64,000 nucleotides of DNA, taken from assembly GCA_900320735.1 (NCBI GenBank), contig ONTJ01000002.1, positions 3,259-67,258 on the forward strand. Reading direction: 5' to 3'. The notes below the pieces were generated by a model. That model ran no database searches, was not told the origin of the DNA, and worked only from the letters and a program-made list of their open reading frames with translations. The position numbers and the translations under genes were made by a program. How positions within the stretch are numbered: the first letter of the stretch is position 1; each line of letters starts with the position of its first letter. Positions 1 through 64,000 of the stretch are shown in pieces. Origin of the DNA: an uncultured Eubacteriales bacterium (GTDB lineage Bacteria > Bacillota_I > Bacilli_A > RF39 > UBA660).

Positions 1-789
1 AAGTTTGTTTCCCATTTCTTCAGTTTCTTTTAAAAATATATATCTGCTTATTATTGATGAACATGCTACTGATAGACATTTATCTTCAGCTTTAGTTGTA
101 AATGTAATTTTTCTATATACATTATCTTCATTCTTTAAAAATCCAAAATAACTTCTTGGTGAAGTAAATTGATCGATTACAACCATATCAATTATATAAT
201 TATCTTTTTTCATAAGCGATAATAATACTTTATTGTGTAGGATAGCTTTTATTTTATTCATATTATATCCCTTATTTTGCATCATGTTGTATTCTTTGTT
301 TTTTAATATATAAGCACTATATGGTATTTTATTCATGATAGATGGTGCTATTTTTAAAATTTTTTCATCAGTTAATTTTTTTGAATCTCTGACACCTAAT
401 TCTTCTAGAAATGTTATATCCTTTTTGTTTACATATGATGCACATACAATAACTGGTCCAAAATAATCTCCTGTACCAACTTCATCAGATCCAATTGAAT
501 TTACAAAATAATAATCATTTTTATCATTATCATCTTTTTTCTCTTTTTTTTCTTTTTCTTCTGGAGCTTTTCCGTTAAGCATTATTTCTGTTTCTTTCCA
601 TATATTTGCATCTATATCTGCACTTATACCTTGAAATACTACTTTTCCAGATTCATATAATGTAATAACAGTATCCGCATCGTCTGCTTGAAATATAGCA
701 TATGCAGGAGTTTTATCTCGTTTCATATATTTATAATGTTCAATCATTTTTTCTTTAGTGTTGTCAGATACTTTAAATGATATTGTCAT
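1..789 (-). CDS. rnhC: Ribonuclease HIII, partial: the 3' end lies beyond the window start. The N-terminal TBP-like domain (AIFQADDADTVITLYESGKVVFQG) and the catalytic GSDEVGTGDYFGP motif are both visible.
   Basis: I translated the minus strand by hand; the ATG sits at 789-787 with a GGTGAAAA-type RBS. Synteny with a divergent cvpA-like gene matches the B. subtilis rnhC/yshB arrangement. Confidence 0.75.
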   Translation of the reverse strand, partial: MTISFKVSDNTKEKMIEHYKYMKRDKTPAYAIFQADDADTVITLYESGKVVFQGISADIDANIWKETEIMLNGKAPEEKEKKEKKDDNDKNDYYFVNSIGSDEVGTGDYFGPVIVCASYVNKKDITFLEELGVRDSKKLTDEKILKIAPSIMNKIPYSAYILKNKEYNMMQNKGYNMNKIKAILHNKVLLSLMKKDNYIIDMVVIDQFTSPRSYFGFLKNEDNVYRKITFTTKAEDKCLSVACSSIISRYIFLKETEEMGNKL

Positions 790-877
790 AAGTTTTCACC
801 TCTTGTATATTATTTTATCATATTTCTTTATTTTTTTGGTAAAATATAATATAATTAATTTGTAAAGTAGGTGAAGT

Positions 878-1564
878 ATGTTAGATTTAATTATAATTAT
901 ATTTATATTGTTTGGTGGACTAATTGGATTTAAAAGAGGAATAATAAAACAAAGTGTTGTGACTATAGGAATGGTTTTAGTCTTAGTTTTATCATTTATA
1001 CTTAAAAATCCAGTATCAGCATTCATGTATAAAAATTTTCCGTTTTTTTCATTTAATGGGTTATATAAAAACATTAGTGTCATAAATATACTAGTGTATG
1101 AATTGATTGCATTTTTTGTTGTATTTTCGCTTTTAAGCATTATATTAATAATACTTACTAAGATTAGTTCAGTTATGGAAAAATTGCTTAGAGTAACCAT
1201 TATTCTTGCAATTCCATCTAAAATATTGGGATTGATTTTAGGATTTGTAGAATATTATATAGTAGCGTTTGTAGTATTATTTGCACTTGCACAACCAATT
1301 TTTAATTTAAATAATAGAAATTGGTTTAAGGAATCCCAAATGAAAGATATTATGTTTGAAAAGACCCCTATAATATCTAAATATGTTTCAAAGACAACAG
1401 ATAGTTTCTATGAAGTATCAGCGTTAATGAAAAATAAAAAGAATTATTCAGATAAAAAAATGAATTGTGAAATAACAAAAATGATGTTAAAAAACAAGAT
1501 AATTAAAAAAGACTCACTTGATTATTTATATTCAAGTGGTAAAATAAAATATAAATGTAATTAG
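878..1564 (+). CDS. CvpA-family (colicin V production) membrane protein
   Basis: Hydrophobic N-terminus MLDLIIIIFILFGGLIGFKRG typical of CvpA/YshB; RBS AGGTGAAG upstream. Confidence 0.55.
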   Translation: MLDLIIIIFILFGGLIGFKRGIIKQSVVTIGMVLVLVLSFILKNPVSAFMYKNFPFFSFNGLYKNISVINILVYELIAFFVVFSLLSIILIILTKISSVMEKLLRVTIILAIPSKILGLILGFVEYYIVAFVVLFALAQPIFNLNNRNWFKESQMKDIMFEKTPIISKYVSKTTDSFYEVSALMKNKKNYSDKKMNCEITKMMLKNKIIKKDSLDYLYSSGKIKYKCN

Positions 1565-1574
1565 GAGGATAATT

Positions 1575-1883
1575 ATGGTTAAAATGGTTAATTCAGATGA
1601 ATTTAAAGAAGAAATAAAAGATGGAATAGTTTTTGTAGATTTTTTTGCTAATTGGTGTGGACCATGTAAAATGATTTCACCAATAGTAGAGGAAATCTCA
1701 AATGAAATAAGTGATGTAAAATTTTTAAAAGTAGATGTTGATTCTTCTAGTGAAGTAGCATCAACATATTCTATTATGAGTATCCCAACACTTATGATAT
1801 TTAAAGATGGACAAATAAAATCAAAAACAGTAGGTTTTATAAATAAAGAGGGTTTAATTAATTTTATAAATGAAAATAAATAG
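1575..1883 (+). CDS. trxA: Thioredoxin
   Basis: WCGPCK active site, 102 aa, GGAGG RBS. Confidence 0.9.
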   Translation: MVKMVNSDEFKEEIKDGIVFVDFFANWCGPCKMISPIVEEISNEISDVKFLKVDVDSSSEVASTYSIMSIPTLMIFKDGQIKSKTVGFINKEGLINFINENK

Positions 1884-1948
1884 TAGAAATACTATTTTTT
1901 TTGACAATTTTTTTAAACAATATAATTTATATTATTAATGGTGATGAT

Positions 1949-2374
1949 ATGCGAACATTTTATATTTTTAAAATAAATAATATGTTTCAAACTTTTTATA
2001 ATGATAAATCAAATATATTATTTAAGATGCTTTGCGAAATATACAATTCTGATAGCGATGATTTTATAAATAATTTTAGATTATTTGAACAAATAACATT
2101 GCCATTCAATAAAAAAATATTTAATAATTATATATTGCTAAAACATGGCAGTGATTTTTATTATAGTAGAAAAGATAATATTCATATAATTGATAGTGCT
2201 TATGAGGTGTCTAGGTTGACTGTCAATACTACTCATTTAAAAATTAAGACTAATACAAACATTAATTCTTTTATTAGAGATATAATTGATACTAAAGAAA
2301 GTGTTTTTGTAGTTGATTTTGATAATAAAGATTATTTTTGGATTGATGAAATAAACTCATTAACTCTTGCATGA
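1949..2374 (+). CDS. Hypothetical protein; the start is reassigned to the internal ATG that has a GGTGAT RBS.
   Basis: ORF with no motifs I recognise. Confidence 0.35.
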   Translation: MRTFYIFKINNMFQTFYNDKSNILFKMLCEIYNSDSDDFINNFRLFEQITLPFNKKIFNNYILLKHGSDFYYSRKDNIHIIDSAYEVSRLTVNTTHLKIKTNTNINSFIRDIIDTKESVFVVDFDNKDYFWIDEINSLTLA

Positions 2375-2416
2375 TATTAATAAATTTATTATAATATTAT
2401 TTAGGAGGAATAAATT

Positions 2417-2626
2417 ATGTTACAAGATATAATATTAGTAGTAATTGGACTTATAATAGGTGCAGTAATAGGATTTTTAGTAGCTAAAAAAGTTATGGAA
2501 AAATACTTAAAGAAAAACCCACCTATTAATGAGCAAATGATAAAAATAATGATGAGTCAAATGGGTAGGACACCAACTCAAAAACAAATTAATCAAATGA
2601 TGAAAGCAATGAATAATGCAAAATAA
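2417..2626 (+). CDS. UPF0154/YneF-family small membrane protein
   Basis: Single N-terminal TM segment followed by the conserved NPPINEQM...QKQINQMM C-terminal part. Confidence 0.7.
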
Positions 2627-2684
2627 TTCATTGCTTTTTTAATATATTTATTTTATAATAAAAGTAGTTATAGGAGGAATATGT

Positions 2685-3989
2685 ATGAGCGTAGTTAGTG
2701 TTTTACCGGCAGATACTTATATAGTTGTTAATAAAACTATTCTTCAAGAAAATGATAGTAGAATTCTTTCTATGCTTTATCAGCCAATTATAGGTACTAT
2801 TCCTGTAAACTTATATCTTACTTTGTGTAATGATTTGGATAAAAATGAATTTATGAGTGATGAGTGTTCCCATCATCATTTAATGACTAATTTAAGAATT
2901 AAATTAGATGATATCATTGTTGCCAGGGAAAAATTAGAAGCGGTAGGTCTTTTAAAAACATATTATAAAAAAGGCGATGGAGTTAATAATTATATATATG
3001 AAATATTTTCACCTCTTTCAGTTAGTGAAATATTTTCTCATCCTATACTTAATATAGTGCTATATAATAATGTAGGGAAAAAGGAATATGAAAAATTAAT
3101 TAATAAATTTAAAGTTCCTAATATTAGTTATTCTAATTATTTGGATGTTACGAAAAATTTTGATGATGTATTTGATAGTGTTTCTGGTACTATGTTTGAA
3201 AATGCACTTAAAGACATTAAATCAACTCATAGATTGGATATAAATATTGATAAAACATTTGATTTTGAACTTCTTGAATCTGTATTACCAAGAGGTTTAT
3301 TAAACACTAAATCTCTAAATAAAGAAATAAAAAAATTAATTCAAAACTTATCGTTCATATATAATTTACAAGTAGATGAAATGAAAAATTTAATAATTAA
3401 TTCTATAGATGAAAAGCATAATATTAATAAGGAATTATTAAGAAAAAATGCAAGAAAATATTATCAATTTGAAAATGGTGGCAAACTTCCATCGTTAATT
3501 TATAAAAAACAACCTGAATATTTGAAGAGTATGGATATTAATGATTCAAAAAAAGCAAAAATGATTTATATATTTGAAAGTGTTGATCCATATCATTTTT
3601 TAAAAAGCAAATATAATGGAGCAAATCCAACTTCTAGAGATCTAAATTTAATCGAGAGTTTAATGAATGATTTAAAATTAGAACCAGCAGTTGTAAATGT
3701 TTTAATAGATTATGTTCTTAGAGTTAATGACAAAAAATTATCAAAAAATTTTGTTGAGACTATTGCGGGGCAATGGAAGAGACTTGGAATACAAACGGCA
3801 AGCGATGCAATGAGTCAAGCCTATAAAGAATCTAAAAAGGGTAAAGAAAAAAATGTTAATAAAACTAAAACTAAAAAAGAAGAGATAATTTTACCTAATT
3901 GGTTTGACAAGGATATACAAAAAGAAGAAATATCCAAAGAAGAAGAGGATGAGGTAAAAGATTTATTGAACGAGGTAGTATATGATTAA
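2685..3989 (+). CDS. dnaB: Replication initiation and membrane attachment protein (DnaB/DnaD-domain, DDBH2 motif FVETIAGQWKRLGI)
   Basis: DnaD-like C-terminal domain; it lies immediately upstream of dnaI, as in B. subtilis. Confidence 0.7.
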   Translation: MSVVSVLPADTYIVVNKTILQENDSRILSMLYQPIIGTIPVNLYLTLCNDLDKNEFMSDECSHHHLMTNLRIKLDDIIVAREKLEAVGLLKTYYKKGDGVNNYIYEIFSPLSVSEIFSHPILNIVLYNNVGKKEYEKLINKFKVPNISYSNYLDVTKNFDDVFDSVSGTMFENALKDIKSTHRLDINIDKTFDFELLESVLPRGLLNTKSLNKEIKKLIQNLSFIYNLQVDEMKNLIINSIDEKHNINKELLRKNARKYYQFENGGKLPSLIYKKQPEYLKSMDINDSKKAKMIYIFESVDPYHFLKSKYNGANPTSRDLNLIESLMNDLKLEPAVVNVLIDYVLRVNDKKLSKNFVETIAGQWKRLGIQTASDAMSQAYKESKKGKEKNVNKTKTKKEEIILPNWFDKDIQKEEISKEEEDEVKDLLNEVVYD

Positions 3990-4899
3990 TGCAAAAGATA
4001 AGATATATGAAAATGTAAAAAAAAATAAATTAAATGATTTAAGAGTAGAATTATTTAAAGAAAAAAAAGATGATGACTTTAAACTGTTTGTTGAAGAAAT
4101 AGGTTTAAAAGATGATTACCTAATGAAATATACCTCACTTTTAAAGCAATGTTATTTAGAAAAAGAAAATTGTAATAATTGTAAAGGACTAAGTTTATGT
4201 AAAAATGAAGTTCAAGGATGTCAATTAACTAATATTATTGTAGACAATGAGATAAATTTTGAATATAAGACATGTAAGTATAAAAACAAATTATTAAAAG
4301 ATATAAATTATATGAAAGATAACTATTTATTCTCAGTAGCAAGAGAGATACGAAATGCTAAAATGAAAGATATCTATACTGATGATAAGAATAGAGTAGA
4401 AGTAATAAAATGGATGACTAATTTTATTAAATGCTATAGGTCAAATAAAGAAGTTAAAGGTTTATACTTTAATGGCAATTTTGGATCTGGTAAATCTTAT
4501 TTGATTTCGGCAATGATTAATGAATTAGTAAAAGATGGTAAAAAGGGTGCACTCGTATATTATCCTGAATTTTTACGAAGTTTAAAAGCTTCATTTGGTA
4601 AAGATTTTGATGAACAATTTGAATATGCAAAAAAGGCAGATTTATTATTACTTGATGACATAGGTGCTGAAAATGTTACACCTTGGTCTAGAGATGAAAT
4701 TTTAGGACCAATTTTACAATATAGAATGGATGAAAAATTACCAACATTTTTCACATCTAACTTGACTTTAAATGAACTTGAATTACATCTAAGTATTCAA
4801 GGGTCAAATGTTGACAAATTGAAATCAAAGCGTATAATAGAGCGTATCAAATATACGTGTGATGAAATTAAATTAATAAGCAAAAACCAAAGAAGATAG
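3982..4899 (+). CDS. dnaI: Primosomal helicase loader DnaI
   Basis: N-terminal Cys-rich Zn module (CNNCKGLSLCKN...C) and an AAA+ Walker A motif GNFGSGKSYL; 4-nt overlap with dnaB. Confidence 0.8.
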   Translation: MINAKDKIYENVKKNKLNDLRVELFKEKKDDDFKLFVEEIGLKDDYLMKYTSLLKQCYLEKENCNNCKGLSLCKNEVQGCQLTNIIVDNEINFEYKTCKYKNKLLKDINYMKDNYLFSVAREIRNAKMKDIYTDDKNRVEVIKWMTNFIKCYRSNKEVKGLYFNGNFGSGKSYLISAMINELVKDGKKGALVYYPEFLRSLKASFGKDFDEQFEYAKKADLLLLDDIGAENVTPWSRDEILGPILQYRMDEKLPTFFTSNLTLNELELHLSIQGSNVDKLKSKRIIERIKYTCDEIKLISKNQRR

Positions 4900-4917
4900 A
4901 AATATAAGGAGTTTTAT

Positions 4918-6477
4918 ATGTCTAATGTAATTAAATTATTTAAAAATGGAGTTCCATCGCAAAGAAAATTTTATTCTAGGATAACTGAAAATAGACCGGA
5001 TCTACAAGAATTTACATATAAACAGCTAAAAAGACAAAATTATGAATTGATGGAAGTATCAAATTATTTAAAGGGAATTGATATTTATAATAAACCAACA
5101 AATGCTGAAATAGAAAATATTTTTAAGTATTTGTTATCAAATATGAAATATGAAAAATATTCTAGTTTGAAAAAAGTAATTAATACTTTAAATGAACTTA
5201 ATAATGCACTTGTAGAGAAAAGAAATAAAACAACTGATATATCACATAGTGACCTTAGCTTAGTTCTAGATAATATTGTGTCGCATATATGCACATTAAA
5301 AAAAGAAATATCAAAAAAATTTAATTACAATATGATTGAGCTTGAAAATGTTATAAAATTTGAAAAGGTATCAAAGGAAATTTTAAATCCAGAAAATTAT
5401 AATGAATATAATGTTATAGGAAATATATTAGACAATTTAGAAATACTTAGTTTTCATGATATAAAACAAAGAAATTTTGGTATGCTACTTTATAGTAATG
5501 TGTTGCATGCAAAAATGACTGGAAATGTTGAAAAAATAGAATACTATCGAAAATTAATAACATATGCTTCTAATATAAAGACACTTAATATAAGTAATGA
5601 TGTGTATGAATTATTGGATATAAGTTTTGATGTATCTGATAATAAGATATCTGCACTTGATGAGAAAATAATTAGTTTGGATGTAGATCCAAGAACAGGC
5701 AGATATATTATAAAAGATTTTATTGTATCTATTGATAATGATGATACTGTAAAAATAGATGATGCTTTGTCTATAGAAGTAACACCAAATAATACATATT
5801 TAGTTGGGATACATATAACGGATGTTTATTCTCTTGGAATATATGCAAATGAATTGTTAAATTGTAAGAGAACTAGTGAACATGTATGCAAAATTAAAGC
5901 TTCATTAAAAGAATTTCAAAAGAAAAATTGTATATCACTATTTTTAGAAATGAACAATAAAGGATTTGTTTTAAATCATAAAGTGTTACTTACTAGAATC
6001 GAGGTAGATAGAAATTTATTATATGATGAAGTTTCTAGAATACTTGAACAAGCCCCAGACAGTGAGTATACAAAGACTATATTAAATTTAACTAATTTAT
6101 ATAATATAATTGAAAATAAAAAGTTTCCATTATTTCCTTCTAAAGAAAATTTACCACATTTAATTGTACAAAAACTTATGATGCTTTATGGGTGTATAAT
6201 TAGTGATGAATTTTATAGAAGAGATATACCTGGTTTACATTTGACTGGTAGTGATAGTTATAATTTTTATACGATAAATCATGGTAATTACGATACTGGC
6301 TTTAATCAATATAATACATATTCCAAGTCTACAAAACCTTTATATGATCAATCATCTATTTTATGTCAGTATATTATGCATCAATGTATGTTTAGTAGAA
6401 TTTCAGATGAGGATAAATTAATATTAACCAGAAATATGCAAAAGGTAGCTGAAAAATTAAATAAAAAAACTAGATAA
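4918..6477 (+). CDS. RNB (RNase II/R catalytic)-like domain protein that lacks cold-shock and S1 domains
   Basis: The motif ...SIDNDDTVKIDDALSIE...YLVGIHITDV... resembles RNB motif I (TIDxxxxxDxDDAxS ... VHIADV). The N-terminal 240 aa resemble nothing I recognise. Confidence 0.45.
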   Translation: MSNVIKLFKNGVPSQRKFYSRITENRPDLQEFTYKQLKRQNYELMEVSNYLKGIDIYNKPTNAEIENIFKYLLSNMKYEKYSSLKKVINTLNELNNALVEKRNKTTDISHSDLSLVLDNIVSHICTLKKEISKKFNYNMIELENVIKFEKVSKEILNPENYNEYNVIGNILDNLEILSFHDIKQRNFGMLLYSNVLHAKMTGNVEKIEYYRKLITYASNIKTLNISNDVYELLDISFDVSDNKISALDEKIISLDVDPRTGRYIIKDFIVSIDNDDTVKIDDALSIEVTPNNTYLVGIHITDVYSLGIYANELLNCKRTSEHVCKIKASLKEFQKKNCISLFLEMNNKGFVLNHKVLLTRIEVDRNLLYDEVSRILEQAPDSEYTKTILNLTNLYNIIENKKFPLFPSKENLPHLIVQKLMMLYGCIISDEFYRRDIPGLHLTGSDSYNFYTINHGNYDTGFNQYNTYSKSTKPLYDQSSILCQYIMHQCMFSRISDEDKLILTRNMQKVAEKLNKKTR

Positions 6478-6529
6478 ATATTTACATATAATAATATTTG
6501 TGTTAATATTTATTTGTAAATCGAATAAA

Positions 6530-6712
6530 AGACATGATTATTTAATTAATATTTCAAAGAGAACTAGTGATGGTGGAATACTAGTAAATATATTAAGTAA
6601 TTACTACTTTTAAGAGGAGTTAATAGCTCACGGGTGACACCGTTATCAAATTAAGTTAAATAAAGGATGGTACCGCCTAATATGGCTCCTTAAGATACCA
6701 TCTTTTTTTATT
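6530..6712 (+). promoter_or_regulatory. T-box riboswitch leader of thrS. It has an AGAGA stem-I element, the T-box sequence AAAGGATGGTACCGCC at 6662-6677, and a terminator (GGATGGTA...TACCATC + T7) ending at 6709.
   Basis: The canonical T-box/antiterminator sequence overlaps an intrinsic terminator; the aminoacyl-tRNA synthetase gene follows directly. Confidence 0.75.
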
Positions 6713-6729
6713 TTGAAAGGAAGGATATT

Positions 6730-8484
6730 ATGATTAATATATTAGAAAATGAAAGATTAAGTCATTTAAATCATAGCTGTGCTCATTTACTTGCACAAGC
6801 TATTACACATTTATATCCAAATGCAAAATTTTGGGTTGGACCTGCAATTAAAGAAGGGTTTTATTATGATATTGATTTAGGTGAAAACGTAATAACAGAA
6901 GAAGATTTACCGAAAATTGAACGAGAAATGAAAAAATGTAGTAAATCTGCTAAAAATATAATAAGAAGAGAATTAAGTAAAGAAGAAGCACTAGAAATGT
7001 TTAAAGATGATCCTTATAAATTAGATTTATTATCTAGAATGGATGAGAAAGAAGAAGTTATTAGTGTTTATACTCAAGGTGATTTTACTGATTTATGTAG
7101 AGGTGGTCACGTAAATAATACTAAGGAAATTAAATATTTCAAATTAACAAAGGTTTCAGGTGCATATTGGAAAGGTGATTCTAATAATAAAATGCTTCAA
7201 AGAGTATATGGTATTTGCTTCGAAACAGAAGAAGAATTAAACGAATATATAAATGAACTTGAAGAAGCAAAACTTAGAGATCACAGAAAATTAGGAAAAG
7301 ATCTTGGTATTTATATGATGAGTGATCTAGTTGGTAGAGGACTTCCAATGTATTTGCCTAATGGATTTATTTTATGGAATGAACTTGAAAATTATATACG
7401 AAATAAAGAATTAAAAAGAGGGTATAAACATGTCTTAACTCCACCACTTGGGAATGTTGAACTTTATAAAACTAGCGGACATTTAGAACATTATAAAGAT
7501 GCAATGTTTCCTATTATGCAAGTAGAGGATGAAGAATATGTGTTAAGACCAATGAATTGTCCTCATCATATGATGATATATGGTCATGAACTTCATTCTT
7601 ATAAAGATTTACCTCTTAGAATAGCAGAAATTGCAAGAGATTGTAGATATGAAACAAGTGGTTCACTAAAGGGAATTGAAAGAGTTAGAACATTTTGTCA
7701 AAATGATTCACATATATTTTGTACTCCAGAGCAAATAGAAAGTGAATTTAAAAATGTAGTAGATTTGATATTGGAATGCTACAAAGAACTTAATATAACT
7801 AATTATAAATTTGAACTTGCACTAAGAGATCCTGAAGACAAAGTTAAATATCATCAAGATGATGAAATGTGGAATACAGCAGAAACTGCACTTAGAAAAA
7901 TATTAAAAGATATTGGTATACCATTTGAAGAAAAAATAGGTGATGCTGCATTTTATGGTCCAAAATTAGATGTTCAAGTAAGACCAGCTGTTGGTAATGA
8001 ATTTACTTTATCTACATGTCAAATAGATTTCTGTTTACCAGCAAAATTTGGTTTATCTTATGTAGATAAAGATGGTTCTAAAAAAACACCGGTAGTTCTT
8101 CATAGAGCGGTATTTGGTTCATTAGATAGAACAATTGCATATTATTTAGAAGAAACTAAAGGTGTACTTCCAATATTCTTATCACCAGTTCAAGTAAATA
8201 TAATTCCTGTTAATATGGAATATCAAGGTCATTATGCTAAAGAAATATATGATTATTTAATCGATAATAATATAAGAGCAGAGTATGATGATAGGGATGA
8301 AAAAATGAATTATAAGATAAGAGAATCAGTAACAAGAAAAATACCTATTACAATTATTCTTGGTGATAAAGAAAAAGAAAATGGTAATATTTCGTATAGA
8401 AGATATGGTAAGGATGAAACAATTACAGTTTCTAAAGAAGATTTCATAACTTTAATAACTAATGAAATAAAAAATCATAAATAA
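6730..8484 (+). CDS. thrS: Threonyl-tRNA synthetase, a short form lacking the N-terminal TGS domain
   Basis: Starts in the N2/editing domain (HSCAHLLAQA); class II catalytic core and anticodon-binding domain follow; 584 aa. Confidence 0.9.
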   Translation: MINILENERLSHLNHSCAHLLAQAITHLYPNAKFWVGPAIKEGFYYDIDLGENVITEEDLPKIEREMKKCSKSAKNIIRRELSKEEALEMFKDDPYKLDLLSRMDEKEEVISVYTQGDFTDLCRGGHVNNTKEIKYFKLTKVSGAYWKGDSNNKMLQRVYGICFETEEELNEYINELEEAKLRDHRKLGKDLGIYMMSDLVGRGLPMYLPNGFILWNELENYIRNKELKRGYKHVLTPPLGNVELYKTSGHLEHYKDAMFPIMQVEDEEYVLRPMNCPHHMMIYGHELHSYKDLPLRIAEIARDCRYETSGSLKGIERVRTFCQNDSHIFCTPEQIESEFKNVVDLILECYKELNITNYKFELALRDPEDKVKYHQDDEMWNTAETALRKILKDIGIPFEEKIGDAAFYGPKLDVQVRPAVGNEFTLSTCQIDFCLPAKFGLSYVDKDGSKKTPVVLHRAVFGSLDRTIAYYLEETKGVLPIFLSPVQVNIIPVNMEYQGHYAKEIYDYLIDNNIRAEYDDRDEKMNYKIRESVTRKIPITIILGDKEKENGNISYRRYGKDETITVSKEDFITLITNEIKNHK

Positions 8485-8486
8485 AA

Positions 8487-8512
8487 AAAGTAACATTTTG
8501 TTACTTTTTTTA
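8487..8512. terminator. Bidirectional intrinsic terminator (GTAACATTTTGTTAC flanked by A/T runs) shared by thrS and rpmB
   Basis: Perfect inverted repeat with flanking A- and T-runs. Confidence 0.7.
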
Positions 8513-8683
8513 TTTGTTAGTTATTTTTCTTAATGTTCTAGCTTCTCTTGCTGTTGTTTTAAATTTAATTCCATTAATAGTTACATATTGAAAATTTAAA
8601 TTTTGTTTTTTATTTGTTTTATTATGAGCATGAGATACATTTTTAGCTGAATTAGGTCTTTTACTAGTTACTTTCTTTGACAT
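8510..8683 (-). CDS. rpmB: 50S ribosomal protein L28
   Basis: MSKKVTSKRPNSAKNVSHAHNKTNKK...TAREARTLRK matches the L28 pattern (NxSHAxNxTKR ... SARALK). The start is moved to the ATG that has an AGGAGG RBS. Confidence 0.7.
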   Translation of the reverse strand: MSKKVTSKRPNSAKNVSHAHNKTNKKQNLNFQYVTINGIKFKTTAREARTLRKITNK

Positions 8684-8804
8684 ATTATACCTCCTTAAAA
8701 TTTTTTCCTCGCTTAATAAGCTTAACATATTATTTGATTTAAGTCAATTATATTGTAATAATTTTATATTTTGTGTAAAATATTTATATAAGGAGGAATG
8801 AATT

Positions 8805-11708
8805 ATGAATTATATACCATTAAGAGTTAAGACAAATTATTCCTTACTTACTAGTTTAATAAAAATTGATGAATTAATAAAAGAATGTAAAAAAATAGGA
8901 ATTACATCTATAGGTATTTGTGATGACAATATGTATGGAGTAATGGAATTTTATAAAGAATGTAAAAGTAATAATATAAATCCTATTATAGGATTAGAAA
9001 TTAAAATTGATAGTTATAGTATATTATTGTATGCAAAAAACTATAATGGATATCAGAATTTATGCTATATATCAAGTAATGATAAAAGTATTAATTTAAT
9101 TAAAGAAAATTGTGACGATTTAATATGCATTTTACCATACGAATCTATTGATTTATATGATGAGTTACATAAATACTATAAAGATATATTTGTAGGATAT
9201 AATAGTATCGATAAAAGAAATCACGTTAAGGATAAGAAATGTATATTTTTAAATACTATAAGATGTTTGACAAAAGGTGATAGAGAATATTTAAAATATT
9301 TATATATGATAAAAGACGGTAAAAAGATAACAGATAAAGATGATTATAATTTTGATCAAAATAATTATTTGATTGAACAATCTAATTTAGATGATTACGT
9401 AAACACCGATGATTTAATAAATTATGAATTGATTGATAGTCTTTGTAATATTGAAATCAAAACAAAAGAAAATTTACTACCAAAGTATAATAATTCAAGT
9501 GACTTTGATGAATATAAGTATCTTACAAATTTGTGTAAGAAAGGTTTACTTAAAAGAATGAATAATAAAGTTCCAATAAAATATGCTAATAGGTTAATAT
9601 ATGAGCTTGATATAATAAATAAAATGGGATTTTGTAATTATTTCTTAGTTGTATGGGATTTCATTAAATATTCAAAGCAAAATAATATATTAGTTGGACC
9701 CGGTAGGGGTTCTGCAGCTGGATCACTTGTGAGTTATAGTCTTGGAATAACTGATATCGATCCTATAAAATATGATTTATTATTTGAAAGATTTTTAAAT
9801 CCAGGAAGAGTAACTATGCCTGATATAGATGTTGATTTTGACTCATCTAAAAGAGATATAGTAATTAAATATGTTACTGAAAAGTATGGGAACAAAAATG
9901 TTGCTCAAATTATTACTTTTTCAACACTTAAATCAAGAGCAGTACTTAGAGATGTTGCAAGAATATTTGATATAGAATCAATAAAAACAGATAATTTTAT
10001 AAAATTAATAGATTCAAATTTATCTTTATTAGAAAATAAAAAAAATAATTTAGTGTCAAACGAATTATCGAATGATGTTTTACTTTCTAAAGTATATGAT
10101 ATTTCAATGCATCTTGAAAATTTGAAAAGACAATCTTCTATTCATGCTGCAGGAGTCATCATTTCAAATAAGAATTTAGATAGATATATTCCGATAACAA
10201 AAAATAATGATGATGAATATATTACCGGTTTTACAATGAATTATTTAGAAGAATTAGGCCTTTTGAAAATGGACTTTTTGGCAATAGATAATTTAACTCT
10301 AATAAGTAATTTATTAGATGAAATAAAAACAGTTGATTTTAGTAAAATACAATTAGATGACAAGATGACAATAGATCTTTTTAAAAAAGTTAATACTGAT
10401 GGTATATTTCAATTTGAATCGAGTGGTATGAAAAATGTGCTTAGAAAATTTAATGTTTCATCTTTCGATGATTTAGTTGCCATAATCGCATTATTTAGGC
10501 CTGGACCTATGGATAATATAGACACTTATGTTAAGCGAAAAGAAGGAAAAGAAAAAATAGAATATTTACATGATGATTTAAAACCTATTTTGAAAAGTAC
10601 ATATGGCATTATAATATACCAAGAACAAATAATGCAAATTGCTAGTGTGATGGCAGGATATACACTTTCTGAGGCGGATATACTAAGAAGGGCAATGGGT
10701 AAAAAAAGTCATGAAATTATGCAAAATGAGAAGGAAAAATTCATATCACGAAGTATAAATAATGGGTATAGTGAAGATGTTAGTATAAAAGTTTTTGATT
10801 TAATATATAAGTTTGCTGATTTTGGATTTAACAAATCACATTCAGTTGGGTATGCAACCGTAGCATTTAAAATGGCTTATTTAAAAGCGCATTATCCACA
10901 AATCTTTATATCTCATTTATTAACTATGGTAATTGGCAATAATATAAAAACAAAACAATATATTAGTGAAGCAAAAAATCAGAAAATTAATATTATTCTC
11001 CCAGATATAAATAAGAGCTGTTATGAATATAAAATAGAAAATAGTAATATTATCTTTTCACTAGCTGCAATCAATAATGTAGGAACTATCAGCTCAAATG
11101 AGATAATAAATCAAAGAAAAAATGGCCAATTTAAAGATTTTTTTGATTTCGTAAAGAGATGTTATGGAAAAAGTATTACAAAAAAAACGATTGAATATCT
11201 AATTTATGCAGGTGCTTTTGATTCATTTAATTATAATAGAAAAACTCTAATTAATAATATAGATGTCGCAATAAATTATGCAGAGCTTGTAAAAGATTTG
11301 GATGAATCTTTGATAACAGTGCCAGAAATTAAAATATTTGATGAATATAGTAAGTCCGATTTAATAAAGCAAGAATATAATGTGTTTGGATTTTATTTAA
11401 GCTACCATCCAGTTCAAAATTACAGAGATAATAATATTAATACAACTACTATAAAAGATAATTTTAATAAGAATATAGAAATATATTTACTAATAGATAA
11501 TATTCGAGTTATAAAAACTAAAAATGAAGAAAAAATGGCATTCATAAGTGGTAGCGATGAATATGGCGAAGTAGAACTAGTCATGTTTCCAAAGGTATAT
11601 GAAAAATATTATAATTTATCAAAGGGAGATGTAATACTTGCATATGCTAAAGTTGAACGAAGAATTAATGAATATCAATTAATTATTAATAATATTAAAA
11701 AATTTTAA
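8805..11708 (+). CDS. dnaE: DNA polymerase III alpha subunit (DnaE-type, compact at 967 aa)
   Basis: N-terminal PHP domain, polymerase core motifs (GPGRGSAAGSLVSY, PDIDVDF), OB-fold near the C-terminus. Confidence 0.9.
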   Translation: MNYIPLRVKTNYSLLTSLIKIDELIKECKKIGITSIGICDDNMYGVMEFYKECKSNNINPIIGLEIKIDSYSILLYAKNYNGYQNLCYISSNDKSINLIKENCDDLICILPYESIDLYDELHKYYKDIFVGYNSIDKRNHVKDKKCIFLNTIRCLTKGDREYLKYLYMIKDGKKITDKDDYNFDQNNYLIEQSNLDDYVNTDDLINYELIDSLCNIEIKTKENLLPKYNNSSDFDEYKYLTNLCKKGLLKRMNNKVPIKYANRLIYELDIINKMGFCNYFLVVWDFIKYSKQNNILVGPGRGSAAGSLVSYSLGITDIDPIKYDLLFERFLNPGRVTMPDIDVDFDSSKRDIVIKYVTEKYGNKNVAQIITFSTLKSRAVLRDVARIFDIESIKTDNFIKLIDSNLSLLENKKNNLVSNELSNDVLLSKVYDISMHLENLKRQSSIHAAGVIISNKNLDRYIPITKNNDDEYITGFTMNYLEELGLLKMDFLAIDNLTLISNLLDEIKTVDFSKIQLDDKMTIDLFKKVNTDGIFQFESSGMKNVLRKFNVSSFDDLVAIIALFRPGPMDNIDTYVKRKEGKEKIEYLHDDLKPILKSTYGIIIYQEQIMQIASVMAGYTLSEADILRRAMGKKSHEIMQNEKEKFISRSINNGYSEDVSIKVFDLIYKFADFGFNKSHSVGYATVAFKMAYLKAHYPQIFISHLLTMVIGNNIKTKQYISEAKNQKINIILPDINKSCYEYKIENSNIIFSLAAINNVGTISSNEIINQRKNGQFKDFFDFVKRCYGKSITKKTIEYLIYAGAFDSFNYNRKTLINNIDVAINYAELVKDLDESLITVPEIKIFDEYSKSDLIKQEYNVFGFYLSYHPVQNYRDNNINTTTIKDNFNKNIEIYLLIDNIRVIKTKNEEKMAFISGSDEYGEVELVMFPKVYEKYYNLSKGDVILAYAKVERRINEYQLIINNIKKF

Positions 11709-11710
11709 TG

Positions 11711-11738
11711 GACATTCATAGTAAAGTGAATGTCTTTT
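11711..11738 (+). terminator. Intrinsic terminator after dnaE (GACATTCA...TGAATGTC + T-run)
   Basis: 8-bp perfect stem followed by TTTTGTTGTT. Confidence 0.65.
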
Positions 11739-11742
11739 GTTG

Positions 11743-11770
11743 TTGAATAAAACGAAAAAATAAGTATAAT
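11743..11770 (+). promoter_or_regulatory. SigA-type promoter for pyk (TTGAAT -16- TATAAT)
   Basis: Near-consensus hexamers with a 16-bp spacer, 18 nt upstream of the pyk RBS. Confidence 0.5.
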
Positions 11771-11787
11771 TAGAATAGGTGATAGTA

Positions 11788-13221
11788 ATGAACAAAACAA
11801 AGATGATCGCAACAATTGGTCCATCTTCAAAATCAAAAGAAGTAATGAAAAAAATGATTGAATCGGGTGTAGATGTTATTAGAATAAATATGTCACATTC
11901 TACTTTTGAAGATGCACGAGATATAATCTTAAAAGTAAGGGAGATAAATAGAGAATTATCTTTAGTAACGGGCATTATGATTGATACTAGAGGTCCTGAA
12001 ATAAGAATAAATAAATTAACTGAAAATAAAATGAAATTGGAAAAGGGTAATACTATTAGAATTACTAAGAATAATATAATTGGTGATAGTCAGATAATTA
12101 GTTTGACATTACCAGTAGTAATTGATTATATTAAAATCAATCAAAGAATCTTATTAAATGATGGAAGTGTTGTTTTAACTGTTATGAATAAATCTTCTGA
12201 TTCCTTGATATGTGAAATTCAAAATGATGGATATATTAAAAATAATTGTAGTGTAAATATACCTGATGCTGATTTTGATATTAAGTTTTTGTCTGATTAT
12301 GACAGAGAAACAATCAAATTTTCTATTATGATGGGAGTTGATTATTTAGCACTTTCACACGTTAAAAATGAAAATGATGTTTTAGATGTTAGTGATTTAC
12401 TTATAGAACATGATGATGGTCATATTCAATTAATATCAAAGATAGAAAACAAAACAGCAGTTGATGAGATAGATAATATTCTAAAAGTAAGTGATGGAGT
12501 AATGGTAGCCAGAGGTGATCTTGGAATAGAAATTGATTTAGAAAAGATACCAAGTACTCAAAAAATGATTGCAAAGAAAGCAAAAGAAAACGAAAAAATA
12601 TGTATAATAGCAACTGAAATGTTAGCTAGTATGCAAGAAAATCCAAGACCAACACGTGCTGAAGTTTCTGATATTGCCAATGCTGTGATTGATGGTACGG
12701 ATGCAATAATGTTGTCTAGTGAGACTGCAATAGGTAAATATCCTATAGAATCTGTATTAGTATCAAATAAAGTAATTGATGAAATAGAAAAAGAAATAGA
12801 TTATAATGATTTACTTTTAAATTTCAATAGAGATGCTAAGATAACAATTAGTGATGCAATATGTTATAGTGCAGTAGACTGCGCAAATAGAGTTGGTGCA
12901 TCCGCAATTGTGTGTTCCACTATATCTGGTAAAACAGCAAAAAAAATAAGCCATTTTAGACCATGCTCACAAGTAATTGCAATATCTCCTGATGAAAAGA
13001 CAGTATCGTCGCTCTCAATCAATTATGGAATAATTCCTGTAAAAGTTCCAATGATGGATACTACTGATGAAATAATTAACATATCAGTACAAACAACTAA
13101 GAAAATATTAAAATTAGAAAATAGTGAAAAGATTGTTATTACTGGAAGTTTTCCAATGACACAGGTAGATTATACTAATTTCATGAAAATATGTGAATTA
13201 GATGGTGAGGTGATAAAATGA
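11788..13221 (+). CDS. pyk: Pyruvate kinase (no C-terminal PEP-utiliser extension)
   Basis: MIATIGPSS N-terminus, TRGPEIR, MVARGDLG motifs; start assigned to the ATG 5 nt after AGGTGA. Confidence 0.9.
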   Translation: MNKTKMIATIGPSSKSKEVMKKMIESGVDVIRINMSHSTFEDARDIILKVREINRELSLVTGIMIDTRGPEIRINKLTENKMKLEKGNTIRITKNNIIGDSQIISLTLPVVIDYIKINQRILLNDGSVVLTVMNKSSDSLICEIQNDGYIKNNCSVNIPDADFDIKFLSDYDRETIKFSIMMGVDYLALSHVKNENDVLDVSDLLIEHDDGHIQLISKIENKTAVDEIDNILKVSDGVMVARGDLGIEIDLEKIPSTQKMIAKKAKENEKICIIATEMLASMQENPRPTRAEVSDIANAVIDGTDAIMLSSETAIGKYPIESVLVSNKVIDEIEKEIDYNDLLLNFNRDAKITISDAICYSAVDCANRVGASAIVCSTISGKTAKKISHFRPCSQVIAISPDEKTVSSLSINYGIIPVKVPMMDTTDEIINISVQTTKKILKLENSEKIVITGSFPMTQVDYTNFMKICELDGEVIK

Positions 13222-13373
13222 TTTCTAAAGAAGAATTAGATAAAGTAAAAGAAAAAATATTTGACGAAATAATGGAAAAAAATATTAAAGAAGAAATTAT
13301 TATTAGACTTAAAGAAGAAGCAAAAAATAAGTTAAAAGAATTTGAAAGTGAAAGTGATCCGATTGAAGAATAG
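13218..13373 (+). CDS. Small ORF (51 aa, K/E-rich) whose ATGA start overlaps the pyk stop. It is not in the ORF track and its reality is uncertain.
   Basis: The ATG overlaps the pyk TGA; its 3' end overlaps the next ORF in the +1 frame. Confidence 0.2.
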   Translation: MISKEELDKVKEKIFDEIMEKNIKEEIIIRLKEEAKNKLKEFESESDPIEE

Positions 13374-13953
13374 TGATATTGAAAAAGAAATATTTGACGA
13401 ATTATATAGAGATTATATTAATGATTTTATAAAGGATTATATATATGATAATAGAAATATAATTAGTAAATATAGTATATTAGAAATAGAATATAATATA
13501 GATGGTACTAAAAAAGATATATATTCACTTGCTTCTGAGAGAGATATAAAAAAAGTTCAAATAACTGCAGATAAAAATGAGTTGGACTATAAATTTAGTC
13601 AAAATATTATTAAAGAAGATGAATATAATAATAAGATAGATGAAATAAATAATAAAATTAAAAATATAAATTTATTATATGATGATTTAATATTTGATAT
13701 TATAAATAAATATGATATAGAAAAAATAACAAAATCTATTTTGCAATATAATTTAAACAATATAGATTTAGATAGATTAGCGCGTGCTATTTCTTCAGTT
13801 TCAGAAAATAAGATAGAAGAATTTAGAATGAATAATAAATTATTTATGTTAGATAAGATGTCTTATTGGAATTATAAGTATAATAAAATTTCAAAGGGTA
13901 TAAGTAAGGCAAGAGAAGTAGAAAGTTTTATAATTAATTTAATAAAAAATTAA
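13342..13953 (+). CDS. Hypothetical K/N/D-rich protein
   Basis: ORF with a TTG start; no recognisable motifs. Confidence 0.3.
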   Translation: MKVKVIRLKNSDIEKEIFDELYRDYINDFIKDYIYDNRNIISKYSILEIEYNIDGTKKDIYSLASERDIKKVQITADKNELDYKFSQNIIKEDEYNNKIDEINNKIKNINLLYDDLIFDIINKYDIEKITKSILQYNLNNIDLDRLARAISSVSENKIEEFRMNNKLFMLDKMSYWNYKYNKISKGISKAREVESFIINLIKN

Positions 13954-13964
13954 TTATTTTTCTT

Positions 13965-14000
13965 TTTTAGGGGAATTTATTTTATTTATAACGTATATAT
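13965..14000 (+). promoter_or_regulatory. Copy (a) of the conserved sigma-H-like promoter motif (AGGGGAATT -12- AACGTATAT), upstream of the ABC transporter
   Basis: TTTTAGGGGAATTTATTTTATTTATAACGTATATAT aligns with near-identical copies at 20404-20442 and 44976-45014. Confidence 0.45.
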
Positions 14001-14014
14001 TTTATGAAAGGAAA

Positions 14015-16303
14015 ATGATTATGTTAAAATTAGTTAATATTTGCAAAAATTATAAAACAGGTGATTTTAATCAACAAGCACTTGATAATATAAATTTATC
14101 GTTTAATGAAAATGAATTTGTATCAATATTAGGTCCATCTGGTTCTGGTAAAACGACTTTATTAAATATAATTGGGGGACTTGATAGGTATGATAGTGGT
14201 GATTTGATAATCAAGGGTAAGTCAACTAAAAAATTTAAAAACAAAGATTTCGATAGTTATAGAAATAAATCTATAGGTTTTATTTTTCAAAATTATAATT
14301 TAATTACTCACATTGACATACTTTCCAATGTTGAGATGGGTATGACATTATCTGGACTTAAAAAAAGAAAAAGAAGAAAAATAGCACTTGAATTGTTAGA
14401 AAAAGTGAATCTAAAGGAACATAGACATAAAAAACCAAATCAATTATCGGGTGGTCAAATGCAAAGAGTAGCAATTGCAAGGGCACTTTCAAATAATCCA
14501 GAAATAATACTTGCAGATGAACCGACAGGAGCGCTTGATTCATCTACAAGCACACAAATAATGAAATTGATAAAGGATATATCAAAAGATAAATTAGTAA
14601 TTATGGTAACTCATAATGAAGAACTTGCAAAAGAGTATTCAGATAGAATTATAAATATGAAGGATGGCAAAGTTATAGGTGATACACAAAAAAATACTGT
14701 CGAAGAAATTGATAAAAAATATGTACTAAATAAAACTAAGATGAAATTTTTAACCGCATTAAATTTATCATTAAATAATATTAAAACTAAAAAAGGTAGA
14801 ACATTATTAATGTCTTTTGCTTCATCCATTGGTATAATCGGAATATCACTAATACTGGCTTTATCTAATGGTTTTTCAAAACAAATAGAGAAATTTGAGA
14901 GAAATACTTCTGATGTTATGCCGATTATGATAACGCATCAAAAACAAAACGTAGAGGAAATAAAGAATGAAATTATTTCCTCGAATAAATATAAAAATAA
15001 AAAATTATATAGTGATAAAAACATCATAAATGTAACAGAAAAAAAAGAAAGTAAATATAATAATATATCAAATGAGTTTGTTTCCTATATCAAAAATATG
15101 AATCCTAATTATATGTCAAGTTTAGGATTTAATCATAGTTTGAAATTAAATCTAATTCAAAATAGTGATGATGGTTATTATATGATAGATTCTTTAGAAT
15201 TATTTAAACCATTACCGATAAGAAATTTTAATGATAAGAAAGTAAGTGAAATAATAACTAATTATTATGATTTACTATATGGAAAATTACCAACTTCATA
15301 TAATGAATTACTCTTAGAAATAGATAAATCAAATAGTATTGATGAGAATATTAAAAAAATACTTAATATAAAAGATAATGTGGTATCATTTGATCAAGTA
15401 ATTGATAAAGAAATAAAAGTAGTAAATAATGATGAATTATATAAAGAATATAATGGTAATTTTGTGATAAATAAAATCGATGAAAATATGTATAATAGTT
15501 CAAATAATATAACACTTAAAGTAGTAGGTATAATTAGAGCAAAAAAAGAAAAAGAAAATTTAATTAATTCTTCTTGCAATATATATTATAAGAATGAATT
15601 AATAGATCACGTAATAAGCAAAAATAGTAATTCCAATATAGTTAGAAAGCAAAAAGATTCTGAATATAATATTTTGACAGGTACTAAATTATCAAGTGAT
15701 GAAAAAAGACAGTTGTTAGATTATTTAGGTGACATATCAAATCCTAAATCGATTTATATATATCCTAAAAATTTTGATTCTAAAGATAAGATAGTCAAAT
15801 ATATCGAAAATTATAATAGAGGAAAAAAGGAAGATAACAAGATTTCATATTTGGATCAAGCACAGTTAATAACTAATATATCAGGTGGTATAATGAGTGG
15901 AATAACAAGTGTATTAGTTGCTTTTTCTTCAATATCTCTTATTGTATCATCCATAATGATAGGTATAATTACTTATATATCTGTTTTAGAAAGAACAAAG
16001 GAAATTGGAATATTACGCAGTTTGGGTGCTAGAAAGAAAGATATTAGAAGGGTATTTAATGCTGAAACATTTATTATTGGATTGTTTTCTGGTATTTTGG
16101 GAATACTTATATCTAGACTTTTATTGATACCTATTAATAATATATTATTTAAATTGACAGGTTTAGATAACATTGCAATTATGAATATAAAATATTCTAT
16201 TATGCTAATTATAATTAGTATTATATTGACTTTAGTAGGAGGGGCAATACCATCTAATCTAGCATCTAAGAAAGATCCAGTGCAATCTCTTAGAACAGAA
16301 TAA
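14015..16303 (+). CDS. ABC transporter with fused ATP-binding and permease domains (MacB/FtsX-type with a large extracytoplasmic domain)
   Basis: The N-terminal ABC ATPase has GPSGSGKTT, LSGGQ and DEPTGALD motifs. A roughly 400-aa extracellular region follows, then a C-terminal FtsX-like 3-TM domain. Confidence 0.8.
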   Translation: MIMLKLVNICKNYKTGDFNQQALDNINLSFNENEFVSILGPSGSGKTTLLNIIGGLDRYDSGDLIIKGKSTKKFKNKDFDSYRNKSIGFIFQNYNLITHIDILSNVEMGMTLSGLKKRKRRKIALELLEKVNLKEHRHKKPNQLSGGQMQRVAIARALSNNPEIILADEPTGALDSSTSTQIMKLIKDISKDKLVIMVTHNEELAKEYSDRIINMKDGKVIGDTQKNTVEEIDKKYVLNKTKMKFLTALNLSLNNIKTKKGRTLLMSFASSIGIIGISLILALSNGFSKQIEKFERNTSDVMPIMITHQKQNVEEIKNEIISSNKYKNKKLYSDKNIINVTEKKESKYNNISNEFVSYIKNMNPNYMSSLGFNHSLKLNLIQNSDDGYYMIDSLELFKPLPIRNFNDKKVSEIITNYYDLLYGKLPTSYNELLLEIDKSNSIDENIKKILNIKDNVVSFDQVIDKEIKVVNNDELYKEYNGNFVINKIDENMYNSSNNITLKVVGIIRAKKEKENLINSSCNIYYKNELIDHVISKNSNSNIVRKQKDSEYNILTGTKLSSDEKRQLLDYLGDISNPKSIYIYPKNFDSKDKIVKYIENYNRGKKEDNKISYLDQAQLITNISGGIMSGITSVLVAFSSISLIVSSIMIGIITYISVLERTKEIGILRSLGARKKDIRRVFNAETFIIGLFSGILGILISRLLLIPINNILFKLTGLDNIAIMNIKYSIMLIIISIILTLVGGAIPSNLASKKDPVQSLRTE

Positions 16304-16326
16304 AACGCAGTTAATTGCGTTTTTTA
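16304..16326 (+). terminator. Intrinsic terminator after the ABC transporter (AAACGCAGTTAATTGCGTTTTTT)
   Basis: Perfect hairpin followed by a T-run. Confidence 0.7.
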
Positions 16327-16382
16327 TTTTATATTTGAATAAATTGCCATTTTAAACACAAAAGTATGTTGAAGGTGAAAAA

Positions 16383-17159
16383 ATGGCAAAGAATAAAGTA
16401 GAAATAACAGGAATTAAGACTAGTAGTTTAAAAGTGTTAACGAATGAAGAACAAATTGAATTATTTAATAAAATGAAAAATAATGATTCAAAAGCAAGAG
16501 ATGAACTTATTAATGGTAATTTAAAACTTGTATTGAGTATTTTAAAAAAATTTATTAATAGATGTGATAATATGGATGATTTATTTCAGATAGGATGTAT
16601 AGGATTAATTAAGGCAATAGATAATTTTGATTTATCTTATAATGTTAAATTTTCTACATATGCAGTTCCAATGATTGTTGGCGAAGTTAAAAGACATCTT
16701 AGGGATGATAGTATGATAAGAATATCTAGAAGTGTTAAAGATATTGCATACAAAACATTAAAAGCAAAAGAACAATATATGATTGAATATGGTAGAGAAG
16801 CTACGATTGAGGAACTATCAAAGATAATAGGAGTAGATGAATTAGATATTATTTGTTCACTTGAAGCTACTAAACAGACTATTAGTATATTTGAACCAAT
16901 ATATGATGATGGTGGTGAAATAATATATTTATTTGATCAAATAAAAAATCCAAATGAAGAAAATTCAAATTGGAATAATAGAATAATGCTAAAATCCGCA
17001 ATAGAAAAATTGAAATTGAAAGAACGATTTATAATATACCAGAGATATCTTATTGGAAAAACTCAAATGGAAATAAGTGATGAACTTGGAATCAGTCAAG
17101 CACAGGTTTCACGAATAGAAAAAAATGCATTAAATAATGTAAAGCGTTTAATTAAATAA
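16383..17159 (+). CDS. sigG: Sporulation sigma factor of the SigG/SigF type
   Basis: Near-colinear with B. subtilis SigG: MxxNKVEIxG...GNLRLVLS...DDLFQxGCIGLxKxIDNFDLS..KFSTYAVPMIxGExxRxLRD...ISQAQVSRxEK. Confidence 0.8.
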   Translation: MAKNKVEITGIKTSSLKVLTNEEQIELFNKMKNNDSKARDELINGNLKLVLSILKKFINRCDNMDDLFQIGCIGLIKAIDNFDLSYNVKFSTYAVPMIVGEVKRHLRDDSMIRISRSVKDIAYKTLKAKEQYMIEYGREATIEELSKIIGVDELDIICSLEATKQTISIFEPIYDDGGEIIYLFDQIKNPNEENSNWNNRIMLKSAIEKLKLKERFIIYQRYLIGKTQMEISDELGISQAQVSRIEKNALNNVKRLIK

Positions 17160-17224
17160 TTATAAATTAAAAACTCTTATGTTATAATTATTATGATATA
17201 AGAGTTTTATTATGGAGGATAAAT

Positions 17225-18022
17225 ATGAATTTATTAAATTATATTATAGTTATAGTATTATCATTAGTAACAACAATTGTATTTACTTTTTTTATACTTT
17301 ATTCGGATAGAAAATCAAAAGAACCAGTTCGTATGATTTTATTATGTCTATTTTCTAGTATATTTACAATAAGTTTATCATTAATATTAGGACAAGTATT
17401 ACTTCCTAATTTAGATATAATATCAACTGGGTTATTTAATTATAATATACAAAATATAGTAAAAATAGTTGCGCTTGCTTTAGTAGAAGAATATTCTAAA
17501 TTAGTATTTTTATATTTGATAATTTCTAAAACTAAATATTTTAATGATATCTATGATGGATTTGTATATTCATCCATAATTGCTCTTTCTTTTGCTGCTT
17601 TAGAATCTTTAATATATGTATTTAATGAACCAAATATAGAATCAATGAAATCTCTTGCAATACTTAGAAGCATAACAACAGTACCGATACATTTGATATG
17701 TGGAAGTGTTATGGGCTACTATATAGGTAGAGAAAAATTTACTTGGGGTAGTAAAAGAAGATTTATATATTTATTGTGTGCTTTATTACTACCAACATTT
17801 TTACATTTTTCATATAATTATTCTCTTTCTAATATTGTAAATAGATTATTATCATCAAATATGCTTATACCCGTAATACTAGCTTTCTTTAGTTTATTTT
17901 ATATGATATCAATCATATATATTGAAAAAACAATATTTTTAAATAAAAAATTTATTAATAATGAAAAATATGATAAATTAATGACTAGAAATGAAGCAAA
18001 CGAAACATATATATTGAAATAA
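17225..18022 (+). CDS. PrsW-family intramembrane metalloprotease-like membrane protein
   Basis: Polytopic membrane protein with EEYSK, FAALESLIY and HLICGSVMG motifs resembling the PrsW signatures EExxK / FxxxE / HxxxxxxxG. Confidence 0.45.
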   Translation: MNLLNYIIVIVLSLVTTIVFTFFILYSDRKSKEPVRMILLCLFSSIFTISLSLILGQVLLPNLDIISTGLFNYNIQNIVKIVALALVEEYSKLVFLYLIISKTKYFNDIYDGFVYSSIIALSFAALESLIYVFNEPNIESMKSLAILRSITTVPIHLICGSVMGYYIGREKFTWGSKRRFIYLLCALLLPTFLHFSYNYSLSNIVNRLLSSNMLIPVILAFFSLFYMISIIYIEKTIFLNKKFINNEKYDKLMTRNEANETYILK

Positions 18023-18064
18023 TTTGAAATATAAGTATAATTTATAAAAGCAAAGGAAGAAATT

Positions 18065-19081
18065 ATGAATAAGAAATGTATTGGATGTGGTGCGACTCTT
18101 CAAACCACAGATAAAGAAAAAGTAGGTTATATAAAAGAAGAAAAAATTGATGAGTCTGATTACTGTGAAAGGTGTTTTAGAATAATAAATTATAATGACT
18201 ATAAAAGTATAAAAACAGATGGTAGTGAATATATTGAAATATATAAAAATATTAATAAAACTGATGACTTAGTATTATTTTTAGTAGATATATTTAATAT
18301 AAATGAATCTATTAAGATGATAAATCAATATATTAATAATAAGATTATTTTAGTCATAACTAAATTTGATATAATGCCAAAACATGTAAAAGAGAAAAAG
18401 ATAATTGAAAACATAAAACAATATGACTTTAATAATAATATTATAGATTTTGTAGTAGTAAGTAGTAAGAAATCATATAATATAAATTTACTTTATGAAA
18501 AAATAATTTCAAACAAAACATCTAATAATGTATATATATGTGGAAATACAAATTCAGGAAAGAGTACACTCATAAACAAATTTATTAAGAATTACAGTGA
18601 CAATGAGATAAATATAACAACTAGTATTTTACCATCAACGACAATAAATACAAATGAGATAAAAATAAATAAAGATTTAACTTTAATAGATACACCTGGT
18701 TTTATTGAAAAAGATAATATTTCAAATTTTGTAGATTCAAAGATACTTAAGAGAATAATGCCAAATAAAAGAATAAAACCAATAACATATCAAATATGTG
18801 AAGGTAAGACTTTATTAGTTAACAATATGCTTCGTATAGAGTATGTAAAGGGTGAAAAAAATAGTTTTACATTTTATTTGTCGAATGATATAATTGTAAG
18901 TAGAATAAATACTATGACAAATTTGAGATGCAGGGATTTAAAAAAGACATCACTTAAAGTAAATCCTGATGAAGATGTTATAGTAAATGGTTTATGTTTT
19001 ATAAAAATAAAAAAAGAAGCTTTAATTAATATATATGTGGACGATAATATAGGAATTTATAAACGTAAATCGTTGATATAA
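18065..19081 (+). CDS. yqeH: Ribosome biogenesis GTPase YqeH (circularly permuted GTPase)
   Basis: N-terminal Zn finger CIGCG...CERCFR; permuted G4 (TKFD), G1 (GNTNSGKST), G3 (DTPG) order. Confidence 0.8.
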   Translation: MNKKCIGCGATLQTTDKEKVGYIKEEKIDESDYCERCFRIINYNDYKSIKTDGSEYIEIYKNINKTDDLVLFLVDIFNINESIKMINQYINNKIILVITKFDIMPKHVKEKKIIENIKQYDFNNNIIDFVVVSSKKSYNINLLYEKIISNKTSNNVYICGNTNSGKSTLINKFIKNYSDNEINITTSILPSTTINTNEIKINKDLTLIDTPGFIEKDNISNFVDSKILKRIMPNKRIKPITYQICEGKTLLVNNMLRIEYVKGEKNSFTFYLSNDIIVSRINTMTNLRCRDLKKTSLKVNPDEDVIVNGLCFIKIKKEALINIYVDDNIGIYKRKSLI

Positions 19082-19097
19082 GAAAGAAGGAAAAAGA

Positions 19098-20324
19098 ATG
19101 AAAAAAGGGTTTTTAAATTTTATATTTGTTAGTTTTTTAATGATATTATTAATACCAAAAAATGCATATGCTTCATCTTTTAAAGTAGAAAGATCAGTAG
19201 ATACTGTTAAACCTGGTTCGGACGTAACAGTACATATCAAATCATCAATAACTAGTGGAGCTTCAATAAAAGAAAATTATAAACTTGATTTATCTTATGA
19301 TTCATCAAAGTTTGATATAAAAACAAAAGATGATCATGGCTATTCAGATATAGGAGTTGCAAATCCAATAACAATAACTGGTAAGAAATTATTAGATTCT
19401 GATATCACAGTAGCTACAATAGTATTTACTGCAAAAGGAAATGCTTCGGCAGGCGATGCAACATTCGCAATTAATAATGTAACATGTGATACACTTATAG
19501 GAACATGTGATGCATCAAATAATACAATGGTAAAAGTTTCAGCATTATCGTCCGATGCAACACTATCGTCACTTAAAATACCAAATGCAACAATAACACC
19601 AAAATTTGATAAGAATGTATTTGAGTATCAAACAACAATAACAGATATAACTGAGATAACTGTTAATGCAGTAGCTTCCAATCCAAATTCAAAAATATTG
19701 ATATCAGATAATTATAAAAATTTACAAAAAGGTGATAATGATATAAAAATATCAGTAACTGCAGAAGATGGTAAGACAGTTAAGAATTATTTAATAAAGG
19801 TAAAATTAAAAATAACACCTACAGAAGAAGAACTACTAAAAGCAAATACTAAGTTAAAAAAATTAGAAATTAAAAACTATGATATAGATTTTTCAAATGA
19901 ATTAAAAAAATATACTTTAACTGTTCCATATAAAACTACAAAGTTAGTAATATTAGCTGAACCTGAAAATGAAAAAGCAACTGTTCAAATGGAAGGTAGT
20001 AGTAACAAATTAAAAGTTGGTAGAAACTTAATTAAAGTCGTAGTAATTTCTGAAGATGAGGAAAATAAAGATACATATACTCTTGTAGTTACAAGAGAAA
20101 AAGAAGAAAAGAAGATAGTTCAAACTTGTCCAGATTCAACTTCTAAAAAAGAATGGATTATATTCTCAGTATGCTTATTTTTAACTTTCACACTTGGGAT
20201 AGTGTTAGGATACTTCTTATGCAAAAAAGAAATATTAAACAAGTTATTTAAGAAAAAAGAAAAAGATATTGAAGAAAAACTATCTGATACAATTGAAGTT
20301 GTAAATAAAGATGATTTAAAATAA
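19098..20324 (+). CDS. Cell-surface protein with a signal peptide, cadherin-like beta-sandwich domains and a C-terminal TM anchor
   Basis: Signal peptide ending ...NAYA; SSDATLSSLKI...ITPKFDKNVFEYQ motifs typical of clostridial cadherin-like domains; hydrophobic anchor near the C-terminus. Confidence 0.45.
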   Translation: MKKGFLNFIFVSFLMILLIPKNAYASSFKVERSVDTVKPGSDVTVHIKSSITSGASIKENYKLDLSYDSSKFDIKTKDDHGYSDIGVANPITITGKKLLDSDITVATIVFTAKGNASAGDATFAINNVTCDTLIGTCDASNNTMVKVSALSSDATLSSLKIPNATITPKFDKNVFEYQTTITDITEITVNAVASNPNSKILISDNYKNLQKGDNDIKISVTAEDGKTVKNYLIKVKLKITPTEEELLKANTKLKKLEIKNYDIDFSNELKKYTLTVPYKTTKLVILAEPENEKATVQMEGSSNKLKVGRNLIKVVVISEDEENKDTYTLVVTREKEEKKIVQTCPDSTSKKEWIIFSVCLFLTFTLGIVLGYFLCKKEILNKLFKKKEKDIEEKLSDTIEVVNKDDLK

Positions 20325-20403
20325 TAATATAGATTAGTCATTATATTTTTAAATTTAGTGTAAAAATGTAAAAAAAGTGTCAAAAATGATACTTTTTTTA
20401 ATA

Positions 20404-20442
20404 TTTTAGGGGAATTTGTTTTGTTTACAGCGAATATATATA
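20404..20442 (+). promoter_or_regulatory. Copy (b) of the sigma-H-like promoter motif (AGGGGAATT -12- AGCGAATAT), upstream of dnaG-sigA
   Basis: Matches the sigma-H consensus RnAGGAwWW-N11-12-RnnGAATww. The B. subtilis sigA operon is known to have a sigma-H-dependent promoter. Confidence 0.5.
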
Positions 20443-20458
20443 TTGGAAGTGGTTTTTT

Positions 20459-22189
20459 ATGCCAAATAATTTATCTTATGAGGAAATTATAAGTTTACAG
20501 AGAAAGACAAATATTGTAGATATAATTAGAGATTATGTTCCACTTACACAAAAGGGCAAGAATTATTTTGGTGTTTGCCCATTTCACGATGATCATAATC
20601 CATCGATGAGTGTCTCTTCTGATAAACAAATATATAAGTGCTTTGTATGTGGTAATTCAGGTAATGTGTTTAATTTTGTTATGGAATATGAAAAAGTTTC
20701 TTTTATGGAGGCTGTTAAGATTGTTGCAGACAAAGTTGGAGTTGACTTAAACATCAATATAGTAAAAAATAAAAATATCCAAAATAAGAATAATAGATTA
20801 TATGATATATATGATATTGCATGTAAGTTTTATCAAAATAATTTGAATACTGCATATGGTAAAGTTGCTAAAAAATATTTGAGTGATAGAAAGATAACTG
20901 ATGAAGTTATAAAAGAATTTAATATTGGATTATCACTTTCAGATACGGAATTATATAATATTTTAAAAAGCAAAGGGTTTGATGATAATGAGATAGTTGA
21001 ATCTGCTGTAGGCGTGAAAAATGGTAACCATGTCTATGATTTATATAAAAATAGGATAATGTTTCCTCTTTCTAATTTAGATGGTGATGTAGTTGGCTTT
21101 TCTGGAAGAATTTATGACAATTCAAGTGAAAGTAAATATATAAATACGAAAGAAACAAAAATATTTAAAAAAGGTGAGTTACTATATAACTACGTTAGTG
21201 CAAAAACATATGCCAGAAAAGAAAAACAAATAATAGTGGTTGAAGGGTTTATGGATGTCATTAGACTTAGTACTATAGGAATAAGAAATGTAGTTGCTAC
21301 GATGGGAACTGCGGTTACTAAAAATCAAGCTTCTCTTATTGAAAAACTTGCACCTAATATAATTTTAATGTTTGATGGTGATGAAGCTGGAAATAAAGCA
21401 ACTAAATCATATATTGATAATTTTTCGTATGATCAAGATAATATAAAAATTGTAAGATTAGAAGATAATTTAGATCCTGATGAATATATATTAAAATATG
21501 GAAAAGAAAAAATGGAATATCATTTAACCCATCCAATAAATATGTATGAATATAAAATATCAGATTTTAAAAAAAATATGGATTTTAATGATAGTAAGAA
21601 AGTATCTCAATATATAAATTTGGTTATACCAGAGATTGAAAAAATAGATGATGATATCATTAGAGATCTTGAAATAAATAAATTATCTAAATTGACAAAT
21701 GTAGATAAATCAATAATAGTTTCAAAAATAAAATTTAAAGATACTAATGATGTAAAAATGAATAAGAAAGAAATAAAAATGACAAAATATGAAAAAGCTT
21801 CAAAATTTATAATATATAGTATGATTCATAGTAATGAAGCAATAATTAATTATTTTAATAATCTATCTTATTTACCAGATGATAAAGATAGGATGCTTGC
21901 TAATGACATTGTATTATTTTATAAAAAATTTAATGGCTTTAATATAAATGATTTTATAACGTATATATCTGATAAAAAAGATTTGATAAATTTAATTATA
22001 GAAATTGATGAATTAGATGTGAAGAATTCAAATGATTCACTTGATGATTATTTTGATACAATAAGAGAATATCAATATACAAATCAAATAATGAAATTGA
22101 CTAATGAATTAAAAAATGAAACCAATATAATAAAAAGAAAAGAAATAGCTCAAAAAATAGTTGAACTTAAGATGAAGGAGAGTAAGTAA
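20459..22189 (+). CDS. dnaG: DNA primase
   Basis: Zn-binding [10 protein letters not shown]...CFVCG, TOPRIM domain (EGFMDV, DGDEAG). Confidence 0.9.
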
Positions 22190-22190
22190 T

Positions 22191-23288
22191 ATGAATGAAA
22201 TAAAAACTTTTGATGAAAGAAAAGAAGATTTATTAAAATTAGGAAAGAAAAATGGATATTTAACATTTGAACAACTTGCGGATGCTCTAAAAGGATTAGA
22301 GATGGATGCAGAAAGTTTAGATAATTTATATAATTTTTTAAATGAAAATAGCATTGATGTAGTTGCGGATTCTGAAATGGATGATGAAGGAAATCAAGAT
22401 GGCGGTGAATCAGTTGATGATTTATTAAATGAAGATTTAACATTACCAAAAAATCTAAGTATAAATGATCCTGTTAGAATGTACTTAAAAGAAATTGGTA
22501 AGATATCACTATTATCACTTGATGAGGAATTAGAACTTTCTAAGAAAATTGAGGAAGGTGACGAAGCAGCAAAAGCTAAACTTGCTGAATCTAATTTGCG
22601 TTTAGTAGTTTCAATTGCAAAAAGATATGTTGGTAGAAATTTATCTTTCTTAGATTTAATACAAGAAGGAAATATTGGCCTTATGAAAGCAGTAGATAAA
22701 TTTGATTCGTCAAAAGGATATAAATTTTCTACATATGCGACTTGGTGGATTAGACAAGCTATAACAAGAGCAATCGCAGATCAAGCTAAGACAATAAGAG
22801 TACCAGTTCACATGGTTGAAACAATAAATAAATTAAAAAGAGTTCAAAGACAAATGACACTTGAACTTGATAGAGAACCAACAGATGAAGAATTAAGTAA
22901 AGCACTTGGAATGCCTGAAGATAAGATAAGAGAAATTATAAAAATATCTCTTGATCCATTGTCACTAGAAACTCCAATTGGTGAAGAAGAAGATTCTCAC
23001 TTAGGAGATTTTGTTGAAGATAAATCTTCATTAAGTCCAGAAGAATATGCAATTAATGAAGTGTTGAAAGATGAAATTTCAGAATTATTATTAACACTTA
23101 CTGAAAGAGAAGAACAAGTTATTAAACTTAGATTTGGTTTGATTGATGGTACTTGTAGAACTCTAGAGGAAGTAGGTACTATATTTGGAGTTACAAGAGA
23201 AAGAATTAGACAAATTGAAGCAAAAGCACTTAGAAAACTTCGTCATCCATCTAGAAGTAAAAAATTAAAGGATTATTTGGTGGATTAA
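22191..23288 (+). CDS. sigA: RNA polymerase sigma factor SigA (RpoD)
   Basis: Regions 1.2 to 4.2 are visible ([44 protein letters not shown]...). Confidence 0.95.
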
Positions 23289-23289
23289 T

Positions 23290-23961
23290 ATGAGAATATC
23301 AAAAAGATTAAAAGAAATAGCAAATTTTATTTCTGAAGAAGATAAAATAATAGATGTTGGCTGTGATCATGCTCTTTTAGATATATATTTGAAAGAAACA
23401 ATGCCAAATATAAAAATAATCGCATCTGATATACAAGTAGGTGCCATAAACGCTGCAAATAAAAATATTGAAAAACATGAATTAACAGATGAAATTGATC
23501 TAAGATTAGGTGATGGACTAGATGTAGCTGCTTCAAATGAATTTGATACAATAGTAATATCTGGGATGGGATTTTATACTATTAAAAAAATATTAGATAA
23601 TCCTACAAAATTAGAAAATGTGAAAAAAATTGTTATTCAGTCAAATACTGATGTTGTTAAATTAAGAAAAAATATCATAAAACTTGGATTTAAAATATCA
23701 AATGAGAAGCTTGTTGAGGATAATGATATTATATATACTATTATTGAATTTATAAGAGGAAGAGAAAAATATGATTATAATCAAATATATTTTGGGCCAA
23801 GGCTTATGGAAAATAAAGATGAAATATTTTATGACTACTATGAAAAAAAATTATTAAAATACGAAAATTTATTACTACAATTACCAAGTGATAATATTTT
23901 AAGTAGAATGCATCATAAAAAATTAATTAAGATAATAAAAGAAGAACTTGCAAAAAAATAA
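23290..23961 (+). CDS. trmK: tRNA (adenine22-N1)-methyltransferase TrmK
   Basis: Class I SAM MTase (DVGCDHA); conserved position after sigA, as for B. subtilis yqfN. Confidence 0.75.
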   Translation: MRISKRLKEIANFISEEDKIIDVGCDHALLDIYLKETMPNIKIIASDIQVGAINAANKNIEKHELTDEIDLRLGDGLDVAASNEFDTIVISGMGFYTIKKILDNPTKLENVKKIVIQSNTDVVKLRKNIIKLGFKISNEKLVEDNDIIYTIIEFIRGREKYDYNQIYFGPRLMENKDEIFYDYYEKKLLKYENLLLQLPSDNILSRMHHKKLIKIIKEELAKK

Positions 23962-23979
23962 AAGACACAAGGTCTTTTT

Positions 23980-24261
23980 TTATATAAAAAAATTAGGTCC
24001 ATTATTATCTTTTGTGGTTGTATTGTTCTTTGGAATATCACTAGTGTTACTTGTTTTATTTGTTTTACTAAATTCATTTGCCACTTTAAGCATTGTTCTA
24101 GCATTATTAACTATAGGTTTTATTTGATATACAATTGGTATTGCTTGATTTACTATGTTTAATGTTTTTTGCGTATTGTTTAGAAGACTACCCCAATTAA
24201 TGGATTTTTTTATTGCTGGTATAGTGGCTTTGCTTGGTGAGTAAAATTGATTTGGAAACAT
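23980..24261 (-). CDS. Hypothetical protein (93 aa)
   Basis: Minus-strand ORF with a strong AGGAGG RBS; no recognisable domain. Confidence 0.35.
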   Translation of the reverse strand: MFPNQFYSPSKATIPAIKKSINWGSLLNNTQKTLNIVNQAIPIVYQIKPIVNNARTMLKVANEFSKTNKTSNTSDIPKNNTTTKDNNGPNFFI

Positions 24262-24323
24262 GTAAATACCTCCTAAAATATTATATGATTATATAAAAAA
24301 ATGTTTAAAAAAACTAATTAGTA

Positions 24324-24332
24324 TGCTATAAT
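24324..24332 (+). promoter_or_regulatory. Extended -10 element (TGcTATAAT), candidate promoter of the pilC-pilD operon
   Basis: TGnTATAAT located 30 nt upstream of the GTG start with its AGGTGGTAGGTGA RBS. Confidence 0.35.
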
Positions 24333-24361
24333 TGATATAGAATAGGTGGTAGGTGATTAGA

Positions 24362-26077
24362 GTGAAGAAAATACTAACTAGCTTATATGATGGTTTTATT
24401 TTTATTATAACACTTCCTTTTAATTTATTTAAGTATGCAAATTTGGCGTTCTATTATGTCATAAAAATATTGCTTAAAGAATCTCCTGAAAAGGAAAAAA
24501 TTAGAAGAGAAAAAGAAGCACAAAGACAAGCTGAGATTGATAAAGAGAAGAAACAAGCTGTCGAATATCTTAAAAATCAAAATGATGAATTAAAATTTGG
24601 CCGTGGTACTACTAAAGAACAAAAAAAAGAACACGAATTAACGAGACAAGAAAAACGTGAACAACATAGGTTAGCAAAAGAAAAAGTAAGAAGAGAAAAA
24701 CTAAGACAAAAAGAAGAAGAAAAGAAAGAACATAAAAACTTATTCAAACAATTACTTAGTAGAAATGTTTTTTCAAGAAGAAGACAACAAAAATTAGATC
24801 AAAAAAGAAAAATTCTTAGTATGGATATAACTGCTGCTGATGCTAAGAGAAGCAGTGAAAAAATGATATTTAGGTATGTTGGTAAAAATCCTAAAGGAAA
24901 AATAGAAAAAGGCGAATTTCAAGGATATTCAAAACTAGATGTACATTCATATTTACTTAGTGAGGGATATGAAGTATATGAGATTACTGCTAAGGCTAAG
25001 GCAAATATATTTAATACTGATATTGGTTTAAATAGACCAATGAAAAAATCAGTGTTAGTATTTTATTTAACACAATTGTCTACATATCTAAAAGCGGGTA
25101 TACCAATTGTAGATTCGATAAAGTTACTAACTAATCAATCTAAATCAAGAACTGAGCAAACAATATGGAAATCGGTTGTATATGAACTTACAATGGGTTC
25201 AACACTTTCAGATGCCATGTATAGATGTGGAAATAATGTATTTCCTAAATTACTTATTAACATGATAAAAACAGCTGAAATGACAGGAAACTTACCTGAA
25301 GTTTTAGATGAACAAGTAGAATATTATAGAGCAATAGAAAAATCTAGAAAAGAAATGGTAAATGCCATGATGTATCCTATATTTGTATTAATATTTGCAG
25401 TTGGTATAGTTATGTTTATAATGATAAAAGTAATTCCACAATTTGTAAGTATATATGATGCAATAGATGCTGAATTACCAAAAATAACTCAGGTGTTAAT
25501 ATCCGTGAGTACATTTATTAGAAATAATATATTGATGATATCATTAATAACAATTGTAGTTATAGTAATGTTTATATTGTTATATACTAGAAATGTATTA
25601 TTTAAAGCAAGAGTACAAAATATATTAATGCATATACCTGTATTCGGTCAAATAATAATTTATAATGAAGTTACAATGTTTACAAAAACATTTTCAACAT
25701 TACTAAGTAATAATATATTTATTACAGATAGTATGGATATATTAAGTAGAATCACAGATAATGAAATTTATAAAGGTATAATATATGATGCTGTTGATTG
25801 CTTATCTAGAGGTGAAGCACTATCTGAGGCTTTTAATGAACAATGGGCTTTCCCAGATATAGCATATCAAATGATAGTAACAGGTGAAAAGACAGGGCAA
25901 CTTGCAACTATGATGGAAAAAGTTTCTGATTATTATCAAGAAGAACACTTTAATGCAATATCAAGGATAAAAGCTATGGTAGAACCAATATTAATTATAT
26001 TCTTGGCTGTTGTTGTTGGTGGTATATTATTAGCAGTAATAATACCAATGTTTAGTATGTATAACAATATAATGTAG
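24362..26077 (+). CDS. Type II secretion / type IV pilus platform protein (GspF/PilC/ComGB family) carrying a roughly 170-aa N-terminal extension. The extension is a hydrophobic helix followed by a K/E/R-rich low-complexity region.
   Basis: A canonical PilC N-domain begins near MIFRYVGKNPKGKIEKGEF. It is followed by two T2SSF repeats and three TM segments. Confidence 0.8.
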   Translation: MKKILTSLYDGFIFIITLPFNLFKYANLAFYYVIKILLKESPEKEKIRREKEAQRQAEIDKEKKQAVEYLKNQNDELKFGRGTTKEQKKEHELTRQEKREQHRLAKEKVRREKLRQKEEEKKEHKNLFKQLLSRNVFSRRRQQKLDQKRKILSMDITAADAKRSSEKMIFRYVGKNPKGKIEKGEFQGYSKLDVHSYLLSEGYEVYEITAKAKANIFNTDIGLNRPMKKSVLVFYLTQLSTYLKAGIPIVDSIKLLTNQSKSRTEQTIWKSVVYELTMGSTLSDAMYRCGNNVFPKLLINMIKTAEMTGNLPEVLDEQVEYYRAIEKSRKEMVNAMMYPIFVLIFAVGIVMFIMIKVIPQFVSIYDAIDAELPKITQVLISVSTFIRNNILMISLITIVVIVMFILLYTRNVLFKARVQNILMHIPVFGQIIIYNEVTMFTKTFSTLLSNNIFITDSMDILSRITDNEIYKGIIYDAVDCLSRGEALSEAFNEQWAFPDIAYQMIVTGEKTGQLATMMEKVSDYYQEEHFNAISRIKAMVEPILIIFLAVVVGGILLAVIIPMFSMYNNIM

Positions 26078-26088
26078 AAGGAGTATGT

Positions 26089-26898
26089 ATGGACGTATTA
26101 ATTTATAGTATATTTATATTTATAATAGGTTTATGTTTTGGTTCATTCTTCAATGTAGTTGGATATAGATTACCTAATAATATGTCTATAATTTTTCCTT
26201 CTTCACATTGTCCAAAATGTAATCATAAATTAGGAAAATTGGAATTAATTCCAGTATTATCGTATATTATTCAAGGTGGTAGATGTAAACACTGTAAGAG
26301 TAAGATATCAATATTTTATCCAATATTTGAGATATTAACTGGAATTTTATTTGTACTATGTTATTTATCGTATAAAGACATGTATCCAGAATTATTAAAT
26401 ATAATATATAGCATAGTATTTTCATCTGCTATGGTAATAATAATGATTAGTGATTTTAAATACATGATAATCCCAGATGAAGTATTAGTATTTTCATCTG
26501 TAGTATTGATTATCTTAAAATTATGTATCTTATATAAGATCGAAATGATAACTTCATTTATGGATTTTGGTTATGAAATAATATTTATGCTGAAGGATGC
26601 ATTAATTATTTTTATAATAATGTATTTAATAAGAGCATTTGGCAATTTAATTTTCAAGAAAGATTCAATGGGTGGGGGAGATATAAAAATGATGGCTTTC
26701 ATCGGATTAGTTCTTGGATGGAAGTTATCTGTAGTAGTGATATTTTTAGGAGCATTTTTGGCACTTCCATTATCAATATTAAATGTATACAGAAAAAATG
26801 AACATATGCTTCCATTTGGGCCTTACTTAGCTCTAGCGTCACTTATATTATTATTGAGTAAAGTAGACTTTAATATGATATTAGAATTATTAAAATAA
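26089..26898 (+). CDS. Prepilin peptidase (A24 family, PilD/ComC)
   Basis: N-terminal tetracysteine (CPKC...CKHC), polytopic membrane topology, GGGDIKMM catalytic-region motif. Confidence 0.85.
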   Translation: MDVLIYSIFIFIIGLCFGSFFNVVGYRLPNNMSIIFPSSHCPKCNHKLGKLELIPVLSYIIQGGRCKHCKSKISIFYPIFEILTGILFVLCYLSYKDMYPELLNIIYSIVFSSAMVIIMISDFKYMIIPDEVLVFSSVVLIILKLCILYKIEMITSFMDFGYEIIFMLKDALIIFIIMYLIRAFGNLIFKKDSMGGGDIKMMAFIGLVLGWKLSVVVIFLGAFLALPLSILNVYRKNEHMLPFGPYLALASLILLLSKVDFNMILELLK

Positions 26899-26900
26899 AA

Positions 26901-26925
26901 AAAGACACAATTGTGTCTTTTTTTT
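26901..26925. terminator. Bidirectional terminator (AAAGACACAATTGTGTCTTT + T-run) between the convergent pilD and ATPase genes
   Basis: Perfect 8-bp palindromic stem with flanking A/T runs. Confidence 0.75.
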
Positions 26926-28165
26926 ACTCTTGAATTTGCTCTTCGTTAGTTTCAGTATTTTTTTCAATAACTATATCTTCAACATCTAATTCAATTAGTT
27001 TTATTATTTCTTCAAAAGTAGTAAGGCCAGTTGATACTTTTATTAAACCATCTTGAAGTAGTGTCTTAACTCCAGATTTATATACCAATTGTCTTAATTC
27101 ATCTTTTTTCATGCTATTTGATATTGCATCTCTAATATCTTCATTTATTGCTAGTACTTCGTGAATTGCAATACGACCACTATAACCATTCATACAGTGT
27201 TCACATCCATCTCCAGCAATATATATTTCATTTAAATCAATACCTAGATTTTTTTTGAATAAATGCTTTTGATATTGGTTGGTTTGTATTTTTTTTCTAC
27301 AATATGGACATAATTTCTTAGCAAGTTTTTGTGATATAATTCCAGATAGAGAAGCCGCAAGTAAATATCTTTCAACATCCATATCAAGAAGTCTTTCAAT
27401 AGTATTAAGTGAGTCGTTTGTGTGTAGTGTAGATAATACTAAGTGCCCAGTTACAGATGCTCTAACTGCAATTCTTGCAGTTTCATCATCACGAATTTCA
27501 CCGATCATAATTATATCTGGGTCTTGTCTTAATATAGATCTAAGTACATTAGCAAATGTAAGTCCAATTTCACTACTAACTTGTACTTGGTTAATTCCAG
27601 GTAAATCCATTTCAACTGGATCTTCAACAGTTATAATATTCGATTCTTCTTTATTTAATCTTTGTAAAATGGAATAAACTGTTGTTGATTTACCAGTACC
27701 AGTTGCACCAGTTGTAAGTATTATGCCGTTTGGTAAACTAATCATTTTAATTATTTTTTCATAATTTTCTTTAGTGAATCCTAATTTTTCAAGTCCTTGA
27801 ATACTCATAGAGTAATCTAATATACGAATAACTATTTTTTCTCCACCGTTTGTAGGAAGAGAAGATACACGCATATCTAAAGGAACCCCATTTAATGAGG
27901 TTTTAATTGCACCATCTTGAGGTAATCTATTTTCGGTAATATTCATACCAGAAATTATTTTGACTCTTGTTACTAAGTTTCTTTTGTATTCATTTGGTAT
28001 TATACAATAATCTATTAATGAGCCATCAATTCTTATTCTTACTTTTAAATTTTGCTCAGATGGGTCGAAATGGATATCACTTGCTCTATTTTTAGTTGCG
28101 TCTATGATAATTTCATTAACTATTTCAACAATTGGAAGTTTTTCAAATTCAAATGTTTTTAGCAT
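26924..28165 (-). CDS. Type IV filament assembly ATPase (GspE/PilB/ComGA family, short 413-aa form)
   Basis: Walker A GATGTGKST, Asp and His boxes, C-terminal tetracysteine CPYC...CEHC; GAGGT RBS. Confidence 0.85.
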   Translation of the reverse strand: MLKTFEFEKLPIVEIVNEIIIDATKNRASDIHFDPSEQNLKVRIRIDGSLIDYCIIPNEYKRNLVTRVKIISGMNITENRLPQDGAIKTSLNGVPLDMRVSSLPTNGGEKIVIRILDYSMSIQGLEKLGFTKENYEKIIKMISLPNGIILTTGATGTGKSTTVYSILQRLNKEESNIITVEDPVEMDLPGINQVQVSSEIGLTFANVLRSILRQDPDIIMIGEIRDDETARIAVRASVTGHLVLSTLHTNDSLNTIERLLDMDVERYLLAASLSGIISQKLAKKLCPYCRKKIQTNQYQKHLFKKNLGIDLNEIYIAGDGCEHCMNGYSGRIAIHEVLAINEDIRDAISNSMKKDELRQLVYKSGVKTLLQDGLIKVSTGLTTFEEIIKLIELDVEDIVIEKNTETNEEQIQE

Positions 28166-28277
28166 ATTTTCAACCTCATTTATTCCTTTTTATAAAAAAT
28201 ACGATTATACTCTAGTATTTTTTCTAAAATTATTATATAATATTTTTGTAATAATATCAAGGGTAAGGTGTAATAAA

Positions 28278-28772
28278 ATGTTAAAATCTAAAAAGGGTTA
28301 TTTACTTACAGAATCTATAATTGCTATTACAGTAGTTGCTACAATAATTACAATAGTATATGCAATTATTGTAAAAAATTTAATAAGACAAAATAATGAA
28401 ATTACTAAAAATAACACGTCATATGGCATGTATATTTTAAAAGAGGTTAGAAAATATTATCTTGATAATGAAATAGAATTCGATGATGATTTGCAAAATA
28501 CAAGTCGTGATTATTTGAATATTACTTCGGATGGGCCTGAATTTTTAAATAATATAAATGTACATAGATTATACTTTTTAAAATATGACAAAATAGATGA
28601 ATTAATTTTAAGAGAAAAAATACCATATAGTGTCAAGAAAGAACTAAAAGAAATTGATTCAAGCGATCAAGCATGCAAATATAGATACTTACTTATATTT
28701 AAAGAAAAAAATGCTGATGCAAAATTATTTGATTATAGTTATGCTACTTTAGGTGCAGATTGTAGCAAGTAG
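28278..28772 (+). CDS. Type IV pilin-like protein (164 aa) with a class III signal MLKSKKG|YLLTESIIAITVV (Glu at +5)
   Basis: Prepilin-type N-terminus followed by a short globular domain; the start is reassigned to the ATG that has an AAGGTG RBS. Confidence 0.65.
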   Translation: MLKSKKGYLLTESIIAITVVATIITIVYAIIVKNLIRQNNEITKNNTSYGMYILKEVRKYYLDNEIEFDDDLQNTSRDYLNITSDGPEFLNNINVHRLYFLKYDKIDELILREKIPYSVKKELKEIDSSDQACKYRYLLIFKEKNADAKLFDYSYATLGADCSK

Positions 28773-28781
28773 GAGTTGAAA

Positions 28782-38242: not shown

Positions 38243-39169
38243 ATGATCAAAAAATTTAGTATTAAAAAGATATGTAAATATACAATGCTTTTATTGGTGG
38301 TTTTCTTATTTTATCTATTTCCTAAGAAAAATGAATATGAACTTACAAATACTGTTATTAAAAATCATAGGTTAAACTATCATGATGTTTTTTTACTTGA
38401 CAGAAATAATTATTTATCAAAAATCACTATAGAAGTTGCAGCAAAAAATGAGCTGGATTTAATTGATGAATTAATTGAAATTATGAAGGAAGATGGCAGA
38501 TATATAGATAAAATACCAAATGGTTTTAGACCATTTTTACCATCAGATTTAAAAATAAATTCAAAGAAAATAAAAAATGACATACTGATTATTAATTTTT
38601 CAAATGAATTGCTAAAAGGAAATATCCAGGATGAAGAGAGAATAGTAGAGGGACTTATATATACACTTACATCAATTAAAAATATTAAAAAGGTTAAAAT
38701 ATTAATAGATGGTGAAGAATTAAAAAAACTTCCAAAATCGGGTAAAGAATTAGATGAATATCTAAAAAGAGATTTTGGGATAAATAAAGTGTATAATATT
38801 GAAAATTTAAAAGATATAACTAAAGTAATAGTATATTATGTTTCAAAAAATAATGATAATATATATTATATTCCTGTTACAAAATATATAAATTCATCAG
38901 AAGAAAAAATAAAAATAATTATTGATGAACTTACAAGTAAAATGTCTTATAATAGTGATTTAATGAGTTATTTAAACTATAATGCAAAGCTACTTAACTA
39001 TAATTTTAATAACGACAGCATAACATTAAATTTTAACGAATATTTATTTGATAATGAAGTAAATAAAAAAGTATTAGAAGAGGTAATATATAGTATTTCA
39101 TACTCAATAAAAGATAATTATGGTGTCAGTAAAATTAATTTTTGTGTAAATAATACAGAAATTAGATAA
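38243..39169 (+). CDS. GerM-like protein with two GerMN domains and an N-terminal membrane anchor
   Basis: Two repeats of the pattern ...YF/YYV...NNYL/NIYYIPV...ELL/ELTS...LNFS/LNFN, consistent with GerMN domains. Confidence 0.4.
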   Translation: MIKKFSIKKICKYTMLLLVVFLFYLFPKKNEYELTNTVIKNHRLNYHDVFLLDRNNYLSKITIEVAAKNELDLIDELIEIMKEDGRYIDKIPNGFRPFLPSDLKINSKKIKNDILIINFSNELLKGNIQDEERIVEGLIYTLTSIKNIKKVKILIDGEELKKLPKSGKELDEYLKRDFGINKVYNIENLKDITKVIVYYVSKNNDNIYYIPVTKYINSSEEKIKIIIDELTSKMSYNSDLMSYLNYNAKLLNYNFNNDSITLNFNEYLFDNEVNKKVLEEVIYSISYSIKDNYGVSKINFCVNNTEIR

Positions 39170-39230
39170 TTTTACTTGAAAAATATAAAAATATATTTTA
39201 TAATATATTTGTCTTTTAAAAAGACACTGT

Positions 39231-39307
<77 letters not shown>

Positions 39308-39318
39308 CTTAGTATATT

Positions 39319-39346
39319 AACTAACTAGAAATAGTTAGTTTTTTTA
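39319..39346 (+). terminator. Intrinsic terminator after the tRNA (AACTAACTAGAAATAGTTAGTT + T7)
   Basis: Perfect 9-bp stem followed by a T-run. Confidence 0.7.
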
Positions 39347-39353
39347 TAACTAT

Positions 39354-39382
39354 TTGACATTTTTTTAATAAATCGGTATAAT
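39354..39382 (+). promoter_or_regulatory. Consensus SigA promoter TTGACA -17- TATAAT
   Basis: Both hexamers are perfect with a 17-bp spacer, 40 nt upstream of the 39423 start. Confidence 0.6.
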
Positions 39383-39422
39383 TAGATTAATAAATTTACT
39401 TTTAAAAATTTGAGGGTTGTAT

Positions 39423-39725
39423 ATGAAAAAAAAGGTTAAGCAATTTAATGAAGAAATGTTTGATGAAAAAGTTAGATTTACTTCGGATCTAATTTATTGG
39501 TATTTATATAAAAATACGTATGTGTATAGTAATAATATAACAATTCAAAATATTATGAATGAATTTAGAAAGTTTGGCAATCTTGGTATTGATGATCATG
39601 TTATAAATAAAGCACTTAATAGTTTAGTATCATATGGTTATGTGGTATCTACTTTTTCTAATGGAAAGTTAGTATTATTATTATCAAACGAAAAATATGA
39701 TTTAGTTATGAATAAAAAAAACTAG
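39423..39725 (+). CDS. Hypothetical protein (100 aa)
   Basis: ORF with a GAGGG RBS, followed by the terminator ACTAGAATATTCTAGT + T-run. Confidence 0.35.
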   Translation: MKKKVKQFNEEMFDEKVRFTSDLIYWYLYKNTYVYSNNITIQNIMNEFRKFGNLGIDDHVINKALNSLVSYGYVVSTFSNGKLVLLLSNEKYDLVMNKKN

Positions 39726-39807
39726 AATATTCTAGTTTTTTTATTTTGTATCTTGTAATTCCTACTAAAATAGTAGTATAATGAATTTGGATGTGATTTA
39801 TGTGAAA

Positions 39808-40218
39808 ATGTCAACTAAAGGAAGATATGCACTTACTACAATGATGTATTTGGCAAATCATTATAGTGATGAAAAATATATTTCGCTTAAAGAAATATCA
39901 GATAGTGAGGGTATATCATTTAAATATCTAGAAAAGATAGTAAATAATTTAAATAAAAATAATTATTTGGATGTACAAAGAGGTAATAATGGTGGATATA
40001 AATTGAAAAAGAAGCCAGAAGAATATGTTATTGGTGATATCTTAAGGGTTAGTGAGGGTAATTTAGCACCAATTGAATGTCTTACTAAAAATAGTAATTG
40101 TTTTAACAAAAACGATTGTAAAATGTGTTATTTTTGGAAGGGATTATATGATCAGATTAATAATTATGTTGATAGTATTACATTAAAAGATTTAATTAAT
40201 GGAGGCAAAAATGAGTAA
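39808..40218 (+). CDS. Rrf2-family Fe-S-cluster-sensing transcriptional regulator (IscR/SufR-like)
   Basis: N-terminal STKGRYAL winged-helix signature; C-terminal CxxxxxxCxxxxxCxxC cysteines; directly upstream of sufCBD. Confidence 0.75.
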   Translation: MSTKGRYALTTMMYLANHYSDEKYISLKEISDSEGISFKYLEKIVNNLNKNNYLDVQRGNNGGYKLKKKPEEYVIGDILRVSEGNLAPIECLTKNSNCFNKNDCKMCYFWKGLYDQINNYVDSITLKDLINGGKNE

Positions 40219-40948
40219 ACTACTAGAAATTAAAAATTTAAATACATGTGTTAAAGATAGTAATAAGAAAATATTAAAAGGACTTGATTTGAATGTTAAT
40301 AAAGGTGAAATTCATGTAATAATGGGACCAAATGGATCTGGTAAGTCAACACTTGCAAATAGTATATTAAATAATTCTAAATATGAAATAACTGATGGAG
40401 AAATTATATTTGATGGTGAGAAAATAAATGATTTATCGACTGATAAGATAGCGCAAAAAGGTATTTTTATGTCTTTTCAAACACCTGAAGAAATACCTGG
40501 TATTTCAGTTGCGCATTTTCTCAAAACTGCTAAGACTCAAACTGAAAGTATAAATCTATTTTCTTTTTCAAAAAAAGTAGAAGAAAATATGAAAAAATTA
40601 GACATAGATACAAATTATTTAAATAGAGATTTAAACGTTGGATTCTCAGGTGGAGAGAAAAAGAAATGTGAAATTTTGCAATTATTAACGTTAGATCCAA
40701 AATTAGCTATATTAGATGAGACAGATTCAGGTTTAGATGTAGATGCAATTAAAATCGTATCTAAAGGAATAAATTTATTTAAAAATGCTGATAATGCGGT
40801 TATTATTATTACTCACTCAACTAGAATTTTAAAAAATTTAGATGTAGATTATGTACATATTTTATATAATGGTAAGATTATAAAAACTGGTGATATTACT
40901 CTTGCAAATGAAATTGAAGATAAAGGATACACACCATTTATTAAGTAG
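40211..40948 (+). CDS. sufC: Fe-S cluster assembly ATPase SufC
   Basis: GPNGSGKST, FSGGEKK, LDETDSGLD motifs. Confidence 0.9.
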   Translation: MSKLLEIKNLNTCVKDSNKKILKGLDLNVNKGEIHVIMGPNGSGKSTLANSILNNSKYEITDGEIIFDGEKINDLSTDKIAQKGIFMSFQTPEEIPGISVAHFLKTAKTQTESINLFSFSKKVEENMKKLDIDTNYLNRDLNVGFSGGEKKKCEILQLLTLDPKLAILDETDSGLDVDAIKIVSKGINLFKNADNAVIIITHSTRILKNLDVDYVHILYNGKIIKTGDITLANEIEDKGYTPFIK

Positions 40949-40954
40949 GTATTT

Positions 40955-42361
40955 ATGAAAACTAATGTAAGTCAATTTGAAGATAAGAATATAAAAAATG
41001 TATATAATATAAAAACTAAAGATAAATATGTTTCTAAGGAAATAGGTTTAACAAAAGAAGTGGTTGAGAAAATAAGTAAGGAAAAAGGGGAACCTTCTTG
41101 GGTACTTGATATAAGATTAAAGGCACTTGATTTATTTTATAAATTACCTATGCCTACTTGGGGTCCTGATTTAAGTGAAATTGATTTAGATAAGATTTAT
41201 ACTTTTGTTAAATCTGGAAATAATGAAAGTGATACATGGGATGATGTTCCTGAAGATATAAAAAATGTTTTTGATGCACTTGGAATTCCAGAAGCAGAGA
41301 AAAAATCACTCGCAGGTGTTGGTGCACAGTATGATTCTGAAATGATATATCACAAACTAAGTGAAAAATTAAAGGATAAGGGAGTAATATATACTAATTT
41401 TGACACTGCCATAAAAGAATATCCAGATTTAGTAAAAAAATATTTTACTAAAGCAGTTTCAATTAATGATCATAAATTTATTGCTCTTCATTATGCTTTG
41501 TTTTCAGGAGGTAGTTTTGTCTATATTCCAAAAGGAATTATCTTAGATGAACCACTTCAGTCATATTTTAGATTAAATTCACCAGGTGCAGGTCAATTTG
41601 AACATACACTTATTATTGTTGAGGAAGGTGCATCACTTCAATTTATTGAGGGGTGTTCAGCACCTGGATATAATGAGCTTAATTTGCATGCCGGGTGTGT
41701 AGAATTATTCGTTGAAAATAATGCTTTTTTAAGATTTTCTACCATAGAAAATTGGTCAAAAAATATGATGAATCTAAATACTAAAAAATGTTTAGTTAAA
41801 GAAAATGGAAAGATTGAATGGATAATGGGATCTTTTGGATCAAAAGTATCTATGCTTTATCCAATGACTATCCTAAATGGTGATAATGCAAAATGTGAGT
41901 TTACTGCACTTTCTTTTGCAGGCAAAAATCAAAACTTGGATACAGGTATTAAGGTAATACACAATGCAAAAAATACATCGACTATAGTTAATTCTAAATC
42001 GATTTCAAAAGATAATGGTATATGTACTTTTAGAAGTTATATAAGAGTTTTAAATAATGCACACAAATCTAAATTGGCTTTATCATGTGAATCTTTAATG
42101 CTAGATAGTGAAAGTAGAAGTGATACAATTCCTGTAAATGAACTTGAAGTAGATGATGTTACTTTTTCACATGAAGCGAAAATTGGAAAAATATCAGATG
42201 ATGCAATATTCTATTTGATGAGTAGAGGATTAGGTGAAGAAGAGGCAAAAGCTCTAATTGTACGTGGATTTGCTGAACCTATTTCTAAGGTGTTTCCAGT
42301 TGAGTATGCCGTTGAAATGAATAGACTTATTAATTTAGAATTAGAAGGAACCATAGGTTAG
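40955..42361 (+). CDS. sufB: Fe-S cluster assembly protein SufB
   Basis: 468 aa with SufB signature regions (FRLNSPGAGQFEHTLII, ...SCESLMLD...). Confidence 0.9.
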   Translation: MKTNVSQFEDKNIKNVYNIKTKDKYVSKEIGLTKEVVEKISKEKGEPSWVLDIRLKALDLFYKLPMPTWGPDLSEIDLDKIYTFVKSGNNESDTWDDVPEDIKNVFDALGIPEAEKKSLAGVGAQYDSEMIYHKLSEKLKDKGVIYTNFDTAIKEYPDLVKKYFTKAVSINDHKFIALHYALFSGGSFVYIPKGIILDEPLQSYFRLNSPGAGQFEHTLIIVEEGASLQFIEGCSAPGYNELNLHAGCVELFVENNAFLRFSTIENWSKNMMNLNTKKCLVKENGKIEWIMGSFGSKVSMLYPMTILNGDNAKCEFTALSFAGKNQNLDTGIKVIHNAKNTSTIVNSKSISKDNGICTFRSYIRVLNNAHKSKLALSCESLMLDSESRSDTIPVNELEVDDVTFSHEAKIGKISDDAIFYLMSRGLGEEEAKALIVRGFAEPISKVFPVEYAVEMNRLINLELEGTIG

Positions 42362-42371
42362 GAGGAAGAAT

Positions 42372-43379
42372 ATGGAATATATATTAAATGAAACTCCTAT
42401 AAGGACTAGTAATAATTTTAAGATTAACAACATTAAACTTGAATTGAATATTAGTGAAACTAATTTCAATAAATATAAAATTAAAGGTACGACATATACG
42501 GAAATAATAAGTGAAAATTATAATTCTAAAATAGGATTAGAATCTAAAAAATATAATGATATTACTATTGATGTTAATGATATTTTAGATGATACAATTT
42601 ACATAAATTATGATTTTAGTGAAAAAAATAATTTTCTAGCGAGTAAATTAAATATAAATTTAAGAGATAATTCAAAATCAAATATTATAATTAAATATAA
42701 ATCTGAAAGTAGTAGTGTCAATAATTCATCTGTTGTAATAAATGCAGGAAAAAATTCTATTTGTAATATATCAATTTTAAATTTATTAAGTGATGATTCA
42801 AAGTCATTTATTGCAATAGAAAATCTACAAGATGATAATTCTAATATTAACATTAATTTTATTGATATTGGTGGAGACATTAGAGTTTCTAATTATTATT
42901 CAAGACTAAATGGACATGATAGTTTAAATAATTTTAACAATATTTATGTAGGTAATACAAATGATAGAATTGATATGAATTATTATGTTGCTAATATAAA
43001 TAAAAATACAAATGGTAATATGCAAATATATGGTGTATTAAATGATAATGCACATAAAACATTCAAGGGGACAATTGACTTTATAGAAGGTTGCGTTAAT
43101 AGTATAGGATGTGAAAATGAGGATGTAATATTACTATCAGATAAGTGTAAATCTAAATCATTGCCTATGCTTTTGTGTCATGAAGAAAATGTAAGCGGAG
43201 CTCATGGTGTATCAACAGGTACGATTGATGAAGATAAGCTGTTTTATATAATGAGTAAGGGTATTTCATATGAAGAAGCAAAAAAATTAATAATATATGC
43301 TAGTTTTAATAAAATATTGAACATTCTTGATGATAAATTAAAAAATGAAATTACTAATAAAATAAATAATAAAATATAG
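42372..43379 (+). CDS. sufD: Fe-S cluster assembly protein SufD (divergent)
   Basis: The C-terminal block LLCHEENVSGAHGVSTGTIDEDKLFYIMSKGISYEEAKKLI matches the SufB/SufD family C-terminus. Confidence 0.65.
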   Translation: MEYILNETPIRTSNNFKINNIKLELNISETNFNKYKIKGTTYTEIISENYNSKIGLESKKYNDITIDVNDILDDTIYINYDFSEKNNFLASKLNINLRDNSKSNIIIKYKSESSSVNNSSVVINAGKNSICNISILNLLSDDSKSFIAIENLQDDNSNININFIDIGGDIRVSNYYSRLNGHDSLNNFNNIYVGNTNDRIDMNYYVANINKNTNGNMQIYGVLNDNAHKTFKGTIDFIEGCVNSIGCENEDVILLSDKCKSKSLPMLLCHEENVSGAHGVSTGTIDEDKLFYIMSKGISYEEAKKLIIYASFNKILNILDDKLKNEITNKINNKI

Positions 43380-43430
43380 ATACTTTTCATATTAATAGTT
43401 TATATGTTATAATTGTATTAGGAGGTACTT

Positions 43431-43760
43431 ATGAAAATATCTAGTCATGATTTAAAATATGTAGATGGTGAAGATTGGTTTAGAATATTAGGTTCAGGCT
43501 ATAGAATAGTATTTTATTTTGACGATGGCACTTATAAAATTGGACCTTACGCTAAGAGAGTGGAAGATTTTATGATAGGATTTTATGAAAAAGATGAAAT
43601 AAATAAAGATATGAACCTAGAAAATTTTATAACTATAGACGAACTGTTGGAAACATATTTAGAAAACTTTCCAGCTGTTGAAGCTGTTGAATTATATTCA
43701 ACAGAAGGACTACGTTATGGACGAAAAGTTAGAAATGATGAAATATCATTAAAAAAATAA
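43431..43760 (+). CDS. Hypothetical protein (109 aa)
   Basis: ORF with a GGAGG RBS and a downstream terminator (CCATATGG + T-run). Confidence 0.35.
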   Translation: MKISSHDLKYVDGEDWFRILGSGYRIVFYFDDGTYKIGPYAKRVEDFMIGFYEKDEINKDMNLENFITIDELLETYLENFPAVEAVELYSTEGLRYGRKVRNDEISLKK

Positions 43761-43810
43761 CCATATGGTTATTTTTTTTAAGTTATGGTATAATTAAAAC
43801 TGGTGGTAAT

Positions 43811-44389
43811 ATGAATAAAGTGGATTATTTCAAAAAAGAATATGAATACATTAAAAATGATAAATATAAAAAATGTGCCAAGGAATTAGTGGAAATACTT
43901 CCAGATTATTTTTTTGAAGTTCCTGCATCATCAACTGGAAAGTATCATCCATTATTTTCACTTGGTGAAGGTGGTTTATTAAGACATACTAAAGCTGCGA
44001 TGAAAATTGCGAGAGATCTTTTAGAAAATGAAAGTTTAGGACATAAATTTACTAACGATGAAAAAGATTTATTACTTATTTCAATAATGATGCATGATGG
44101 TTTAAAATCTGGTTATCCTAAAGAGAAATATACGAGATTTGATCATCCAATAATTATATGTGATTATATAGAATCTAATAAGGATAAATTATCACTAGAT
44201 AAAGATGATTATAAATTTATGAGAAAAGTTATTTCTTCACATATGGGGCAATGGAATACTAGTCCATATTCAGATGTAGTTTTACCACTACCAGAAGATA
44301 AATATCAAAGATTTGTGCATTTATGTGATTATTTATCTAGTAGAAAATATATAGATATTAAATTTGAAAACAATGATATAGTTGAGTAA
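43811..44389 (+). CDS. HD-domain phosphohydrolase
   Basis: H...HD metal-binding signature (LRHTKAAM ... MMHDGLK) and a later SSHMGQW. Confidence 0.6.
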   Translation: MNKVDYFKKEYEYIKNDKYKKCAKELVEILPDYFFEVPASSTGKYHPLFSLGEGGLLRHTKAAMKIARDLLENESLGHKFTNDEKDLLLISIMMHDGLKSGYPKEKYTRFDHPIIICDYIESNKDKLSLDKDDYKFMRKVISSHMGQWNTSPYSDVVLPLPEDKYQRFVHLCDYLSSRKYIDIKFENNDIVE

Positions 44390-44403
44390 AGGAAGGTATT
44401 ATT

Positions 44404-44961
44404 ATGAATAAATATTTAAAATGGTTAATTATAGTTGTACCATTTATATTAGTATTAATTTTTATAACAATTGCACTTTTATTGTCTAATAAGGAAGAAG
44501 AAGTAAAAATTATAAATAAAGAATTCGTAACTAAGGATGGTAGAGTTACTTTTTCTGCAGATGCGAAATATGTTAGCAGTGATAAGGGGGAGTATGACTT
44601 ATATTTAAATAAAGACAAAAAACAAATTGTGGGTATATTTACATATAATTTAAGTGAATATGAAGAGAAAACAGATAAAGAAATATTAGACAAACAAGTA
44701 GGAGGATTTATTGAAAGTAGAAAAAATACTACTTTATTAAAAAAGGAAAGTACCATAGAAATGGATGATAAGAAAATAACAAAAATAGAATATTCTGGTA
44801 AAACAGATAAATCATCTGAATGTGTATACATTTTTTCTGTTATTACTTTTACAAATGATCCAAATTACGTAATATATGTGAATGAAGTTATACTTAAAAG
44901 TAATTACGAAAAAAATATTTCAGAAATGATCAGTATATTAAAGAGCGCAAAACTAAATTAA
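44404..44961 (+). CDS. Membrane-anchored hypothetical protein (N-terminal TM, extracytoplasmic domain)
   Basis: Hydrophobic N-terminus WLIIVVPFILVLIFITIALLL. Confidence 0.35.
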   Translation: MNKYLKWLIIVVPFILVLIFITIALLLSNKEEEVKIINKEFVTKDGRVTFSADAKYVSSDKGEYDLYLNKDKKQIVGIFTYNLSEYEEKTDKEILDKQVGGFIESRKNTTLLKKESTIEMDDKKITKIEYSGKTDKSSECVYIFSVITFTNDPNYVIYVNEVILKSNYEKNISEMISILKSAKLN

Positions 44962-44975
44962 TTTTAGTTTTTTTT

Positions 44976-45014
44976 ATTTTTTAGTGGAATTTTCATTTTT
45001 ATAGCGAATATATA
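44976..45014 (+). promoter_or_regulatory. Copy (c) of the sigma-H-like promoter motif (AGTGGAATT -11- AGCGAATAT), upstream of the C39/ABC exporter
   Basis: TTTTTAGTGGAATTTTCATTTTTATAGCGAATATATAT aligns with copies (a) and (b). Confidence 0.45.
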
Positions 45015-45035
45015 TAGTAGGAGGGTAAAATAAAA

Positions 45036-47039
45036 ATGAAATTTGTAAAACAACAAAATGAAAAAGATTGTGCTGTTGCATGTCTTTATAACATAATTAG
45101 ATATCATAAAGGTTATGTTGATATGGACAAGCTTAGAGTTAAGTTAAAAACAAACAAAGATGGTACAAGTGTGTATGATATTGTAAAGGTGAGTAATGAA
45201 ATTGGTTTTCAATCAGATGCTTATGAATGTGAGCTGAATAACTTGATTGACGTCAAATTACCAATAATTGCACACATAAAATTAAATAATATATATGACC
45301 ATTTTGTAATAGTTTATAAAATTGTTGATTATGATGTTTATATATTTGATCCAATACGTGGGTATATAAAACTTCAAATGGAAGAATTTGAAAATACATG
45401 AACAGGTATAATAATAACTTTTAATAAGATAAATAATATTTTAAAAGAAAAAAATAAATTTATTAGTATTTTATATTCTGGTATTAAAAAATATTATAAA
45501 ATTATTTTTTTAGTATTATTTTTATCCTTATTATCAACCATACTTTCCATTATTCACTCTCTATATTTAAGCTATTTGTTTGATAGTAAGTTTAATTATT
45601 CTAATGTGTTTATATTATTTTTAATTATATGTGTTCTAAAGATTGTATTGGATTATATTAGAAATAATCTCATATTAACACTTAACATAAAGTTTGACAG
45701 TAGTCTTACAAATAAAACGTTTAAAAATATTTTATCTCTCCCTCTTTTATATCATCATAATAGGCCAGTTGGTGATATAGTATCTAGAATAAATGATTTA
45801 TCTAGTATAAAAGAGTTCATAAATAATATTAGTTTTTCTTTTATAATTGATTTTGCGTATATATTTATCATTAATATCATATTGTTATCTATTAATAAAT
45901 TAATGTTTTTAATAACTCTTATTATGGAATTTTTGTATATGTTAATTTATTTATTATGTAGGAGGAATTTAGATAAATTGTCATATGTTGTTAAAAACAA
46001 TGCATCTATTTCAAACAGTTATTTAGTAGAAAGTATTTTGGGTATAGATACGATCAAAAATTTTTCTATTGAGGATAAGAGAAATACTGAATTTAAAAAA
46101 GTATATAAAAAATTTTTGCTAAGTAGTAAGAAAATTAGTAAATTAGTATTTAATTATAGTTTATTTCAAGAATTAGTTTGTAATCTCTCTAGTATTTTGT
46201 GTATATATATTGGTTTTATTTTGTTATACAAAAATTCTTTATCATTAAGTAAATTAATATGTTTTAATTCATTAGTTATTTCGTTATTCATATCATTTAA
46301 AAATATAATTTCTCTTGATCAATTAGTTATAGATGCTAAAAATTCTTATAAGAGAATCATTGAATTAAATAAAGTCAAAGGACATAAACATTATAGAAAG
46401 ATAAATCAAGTTAACACAATAAGATTTAATAATGTTAGTTATTCATATAATGGCGTGTATAACATTATTAATAATATAAATTTTGCTATCAAAAAGGGTG
46501 AATATGTATTTGTAAAAGGTAGTAGTGGTTCGGGTAAATCTACCATATTTAAACTACTTATGAAAATATTAGAATGTGATAATGACATGATTAAGATAAA
46601 TGATATTGATGTAAATAATATATCATATAGTGATATTACTAATAATATTTGTTTTGTTTCACAAAATGAATATATTTTTACGGATTCTATACTTAATAAT
46701 ATAAGATTATTTAAAGAAGTATCAGATGAAGATATTCAAAAAGTTATAAGGATTACTAATATTGATAACATTCTAAAAAAAAGAAACATAACATTAGACT
46801 TTCTTTTAGAAGAAAATGGCCATAATTTATCTGGAGGTGAAAGACAAAGAATAATACTTGCAAGAGCATTGCTTCAAAATAAAGAAGTATTAATACTCGA
46901 TGAAACAATGAATGAATTAGATATTGAAAGTGAAAGAAAAATTATACAAAAAATAAAAACTGAATACAATTTAACATTGATATTAATTTCACACAGATTC
47001 AGTAATAATGATTTATTTGAAAAAGTTGTGCAAGTATAA
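45036..47039 (+). pseudogene. Bacteriocin/competence-type ABC exporter with an N-terminal peptidase C39 domain, interrupted by one in-frame TGA (45399-45401) between the C39 domain and the first TM helix. It is either a disrupted gene or is expressed as two pieces.
   Basis: C39 signature QQNEKDCAVACLYNIIRYHKG plus the His region HFVIVY. The frame continues without further stops through 45402-45575 into the TMD plus ABC ATPase (GSSGSGKST, LSGGERQR, LDETMNELD). Confidence 0.7.
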
Positions 47040-47045
47040 AAAAAT

Positions 47046-47186
47046 ATGAGAAAATTAAGTGAAGAGGAAATGTTAAGTACAAAAGCAGGTGGAATATCTG
47101 CGATTACATGGGCTATAATTAGCGCAGCACTATCTTTTTTTGGAGGATTTTTAGATGGTTATACAAGACCATATAAATGTAGATAG
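47046..47186 (+). CDS. Bacteriocin-like precursor peptide 1 (46 aa). It has a double-glycine leader MRKLSEEEMLSTKAGG and the predicted mature peptide ISAITWAIISAALSFFGGFLDGYTRPYKCR.
   Basis: Unannotated small ORF 6 nt after the exporter stop. The leader fits the LSxxELxxIxGG pattern; the mature part is hydrophobic and cationic with Gly motifs. Confidence 0.55.
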   Translation: MRKLSEEEMLSTKAGGISAITWAIISAALSFFGGFLDGYTRPYKCR

Positions 47187-47195
47187 GAGGTATAT

Positions 47196-47363
47196 GTGAA
47201 GAAAATAAATGAAGATAAAATGAAATCTATAAAAGCCGGCGCTGGTATTACAGGTACCTTAATTAATTCAATTTTACGAGCTGTAAATATATTTAGTGAT
47301 GCTGGCCGTTATTTTGGTTCGTCAATTCGAAGAATTTTTTCAAAAAATTTATGTAGATTTTAG
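47196..47363 (+). CDS. Bacteriocin-like precursor peptide 2 (55 aa; GTG start after AGGAGG). Leader MKKINEDKMKSIKAG(A/G); cationic mature peptide with GxxxG (AGRYFG).
   Basis: Second small ORF 9 nt downstream of peptide 1, followed by a strong terminator at 47371-47395; an AGGAGG RBS precedes it. Confidence 0.45.
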   Translation: MKKINEDKMKSIKAGAGITGTLINSILRAVNIFSDAGRYFGSSIRRIFSKNLCRF

Positions 47364-47370
47364 TAGATAG

Positions 47371-47395
47371 GAAGCATAAGCTTCCTATTATCATA
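47371..47395 (+). terminator. Intrinsic terminator after the bacteriocin-like genes (ATAGGAAGCATAAGCTTCCTAT)
   Basis: 9-bp perfect stem followed by T-rich sequence. Confidence 0.65.
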
Positions 47396-47499
47396 TTTTA
47401 AAGTTATATTATATATTGACAAATAAAAAAAGTAAGTAATATTAGTATTGCTATTAATTATTATATTTGATATAATAATTACAGAAATTCGTTGATTAT

Positions 47500-47680
47500 G
47501 TAGAGTAATTATTGATTATTTATAAGAGAGTTAGTGGTTGGTGTAAACTAATAATAATTTATAATGAAAGTGCTGACATATGAGAAGGTTATTAAACCCG
47601 GGGCAACTCGTTATTTAATTAAGAAAAATAAAGGATGGTACCGCCTAATATGGCTCCTTAATATACCATCTTTTTATTTT
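47500..47680 (+). promoter_or_regulatory. Second T-box riboswitch leader, with the T-box sequence at 47630-47646 and terminator stem GGATGGTA...TACCATC + T-run ending at 47675. A candidate GCU (Ala) specifier lies in ...GAAAGTGCTGAC...
   Basis: AGAGAG stem-I element and T-box sequence. The 41-nt block (T-box plus 5' terminator half) is identical to the thrS leader copy; the 3' half of the stem differs at one position. The alaS operon lies downstream. Confidence 0.7.
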
Positions 47681-47695
47681 GAAAGGAATGATATT

Positions 47696-48235
47696 TTGAA
47701 TAAGATAGTAGCAATTGTAGGTATGTGTGGTTCGGGTAAATCTGTTGCTACGGAAATACTTGAAAATAAATTAGGATATAAAAAAGTGTATTTTGGTGGT
47801 GTGACAATGGAAAAATTAAATGAGTCACATTTAAAGATAACACCCGAAAATGAAAAAATGATGAGAGAAAAACTAAGACGAGAATATGGAAATGGTGCAT
47901 TCGCCAAGATCTTACTTCCTCGAATAAAAGAGCTTTCTGCTAGTAATAATGTCGTACTAGACGGATTATATTCATGGGAGGAATATACACTATTAAAAGA
48001 GAAACTTGATAATATTATTTTGGTGGCTATAGTAGTGGATAAAGATATAAGATATGATAGATTATCGAAAAGAAAGATAAGACCTCTTACAAAAGAAGAA
48101 GCAATTAAAAGAGATATTTCAGAAATTGAAAATATTGCAAAGGCAGGTCCAATCGCGTATGCAGATTATTATGTTATAAATAATGATGATATAGAAAAAT
48201 ATGAAGAAAGATTATTAGAAATAGTAGGTGATTAA
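47696..48235 (+). CDS. P-loop nucleotide/nucleoside kinase-like protein (179 aa; TTG start). It may be a dephospho-CoA-kinase-like AAA-domain protein.
   Basis: Walker A VGMCGSGKS at the N-terminus and a small-kinase-like architecture; located between the T-box leader and alaS. Confidence 0.45.
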   Translation: MNKIVAIVGMCGSGKSVATEILENKLGYKKVYFGGVTMEKLNESHLKITPENEKMMREKLRREYGNGAFAKILLPRIKELSASNNVVLDGLYSWEEYTLLKEKLDNIILVAIVVDKDIRYDRLSKRKIRPLTKEEAIKRDISEIENIAKAGPIAYADYYVINNDDIEKYEERLLEIVGD

Positions 48236-48236
48236 A

Positions 48237-49988
48237 ATGAATTTGAAAGATTTATATATTAATTTTTTTGTTAGTAAAGGTCATAAGCAAATACCTTCTG
48301 CACCAGTTGTGCCAGAAAATGACCCATCAGTACTTTTTAATACTGCTGGTATGCAACCACTTATTCCATATTTAATGGGTGCTTCTCATCCATATGGAAA
48401 TAGACTATGTGATTATCAAAAGTGTATTAGAACAAATGATTTAGATGAAATTGGTGATACATACCATCATACATTTTTTGAAATGTTAGGTAACTGGTCA
48501 CTTGGAGATTATTTTAAAAAAGAAGCAATTACATGGAGTTTTGAATTTTTAACACAAGTATTAAATATACCTGTAAGTAGATTGGGTGTTACTGTATTTG
48601 CAGGAAGAGATAACATTCCAAGAGATGATGAAGCAATTGAAATTTGGAAAAGTTTAGGTATTAGTGAAGATAGAATATGTCCAACTGTTAATGATAATTT
48701 TTGGCAAGCAGGTGAAACTGGACCTTGTGGACCAGATACTGAAATGTTCTATTTTAGAAGTGATGATCCTATTCCTGAAAAATTTGATCCAGAAGATGAT
48801 AGATGGGTTGAAATATGGAATGATGTATTCATGTCATATAATATGAAAGAAGATAAAACATTAGAAGAATTACCAAATAAAAATGTTGATACTGGTATGG
48901 GTGTAGAAAGAGTAACTGCAATACTAGAAGGTGTTAATGATAATTACAAATCTTCAATTTGGAGCGATGTTATCTCTAAAATAGAAGAGATATCTAACAA
49001 AAGATATGAAGACAATGAAGTTTCAATGAGAATAATTGCAGATCATATTAGAACATCAGTATTTATTTCGGCAGATAATGCTGGTATTAAACCATCTAAT
49101 ACAGATCAAGGATATATTTTAAGAAGACTAATTAGAAGAATGGTGCGTCATGCTAAAAAATTAGGTATAGATATAGATAGTAACTGGGAATATGAATTAG
49201 CATCTATCATAATAAATAAATACAAGAAATATTATAGTGAACTTGAGGCAAATGAAAATGTAGTATATGATGTATTAAAAAATGAAAAAATTAAATTTAG
49301 TAAAACGCTTGAAAAAGGTCTAAGGGAATTTGAAAAAGTTTCAAATAAAGATATTGATGGTCAAACTGCATTTCATTTATTTGATACATATGGTTTTCCA
49401 ATAGAATTAACCATGGAACTTGCTTTAGAAAAAGGTTTAAAGGTGGATATAGAAGGTTACAAAGAAAAATTTAAGGAACACCAAGAATTATCTAGGACAG
49501 CATCTGCTGGTAAATTTAAAGGTGGACTTGCAGGTAACTCTGAAGTAGAAACTAAGTATCATACTGCAACTCATTTATTAAACGCTGCTTTGAAAATTGT
49601 AGTATCTCCTGATTGTCACCAAAAAGGTTCAAACATAACTGATGAAAGAATGAGATTTGATTTTTCATGTGATCATAAATTAACTGAAGAAGAAAAAGAA
49701 AAAACACAAGAATTAGTAAATGAATGGATAAATGAAGGTCTTGATGTTTGGGTGGAGGAAATGAAAAAAGAAGATGCTATTAATTCAGGTGCTGAATGCA
49801 TGTTTATAGAAAAATATCCTGATATAGTAACAGTTTATTTTATTGGAAATCAAGAAAAGATAGTATCTAAAGAATTATGTGGTGGGCCACATGTAAAAAA
49901 TACTAGAGAAATAGGTAAATTTAAGATTAAAAAAGAAGAAGCATCTTCTTCTGGAGTAAGAAGAATAAAAGCTATAATTGAGGAGTAG
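48237..49988 (+). CDS. alaS: Alanyl-tRNA synthetase, a short 584-aa form with catalytic, tRNA-recognition and editing domains but no C-Ala domain
   Basis: N-terminal class II core (FNTAGM, HHTFFEMLGNWSLGDYFK); editing-domain HTATHLL and CGGPHV motifs; the ORF ends right after the editing domain. Confidence 0.85.
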   Translation: MNLKDLYINFFVSKGHKQIPSAPVVPENDPSVLFNTAGMQPLIPYLMGASHPYGNRLCDYQKCIRTNDLDEIGDTYHHTFFEMLGNWSLGDYFKKEAITWSFEFLTQVLNIPVSRLGVTVFAGRDNIPRDDEAIEIWKSLGISEDRICPTVNDNFWQAGETGPCGPDTEMFYFRSDDPIPEKFDPEDDRWVEIWNDVFMSYNMKEDKTLEELPNKNVDTGMGVERVTAILEGVNDNYKSSIWSDVISKIEEISNKRYEDNEVSMRIIADHIRTSVFISADNAGIKPSNTDQGYILRRLIRRMVRHAKKLGIDIDSNWEYELASIIINKYKKYYSELEANENVVYDVLKNEKIKFSKTLEKGLREFEKVSNKDIDGQTAFHLFDTYGFPIELTMELALEKGLKVDIEGYKEKFKEHQELSRTASAGKFKGGLAGNSEVETKYHTATHLLNAALKIVVSPDCHQKGSNITDERMRFDFSCDHKLTEEEKEKTQELVNEWINEGLDVWVEEMKKEDAINSGAECMFIEKYPDIVTVYFIGNQEKIVSKELCGGPHVKNTREIGKFKIKKEEASSSGVRRIKAIIEE

Positions 49989-49990
49989 AG

Positions 49991-51058
49991 ATGAAAAAAG
50001 GGATTTTTAAAATATTATTTATTGTAGTTTCAATATTTATTTTGATTGGATGCATATATTGTTATGTAAATACAACTAGTGTAAGTAAAAAGTCTCAACC
50101 AGTAATTGTTGAAATTAAAGAAGGAAGTAGTGTTAGAGAGGTTGGTGAATTACTAAGAAAAAAAGGATTAATTAGAAGTGATAAATTTTTCTTATTATAT
50201 TCTAAATTACATAAAATTTCAGATTTAAAAGCAGGTACTTATAAATTGAATAAGAAAGATAAATTAAAAAAGATAGTAACTATCCTTCAAGATGGCAGTA
50301 ACGTAATTAAAAAAGAAGTAACAATAACATTTAATGAAGGGAAAACAATGAGAGTTATTGCTAAAACTATAGGAAAAAACACTGTTAATAAAGAGGAAGA
50401 TGTTTTTAATTTATTATCAGATCGTGAATACATAAATTCACTTATTAATGAATATTGGTTTTTGGATAGTACAATACTTAATGAAAATATTTATTATCCT
50501 CTTGAAGGTTACTTAGCACCAGATACATATAATTTTGAAGCAAATGCTACTGTAAAAGATATATTTAAAAAGATGCTTGATCAAACAGATAAAATTCTAA
50601 CAGAAGAAAAAGCTAATATAGAAAAAAGCAACTTTTCTATACATGAGTTAATAACACTAGCATCAATGGTTGAAAGTGAAGGTGTCACTCTTGAGGATAG
50701 AAAGAAAATAGCGGGAGTATTTATAAATAGACTTAATAATAAGATGAGTTTAGGTAGTGATGTCACAACTTATTATGCGTCAAAAATAGAATTAGGCGAT
50801 AGAGATTTATATAAATCAGAAATTAATAGTTCTAATCCATATAATACTAGAAGTGCATCAAACGCAGGAAAATTACCTATTGGACCAATATGTAATCCAT
50901 CAAAAGGTGCAATTGACGCTGTTATCAATTATACTAAAAATAATTATTTATATTTTGTCGCTGATAAGAATATGAAGGTATATTTCAATGAAAATGATGC
51001 TGGACATAATAAGACAATCAGAGAACTAAAATCAAGTGGACTTTGGTATGAATATTAA
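49991..51058 (+). CDS. mltG: Endolytic murein transglycosylase MltG (YceG-like)
   Basis: N-terminal TM then a YceG-like domain; conserved position after alaS. Confidence 0.75.
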   Translation: MKKGIFKILFIVVSIFILIGCIYCYVNTTSVSKKSQPVIVEIKEGSSVREVGELLRKKGLIRSDKFFLLYSKLHKISDLKAGTYKLNKKDKLKKIVTILQDGSNVIKKEVTITFNEGKTMRVIAKTIGKNTVNKEEDVFNLLSDREYINSLINEYWFLDSTILNENIYYPLEGYLAPDTYNFEANATVKDIFKKMLDQTDKILTEEKANIEKSNFSIHELITLASMVESEGVTLEDRKKIAGVFINRLNNKMSLGSDVTTYYASKIELGDRDLYKSEINSSNPYNTRSASNAGKLPIGPICNPSKGAIDAVINYTKNNYLYFVADKNMKVYFNENDAGHNKTIRELKSSGLWYEY

Positions 51059-51130
51059 AATAGAACGGTAAGTTCTATTTTCTTTTATATAAAAATGTGC
51101 TATAATAAGGCTATCAATGAGGTGATTTTA

Positions 51131-51394
51131 ATGGATTCGAATACAACTTTTTTATTTGATGTATCTGATATTGATGCAAGTTTAGTTGAAGAAACTATTA
51201 GGGAAGTATATGATTCTTTAGATGAAAAGGGATATAACGCAATTAATCAAATAGTTGGTTATCTAATATCTGGAGATCCTGGTTATATATCTTCATATAA
51301 TGATTCAAGAAAGAAAATTTGTAAGTTAGAGAGAAATCAAATAGTAGAAACTCTACTTAGAAATTATATTAAAGATGCGAATATTAGGTCTTGA
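51131..51394 (+). CDS. ireB: UPF0297/IreB-family regulatory phosphoprotein (YrzL-like)
   Basis: ...GYNAINQIVGYLISGDPGYI...KLERNQIVE closely matches B. subtilis YrzL. Confidence 0.8.
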   Translation: MDSNTTFLFDVSDIDASLVEETIREVYDSLDEKGYNAINQIVGYLISGDPGYISSYNDSRKKICKLERNQIVETLLRNYIKDANIRS

Positions 51395-51797
51395 TTTAGG
51401 AACTAAAACATTAGGTGTATCAATATCAGATAATCTAGGAATAATAGCTAGCAAATACAAAACTATTGAATTTGCCAGTGAAGATTATATAGATGCACTT
51501 TATAAACTAAAATCAATAGTAGATGAATTTAATATAAAAACTGTAGTATTAGGACTTCCTAAAAATATGAATAATACTTTAGGGTTTGCAGCAAAAAGAA
51601 GCCTAGATTTTAAAGAATTATTAGAAGAAAAATTGCGTTTAAATGTTATAATGCAAGATGAAAGACTATCATCAAAAGAAGCAAATGATATTATGATTAA
51701 AAATAATACTTCAAGACAAAAAAGAAAGAAAACAGTTGATTCATTAGCAGCTGTAATTATATTACAAAGTTATCTAGATTCACGAAAAGAGGTATAG
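51375..51797 (+). CDS. ruvX: Putative pre-16S rRNA nuclease / Holliday-junction resolvase-like YqgF (RuvX)
   Basis: MRILGLDLGTKTLGVSISD N-terminus. Confidence 0.85.
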   Translation: MRILGLDLGTKTLGVSISDNLGIIASKYKTIEFASEDYIDALYKLKSIVDEFNIKTVVLGLPKNMNNTLGFAAKRSLDFKELLEEKLRLNVIMQDERLSSKEANDIMIKNNTSRQKRKKTVDSLAAVIILQSYLDSRKEV

Positions 51798-51799
51798 TT

Positions 51800-52066
51800 A
51801 TGGATATTTTATCGAACGAAAATAATTTTACTTATATAGACGAAAATGGCAAAAAAGTTTCTTGTGATATACTTTGTGATTTGGAAACTAAAGATAAAAA
51901 TTATATAATTTATACTGACAATAAGAAGTGTAAAGATGGTTCTAAAAAAATATATGCTTCATCGTATGTTAGTGATGAAAATAAAAAAATATTGTCCAAT
52001 ATACAGACCGATGAAGAGTGGAATATGATTGAAGCAATTTTATCATATTTAACTAAAGAAAATTAG
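51800..52066 (+). CDS. DUF1292 protein (YrzB-like)
   Basis: Small acidic protein in the conserved slot after ruvX. Confidence 0.6.
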   Translation: MDILSNENNFTYIDENGKKVSCDILCDLETKDKNYIIYTDNKKCKDGSKKIYASSYVSDENKKILSNIQTDEEWNMIEAILSYLTKEN

Positions 52067-52078
52067 AAGGAGTTATTT

Positions 52079-52678
52079 ATGTATAGCGATGTTATAAAGG
52101 AAATGGAAAAATATGCTGAAGAAAAAAGTGTACCTATAATGCAGAAAAAAGGCATGACTTTTTTATGTAAATTTATTAAAAAAAATAATATCAAAAAGAT
52201 TCTTGAAATAGGTACTGCAATTGGATATTCAGCTATAAATATGGCATTAGTAGATGATGATGTGACTATAGTGTCTATTGAAAGAGATCAAGAAAAATAT
52301 ATAGAAGCAATAAAAAATATAAAAAAATGTAATTTAGATAAAAGAGTGTCATTGATATTAGGTGATGCGCTAACACTTGAACTTAAAGATAAATATGACA
52401 TGATATTTATTGATGCTGCGAAAGCTCAATACCTAAATTTCTTTGAAAAATATAAAGATAATTTAGTTTCAGATGGTTTTATTGTAAGCGATAATATGGA
52501 ATTTCATGGTCATGTAGAAAATTATGAAAAAATAGAAAATAAAAATTTAAAAGCACTAGTAGGTAAGTTAAAAAAATATATAGATTTTTTAAATAATAAT
52601 GATGAATACGACACTAAATTTTATAAAGTTGGAGATGGAATAGCAATTACATACAGAAAGGATATTGCTGATGAATAA
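52079..52678 (+). CDS. SAM-dependent O-methyltransferase (YrrM-like)
   Basis: EIGTAIGYSA SAM-binding motif; conserved synteny. Confidence 0.7.
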   Translation: MYSDVIKEMEKYAEEKSVPIMQKKGMTFLCKFIKKNNIKKILEIGTAIGYSAINMALVDDDVTIVSIERDQEKYIEAIKNIKKCNLDKRVSLILGDALTLELKDKYDMIFIDAAKAQYLNFFEKYKDNLVSDGFIVSDNMEFHGHVENYEKIENKNLKALVGKLKKYIDFLNNNDEYDTKFYKVGDGIAITYRKDIADE

Positions 52679-53573
52679 TATAATTGTTACTTATCCAAAT
52701 AGCGAAAATTTTGAGTTTTATATACAAAATAATATTGATGGATTTGCTATAGGTATTGAAAATTTTAGTGAAAATTTTAATTATTTAGTTAAGGAATCTA
52801 GTTTAAAAAAAGTAGAGGAAAAATTAAATTCAATTGATAAAAAAATATATATTGTACTTAATAAAATATTTTTTAATTCTGATTTAGAAAATCTAAAAAA
52901 ATTATTATTTAAATTAGATAAAATGAATATACAGGCTGTTGTTTTTTCAGATATGGCCGTATTCAATATTGTTAAAGAAAATAGTTTAAATATAAATTTA
53001 ATATGGAGTAGTAAAATGGTTACCAACTCTAAAACAATTAATTTTTTTGAAAAAAGAGGATTGTATGGGTTTATAACTACACCACAGATAACTATTGATG
53101 AATTTATTGATATTTGTGATAATACAAAATCTAAAGCAATAATTAAATTATTTGGTTATACAAATATGGCAACTTCTTCAAGGAGTCTTATAACAAATTA
53201 CTTTAAGTACATTAAGCTTAATAAAAATCCAAAAAAGAAGTATTATATGTATGAAAAAAGTACAAATGAATTTTATCCAATAATTGAAGGAGATACTACA
53301 AATTTCTTTTCAAGCAAGATACTAAATGGTCTGATGGAATATAAAAAATTAATAAATAAAGGTGTAGATTGTGATATATTTTTAGATGATTATTTGATAC
53401 CAGAAAATAATTTTTATAATATTATAGAGGCTTTTGCAGCACTTAGAAATTATCCAAATGACGATATTTTTGCAGATAAATTAAAAACAGTTGTTGATTC
53501 TAATTTATTTAATGAGACTGATAATGGTTTTTTAAATAAGAAGACAATATTTAAGGTGAAGAACAATGAATAA
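52671..53573 (+). CDS. Peptidase U32-family protein, probably inactive or degenerate (YrrN-like)
   Basis: Position and size match yrrN upstream of the canonical U32 gene; weak U32-like features. Confidence 0.45.
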   Translation: MNNIIVTYPNSENFEFYIQNNIDGFAIGIENFSENFNYLVKESSLKKVEEKLNSIDKKIYIVLNKIFFNSDLENLKKLLFKLDKMNIQAVVFSDMAVFNIVKENSLNINLIWSSKMVTNSKTINFFEKRGLYGFITTPQITIDEFIDICDNTKSKAIIKLFGYTNMATSSRSLITNYFKYIKLNKNPKKKYYMYEKSTNEFYPIIEGDTTNFFSSKILNGLMEYKKLINKGVDCDIFLDDYLIPENNFYNIIEAFAALRNYPNDDIFADKLKTVVDSNLFNETDNGFLNKKTIFKVKNNE

Positions 53574-54780
53574 GATAGAGTTACTTGCTCCAGCAGGAGA
53601 TTTAGAAAAATTAAAATGGGCAATATTGTATGGTGCTGATGCTGTATATGTTGGTGGGAAAGACTTTTCGTTACGCGCAAATGCTACAAATTTTACAATT
53701 GACGAAATAAAAGAAGGTGTCAAATTTGCGCATGAACATAATGCCAAGGTATATGTGACAGTAAATATTGTATTTCATCAAGAAGATTTTAATGGGTTAG
53801 AAGAATATTTAAGATCTTTAGAAGAAATTGGTGTCGACGCTATAATTGCTTCTGATATATTTATATTAGACTTTTTGAAGGAAAAAAATATTAATTTAGA
53901 ATTTCATTTGAGTACACAAAGTTGTACTACCAATATGGAAGCTGCTAAATTCTATAAGGCCAATGGTGTTAAGCGAATTGTATTAGCTAGAGAATGTGAT
54001 AGAAAAACAATAAAAGATATTATTGACAAAGTAAAAATAGATACTGAAGTATTCATACACGGTGCTATGTGTACATGTTTTTCTGGAAGATGTTATCTTT
54101 CAAATTATATGACTAATAGAGATTCAAATAGAGGTGGTTGCGCACAAGTATGTAGATGGACATTTGATCTTTATGATGAGTATAAGCAAAAAATTAATAG
54201 TGATGTAGATTTTGCTATTTCACCAAAAGATTTGTCATTACTAAGGTTTATTCCAAAGCTTATTGATGATGGAGTGACATCACTAAAAATAGAAGGAAGA
54301 ATGAAATCAATTTACTATATTGCAACACTAGTATCTGTATATAGGAGAGTCATAGATAATTATCTAAAAGATAAAGAAAATTATAAATATAATATAAATG
54401 ACGAAATTGAGTTATATAGATGTGCAAATAGGCAAACTGTTCCTCAATATTTTGATAAATTTCCATCAGTTGATGAGCAATATTATATTGGTAGAGATGA
54501 AAATACAAATCAAGATTTTCTAGGAGTTGTTTTAGATTATGATAAAGATAATAAAGAAATAATTTTAGAACAACGAAATTATTTTGAAACAGGTAATATA
54601 GTAAATATATTTGGTCCAAATAAGGAATCATTTAATATTGAAGTATCATATATTAAAACAGAAGATGGAAAGGAAATTGATGCTGCAAGGCATCCAAAGG
54701 AAATACTAAGAATTCCATGCGATAAAATAGTAGAAAAAAATGATCTTATACGTGTAAATTTTTTTGTTGACAAACAATAA
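53566..54780 (+). CDS. Peptidase U32 family (collagenase-like PrtC / YrrO)
   Basis: MNKIELLAPAGDLEKLKWAILYGADAVYVGG N-terminus typical of U32; Cys-containing catalytic region. Confidence 0.8.
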   Translation: MNKIELLAPAGDLEKLKWAILYGADAVYVGGKDFSLRANATNFTIDEIKEGVKFAHEHNAKVYVTVNIVFHQEDFNGLEEYLRSLEEIGVDAIIASDIFILDFLKEKNINLEFHLSTQSCTTNMEAAKFYKANGVKRIVLARECDRKTIKDIIDKVKIDTEVFIHGAMCTCFSGRCYLSNYMTNRDSNRGGCAQVCRWTFDLYDEYKQKINSDVDFAISPKDLSLLRFIPKLIDDGVTSLKIEGRMKSIYYIATLVSVYRRVIDNYLKDKENYKYNINDEIELYRCANRQTVPQYFDKFPSVDEQYYIGRDENTNQDFLGVVLDYDKDNKEIILEQRNYFETGNIVNIFGPNKESFNIEVSYIKTEDGKEIDAARHPKEILRIPCDKIVEKNDLIRVNFFVDKQ

Positions 54781-54838
54781 AAAATGTAGTATTATTTTTT
54801 CGTGCTTTTAAAAAGAATTTTATAAGAGGTGATTATAA

Positions 54839-55309
54839 ATGACATCTAGTCAAGAAAATTTCATTACAAAAAGTGGATTAGAAGAATTAAAAAAAGAATT
54901 AGAAGATTTAACAATTAATGTTAGACCTGATGTAATAAATGCAATAAAAGAAGCTAGAGCTTTAGGTGATTTGTCTGAAAATGCTGAATATCATGCAGCT
55001 AAAGAAAAACAATCTATAGTGGAAGCTAGAATAAGAGAACTTGAATATTTAATTGAAAACTCTATTGTAATTGAGGAAGGTTCTTCTTCAGAAGTTAGAA
55101 TAGGTTCTACAGTTGAAATAAAATATATAGATGATGATGAAGTAGACGAATATAAAATAGTTGGTTCAACAGAAGCTGATCCATTTGAAAATAAAATATC
55201 TAATTCTTCACCAATAGCAGTTGCAATACTTGGTAAGAGGGTTGGAGATAAAGCTAGCGTAGATAGTCCAAATGGCAGCTACGAGGTTGAAATAATTTCA
55301 ATAAAATAA
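54839..55309 (+). CDS. greA: Transcription elongation factor GreA
   Basis: N-terminal coiled-coil plus C-terminal FKBP-like domain; 156 aa. Confidence 0.9.
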   Translation: MTSSQENFITKSGLEELKKELEDLTINVRPDVINAIKEARALGDLSENAEYHAAKEKQSIVEARIRELEYLIENSIVIEEGSSSEVRIGSTVEIKYIDDDEVDEYKIVGSTEADPFENKISNSSPIAVAILGKRVGDKASVDSPNGSYEVEIISIK

Positions 55310-55397
55310 TTTACATAAAGGGCAATAATTATTGCTTTTTTTCTTGATATAAACAAAAAATTATTATATAATAAAATAGATTTTTAAGGAGGATTAT

Positions 55398-56642
55398 ATG
55401 AAAAATATACATGAGGTAGAAATAAAAATAGAAAACAAAGAATGGAATGATGCCTTAGATAAATCATTTGAAAAGGCAAAAAATAGTGTCAAAGTTGATG
55501 GTTTTAGAAAAGGTATGATACCAAGAAACATATTTGAAAAAAAATTTGGTAAAGAATCATTATATGAAGAGGCTATAAATATTGTATTACCTTCAGCTTA
55601 TGATAAAGTATTTAAAGAAAATAAAGATTTAGAACCAATAATGCAACCTAGCATTGATATAAAGGAAATTGATGAAAATTCAGTAACATTTATCTTTAAA
55701 ATAACAACTAGACCAGAAATTAAAATTAAGAAATATAAGAATTTAGATGTAAAAAAAGAAAAAGTAAATGTTACTAAAGAAGAAATTGATCATCAAATAG
55801 ACCATTTAAGAGAACAATATGCTGATATGGTAATTAAAAATGGTAAAATTGAAAATGGTGATACTGCTGTAATTGATTTTGAGGGATTTAAAGATGGTGT
55901 TGCTTTTGATGGTGGTAAAGGTGAAAATTATCCACTTGAGATAGGAAGCAATACATTTATACCTGGATTTGAAGAACAATTAATATCTCACAAAGCAGGA
56001 GATGAATTTGATGTTCTTGTTACTTTCCCAGAAGAATATGCATCTGAAGAATTAAAAGGTCAAAAAGCTGTATTCAAGGTAAAAGTTCATGAAGTTAAAA
56101 CAAAAGAATTACCAAAATTAGATGAAGAGTTCTTTAAAGATTTAGGCTATGATAATGTCTCAACTGAAGAACAATTAAGAGATTTAATAAAAGCAGATTT
56201 AGAAGCTAAAAAAGAATATGAAAATGAAAATAAATATGTAGATGATCTTCTTGCTGAAGTTGCTAAAAACACACAAATAGAAGTACCAGAAGAATTAATT
56301 CATGATGAAGCTCATCACATGGTTCATAACTACGAAGAACAATTAAAAATGCAAGGAATTACACTTGAAATGTTCTATCAATTTACAAATTCAAATGAGG
56401 AAGCTTTAATTGAACAAATGACTCCTGAAGCTAAAAAAAGAGTAGAATATAGATTTATATTAGAAGAAATTATAAAACTTGAAAATATTGATGTTACTGA
56501 TGAAGAAGTAGAATCACATATTGATAAAATATGTAAAGATTACAATATGAAAAAAGAAGATTTAATCAAAGAATATGGTAATCTTGATACTATTAAATAT
56601 GATTTAAAAATGCAAAAAGCATTAGATTCACTAAAGAAATAA
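55398..56642 (+). CDS. tig: Trigger factor
   Basis: Ribosome-binding GFRKGMIPR motif, PPIase domain, C-terminal arm. Confidence 0.9.
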   Translation: MKNIHEVEIKIENKEWNDALDKSFEKAKNSVKVDGFRKGMIPRNIFEKKFGKESLYEEAINIVLPSAYDKVFKENKDLEPIMQPSIDIKEIDENSVTFIFKITTRPEIKIKKYKNLDVKKEKVNVTKEEIDHQIDHLREQYADMVIKNGKIENGDTAVIDFEGFKDGVAFDGGKGENYPLEIGSNTFIPGFEEQLISHKAGDEFDVLVTFPEEYASEELKGQKAVFKVKVHEVKTKELPKLDEEFFKDLGYDNVSTEEQLRDLIKADLEAKKEYENENKYVDDLLAEVAKNTQIEVPEELIHDEAHHMVHNYEEQLKMQGITLEMFYQFTNSNEEALIEQMTPEAKKRVEYRFILEEIIKLENIDVTDEEVESHIDKICKDYNMKKEDLIKEYGNLDTIKYDLKMQKALDSLKK

Positions 56643-56714
56643 TTTATTATTTCTTTTTTTTTGACTATTTTTTTGTTTTGTGGTAATATACTCCGCAATA
56701 AAAGAGGGATTTTG

Positions 56715-57620
56715 ATGCGAGAAAAAGAAATAATAGAAAGTGTTTTTCAGACAAAAACACCATATCGAAAAGAACTTAATATTCCAAAAGACATTAAATT
56801 TGGATTTGAAATTGAAGCTGGTGTAGACTCTAAGACTAAAACTGATATGGCTAAGCAATTTCATAATTTAGATTGGAAAGTTCATAGTGAATGTAGTATA
56901 AGAACATCGGATAGTATAGAACTTTGTTCTCCAGTTTTTGATAATACTAAATCTACTTGGAAATATTTAAAAAAAATTAGTTTATTATTAATAGATAGAA
57001 AGGCAGATTTTAGTGAAGCCTCATTTCAGGTTAATGTAGATAATGTACTTAGTGATAAATCATTAATGGACCTTTTTAAATTGATTGCTGCTTATGAAGA
57101 TGTTATTTATTCATTCTCTAAGGGTAATGATGCTTATCTTAGAAGTGTAGTTTGCCATTTTGCATCATCTATTGGGCATTTAGTTTATAATAGTATGCAT
57201 AAGTATGATGAATATAGTGGAATAAATAAGTTATATAGTAACAAAAGATATATGATAAATATTAAAAAGAATGACATTATTGAATTTCGAACACCAAATT
57301 CTACATATAATGCTCTATTATGGCAAAACTACGTTAATACATTTATAAATATGATTTTAACAGTTAAATATAAGAAATTGGATTTCGATAAGATTGATTC
57401 ATATATTGAAAAATTCAAAAATCCATATTATGTATCTTATAGTTATAATAATTTATATTTGGATAAGGCACTTGAATTTTCAAATATTGTATTTGATAAT
57501 GATATAGATAAATTGTATTTTATGAAGCAATATATATGTTCACTTCCAAAAAGAGAGGTAAAAAAATATATAAATAAAATGGAGGATAATTATGGAAGAT
57601 ATTATTTTAAACTTAATTAA
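56715..57620 (+). CDS. Hypothetical protein occupying the clpX slot between tig and lon. A possible glutamine-synthetase-fold amidoligase (weak FGFEIEAG N-terminal motif); this assignment is unverified.
   Basis: ORF with an AGAGGGA RBS; resemblance to amidoligase/GCS2-type N-terminal GxExE strand only. Confidence 0.3.
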   Translation: MREKEIIESVFQTKTPYRKELNIPKDIKFGFEIEAGVDSKTKTDMAKQFHNLDWKVHSECSIRTSDSIELCSPVFDNTKSTWKYLKKISLLLIDRKADFSEASFQVNVDNVLSDKSLMDLFKLIAAYEDVIYSFSKGNDAYLRSVVCHFASSIGHLVYNSMHKYDEYSGINKLYSNKRYMINIKKNDIIEFRTPNSTYNALLWQNYVNTFINMILTVKYKKLDFDKIDSYIEKFKNPYYVSYSYNNLYLDKALEFSNIVFDNDIDKLYFMKQYICSLPKREVKKYINKMEDNYGRYYFKLN

Positions 57621-57924
57621 TAAAAAACAAAAGCTTCAAGATCAATTGCTAAAAGAAAGAGATAATGATAAATTTTATGAATTATATGATGATTTAAATA
57701 GGACAAATGATCTGATTAATTCAATAAAATTTTTAATTCGTTATCAACTTACATCAAATTATATAACTAAGGAACAGATAAATGAATTTTACAAATTATA
57801 TGGTGAGGGAAATTCTTTTGGTCAATTCATATTACTTAGTTTAAACACTGTATATCAGATTAGTGATGAAAGTGAAAAGCAAAAAATTTATTCATATATA
57901 GATGAAAAAATAAGAAACAAATAA
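57592..57924 (+). CDS. Hypothetical protein (110 aa) overlapping the preceding gene by 29 nt
   Basis: ORF only. Confidence 0.3.
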   Translation: MEDIILNLINKKQKLQDQLLKERDNDKFYELYDDLNRTNDLINSIKFLIRYQLTSNYITKEQINEFYKLYGEGNSFGQFILLSLNTVYQISDESEKQKIYSYIDEKIRNK

Positions 57925-58013
57925 AGTATGGAAAACTATACTTTTTTTGTTGACTTTTTTTATAAATAAATTATAATAAACATTGTTTAGTAAACTTATT
58001 GGAGGAATGTAGT

Positions 58014-60323
58014 ATGTTAAAAACAAAATTACCTGTCATAGTTTTAAGAAATCTAATATTACTTCCTCATGGTGAGATAAAATTAGAAATATATAATGAA
58101 GCTGATAAAAAAATAATTAATAATTCTATTAATAATCATGATAGTTATTTATTATTAGTTTCACCAAATTGTTATAGTGAAGAAGAGATTAATATAGATG
58201 ATTTACCAAAAATTGGTATTATTGGGAAGATAACTAATAGTTTTGAACTTCCAAATAGTCATATTAGGATTAGTATAACTGGTGTTAATAGAGCAAATAT
58301 TTTTAAATATATAAATGAAGATGAGGCATCACTATCATCAATTATTGGACCATATAAATTGCAAGAAGAAGATGAAAATATAAAACAAGCCTCACTTCGA
58401 ACTTTAAAAAGAGAATTTGCATCTTATGTATCATTGATTTCTAATATTTCAAATGGAATAATATTAAAAATAAATGAAGAAAATTCGCTTGATAGATTAA
58501 CGGATATAATTGGAAATATATTACCTTTAAATTTTGAAAATAAAAATGTTTTGGTAAATGAACTGAGTCCTGTAGGTCGATCTAAATTACTTCTTAGATT
58601 AATTGATGAAGAAAAAAAGATAAATATGATAGAGCGAACTTTGGAGCAGGAAGTAAAAGAAAATTTAGATAAATCACAAAAAGAGTATATCTTAAGAGAA
58701 AAATTGAATGTAATTAAAAAGGAACTTGGGGATGACAATTCCAAGGAAGTTGAGATAAATTCATTAAAAGACAGTGTCTTTAAATTAAAATGTAGTGATT
58801 TAATTAGAGAAAAATTAATTAAAGAAATAAATAAATATGAATTATTACCACCAACATCGCCTGAAGTATCGATTGTTAAAAATTATATAGATACAGTGTT
58901 ATCATTACCATTTGAAAAATATACGCGTGATACTAAAAATATTTCCAAAATAGAAAAGAGTTTAAATAAAACTCATTATGGGCTTGAAAATGTTAAGGAG
59001 AGAATATTAGAATATATTTCTGTTAAACAATTAACAAAATCTATTAAGAGTCCGATTATATGTTTAGTTGGTCCTCCTGGTGTAGGTAAGACTTCGCTTG
59101 CATTTTCTATTTCAAAAGCATTAGGTAGAAATTTTGTAAAAATATCTGTTGGCGGTGTAAATGATGAGGCAGAAATAATTGGACATAGAAGAACATATCT
59201 AGGTGCTGCACCCGGTAGAATAATAAATGCAATGATAAAATCAAAAGTGTCAAATCCGGTATTCTTGATTGATGAAATTGATAAAATGACAAAGGATATA
59301 AAAGGTGATCCAGCATCTGCATTACTTGAAGTGCTTGATCCAGAACAAAATACATTATTTTATGACAATTACATTGAGGAGGCATTTGATTTATCAAAAG
59401 TTATGTTTATCTTAACTGCAAATTCATATGAAGATATTCCATATGCTTTAAGAGATAGACTTGAGGTAATCAATTTATCATCATATACTATATATGAAAA
59501 ATTAGATATAACTAAAAATTACATGTTAGATAAATTATTGACAGAACACGGTTTGACTAAATCTAATCTTGTGATTAGTGATGATATGATTGAATATATA
59601 ATTGAATACTATACTAAAGAGGCTGGCGTAAGAGAACTTGAAAGAGTATTATCATCAATTATGAGAAAAGTAGCTAAAAAAATAGTTGAGAATGGTGAAG
59701 AATTAAAAATATGTATTAACAAAGATAATGTTGAATCGTACTTAGGAAAAAGGAAATTTGAAAAAATTCAAAATAGTGAAAATAATATAGGTGTAGTTAA
59801 TGGACTTGCTTATACTATTTATGGCGGAAGCATTTTACCTATTGAAACAACTTATTATAAAGGTAAGGGTAATTTAATAATGACTGGATCACTTGGTGAT
59901 GTAATGAAAGAAAGTGCTTCAGTTGCTATTGGATACGTAAAGACAAATCAAAAAAAATTTAATATTGATATTAAATTATTAGAAAATAATGATATTCATA
60001 TAAATGCAATTAATGGTGCAATACCAAAGGATGGGCCTTCAGCTGGTGTAACATTAGTGACATCTATCTTAAGTGCTTTTCTAAATAAGAAAGTTGATAA
60101 TACAATTGGTATGACAGGTGAGATAACACTAAATGGTAATGTTCTTGCGATTGGTGGATTAAAAGAAAAAACCATTTCAGCTTTTAATTCGGGAATTAAG
60201 ACAATTTTCTTACCGATTGGAAATAAACAAGATGAATCAGAAATACCTTCTGAAATTAAACAAAAATTGAATATAATTTATGTTACAAACTATATTGAAA
60301 TATTTGATTATTTATTTAAATAA
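58014..60323 (+). CDS. lon: ATP-dependent protease Lon (LonA)
   Basis: N-terminal LON domain, AAA+ GPPGVGKTS, catalytic PKDGPSAG Ser-Lys dyad region. Confidence 0.9.
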   Translation: MLKTKLPVIVLRNLILLPHGEIKLEIYNEADKKIINNSINNHDSYLLLVSPNCYSEEEINIDDLPKIGIIGKITNSFELPNSHIRISITGVNRANIFKYINEDEASLSSIIGPYKLQEEDENIKQASLRTLKREFASYVSLISNISNGIILKINEENSLDRLTDIIGNILPLNFENKNVLVNELSPVGRSKLLLRLIDEEKKINMIERTLEQEVKENLDKSQKEYILREKLNVIKKELGDDNSKEVEINSLKDSVFKLKCSDLIREKLIKEINKYELLPPTSPEVSIVKNYIDTVLSLPFEKYTRDTKNISKIEKSLNKTHYGLENVKERILEYISVKQLTKSIKSPIICLVGPPGVGKTSLAFSISKALGRNFVKISVGGVNDEAEIIGHRRTYLGAAPGRIINAMIKSKVSNPVFLIDEIDKMTKDIKGDPASALLEVLDPEQNTLFYDNYIEEAFDLSKVMFILTANSYEDIPYALRDRLEVINLSSYTIYEKLDITKNYMLDKLLTEHGLTKSNLVISDDMIEYIIEYYTKEAGVRELERVLSSIMRKVAKKIVENGEELKICINKDNVESYLGKRKFEKIQNSENNIGVVNGLAYTIYGGSILPIETTYYKGKGNLIMTGSLGDVMKESASVAIGYVKTNQKKFNIDIKLLENNDIHINAINGAIPKDGPSAGVTLVTSILSAFLNKKVDNTIGMTGEITLNGNVLAIGGLKEKTISAFNSGIKTIFLPIGNKQDESEIPSEIKQKLNIIYVTNYIEIFDYLFK

Positions 60324-60350
60324 AAGTTCTATTATAGAACTTTTTTTAAT
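60324..60350 (+). terminator. Intrinsic terminator after lon (AAAGTTCTATTATAGAACTTT + T-run)
   Basis: Perfect hairpin plus T-run. Confidence 0.7.
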
Positions 60351-60375
60351 ATTATTTAATTGAAAGGAAGGAAAT

Positions 60376-61086
60376 ATGAAAAAAATTGTACCCTTTATTA
60401 AGGAAATTAAATTTAATACTAGAATATATGAAATAACAAGTATTTCACTAGAAAATACACTGTCTTCAAGTAAAGATAATATTATAAGTGGTGAATTCAT
60501 TGTAAGTGGTGAATATAAAATAAACGATTCATCCATAAATACAGAACCATTTATTTATGGGCTACCATTTGACATTAATTTAGACAGTAAGTATGACCTT
60601 AACAATTTGAAAATTGATGTAGATGATTTCAAATATGAAATATTGAATGAAGAATTCCTTAGAGTAAATATTGATATACTTCTTGATAATATTGTTGAAA
60701 AGGAAGAAATTGAAGAAATAACACCAGATTATGTAATTGAAGAAAGAACAATCATTAAAGATGAAGAAAAGGAGAATAATGTGAATTTATATACTGAGGA
60801 TTTGTTCAAAGAAGAAAAAGAAGAAAAAATTATGGTAGACAAGGTTTTGGAAGAAAATCCAGATTTTATCCCCAAAAAGGCAACTTCTATATTTGAAAAT
60901 TTTAACGTAAAAGATGAAAAATATGTTTCTTATTATGTTCATATTGTTAGAAATGATGATACGATTGAATCAATAATGAAAAAATATAATGTTAGTATAG
61001 ATGATTTGCGAAAATACAATAATATTGATCAAATTACTTTAGGTAATAAAATTATAATTCCATATATTGATAATGAGACAATTTAG
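60376..61086 (+). CDS. LysM-domain protein (C-terminal LysM; possibly a SafA/SpoVID-like spore-envelope protein)
   Basis: C-terminal YVHIVRNDDTIESIMKKYNVSIDDLRKYNNIDQITLGNKIIIP is a canonical LysM. Confidence 0.55.
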   Translation: MKKIVPFIKEIKFNTRIYEITSISLENTLSSSKDNIISGEFIVSGEYKINDSSINTEPFIYGLPFDINLDSKYDLNNLKIDVDDFKYEILNEEFLRVNIDILLDNIVEKEEIEEITPDYVIEERTIIKDEEKENNVNLYTEDLFKEEKEEKIMVDKVLEENPDFIPKKATSIFENFNVKDEKYVSYYVHIVRNDDTIESIMKKYNVSIDDLRKYNNIDQITLGNKIIIPYIDNETI

Positions 61087-61969
61087 TAATATTTTAAAGA
61101 AAAATGGCTTAGAGGTTTTGAAATATACTATAAGAGGCAGGGCAACTATAGTAAAGACACCTTTAGGCCAATTTGTTTTTAAAAAGAATAATGGTTGTGA
61201 CATATATAAATATTTGTCATCAAGAAATTTTGAATATTTTCCTAAAATAATTGATTTTGATAATGATAATATTATGTATGAGTATTTAGAAGATATAGAT
61301 TATGATAAAGAACAAAGAGCGTTTGATATTATTCATTTGATTTCATTGCTTCATAGTAAGACTACTTATTATAAAGAAATAAATTATGATGAATATAAAA
61401 AAATATATGAAGAGTATAAAAATAAAATAAATTATATGAATAATTATTACCTTGATTTAATTGGTCAGATAGAATCAAAAATATATATGAGTCCTTATGA
61501 GTATTTAGTTGCTAGGAATATATCTAAAATATTGTCTTGTTTTAATTATTGTAATATAGAAATCGATAAATGGTATGATCTTGTAAAGGACAAAAAAAGA
61601 AAAAGAGTAGTGACTCTTCATAATAATTTGAAATTAGATAATCTAATAAAAAATAAACATATTTACTTGATATCATGGGACAAATTCAAAATAGATTTTC
61701 CTATATATGATCTTGTTGATTTTTATAATTTATATTCACTCGATTTTGATTTTATTTCACTTTTTAGTGAATATGAAAGGATATTTCCACTTTTGGAAGA
61801 AGAAAAAATTTTATTAAATGTATTAATATCTATTCCAAATAAAATACCATATTCATCTAATGAATTTGATATGATTAATTACACAAGAAGATTAATAGAT
61901 AAAATATATAAAACTGAAAATATATTAGCATCTAAAGAAAAAGAAGAAAGAAAAGATACAAAGAAGTAA
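61073..61969 (+). CDS. CotS/YutH-like phosphotransferase-fold protein (spore-coat kinase-like)
   Basis: APH/CotS-like catalytic loop HNNLKLDNLI...ISWD; follows the LysM gene. Confidence 0.45.
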   Translation: MRQFSNILKKNGLEVLKYTIRGRATIVKTPLGQFVFKKNNGCDIYKYLSSRNFEYFPKIIDFDNDNIMYEYLEDIDYDKEQRAFDIIHLISLLHSKTTYYKEINYDEYKKIYEEYKNKINYMNNYYLDLIGQIESKIYMSPYEYLVARNISKILSCFNYCNIEIDKWYDLVKDKKRKRVVTLHNNLKLDNLIKNKHIYLISWDKFKIDFPIYDLVDFYNLYSLDFDFISLFSEYERIFPLLEEEKILLNVLISIPNKIPYSSNEFDMINYTRRLIDKIYKTENILASKEKEERKDTKK

Positions 61970-62131
61970 AAAGTTTATAAGCAGTAATACTGCATTTAGC
62001 GGGGTTGTTATAAATAATAATATAATTATCTGATAAGTTAATATAATAAAAAAACATACCATTGCTAGAAAAAATATAAGTCTTTTAGTACTTAGTAGTA
62101 AATTTTGAATAAAATTCATCATAAATATCAC
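61925..62131 (-). CDS. Small hydrophobic ORF (63-68 aa) antisense-overlapping the 3' end of the CotS-like gene; reality uncertain
   Basis: AGGTGA RBS 6 nt before tandem ATG codons; strongly hydrophobic product. Confidence 0.2.
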   Translation of the reverse strand: MIFMMNFIQNLLLSTKRLIFFLAMVCFFIILTYQIIILLFITTPLNAVLLLINFLLLCIFSFFFFFRC

Positions 62132-62226
62132 CTATATTATTGTATTCTTTTGTAAATTATTTGTAATGGACATAAATACTAATTAACTAAAATAAAAAAA
62201 TATGTTATTATTATTATGGTGATTAT

Positions 62227-62799
62227 ATGAAAAAAATTATAATTTTTTTATTTATTTTGTTTTTTCCTATAAATGTTTATGCAAGTGAAAGAACAAGTGC
62301 CAAACTTAAAAATTGTATCGATGGCGATACTGTAGATTTTATAATAAATGAAAAAGAAGTAAAAGTGAGATTTTTAGCAATAGATACACCAGAATTATCA
62401 TCTAAAGATGAATTTAATAAATTTTATGCCTTAAAAGCAAAAGATTATACGTGTTCTAAGCTATTAAATGCTAATAAGATAGAGATAGAATTTGATGAGA
62501 ATAGTAAGAAAAACGATAAATATGGTAGAACTTTGGGCTGGGTATTTTATGATGATAAATTATTACAACAGCAACTCATCAAAAATGGATATGCAAAAGT
62601 AAGTTATTTATATGACAATTATAAATATACAGATAGATTAATAAAAGAAGAAGAAAAAAGTAGAAATAAAAAAATAGGTATATATTCTGATACTAATGTT
62701 ACTAAGAATACTATAAAAGATTTATTGAGTGATTTTATAGATAAAATAAGTGCAAGCGTCACAGAATTTATTTCAGAAATTTTAGATCAATTTTTTTAA
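62227..62799 (+). CDS. Secreted thermonuclease (staphylococcal-nuclease/SNase-like)
   Basis: Signal peptide; SNase motifs VRFLAIDTPE and DKYGRTLGWVFYDD. Confidence 0.8.
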   Translation: MKKIIIFLFILFFPINVYASERTSAKLKNCIDGDTVDFIINEKEVKVRFLAIDTPELSSKDEFNKFYALKAKDYTCSKLLNANKIEIEFDENSKKNDKYGRTLGWVFYDDKLLQQQLIKNGYAKVSYLYDNYKYTDRLIKEEEKSRNKKIGIYSDTNVTKNTIKDLLSDFIDKISASVTEFISEILDQFF

Positions 62800-62872
62800 A
62801 AAAACTTTTAATTTAAATATATTATGTTATAATATCTTTGGATTTACTATGAGATGTAGATAGGGTGAAATT

Positions 62873-64000
62873 ATGAGGGAGTTGTTTGAAGATTTAAAAC
62901 TAAATAAAATTGCATATTTACTTGAGCAAATTGAAAAGGGCAACTATGAAAAAAAGGTTAAAACTTTTAAAAAATTAGAAAAATATAAAATTACTAAAAA
63001 AATAGGTATATACTTAATTGAAAATTCCACAAGAAACTATAATTTTGATGATGAACTTGGTGGAATTAATTCATCAATAATAGAATTATGCTTTAAAAAT
63101 TATTACGATGAATATGCGGATAAGATAAGAGAAATATTTAAAAAATTAAGTGCTAATTCGCAAGATAGAGTGCTTTATTTACTGACAACAGCAAATAATA
63201 TTAGTGCACTTAATTTGTATACTGACTTGATTATAAAATATTATAAGGATAGATCTTTTCCTATAGGAGAATTAATTAAAAAACCTAATACATGTTCTTA
63301 TATATTTCCTAAATTATTTAAAATTTTAAAAAGCGATATAGTAAAAAATGATTTATTAATATTACTAAATAATTATATTGAATATAAGACTATTGATTTA
63401 TCAGTTGTTAAGAAAAATAAAAAACTAGTGCAAGATAGTATATGCAAAATATTTGACGAAGCACTTAAATTCAAATTTAAGAATTCGTATGAAGGATTAA
63501 ATAATGCAGAATATAGGAGTTTGAGATATTATTTAGAGATAGCTGTAAATTTAGAAAGTTATGTTTCTAATAAAAAGACTAGTGAATTTATATCAAAATT
63601 ACTTAAGAAAAATGATAATCAGATAAAATTATTTATAATAGATAGTTATATTAAAAATAATAAGAAAATCGATAATATTAATTTTAATCCAATTGCTAAA
63701 GATTTGGCAAGCAGGTATGCACTATTTGAACTCCTTTATATTTATGATAGATTAGATTTAATGCCTAAAAAATATTTAAATCAAAAATTACTTGCTCAAT
63801 CTGATCTATATACAAATTTTGTAATTGAAGTATCTTATACCAATGAACCAGTTGATTTAGAATTTTATAAAAAAATTAGTTTTAATAATCTTGATTACTA
63901 TGTATTTAAATTTAGGTATAAGTATAAATATAATAGTTTTAAAGCTGATTATTTAACTAATTATATATGTAATCAAGTTGGTATTGAAAAATATAATAAT
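62873..64000 (+). CDS. Hypothetical protein, partial (continues past the window end)
   Basis: Open frame of more than 375 aa from an ATG with an AGGGTGA RBS; no stop inside the window. Confidence 0.35.
   Translation, partial: MRELFEDLKLNKIAYLLEQIEKGNYEKKVKTFKKLEKYKITKKIGIYLIENSTRNYNFDDELGGINSSIIELCFKNYYDEYADKIREIFKKLSANSQDRVLYLLTTANNISALNLYTDLIIKYYKDRSFPIGELIKKPNTCSYIFPKLFKILKSDIVKNDLLILLNNYIEYKTIDLSVVKKNKKLVQDSICKIFDEALKFKFKNSYEGLNNAEYRSLRYYLEIAVNLESYVSNKKTSEFISKLLKKNDNQIKLFIIDSYIKNNKKIDNINFNPIAKDLASRYALFELLYIYDRLDLMPKKYLNQKLLAQSDLYTNFVIEVSYTNEPVDLEFYKKISFNNLDYYVFKFRYKYKYNSFKADYLTNYICNQVGIEKYNN

Follow-up and report, generated by a model that had tools for sequence, protein, structure and literature searches.

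Putative SigH-type promoters ahead of dnaG-rpoD, a MacB-like transporter gene and a peptide-export operon in an RF39-like gut bacterium

Promoters read by the alternative sigma factor SigH, including those at dnaG-sigA, are well-known textbook elements. In Bacillus subtilis they follow the consensus RNAGGAWWW-N11/12-RNNGAATWW (quoted in PMC8510167) and, as the original prediction stated, the dnaG-sigA operon of this species is indeed served by SigH promoters, two in number (PMC2824700). The experimentally defined SigH regulon of Listeria monocytogenes includes yqxD-dnaG-rpoD, comEABC, comG, coiA and lytG (PMC4754846), and the core SigH targets of C. difficile include spo0A, spoIIA, spoVG, spoVS, ftsZ and minC (PMC7438776; Saujet et al. 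2011). In streptococci, the relative of the Bacillota SigH is ComX/SigX; in pneumococcus, rpoD is induced up to 10-fold in competence, and a ComX site at rpoD was not found (PMC6560143).

The window, that is, the whole stretch of 64,000 nt that was analysed, has a GC content of about 25%. Three near-identical copies of a promoter-like motif had been proposed in it, and all three were found on the + strand at the positions given for them. Their near-identity holds fairly well, the exceptions being GTAT in place of GAAT in copy 2 and some differences in copy 3. The -10 element put forward at that time, AGCGAATAT, is exact in copies 1 and 3, with AACGTATAT standing in its place in copy 2. The elements of the three copies and the structures preceding them are as follows.

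20408..20437, + strand: promoter core of copy 1, ahead of dnaG (sequence, pattern and matrix scans)
20408-20416, + strand: -35 box of copy 1, AGGGGAATT (sequence)
20429-20437, + strand: -10 box of copy 1, AGCGAATAT, 12-nt spacer from the -35 box (sequence)
20445-20452, + strand: SD sequence of copy 1, GGAAGTGG, with the dnaG ATG at 20459
20369..20400, + strand: hairpin and U-run immediately before copy 1 (fold -12.9 kcal/mol, z = -7.5)
13969..13998, + strand: promoter core of copy 2, ahead of a MacB-like ABC gene (sequence)
13969-13977, + strand: -35 box of copy 2, AGGGGAATT (sequence)
13990-13998, + strand: -10 box of copy 2, AACGTATAT, 12-nt spacer (sequence)
13930..13957, + strand: weak A+T-only hairpin and T-run upstream of copy 2 (-5.1 kcal/mol, z = -2.6)
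44983..45011, + strand: promoter core of copy 3, ahead of a C39-peptidase ABC exporter (sequence)
44983-44991, + strand: -35 box of copy 3, AGTGGAATT, T for G within the G-run
45003-45011, + strand: -10 box of copy 3, AGCGAATAT, 11-nt spacer, one base shorter than in copies 1 and 2
45020-45025, + strand: SD sequence of copy 3, GGAGGG, with the ATG at 45036
44949..44971, + strand: weak hairpin and U-run upstream of copy 3 (-5.7 kcal/mol, z = -1.9)

All copies are intergenic, are on the same strand as the genes behind them and lie 14–26 nt upstream of the start codons; the ATG behind copy 2 is at 14015 or, more likely, at 14021. Transcription from copy 1 is predicted to start at about 20443-20444 by analogy with mapped C. 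difficile SigH promoters. The hairpin at 20369..20400 is likely the terminator of the upstream 408-aa gene, which was missed by a consensus terminator scan because its stem is A+T-rich. Since each copy is preceded by a hairpin with a U-run, every one of them heads a transcription unit.

Just upstream of the dnaG motif, at about 20357-20385 and partly overlapping the upstream hairpin, TGTAAAA/TGTCAAA boxes are repeated. Such boxes recur upstream of dnaG in the related loci L001, L003, L006, L014, L025, L030 and L039, and may serve as the site of a regulator; their sequence is reminiscent of the Spo0A box, TGTCGAA.

The identities originally assigned to the genes behind the copies (DnaG, RpoD, a MacB-like fused ABC protein and a C39-peptidase ABC exporter) proved correct with NCBIfam models.

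20459..23288, + strand: dnaG-rpoD operon behind copy 1 (NCBIfam)
20459-22189, + strand: dnaG (NCBIfam DnaG, 435 bits; cut-off 283.6)
22191-23288, + strand: rpoD/sigA (RpoD C-terminal model, 390 bits; cut-off 354)
14015..16303, + strand, probable start 14021: MacB-like fused ABC ATPase/FtsX-type permease, 762 aa (NCBIfam)
16297-16330, + strand: hairpin and T-run after the MacB-like gene (fold)
45036..47363, + strand: copy 3 operon, exporter and two small ORFs (NCBIfam, frame analysis)
45036-47039, + strand: C39-peptidase ABC exporter, a single frame with an in-frame TGA at 45399-45401
47046-47186, + strand: small ORF of 46 aa directly after the exporter
47196-47363, + strand: small ORF of 55 aa, next in line

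Both small ORFs carry leaders of the double-glycine type (MRKLSEEEMLSTKAGG|... and MKKINEDKMKSIKAGAG...), and one of them gave a weak, sub-threshold match (E = 0.067) to the lactococcin G-beta/enterocin 1071B family of two-peptide bacteriocins. The TGA codon in the exporter gene lies in the context ..EEFENT*TGIII.., at the position where ComA-type transporters presumably have a conserved Trp. Reading with genetic code 4 was rejected, as TGG is used for Trp 63 times in this genome and long genes are intact; TGA serves as a gene stop in 1 of 28 cases. The exporter TGA is thus either a nonsense mutation, making a pseudogene, or a leaky stop.

Two T-box leaders were also recognized in the window, one before thrS (6515-6693; 55.7 bits, E = 1e-11) and the other before an AAA_18 gene/alaS (47483-47661; 78.5 bits, E = 1.5e-17), both scoring below the Rfam gathering score. 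They account for a 102-nt direct repeat (6611-6712 / 47579-47680), and they imply a true start near 47696 for the ORF called at 47564.

The three copies were compared with the B. subtilis consensus and with 38 C. difficile promoters whose output falls in a sigH mutant and whose start sites are mapped (PMC7438776, Table 3). All copies fit the consensus with at most one mismatch per box. The -35 boxes AGGGGAATT and AGTGGAATT each deviate from RNAGGAWWW at the third position; the -10 box of copies 1 and 3 is a perfect RNNGAATWW, and that of copy 2 has one mismatch. The spacers between the 9-nt boxes measure 12, 12 and 11 nt, so that GG and GAAT are 20/21 nt apart in all copies, the same distance as in 35 of the 38 C. 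difficile promoters. With a matrix built from the C. difficile sites only (training range 9.5–23.6), copy 1 (15.1) ranked third and copy 3 (14.7) fourth of 128,000 window positions, scores that are not significant by themselves because the maximum in shuffled windows averages 16.9. The two higher matches were a coding-region match and a ribosome-binding site, and copy 2 was outside the top 25 of the window.

Chance likeness of A+T-rich intergenic DNA, or descent from small-repeat remnants without function, has to be considered in a genome of 25% GC, in which low-information matrices give many matches, the more so as the window copies resemble one another in the T-rich spacer as well. Against it, the 37-nt consensus of the original prediction, searched with up to three mismatches, found copies 1 and 2 only, where shuffled sequences gave an expectation of 0.00, and the 128 kb made up by the two strands of the window contain AGKGGAATTT three times and no more, once per copy. 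A two-block weight matrix was then trained on the sites upstream of dnaG in relatives. In Markov-shuffled sequence it gave about one match of at least 20 per 1.57 million positions, or about 0.08 per window; in approximately 0.79 Mb of related sequence, 24 such matches were obtained versus 1.0 in the shuffled controls. Besides dnaG sites, the only strong matches were copies 3 and 2 of the window (26.2 and 21.2), located 22 and 14 nt before the start codon of the next gene. With few exceptions, strong matches lay between genes, pointed the same way as the gene that follows and were 11–25 nt from its start codon. With orientation and distance to start codons this strict, and with both boxes kept down to 40% DnaG identity while the spacer drifts, an origin by chance is highly improbable. 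In the 64-kb window, no motif was detected before the pilus/pseudopilus cluster, sigG or other genes.

The DnaG relatives (72-40% identity) come from uncultured gut and rumen "Bacilli", "Tenericutes" and Clostridium sp. CAG:433, which we take to belong to the RF39-like group (GTDB). About 22 of them keep both boxes ahead of dnaG, in the form of AGGGGAATT or AAAGGAAAT followed by nGAATAT, CGTATAT or TATAAT. The commonest -35 box in relatives, AAAGGAAAT, is a perfect match to RNAGGAWWW. In the dnaG sites of 22 relatives, GG and the G of GAAT stand 20 or 21 nt apart, and the sequence of the spacer drifts freely. In an alignment anchored on the dnaG start codon (21 relatives), the G/A/T of the -35 box and the ATA of the -10 box are invariant and the spacer is variable, with the -35 box forming the most conserved part of the motif. 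The variants seen in the window recur among relatives: the GTAT form of the -10 box (as in copy 2) precedes dnaG in L011, L040 and L042, and the AGTGGAATT form of the -35 box (as in copy 3) is found at dnaG in L006 and at many metagenome sites. The -35 box was also considered as the ribosome-binding site of a small upstream ORF, and this was rejected, given a variable spacer with no conserved start codon.

A different kind of signal stands at the same place before dnaG in L026, L033-35, L038 and L056, namely a canonical TTGCAA-17-TAAAAT. The presence of a sigma-A promoter at this site in other relatives argues that the motif belongs to another promoter class, and that the two are evolutionary alternatives at this position. 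In the window, no convincing sigma-A promoter was found between the upstream hairpin and the dnaG ATG. Because dnaG-rpoD is essential and only this promoter is seen, either the factor reading it is active in growth, or read-through or internal promoters exist; this layout is evidence against a strictly stationary-phase switch.

As the main alternative, the copies might be activator-dependent sigma-A promoters, in which the conserved TTAGGGGAATTT would be a transcription-factor site overlapping the -35 region, with a TATAAT-like hexamer in GAATATAAT/GAATATATAT as the element recognised by sigma-A. At many sites, TATAAT or TATAAn does stand 3 nt behind the G of GAAT, the -10 of relatives L027-L029 is a perfect TATAAT, and copy 3 contains a weak TTTTCA-17-TATAGT match (9/12). 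However, copies 1 and 2 lack a sigma-A-like -35 element at 16–18 nt, and a scan with TTGACA-16/18-TATAAT returned only chance-level 9/12 matches, none of which overlapped these two copies. Sigma-A specificity is normal in this genome, as shown by TTGACT-17-TAATAT at 56661-56689. Moreover, the conserved G of GAAT falls outside the sigma-A hexamer, and the TATAAT-like hexamer shifts by 1–3 nt among lineages, whereas the GG-to-G distance is fixed at 20/21. The -35 box is neither a dyad nor a direct repeat, unlike most activator sites, and the box sequences equal those of proven SigH promoters. An activator-dependent sigma-A promoter is therefore an unlikely reading, even if sigma-A may contribute through the TATAAT-like hexamers contained in the A+T-rich -10 regions.

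Taken with the fit to the consensus, the spacing, the C. difficile geometry and the conservation before dnaG, all of which support the sigma-H assignment made in the original prediction, the three copies are probably promoters for an alternative sigma factor of the SigH family, a reading from sequence that we hold with a probability of roughly 70%. The consensus sequences of SigF/G, SigE/K, SigB, SigD and SigI do not fit the motif. Nor does it correspond to the streptococcal ComX cin-box, TACGAATA: CGAATA is shared, but a strongly conserved -35 box is present.

Another alternative sigma factor, either forespore SigG/SigF or an unrelated group-4 sigma of SigH-like specificity, would also have to be weighed. 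A gene for a SigG-like factor adjoins the copy 2 operon, SigK genes are present in relatives, and phmmer searches of the window and about 200 related and metagenome loci, with RpoD and SigH as queries, yielded RpoD, SigG and SigK only, with no sigH-like gene. Set against this, SigF/SigG sites (GnATA-N15-18-CAnnnTA/GGnnAnAnTA) as well as SigE/SigK sites do not suit the GGAAT...GAAT boxes and their spacing, recA, comEA and dnaG-rpoD are genes of neither the forespore nor the mother cell, and the hairpin with a T-run between the MacB gene and sigG indicates that sigG is probably a separate transcription unit. Transcription by such a factor is very unlikely.

The search for a SigH gene of this lineage was extended to databases. 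The B. subtilis SigH query (408 bits on NF006148; 99-100% identical to database entries) returned only Bacillus, and representatives at 50% identity, together with a profile of ten A+T-biased matches, returned generic SigH of Clostridia and Bacilli, neither search reaching this lineage. Low-GC SigH-like metagenome genes were found, among them L202 (24% GC) and L203 (rlmB-yacP-sigH), and the five low-GC SigH contexts inspected showed neither a link to this lineage nor the motif. The supplement of PMC10868615 contains no sigH entry. As a side observation, a 31% GC metagenome contig (L201 679-1356) has a SigH-like gene adjoining yacP with an in-frame TGA, given as Trp in the database reading, which suggests a code-4 (Mollicutes-like) organism still encoding SigH.

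Further copies of the motif ahead of genes were found by the wider search of relatives' loci and low-GC metagenome contigs. Metagenome contigs were scanned with the pattern TTTAGKGGAATTTN{13,14}GWATA, which requires a G-rich -35 box, and at least 120 loci were obtained. Among the matches listed, 35 of 58 on contigs below 30% GC were followed within 55 nt by an SD sequence, a start codon and an ORF of at least 60 aa, and 2 of 62 on higher-GC contigs were; the low-GC matches had T-rich DNA upstream. On viral contigs, none of the 19 matches had this context, which counts against a chance origin of the motif; a phage link was rejected, the viral matches being of the chance type only.

The low-GC contigs carried the motif before dnaG many times (among the matches listed), before comEA, with a weaker site before comEA in L042, and about 200 nt upstream of recA (553 bits). 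It was also located before a helicase IV/UvrD-like gene, a YhcG/DUF1016 PD-(D/E)XK nuclease gene, an ORF6N gene and a gene for a surface protein of 637 aa that combines Flg_new repeats with an M23 peptidase domain. The ATG of the helicase gene is 9 nt after GAAT, where a SigH-type start site would fall, so its mRNA is likely leaderless. At L108 4455-4700 (also in L093 and L097), three signals are stacked upstream of recA: a distal motif, a proximal TTGATT-17-TATAAT and a LexA-box-like GAACAAATGTTT (GAAC-N4-GTTT). As recA has its own sigma-A-type promoter, the distal motif has the layout of an extra, condition-specific input. At these loci, the gene after recA is helicase IV-like and has its own copy of the motif. 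The MacB homologue in L018 is preceded by GGGAAATT-N-TATAAT in the same geometry, which lends weak support, from sequence, to a MacB-type target common to the window and this relative.

The expectation that copies of the motif are tied to sporulation onset is not supported as it stood; in relatives, the motif precedes recA, comEA, helicase, nuclease and cell-wall hydrolase genes. No sporulation-initiation gene was seen behind the motif among the matches listed, which is weak evidence because the scan was narrow and demanded a G-rich -35 box. By analogy, the regulon resembles that of Listeria SigH more than a sporulation-initiation set, and it looks like a transition-state, competence-like programme of DNA processing and antagonism.

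A non-sporulating lineage was considered and rejected in view of the SigG-, SirA-, SpoIIIAH- and GerM-like genes in the window; RF39 is predicted to form spores (PMC10868615). With sporulation genes in the organism, a link between the motif and sporulation is possible.

16383-17159: SigG-like sigma factor (354 bits on the SigG model, above the SigB/F/G subfamily cut-off)
1901-2374, 37392-37892 and 38177-39169: SirA-like, SpoIIIAH-like and Germane/GerM-like proteins

Upstream of sigG lies a GAATA...CAAAAGTA stretch, which may be a forespore-type promoter.

Building on the observed sequence match, geometry, conservation, placement and gene sets, a mechanism can be proposed for transcription from the copies, for the sigma factor involved and for the physiology. 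A SigH-family sigma in RNA polymerase would contact AGGGGAATT at -35 and RnCGAAT at -10, and transcription would start about 8–9 nt after GAAT, giving leaders of about 15–20 nt that begin at the ribosome-binding site. The active factor would raise primase and the housekeeping sigma, the MacB-type ABC pump and the peptide-export operon (C39 ABC exporter and two double-glycine peptides) together. In sister genomes, the same promoter type would drive recA, comEA, the helicase IV-like gene, the YhcG nuclease, ORF6N and the M23 wall hydrolase.

Such an arrangement suggests that peptide-toxin export is regulated jointly with genes for DNA uptake and repair and with the housekeeping initiators of transcription and replication. 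If correct, it yields a working promoter model and an initial outline of a regulon for an alternative sigma factor of a widespread, never-cultured gut lineage, and it carries SigH input to dnaG-sigA, known from Bacillus and Listeria, into a deep and fast-evolving line within the Bacilli. A broader idea, which is tentative and rather doubtful, is that in RF39-like small-genome gut Bacilli one SigH promoter type couples DNA uptake and recombination (comEA, recA, helicase, nuclease) and killing functions (C39 exporter with a two-peptide bacteriocin, MacB pump, M23 wall hydrolase) with a boost of primase and sigma-A. If true, it would imply natural transformation in this lineage.

Compared with B. 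subtilis, the promoters share their consensus and spacing with the SigH promoters P3/P4 of the sigA operon. There, the sigma-A promoters P1/P2 also lie upstream, whereas here no convincing sigma-A promoter stands beside the motif. Sporulation initiation, the centre of the B. subtilis SigH regulon, is not seen here among the matches listed.

The likeness to C. difficile includes the GG-to-GAAT distance of 20/21 nt, and its CD3221 promoter even has AGGGGAATT (PMC7438776). SigH dependence extends there to a sigA paralogue, sigA2, and to ABC transporter operons; on the other hand, its own dnaG has a sigma-A promoter, and none of its core SigH targets was found behind the motif here among the matches listed.

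In Listeria, SigH promoters have AAAGGAATT/AAAGGATTT at -35 and GGCGAAT at -10, with 11 nt between the 9- and 7-nt boxes (PMC4754846). Targets in common are dnaG-rpoD, comEA and a peptidoglycan hydrolase, and in both cases the boxes are conserved and the spacers polymorphic. In contrast to Listeria, the -35 box here is G-rich (AGGGGAATT or AGTGGAATT), the promoter is directly before dnaG with no yqxD-like gene in between, the targets also take in recA, a helicase, a nuclease and export operons of the bacteriocin type, and the comG-like pilus cluster of the window lacks the motif. This cluster (24353-31856), resembling a type IV pilus or competence pseudopilus, encodes a T2SSF protein, a prepilin peptidase, a T2SSE ATPase on the - strand and a 1026-aa protein with a prepilin N-methylation motif and Listeria-Bacteroides repeats; a sigma-A-type TATAAT and no SigH-type motif lies upstream of it.

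The streptococcal ComX cin-box/com-box is similar in its -10-centred CGAATA core and the T-rich DNA upstream, and the ComX regulon also joins comEA and recA with fratricide wall hydrolases. Fratricide functions under ComX include the two-peptide bacteriocin CibAB. The cin-box has no conserved -35 box, whereas here this is the best-kept element; if true, the coupled programme would be akin to streptococcal competence with fratricide, placed on a SigH promoter with a G-rich -35 box.

Follow-up and report, generated by a model that had tools for sequence, protein, structure and literature searches.

A conserved pair of double-glycine-type peptide genes beside an interrupted exporter gene: a candidate class IIb-like bacteriocin locus in an uncultured rumen species

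The exporter, pep1 and pep2 genes

The window, meaning the whole 64 kb stretch of DNA analysed here, carries two short tandem genes on its forward strand, directly behind the gene for a peptidase-containing ABC exporter (PCAT). The pep1 precursor ORF (47046-47186) encodes 46 aa between an ATG start and a TAG stop and begins 6 nt past the exporter stop codon. The pep2 precursor ORF (47196-47363) encodes 55 aa between a GTG start and a TAG stop and follows pep1 after a gap of 9 nt. A perfect Shine-Dalgarno sequence, AGGAGG, can be read on the same strand at 47185-47190, where it overlaps the pep1 stop codon and lies 5 nt ahead of the pep2 GTG, and it is kept in the related loci L008 and L009. 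Pep1 lacks a Shine-Dalgarno sequence in the window (GTATAAAAAAATATG), whereas its relative L008 has one (TAGGAGAAAGTAATG). An earlier note on this DNA described two tandem ORFs of 46 and 55 aa with ribosome-binding sites, which is correct for the ORFs and for pep2 but not for the pep1 ribosome-binding site. Gene callers passed over pep1 in several contigs of the same species.

Both peptide genes share a single intrinsic terminator (47366-47389, forward strand), which ends the exporter-pep1-pep2 operon with a hairpin of a 10 bp stem and a 4 nt loop followed by a T-rich tail. It is the only terminator-like hairpin found in 4.4 kb, where 0.4 would be expected, and has a folding z-score of -3.3; the terminator proposed in the earlier note is borne out. 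L008 has a hairpin at the equivalent place in which the stem bases differ. A promoter scan of this AT-rich DNA is uninformative, with 38 sites against 43.5 expected.

The exporter gene (45036..47039, forward strand) has 667 codons, is preceded by the ribosome-binding site GGAGGG, and combines a C39 peptidase, an ABC membrane domain and an ATPase. With W placed at its one in-frame stop, Pfam identifies Peptidase_C39 (8.5e-36, residues 2-131, spanning the stop), ABC_membrane (3e-31) and ABC_tran (1.3e-26), all three in one gene. The NCBIfam model bacteriocin_ABC (TIGR01193) matches at 5.8e-102, yet under the model cutoff. Among solved structures, the best match is PCAT1 of Clostridium thermocellum (PDB 4RY2; 5.4e-93, residues 4-657), and the window exporter has the C39 motifs, six-helix membrane domain and ATPase motifs of PCAT1 and ComA. 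Specifically, its DC(G/A)xxC Cys, HFV His and DP motifs align with conserved PCAT1 counterparts. We take these kept motifs to be the catalytic Cys, His and Asp.

Unlike PCAT1, the window gene does not have an uninterrupted frame: within 45036-47039, frame 1 contains a single stop, a TGA at 45399..45401 (forward strand), which takes the place of a conserved Trp codon where the C39 domain ends. The earlier note was right that the peptide ORFs lie directly after a C39/ABC exporter gene, but not that this gene is an intact ORF. The interrupted codon is W in PCAT1 and all close relatives, and is TGG in L001, L022, L028 and L029. The TGA splits the gene into a 121-aa C39 fragment and a startless exporter remnant, whose first start is a TTG at 45576; a product started there would lack the greater part of the first predicted transmembrane helix. 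About 545 codons past the TGA stay open in DNA of 25% GC.

An alternative genetic code (table 4, TGA read as Trp) was considered since the TGA aligns with Trp and the GC content is 25%. It is rejected because the other in-frame TGAs in table-4 ORFs precede the start codon or sit at most 5 codons from the ORF end, and because genes otherwise encode Trp by TGG throughout (23 of 23 Trp codons in one ORF, for instance). The other genes of the window contain no internal TGA. An assembly or sequencing error is rejected as well, since the identical 121-aa truncated product occurs on 17 contigs from several separate assemblies and distinct strains. The six listed among these 17 contigs come from four assembly sets (three WOLF17 sub-samples/assemblies, STEW19 and ERZ1029115). 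The strains carrying the TGA differ by 7-23 SNPs per 5.1-6.4 kb compared, and the exporter TGA is fixed in the sampled population of this rumen species. No close relatives of the exporter N-terminus turned up in a metagenome scan.

The neighbours of the module in the window are Suf genes, an HD-domain protein, a 185-aa protein, a T-box, a kinase-like P-loop protein and AlaRS. The HD-domain protein (43811..44389, forward strand, 192 aa; Pfam HD 1.3e-05) lies upstream of the exporter in the window's clade; its counterparts at this position share 70% identity with it in L001 and 61% in L022, while the other clade's loci lack it. Its tie to the peptide system is uncertain. The 185-aa protein (44404..44961, forward strand), whose gene immediately precedes that of the exporter, is co-conserved in the window's clade, with 55% identity to its counterpart in L001 and 47% in L022. 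It has no family match in Pfam or NCBIfam, its N-terminal hydrophobic stretch looks like a membrane anchor, and its within-species SNPs are 2 synonymous and 5 non-synonymous. It is a possible accessory or immunity candidate. A relationship to the 147-aa protein that clade 3 carries between exporter and pep1 was considered, and the two are unrelated.

The earlier note suggested looking for an immunity gene among adjacent small membrane ORFs, but no immunity-like small membrane ORF adjoins pep1 or pep2, no ORF lies between pep2 and the terminator, and the window holds neither a third-ORF homologue nor any further GG-leader ORF. Clades 2 and 3 do have an immunity candidate, a third small hydrophobic ORF that lacks a leader and occupies the place usual for an immunity gene. 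Neither a histidine kinase nor a response regulator stands beside the module in the window or in any related locus inspected.

Leaders, cores and the peptide family

Each precursor divides into a putative leader of 15 residues and a core, of 31 residues in pep1 and 40 in pep2. The pep1 leader (MRKLSEEEMLSTKAG) runs on the forward strand from 47046 to about 47090 and is followed by the core (GISAITWAIISAALSFFGGFLDGYTRPYKCR; about 47091-47183). The pep2 leader (MKKINEDKMKSIKAG; about 47196-47240) and core (AGITGTLINSILRAVNIFSDAGRYFGSSIRRIFSKNLCRF; about 47241-47360) follow on the same strand. The family-wide alignment places the putative processing site of both peptides after G15, between KAG and G in pep1 and between KAG and AG in pep2. 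The wider family has the canonical L..EL..I.GG pattern, and the Gly at position -1 is invariant in the family alignment, whereas the window's leaders end in Ala-Gly rather than Gly-Gly; Ala at position -2 in the window's clade is non-canonical. The double-glycine leader recognised earlier on peptide 1 is of the right type, but its cleavage at a Gly-Gly pair is not upheld, and the predicted pep1 site lies one residue before the end of the leader given in that note. In L008, the pep1 and pep2 leaders are nearly identical to one another.

The cores fit the earlier description of cationic, hydrophobic mature peptides, with charges of +2 (pep1) and +5 (pep2) and hydrophobic or amphipathic sequences. 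The glycine-rich motifs quoted in that note correspond to GxxxG, at G34xxxG38 in pep1 and at G37xxxG41 in pep2, and neither varies within the family. A 35-sequence alignment of pep1 shows G34, D37, G38, R41, P42 and C45 to be invariant; in the family alignment of pep2, G15, G37 and G41 are invariant and R46 and C53 at least 90% conserved. The single cysteine noted near each C-terminus is likewise a family trait, found in 117 of the 120 pep1 clusters listed and, within the last 8 residues, in 144 of the 150 pep2 clusters listed. AF2 models predict a helix over residues 6-40 of pep1 (pLDDT 84) and, at low confidence, a helix in pep2 (pLDDT 63); the models inform on the helix only, and fold searches with such short helices return meaningless matches.

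Public data contain at least 405 homologous pep1 clusters and at least 267 representative pep2 clusters at E ≤ 0.001, all of them unnamed. The length of pep1 is exactly 46 aa in 100 of the 120 clusters listed. A search with a pep2 pattern recovered 13 related species-level genomes, and in every one pep2 is directly preceded by a pep1 homologue, with a C39-ABC match further upstream; additional metagenome contigs show the same exporter-pep1-pep2 arrangement. Compared with the closest relative, L008, pep1 has a dN/dS of 0.22 and pep2 one of 0.08; when only the cores are counted, the dN/dS values are 0.08/0.72 and 0.02/1.33. These values point to purifying selection on both peptides, strongest on the cores.

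The same comparisons bear on the alternative that AT-rich intergenic DNA simply left these frames open by chance. Both are short, pep1 lacks a ribosome-binding site, and gene callers skip it in several contigs of the species, but chance would have to supply hundreds of homologues with conserved length, motifs and synteny and dN/dS well below 1. The comparative data refute this explanation and leave it virtually no probability. Pep1 and pep2 are genuine genes.

Across loci, the peptides are about 50% conserved and the exporter about 30%. Outside the window's lineage, most loci recovered (11 of the 13 species genomes among them) have the module immediately before rpsU, and rpsU and the sporulation genes gerM, spoIIIAH and yqfD adjoin it across deep divergence. 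The module looks chromosomal, core-like and vertically inherited, and a plasmid tblastn search and a scan of viral contigs gave no matches and no sign that it is plasmid- or phage-borne. A scan of the pep2-rpsU spacer of L005 against Rfam gave no match, and a full-text literature search with core sequence strings found no papers. On this sequence evidence, pep1 and pep2 represent a large, previously undescribed family of paired peptides in uncultured low-GC gut Bacilli.

Comparison with known systems and proposed function

Two-peptide bacteriocins of class IIb are recognised by a set of sequence hallmarks and criteria (PMC2850506). These include two adjacent peptide genes in one operon, double-glycine leaders of 15-30 residues, a dedicated leader-cleaving ABC transporter, an immunity gene in the same operon and GxxxG motifs (PMC2850506). 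Like lactococcin G, plantaricin EF/JK and enterocin 1071, pep1 and pep2 are encoded side by side, 9 nt apart before one terminator and paired in 13 of 13 genomes. Both predicted preforms begin with a 15-residue double-glycine-type leader, here Ala-Gly, and a gene for a C39-peptidase ABC exporter lies next to theirs. The cores of 31 and 40 residues are cationic, predicted to be helical and equipped with a GxxxG motif each. The candidate class IIb pair proposed in the earlier note is upheld by the paired genes, leaders, motifs and helical cationic cores. The adjacent PCAT retains its Cys/His/Asp motifs but carries the fixed in-frame TGA, and the window has no same-operon immunity gene.

Other features set the pair apart from class IIb. 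The cores have no detectable homology to any characterised member, the window's clade has Ala at position -2, and each peptide carries one near-invariant C-terminal cysteine. The window lacks an HlyD-like accessory gene as well as an immunity gene. The module appears chromosomal, usually beside rpsU, and vertically inherited rather than accessory.

The earlier note went further and called the peptides lactococcin-G-like, which would make them members of the lactococcin G/enterocin 1071 family. The one family match of the window peptides is that of pep1 to the model lactGbeta_entB (NF038034), at E=0.067 over residues 4-39, extending beyond the leader, but with 13.4 bits against a cutoff of 37 bits, and pep2 has no match in Pfam or NCBIfam, NF038034 and NF038035 included. 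Among 38 distant pep2 relatives, 7-9 weakly match the alpha and beta models, far under the curated cutoffs and beside similar matches to TIGR01847, TIGR03949, ComC and PF10439. Nine of the 38 weakly match TIGR01847 bacteriocin_sig and other class II leader-bearing models, and 6-9 of the 38 weakly match PF10439 Bacteriocin_IIc or TIGR03949 lactobin A/cerein 7B. The best E values for TIGR01847, TIGR03949 and PF10439, from relatives with the canonical GG, are 3e-4 to 8e-3, and these weak matches are attributed mainly to the leaders. The window peptides themselves match neither PF10439 nor TIGR03949 at E ≤ 1, nor do they match TIGR01847. Profile searches of PDB sequences at E ≤ 10 return noise only and no bacteriocin, and neither peptide has significant similarity to a Pfam, NCBIfam or PDB entry or to a characterised bacteriocin. 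Membership of the lactococcin G family is effectively refuted at sequence level.

A class IIb-like two-peptide bacteriocin is nevertheless the best reading of pep1 and pep2, the more so because many genomes keep the pair. In the ancestral system, the cysteine-peptidase domain of the exporter would recognise the double-glycine-type leader and cut it off while pumping the peptide out. This would release pep1 as a very hydrophobic 31-residue helix with a cationic tail and pep2 as a 40-residue amphipathic cationic peptide. Inside a target membrane, the two may then associate by way of their invariant GxxxG motifs, which could bring their single C-terminal cysteines side by side, and would act jointly as a class IIb-like bacteriocin. 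A functional bacteriocin locus normally needs an immunity gene, and the want of a candidate in the peptide operon of the window's clade counts against this reading. Bacteriocins are also typically accessory and fast-evolving. The rpsU position and the identities of about 50% against about 30% suggest a core-like, vertically inherited module with well-conserved peptides, which is unusual for a bacteriocin.

PCATs also export pheromones, such as ComC and BlpC, and the pair may not be antimicrobial at all but a secreted or membrane-inserted factor of the producer, for example in cell-cell signalling or linked to sporulation. A physiological role would explain core-like retention in genome-reduced, spore-forming gut Bacilli. 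It fits a place by rpsU, gerM, spoIIIAH and yqfD that is conserved over deep divergence, an unusual constancy of sequence and length (46 aa in 100 of the 120 pep1 clusters listed), peptides conserved above their exporter, and several clades without an immunity gene. Yet the cognate histidine kinase and response regulator of a ComC/BlpC-type system are absent beside the module in the loci inspected, and GG-type pheromones are short and soluble, whereas these cores are long hydrophobic helices that carry GxxxG motifs. The leaderless hydrophobic third ORF of other clades fits a toxin-immunity logic, and the locus appears dispensable and decaying in the window's species. We consider a non-antimicrobial role quite unlikely.

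A further proposal takes the module as an ancient, vertically inherited part of genome-reduced, spore-forming gut Bacilli, with pep1 and pep2 secreted as a heterodimer linked covalently by their single C-terminal cysteines. The third ORF of other clades would be a leaderless, membrane-anchored copy of the pep2 core that protects the producer as a decoy, and the whole might have a conserved physiological or kin-directed role in place of ordinary warfare between strains. We know of no class II bacteriocin described with a Cys-joined secreted heterodimer architecture, and this proposal is regarded as distinctly improbable.

State of the locus in the rumen species and its significance

Variation within the species suggests that the module is losing its function. 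SNPs in the ABC gene are 4 synonymous and 6 non-synonymous, against 8 synonymous and 0 non-synonymous in SufD and the HD gene together (hypergeometric p ~0.011). In strain L035, an insertion encoding ParB_N truncates pep1, and the same junction occurs in P0002; the peptide ORFs are otherwise intact in most strains and nearly invariant among them. With a premature stop fixed in its exporter gene, the system is probably in decay in this rumen species, and the window copy is most likely a recently disabled locus. The population-fixed TGA, the lost pep1 ribosome-binding site, the missing immunity gene and the mobile element in pep1 of some strains would together describe a system that has probably ceased to make its peptides or makes a mere trace.

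Complete loss of function is less than certain, since the peptide ORFs are intact and about 545 codons past the stop are open, and low-level reading of UGA as Trp could give a full-length exporter. Such low-level UGA-to-Trp decoding is documented in Bacillus subtilis. The locus could accordingly still be functional, through infrequent read-through or through another exporter, with secretion at a low or regulated level. The stop falls exactly on the conserved Trp codon, so that read-through by tRNA-Trp would restore the wild-type residue; the 545 downstream codons are still open, and both peptide ORFs are intact in most strains; and the TGA allele is fixed across strains of different assembly sets rather than sporadic.

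Export through a second transporter has a parallel in Streptococcus pneumoniae, where natural populations are said to carry disrupted blpA alleles at the blp locus with intact peptide genes, and where these alleles reportedly coexist with export via ComAB. In both cases a bacteriocin-type locus has its dedicated PCAT inactivated and its peptide genes intact. The pneumococcal lesion, however, is reportedly polymorphic, its second PCAT (ComAB) and immunity genes are said to be known, and regulation is reported to run through BlpC/BlpRH; the window lesion is fixed in all sampled strains, and a second PCAT, immunity genes and BlpC/BlpRH were not found. The 64 kb window holds no second PCAT. In-frame TGA is avoided elsewhere in the genome, constraint on the ABC gene is relaxed relative to its neighbours (4 synonymous and 6 non-synonymous SNPs against 8 and 0), and pep1 has lost its Shine-Dalgarno sequence and bears an insertion in some strains. 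Continued function is considered unlikely.

With slightly more confidence than doubt, we read the whole as a genuine class IIb-like peptide pair that was ancestrally processed by its exporter and belongs to a system that probably produces nothing, or very little, in the window's species. For annotation, gene callers overlook pep1, and the exporter gene deserves a flag as interrupted.

The peptides and their exporter define a large unannotated family of paired double-glycine-leader peptides, with hundreds of clusters and no match in Pfam, NCBIfam or the literature. The hosts are uncultured low-GC Bacilli from rumen, rabbit and human gut metagenomes. Because cultivation of these organisms is so far out of reach, effectors predicted to be secreted offer one of the few ways into their ecology. 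Chemical synthesis is feasible for peptides of this size, which opens their antimicrobial activity, the function of the conserved cysteines and the place of processing to direct tests. The window's species is a natural case in which a premature exporter stop is fixed in the population while the peptide genes are intact, and it may be used to learn how such loci decay, or how they persist through stop-codon read-through.

The pep1-pep2 pair and its family

pep1 and pep2 are tandem small precursor-peptide genes located behind a gene for a C39-peptidase ABC exporter (PCAT), in DNA of ~25% GC along the whole window. pep1 (47046-47186, + strand) has an ATG start, a TAG stop and a 46-aa product (MRKLSEEEMLSTKAGGISAITWAIISAALSFFGGFLDGYTRPYKCR), and pep2 (47196-47363, + strand) has a GTG start, a TAG stop and a 55-aa product (MKKINEDKMKSIKAGAGITGTLINSILRAVNIFSDAGRYFGSSIRRIFSKNLCRF), as the earlier note had reported. 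A terminator-like hairpin (10-bp stem, T-rich tail) follows at 47366-47389. It is the sole such site within 4.4 kb (0.4 expected by chance), and its folding z-score of -3.3 bears out the strong terminator proposed to close the pair. Ribosome-binding sites had been claimed for both genes; pep2 carries AGGAGG 5 nt ahead of its start codon, but no Shine-Dalgarno sequence was found for pep1 in the window. The pep1 start lies 6 nt past the exporter TAA. The matching position in L008, the closest syntenic relative (its sample label read as a sheep-rumen study), is TAGGAGAAAGTAATG, and the pep1 Shine-Dalgarno site has therefore been lost in the window.

Word-indexed searches returned three relatives of pep1 and nine of pep2, and 13 species emerged from a pattern scan in which each species was represented by a single genome. 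The record titles name uncultured Bacilli, Mollicutes, Tenericutes, Erysipelotrichaceae or Clostridium sp. CAG:594, and in one case uncultured Muribaculaceae. The pep1 homologue lies directly upstream of the pep2 homologue in 13/13 species, and every locus has a C39-ABC exporter match upstream of pep1, the best match in related locus L028 spanning the C-terminal half only. Profile searches yielded 405 clusters for pep1 (90% identity; the majority exactly 46 aa) and, by exhaustive HMMER search, 267 for pep2 (50% identity), none of which carries a functional name or Pfam domain. Comparison of the window with L008 gives a dN/dS of 0.22 for pep1 and 0.08 for pep2, with constraint much stronger on the cores than on the leaders (pep2 core: dN 0.02, dS 1.33). 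pep1 and pep2 are real genes. In P0213 and P0246, distant relatives from the representative library, both are called as a single ~102-aa ORF with two tandem GG leaders, which may reflect natural fusion or the absence of a stop; pairing therefore persists at greater divergence.

The wider pep2 alignment contains the canonical double-glycine leader L..EL..I.GG, with Gly invariant at -1. The window's own homologous site, after G15 in both peptides, is Ala-Gly. Residues 14-16 of pep1 homologues are most commonly AGA or AGG, and processing may instead occur one residue later, after GG in pep1 and GA in pep2. The L008 leaders of pep1 and pep2 are near-identical (MRKLNEQEMKNISAG and MKKLNEQEMKNISAG), which argues that one peptidase recognises both.

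The predicted pep1 core is 31 aa with a net charge of +2, and its first 22 residues are very hydrophobic (GRAVY 1.48). The predicted pep2 core is 40 aa with a net charge of +5 and two amphipathic segments (hydrophobic moment ~0.5); both are cationic, as described earlier, and the two differ in character. AlphaFold2 models each peptide as a single helix, confidently for pep1 (pLDDT 84) and weakly for pep2 (pLDDT 63). The GxxxG motifs recognised earlier are invariant in both peptides, and the invariant positions comprise G34xxxG38, R41-P42 and C45 in pep1 and G37xxxG41, an IRR motif and C53 in pep2. Most peptides of the family have exactly one Cys, and its expected C-terminal placement is general: two residues from the C-terminus in 117/120 pep1 clusters and within the last 8 residues in 144/150 pep2 clusters. 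These conserved single cysteines raise the possibility of a disulfide-linked pep1-pep2 heterodimer.

The interrupted exporter gene

The PCAT-type exporter gene (45036-47039) is open in frame 1 but for one TGA at 45399-45401. Translated with Trp at this codon, it encodes Peptidase_C39, ABC_membrane and ABC_tran domains and aligns with PCAT1 (4RY2) over residues 4-657 (E 5e-93), retaining the DC(G/A)xxC, HFV and DP motifs, presumed sites of the catalytic Cys, His and Asp. The exporter noted ahead of the pair is thus present in all three domains, but its frame is broken. The TGA stands opposite Trp in PCAT1 and opposite TGG in the related loci L001, L022, L028 and L029, and a rival explanation is that the UGA is read as Trp and permits low-level function. 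Genetic code 4 was first suspected; all other in-frame TGAs in table-4 ORFs are pre-start or ≤5 codons from the ORF end, and Trp is TGG elsewhere in the window's genes. The code is therefore standard and the exporter TGA a premature stop.

Assembly error was ruled out, since the exact 121-aa truncated product occurs on 17 contigs; the six shown belong to the rumen metagenome assembly sets WOLF17, STEW19 and ERZ1029115. Among the strains with the premature stop, comparisons spanning 5.1-6.4 kb show 7-23 SNPs. The first start codon past the stop is TTG at 45576; by our reading it falls close to where the first predicted transmembrane helix ends, and initiation there would delete most of that helix. 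Within the species, exporter SNPs are 4 synonymous versus 6 non-synonymous, against 8 versus 0 in the neighbouring SufD and HD genes (p ~0.011, hypergeometric arithmetic), which suggests relaxed constraint on the exporter. No second PCAT was found within the 64 kb window.

Strain L035 of the same species has a junction after pep1 codon 38 (equivalent to window position 47159), beyond which lies foreign DNA that codes for a ParB_N protein (E 1e-18); pep1 ends ...FLDGLIKLK before a stop. P0002, from an ENA contig listed separately, shares this junction. A mobile element has probably inserted into pep1 in at least one strain. In the window's species the locus seems to be disabled or almost so, and the window's copy is probably a remnant.

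Locus arrangements and the third ORF

Three arrangements of the locus are seen. Clade 1 (window, L008, L001/L018, L022) has an HD-domain protein, a protein of 185-199 aa that is hydrophobic at its N-terminus, the exporter, pep1 and pep2; conservation of the HD and 185-aa proteins extends over the window, L001 and L022. The L028 peptides are clade-1-like, but no match to the HD or 185-aa protein was found in L028. In the window, the 185-aa protein (44404-44961, +) has no family match and, unlike its neighbours, shows 5 non-synonymous versus 2 synonymous SNPs among strains; it either evolves fast or is under relaxed constraint. Clade 2 (L005, L014, L016 and others) has gerM, extra genes in some, the exporter, pep1, pep2, a third ORF and rpsU. 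Clade 3 (L029, human gut) has the exporter, a 147-aa protein, pep1 (44 aa), pep2, a 59-aa ORF and rpsU.

Most lineages have the exporter-pep1-pep2 module immediately before rpsU, whereas the window and L008 have it ahead of a T-box heading a kinase-alaS operon. In the window, this full-length T-box leader (RF00230; 47483-47661, +) scores 78.5 bits (E 2.4e-16), short of the gathering score of 93, and separates the terminator of the peptide operon from the kinase-like/alaS genes. A 223-aa ORF listed from 47564 is probably over-extended because it overlaps this T-box; the gene call in relatives is 179-180 aa. The alanyl-tRNA synthetase ORF (48228-49988, +) is only 586 aa, and its L008 counterpart is 583 aa with tRNA-synt_2c and tRNA_SAD domains. 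Bacterial AlaRS is typically much longer, and the window's enzyme seems to lack a C-terminal part. L008 also has a 305-aa gene between pep2 and the kinase gene (1511-2428) that is absent from the window and has no Pfam match.

A spoIIIAH/gerE/gerM-like cluster at 37392-39169 (+) corresponds by synteny to where the module sits in clade-2 relatives, and its presence in a 25% GC genome suggests a spore-forming, genome-reduced Bacilli lineage. The window's only tRNA gene is tRNA-Arg(TCT) (39231-39307, +). Just upstream of rpsU, clade-2 relatives carry a short conserved ORF-like element (…KLSFFV.N..KYIVI..NGCYNY; L017 6306-6395, L019 2806-2886, L021 4271-4360, L024 6323-6403), which could be a small peptide or a leader of no recognised type; the equivalent spacer of L005 has no Rfam match.

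The third ORF of relatives encodes a hydrophobic 49-59-aa protein without a GG leader (L005 6153-6302; L029 6153-6332; also L014, L016, L019, L023, L024 and L027). Conserved in seven clade-2 genomes, it overlaps the stop codon of pep2 and occupies the usual place of class II immunity genes. A profile-profile comparison aligns its C-terminal half with the pep2 core (hhalign probability 80%, E 1.5e-5), with a common motif (GRIxGTxIR versus GRYFGSSIRR). The third ORF may encode an immunity protein derived from pep2. The third ORF is absent from the window and its clade, and the immunity gene sought among the window's adjacent small membrane ORFs was not found.

Relation to known bacteriocins

Class IIb bacteriocins are encoded by side-by-side genes for two different peptides, both required for activity, with 15-30-residue double-glycine leaders cut off by a dedicated ABC transporter, GxxxG motifs in every member, and an immunity gene in the operon (PMC2850506). 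The window's pair shares the gene adjacency, leaders and GxxxG motifs; its transporter gene is present but interrupted, and the immunity gene has no counterpart. By sequence, membership of the lactococcin G family fails: pep1 scores 13.4 bits where the cutoff is 37. Neither peptide of the window has a Pfam match, and PDB sequence profiles and literature searches for sequence strings returned nothing matching. Distant relatives match TIGR01847, TIGR03949, the lactococcin G alpha/beta models and PF10439 weakly, which is attributed mainly to the common leader. pep1-pep2 is a new, uncharacterised family separate from the lactococcin G family.

Plasmid and viral-contig searches gave no copy of the module. 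Its core-like conservation, together with the greater conservation of the peptides than of their exporter, suggests a rival, non-antagonistic physiological role for the pair. A predicted two-peptide bacteriocin-like system, judged from gene order and peptide features, is the best-supported general interpretation, and the earlier note's observation was largely right. The family is new and testable, and the kind of system is already known.
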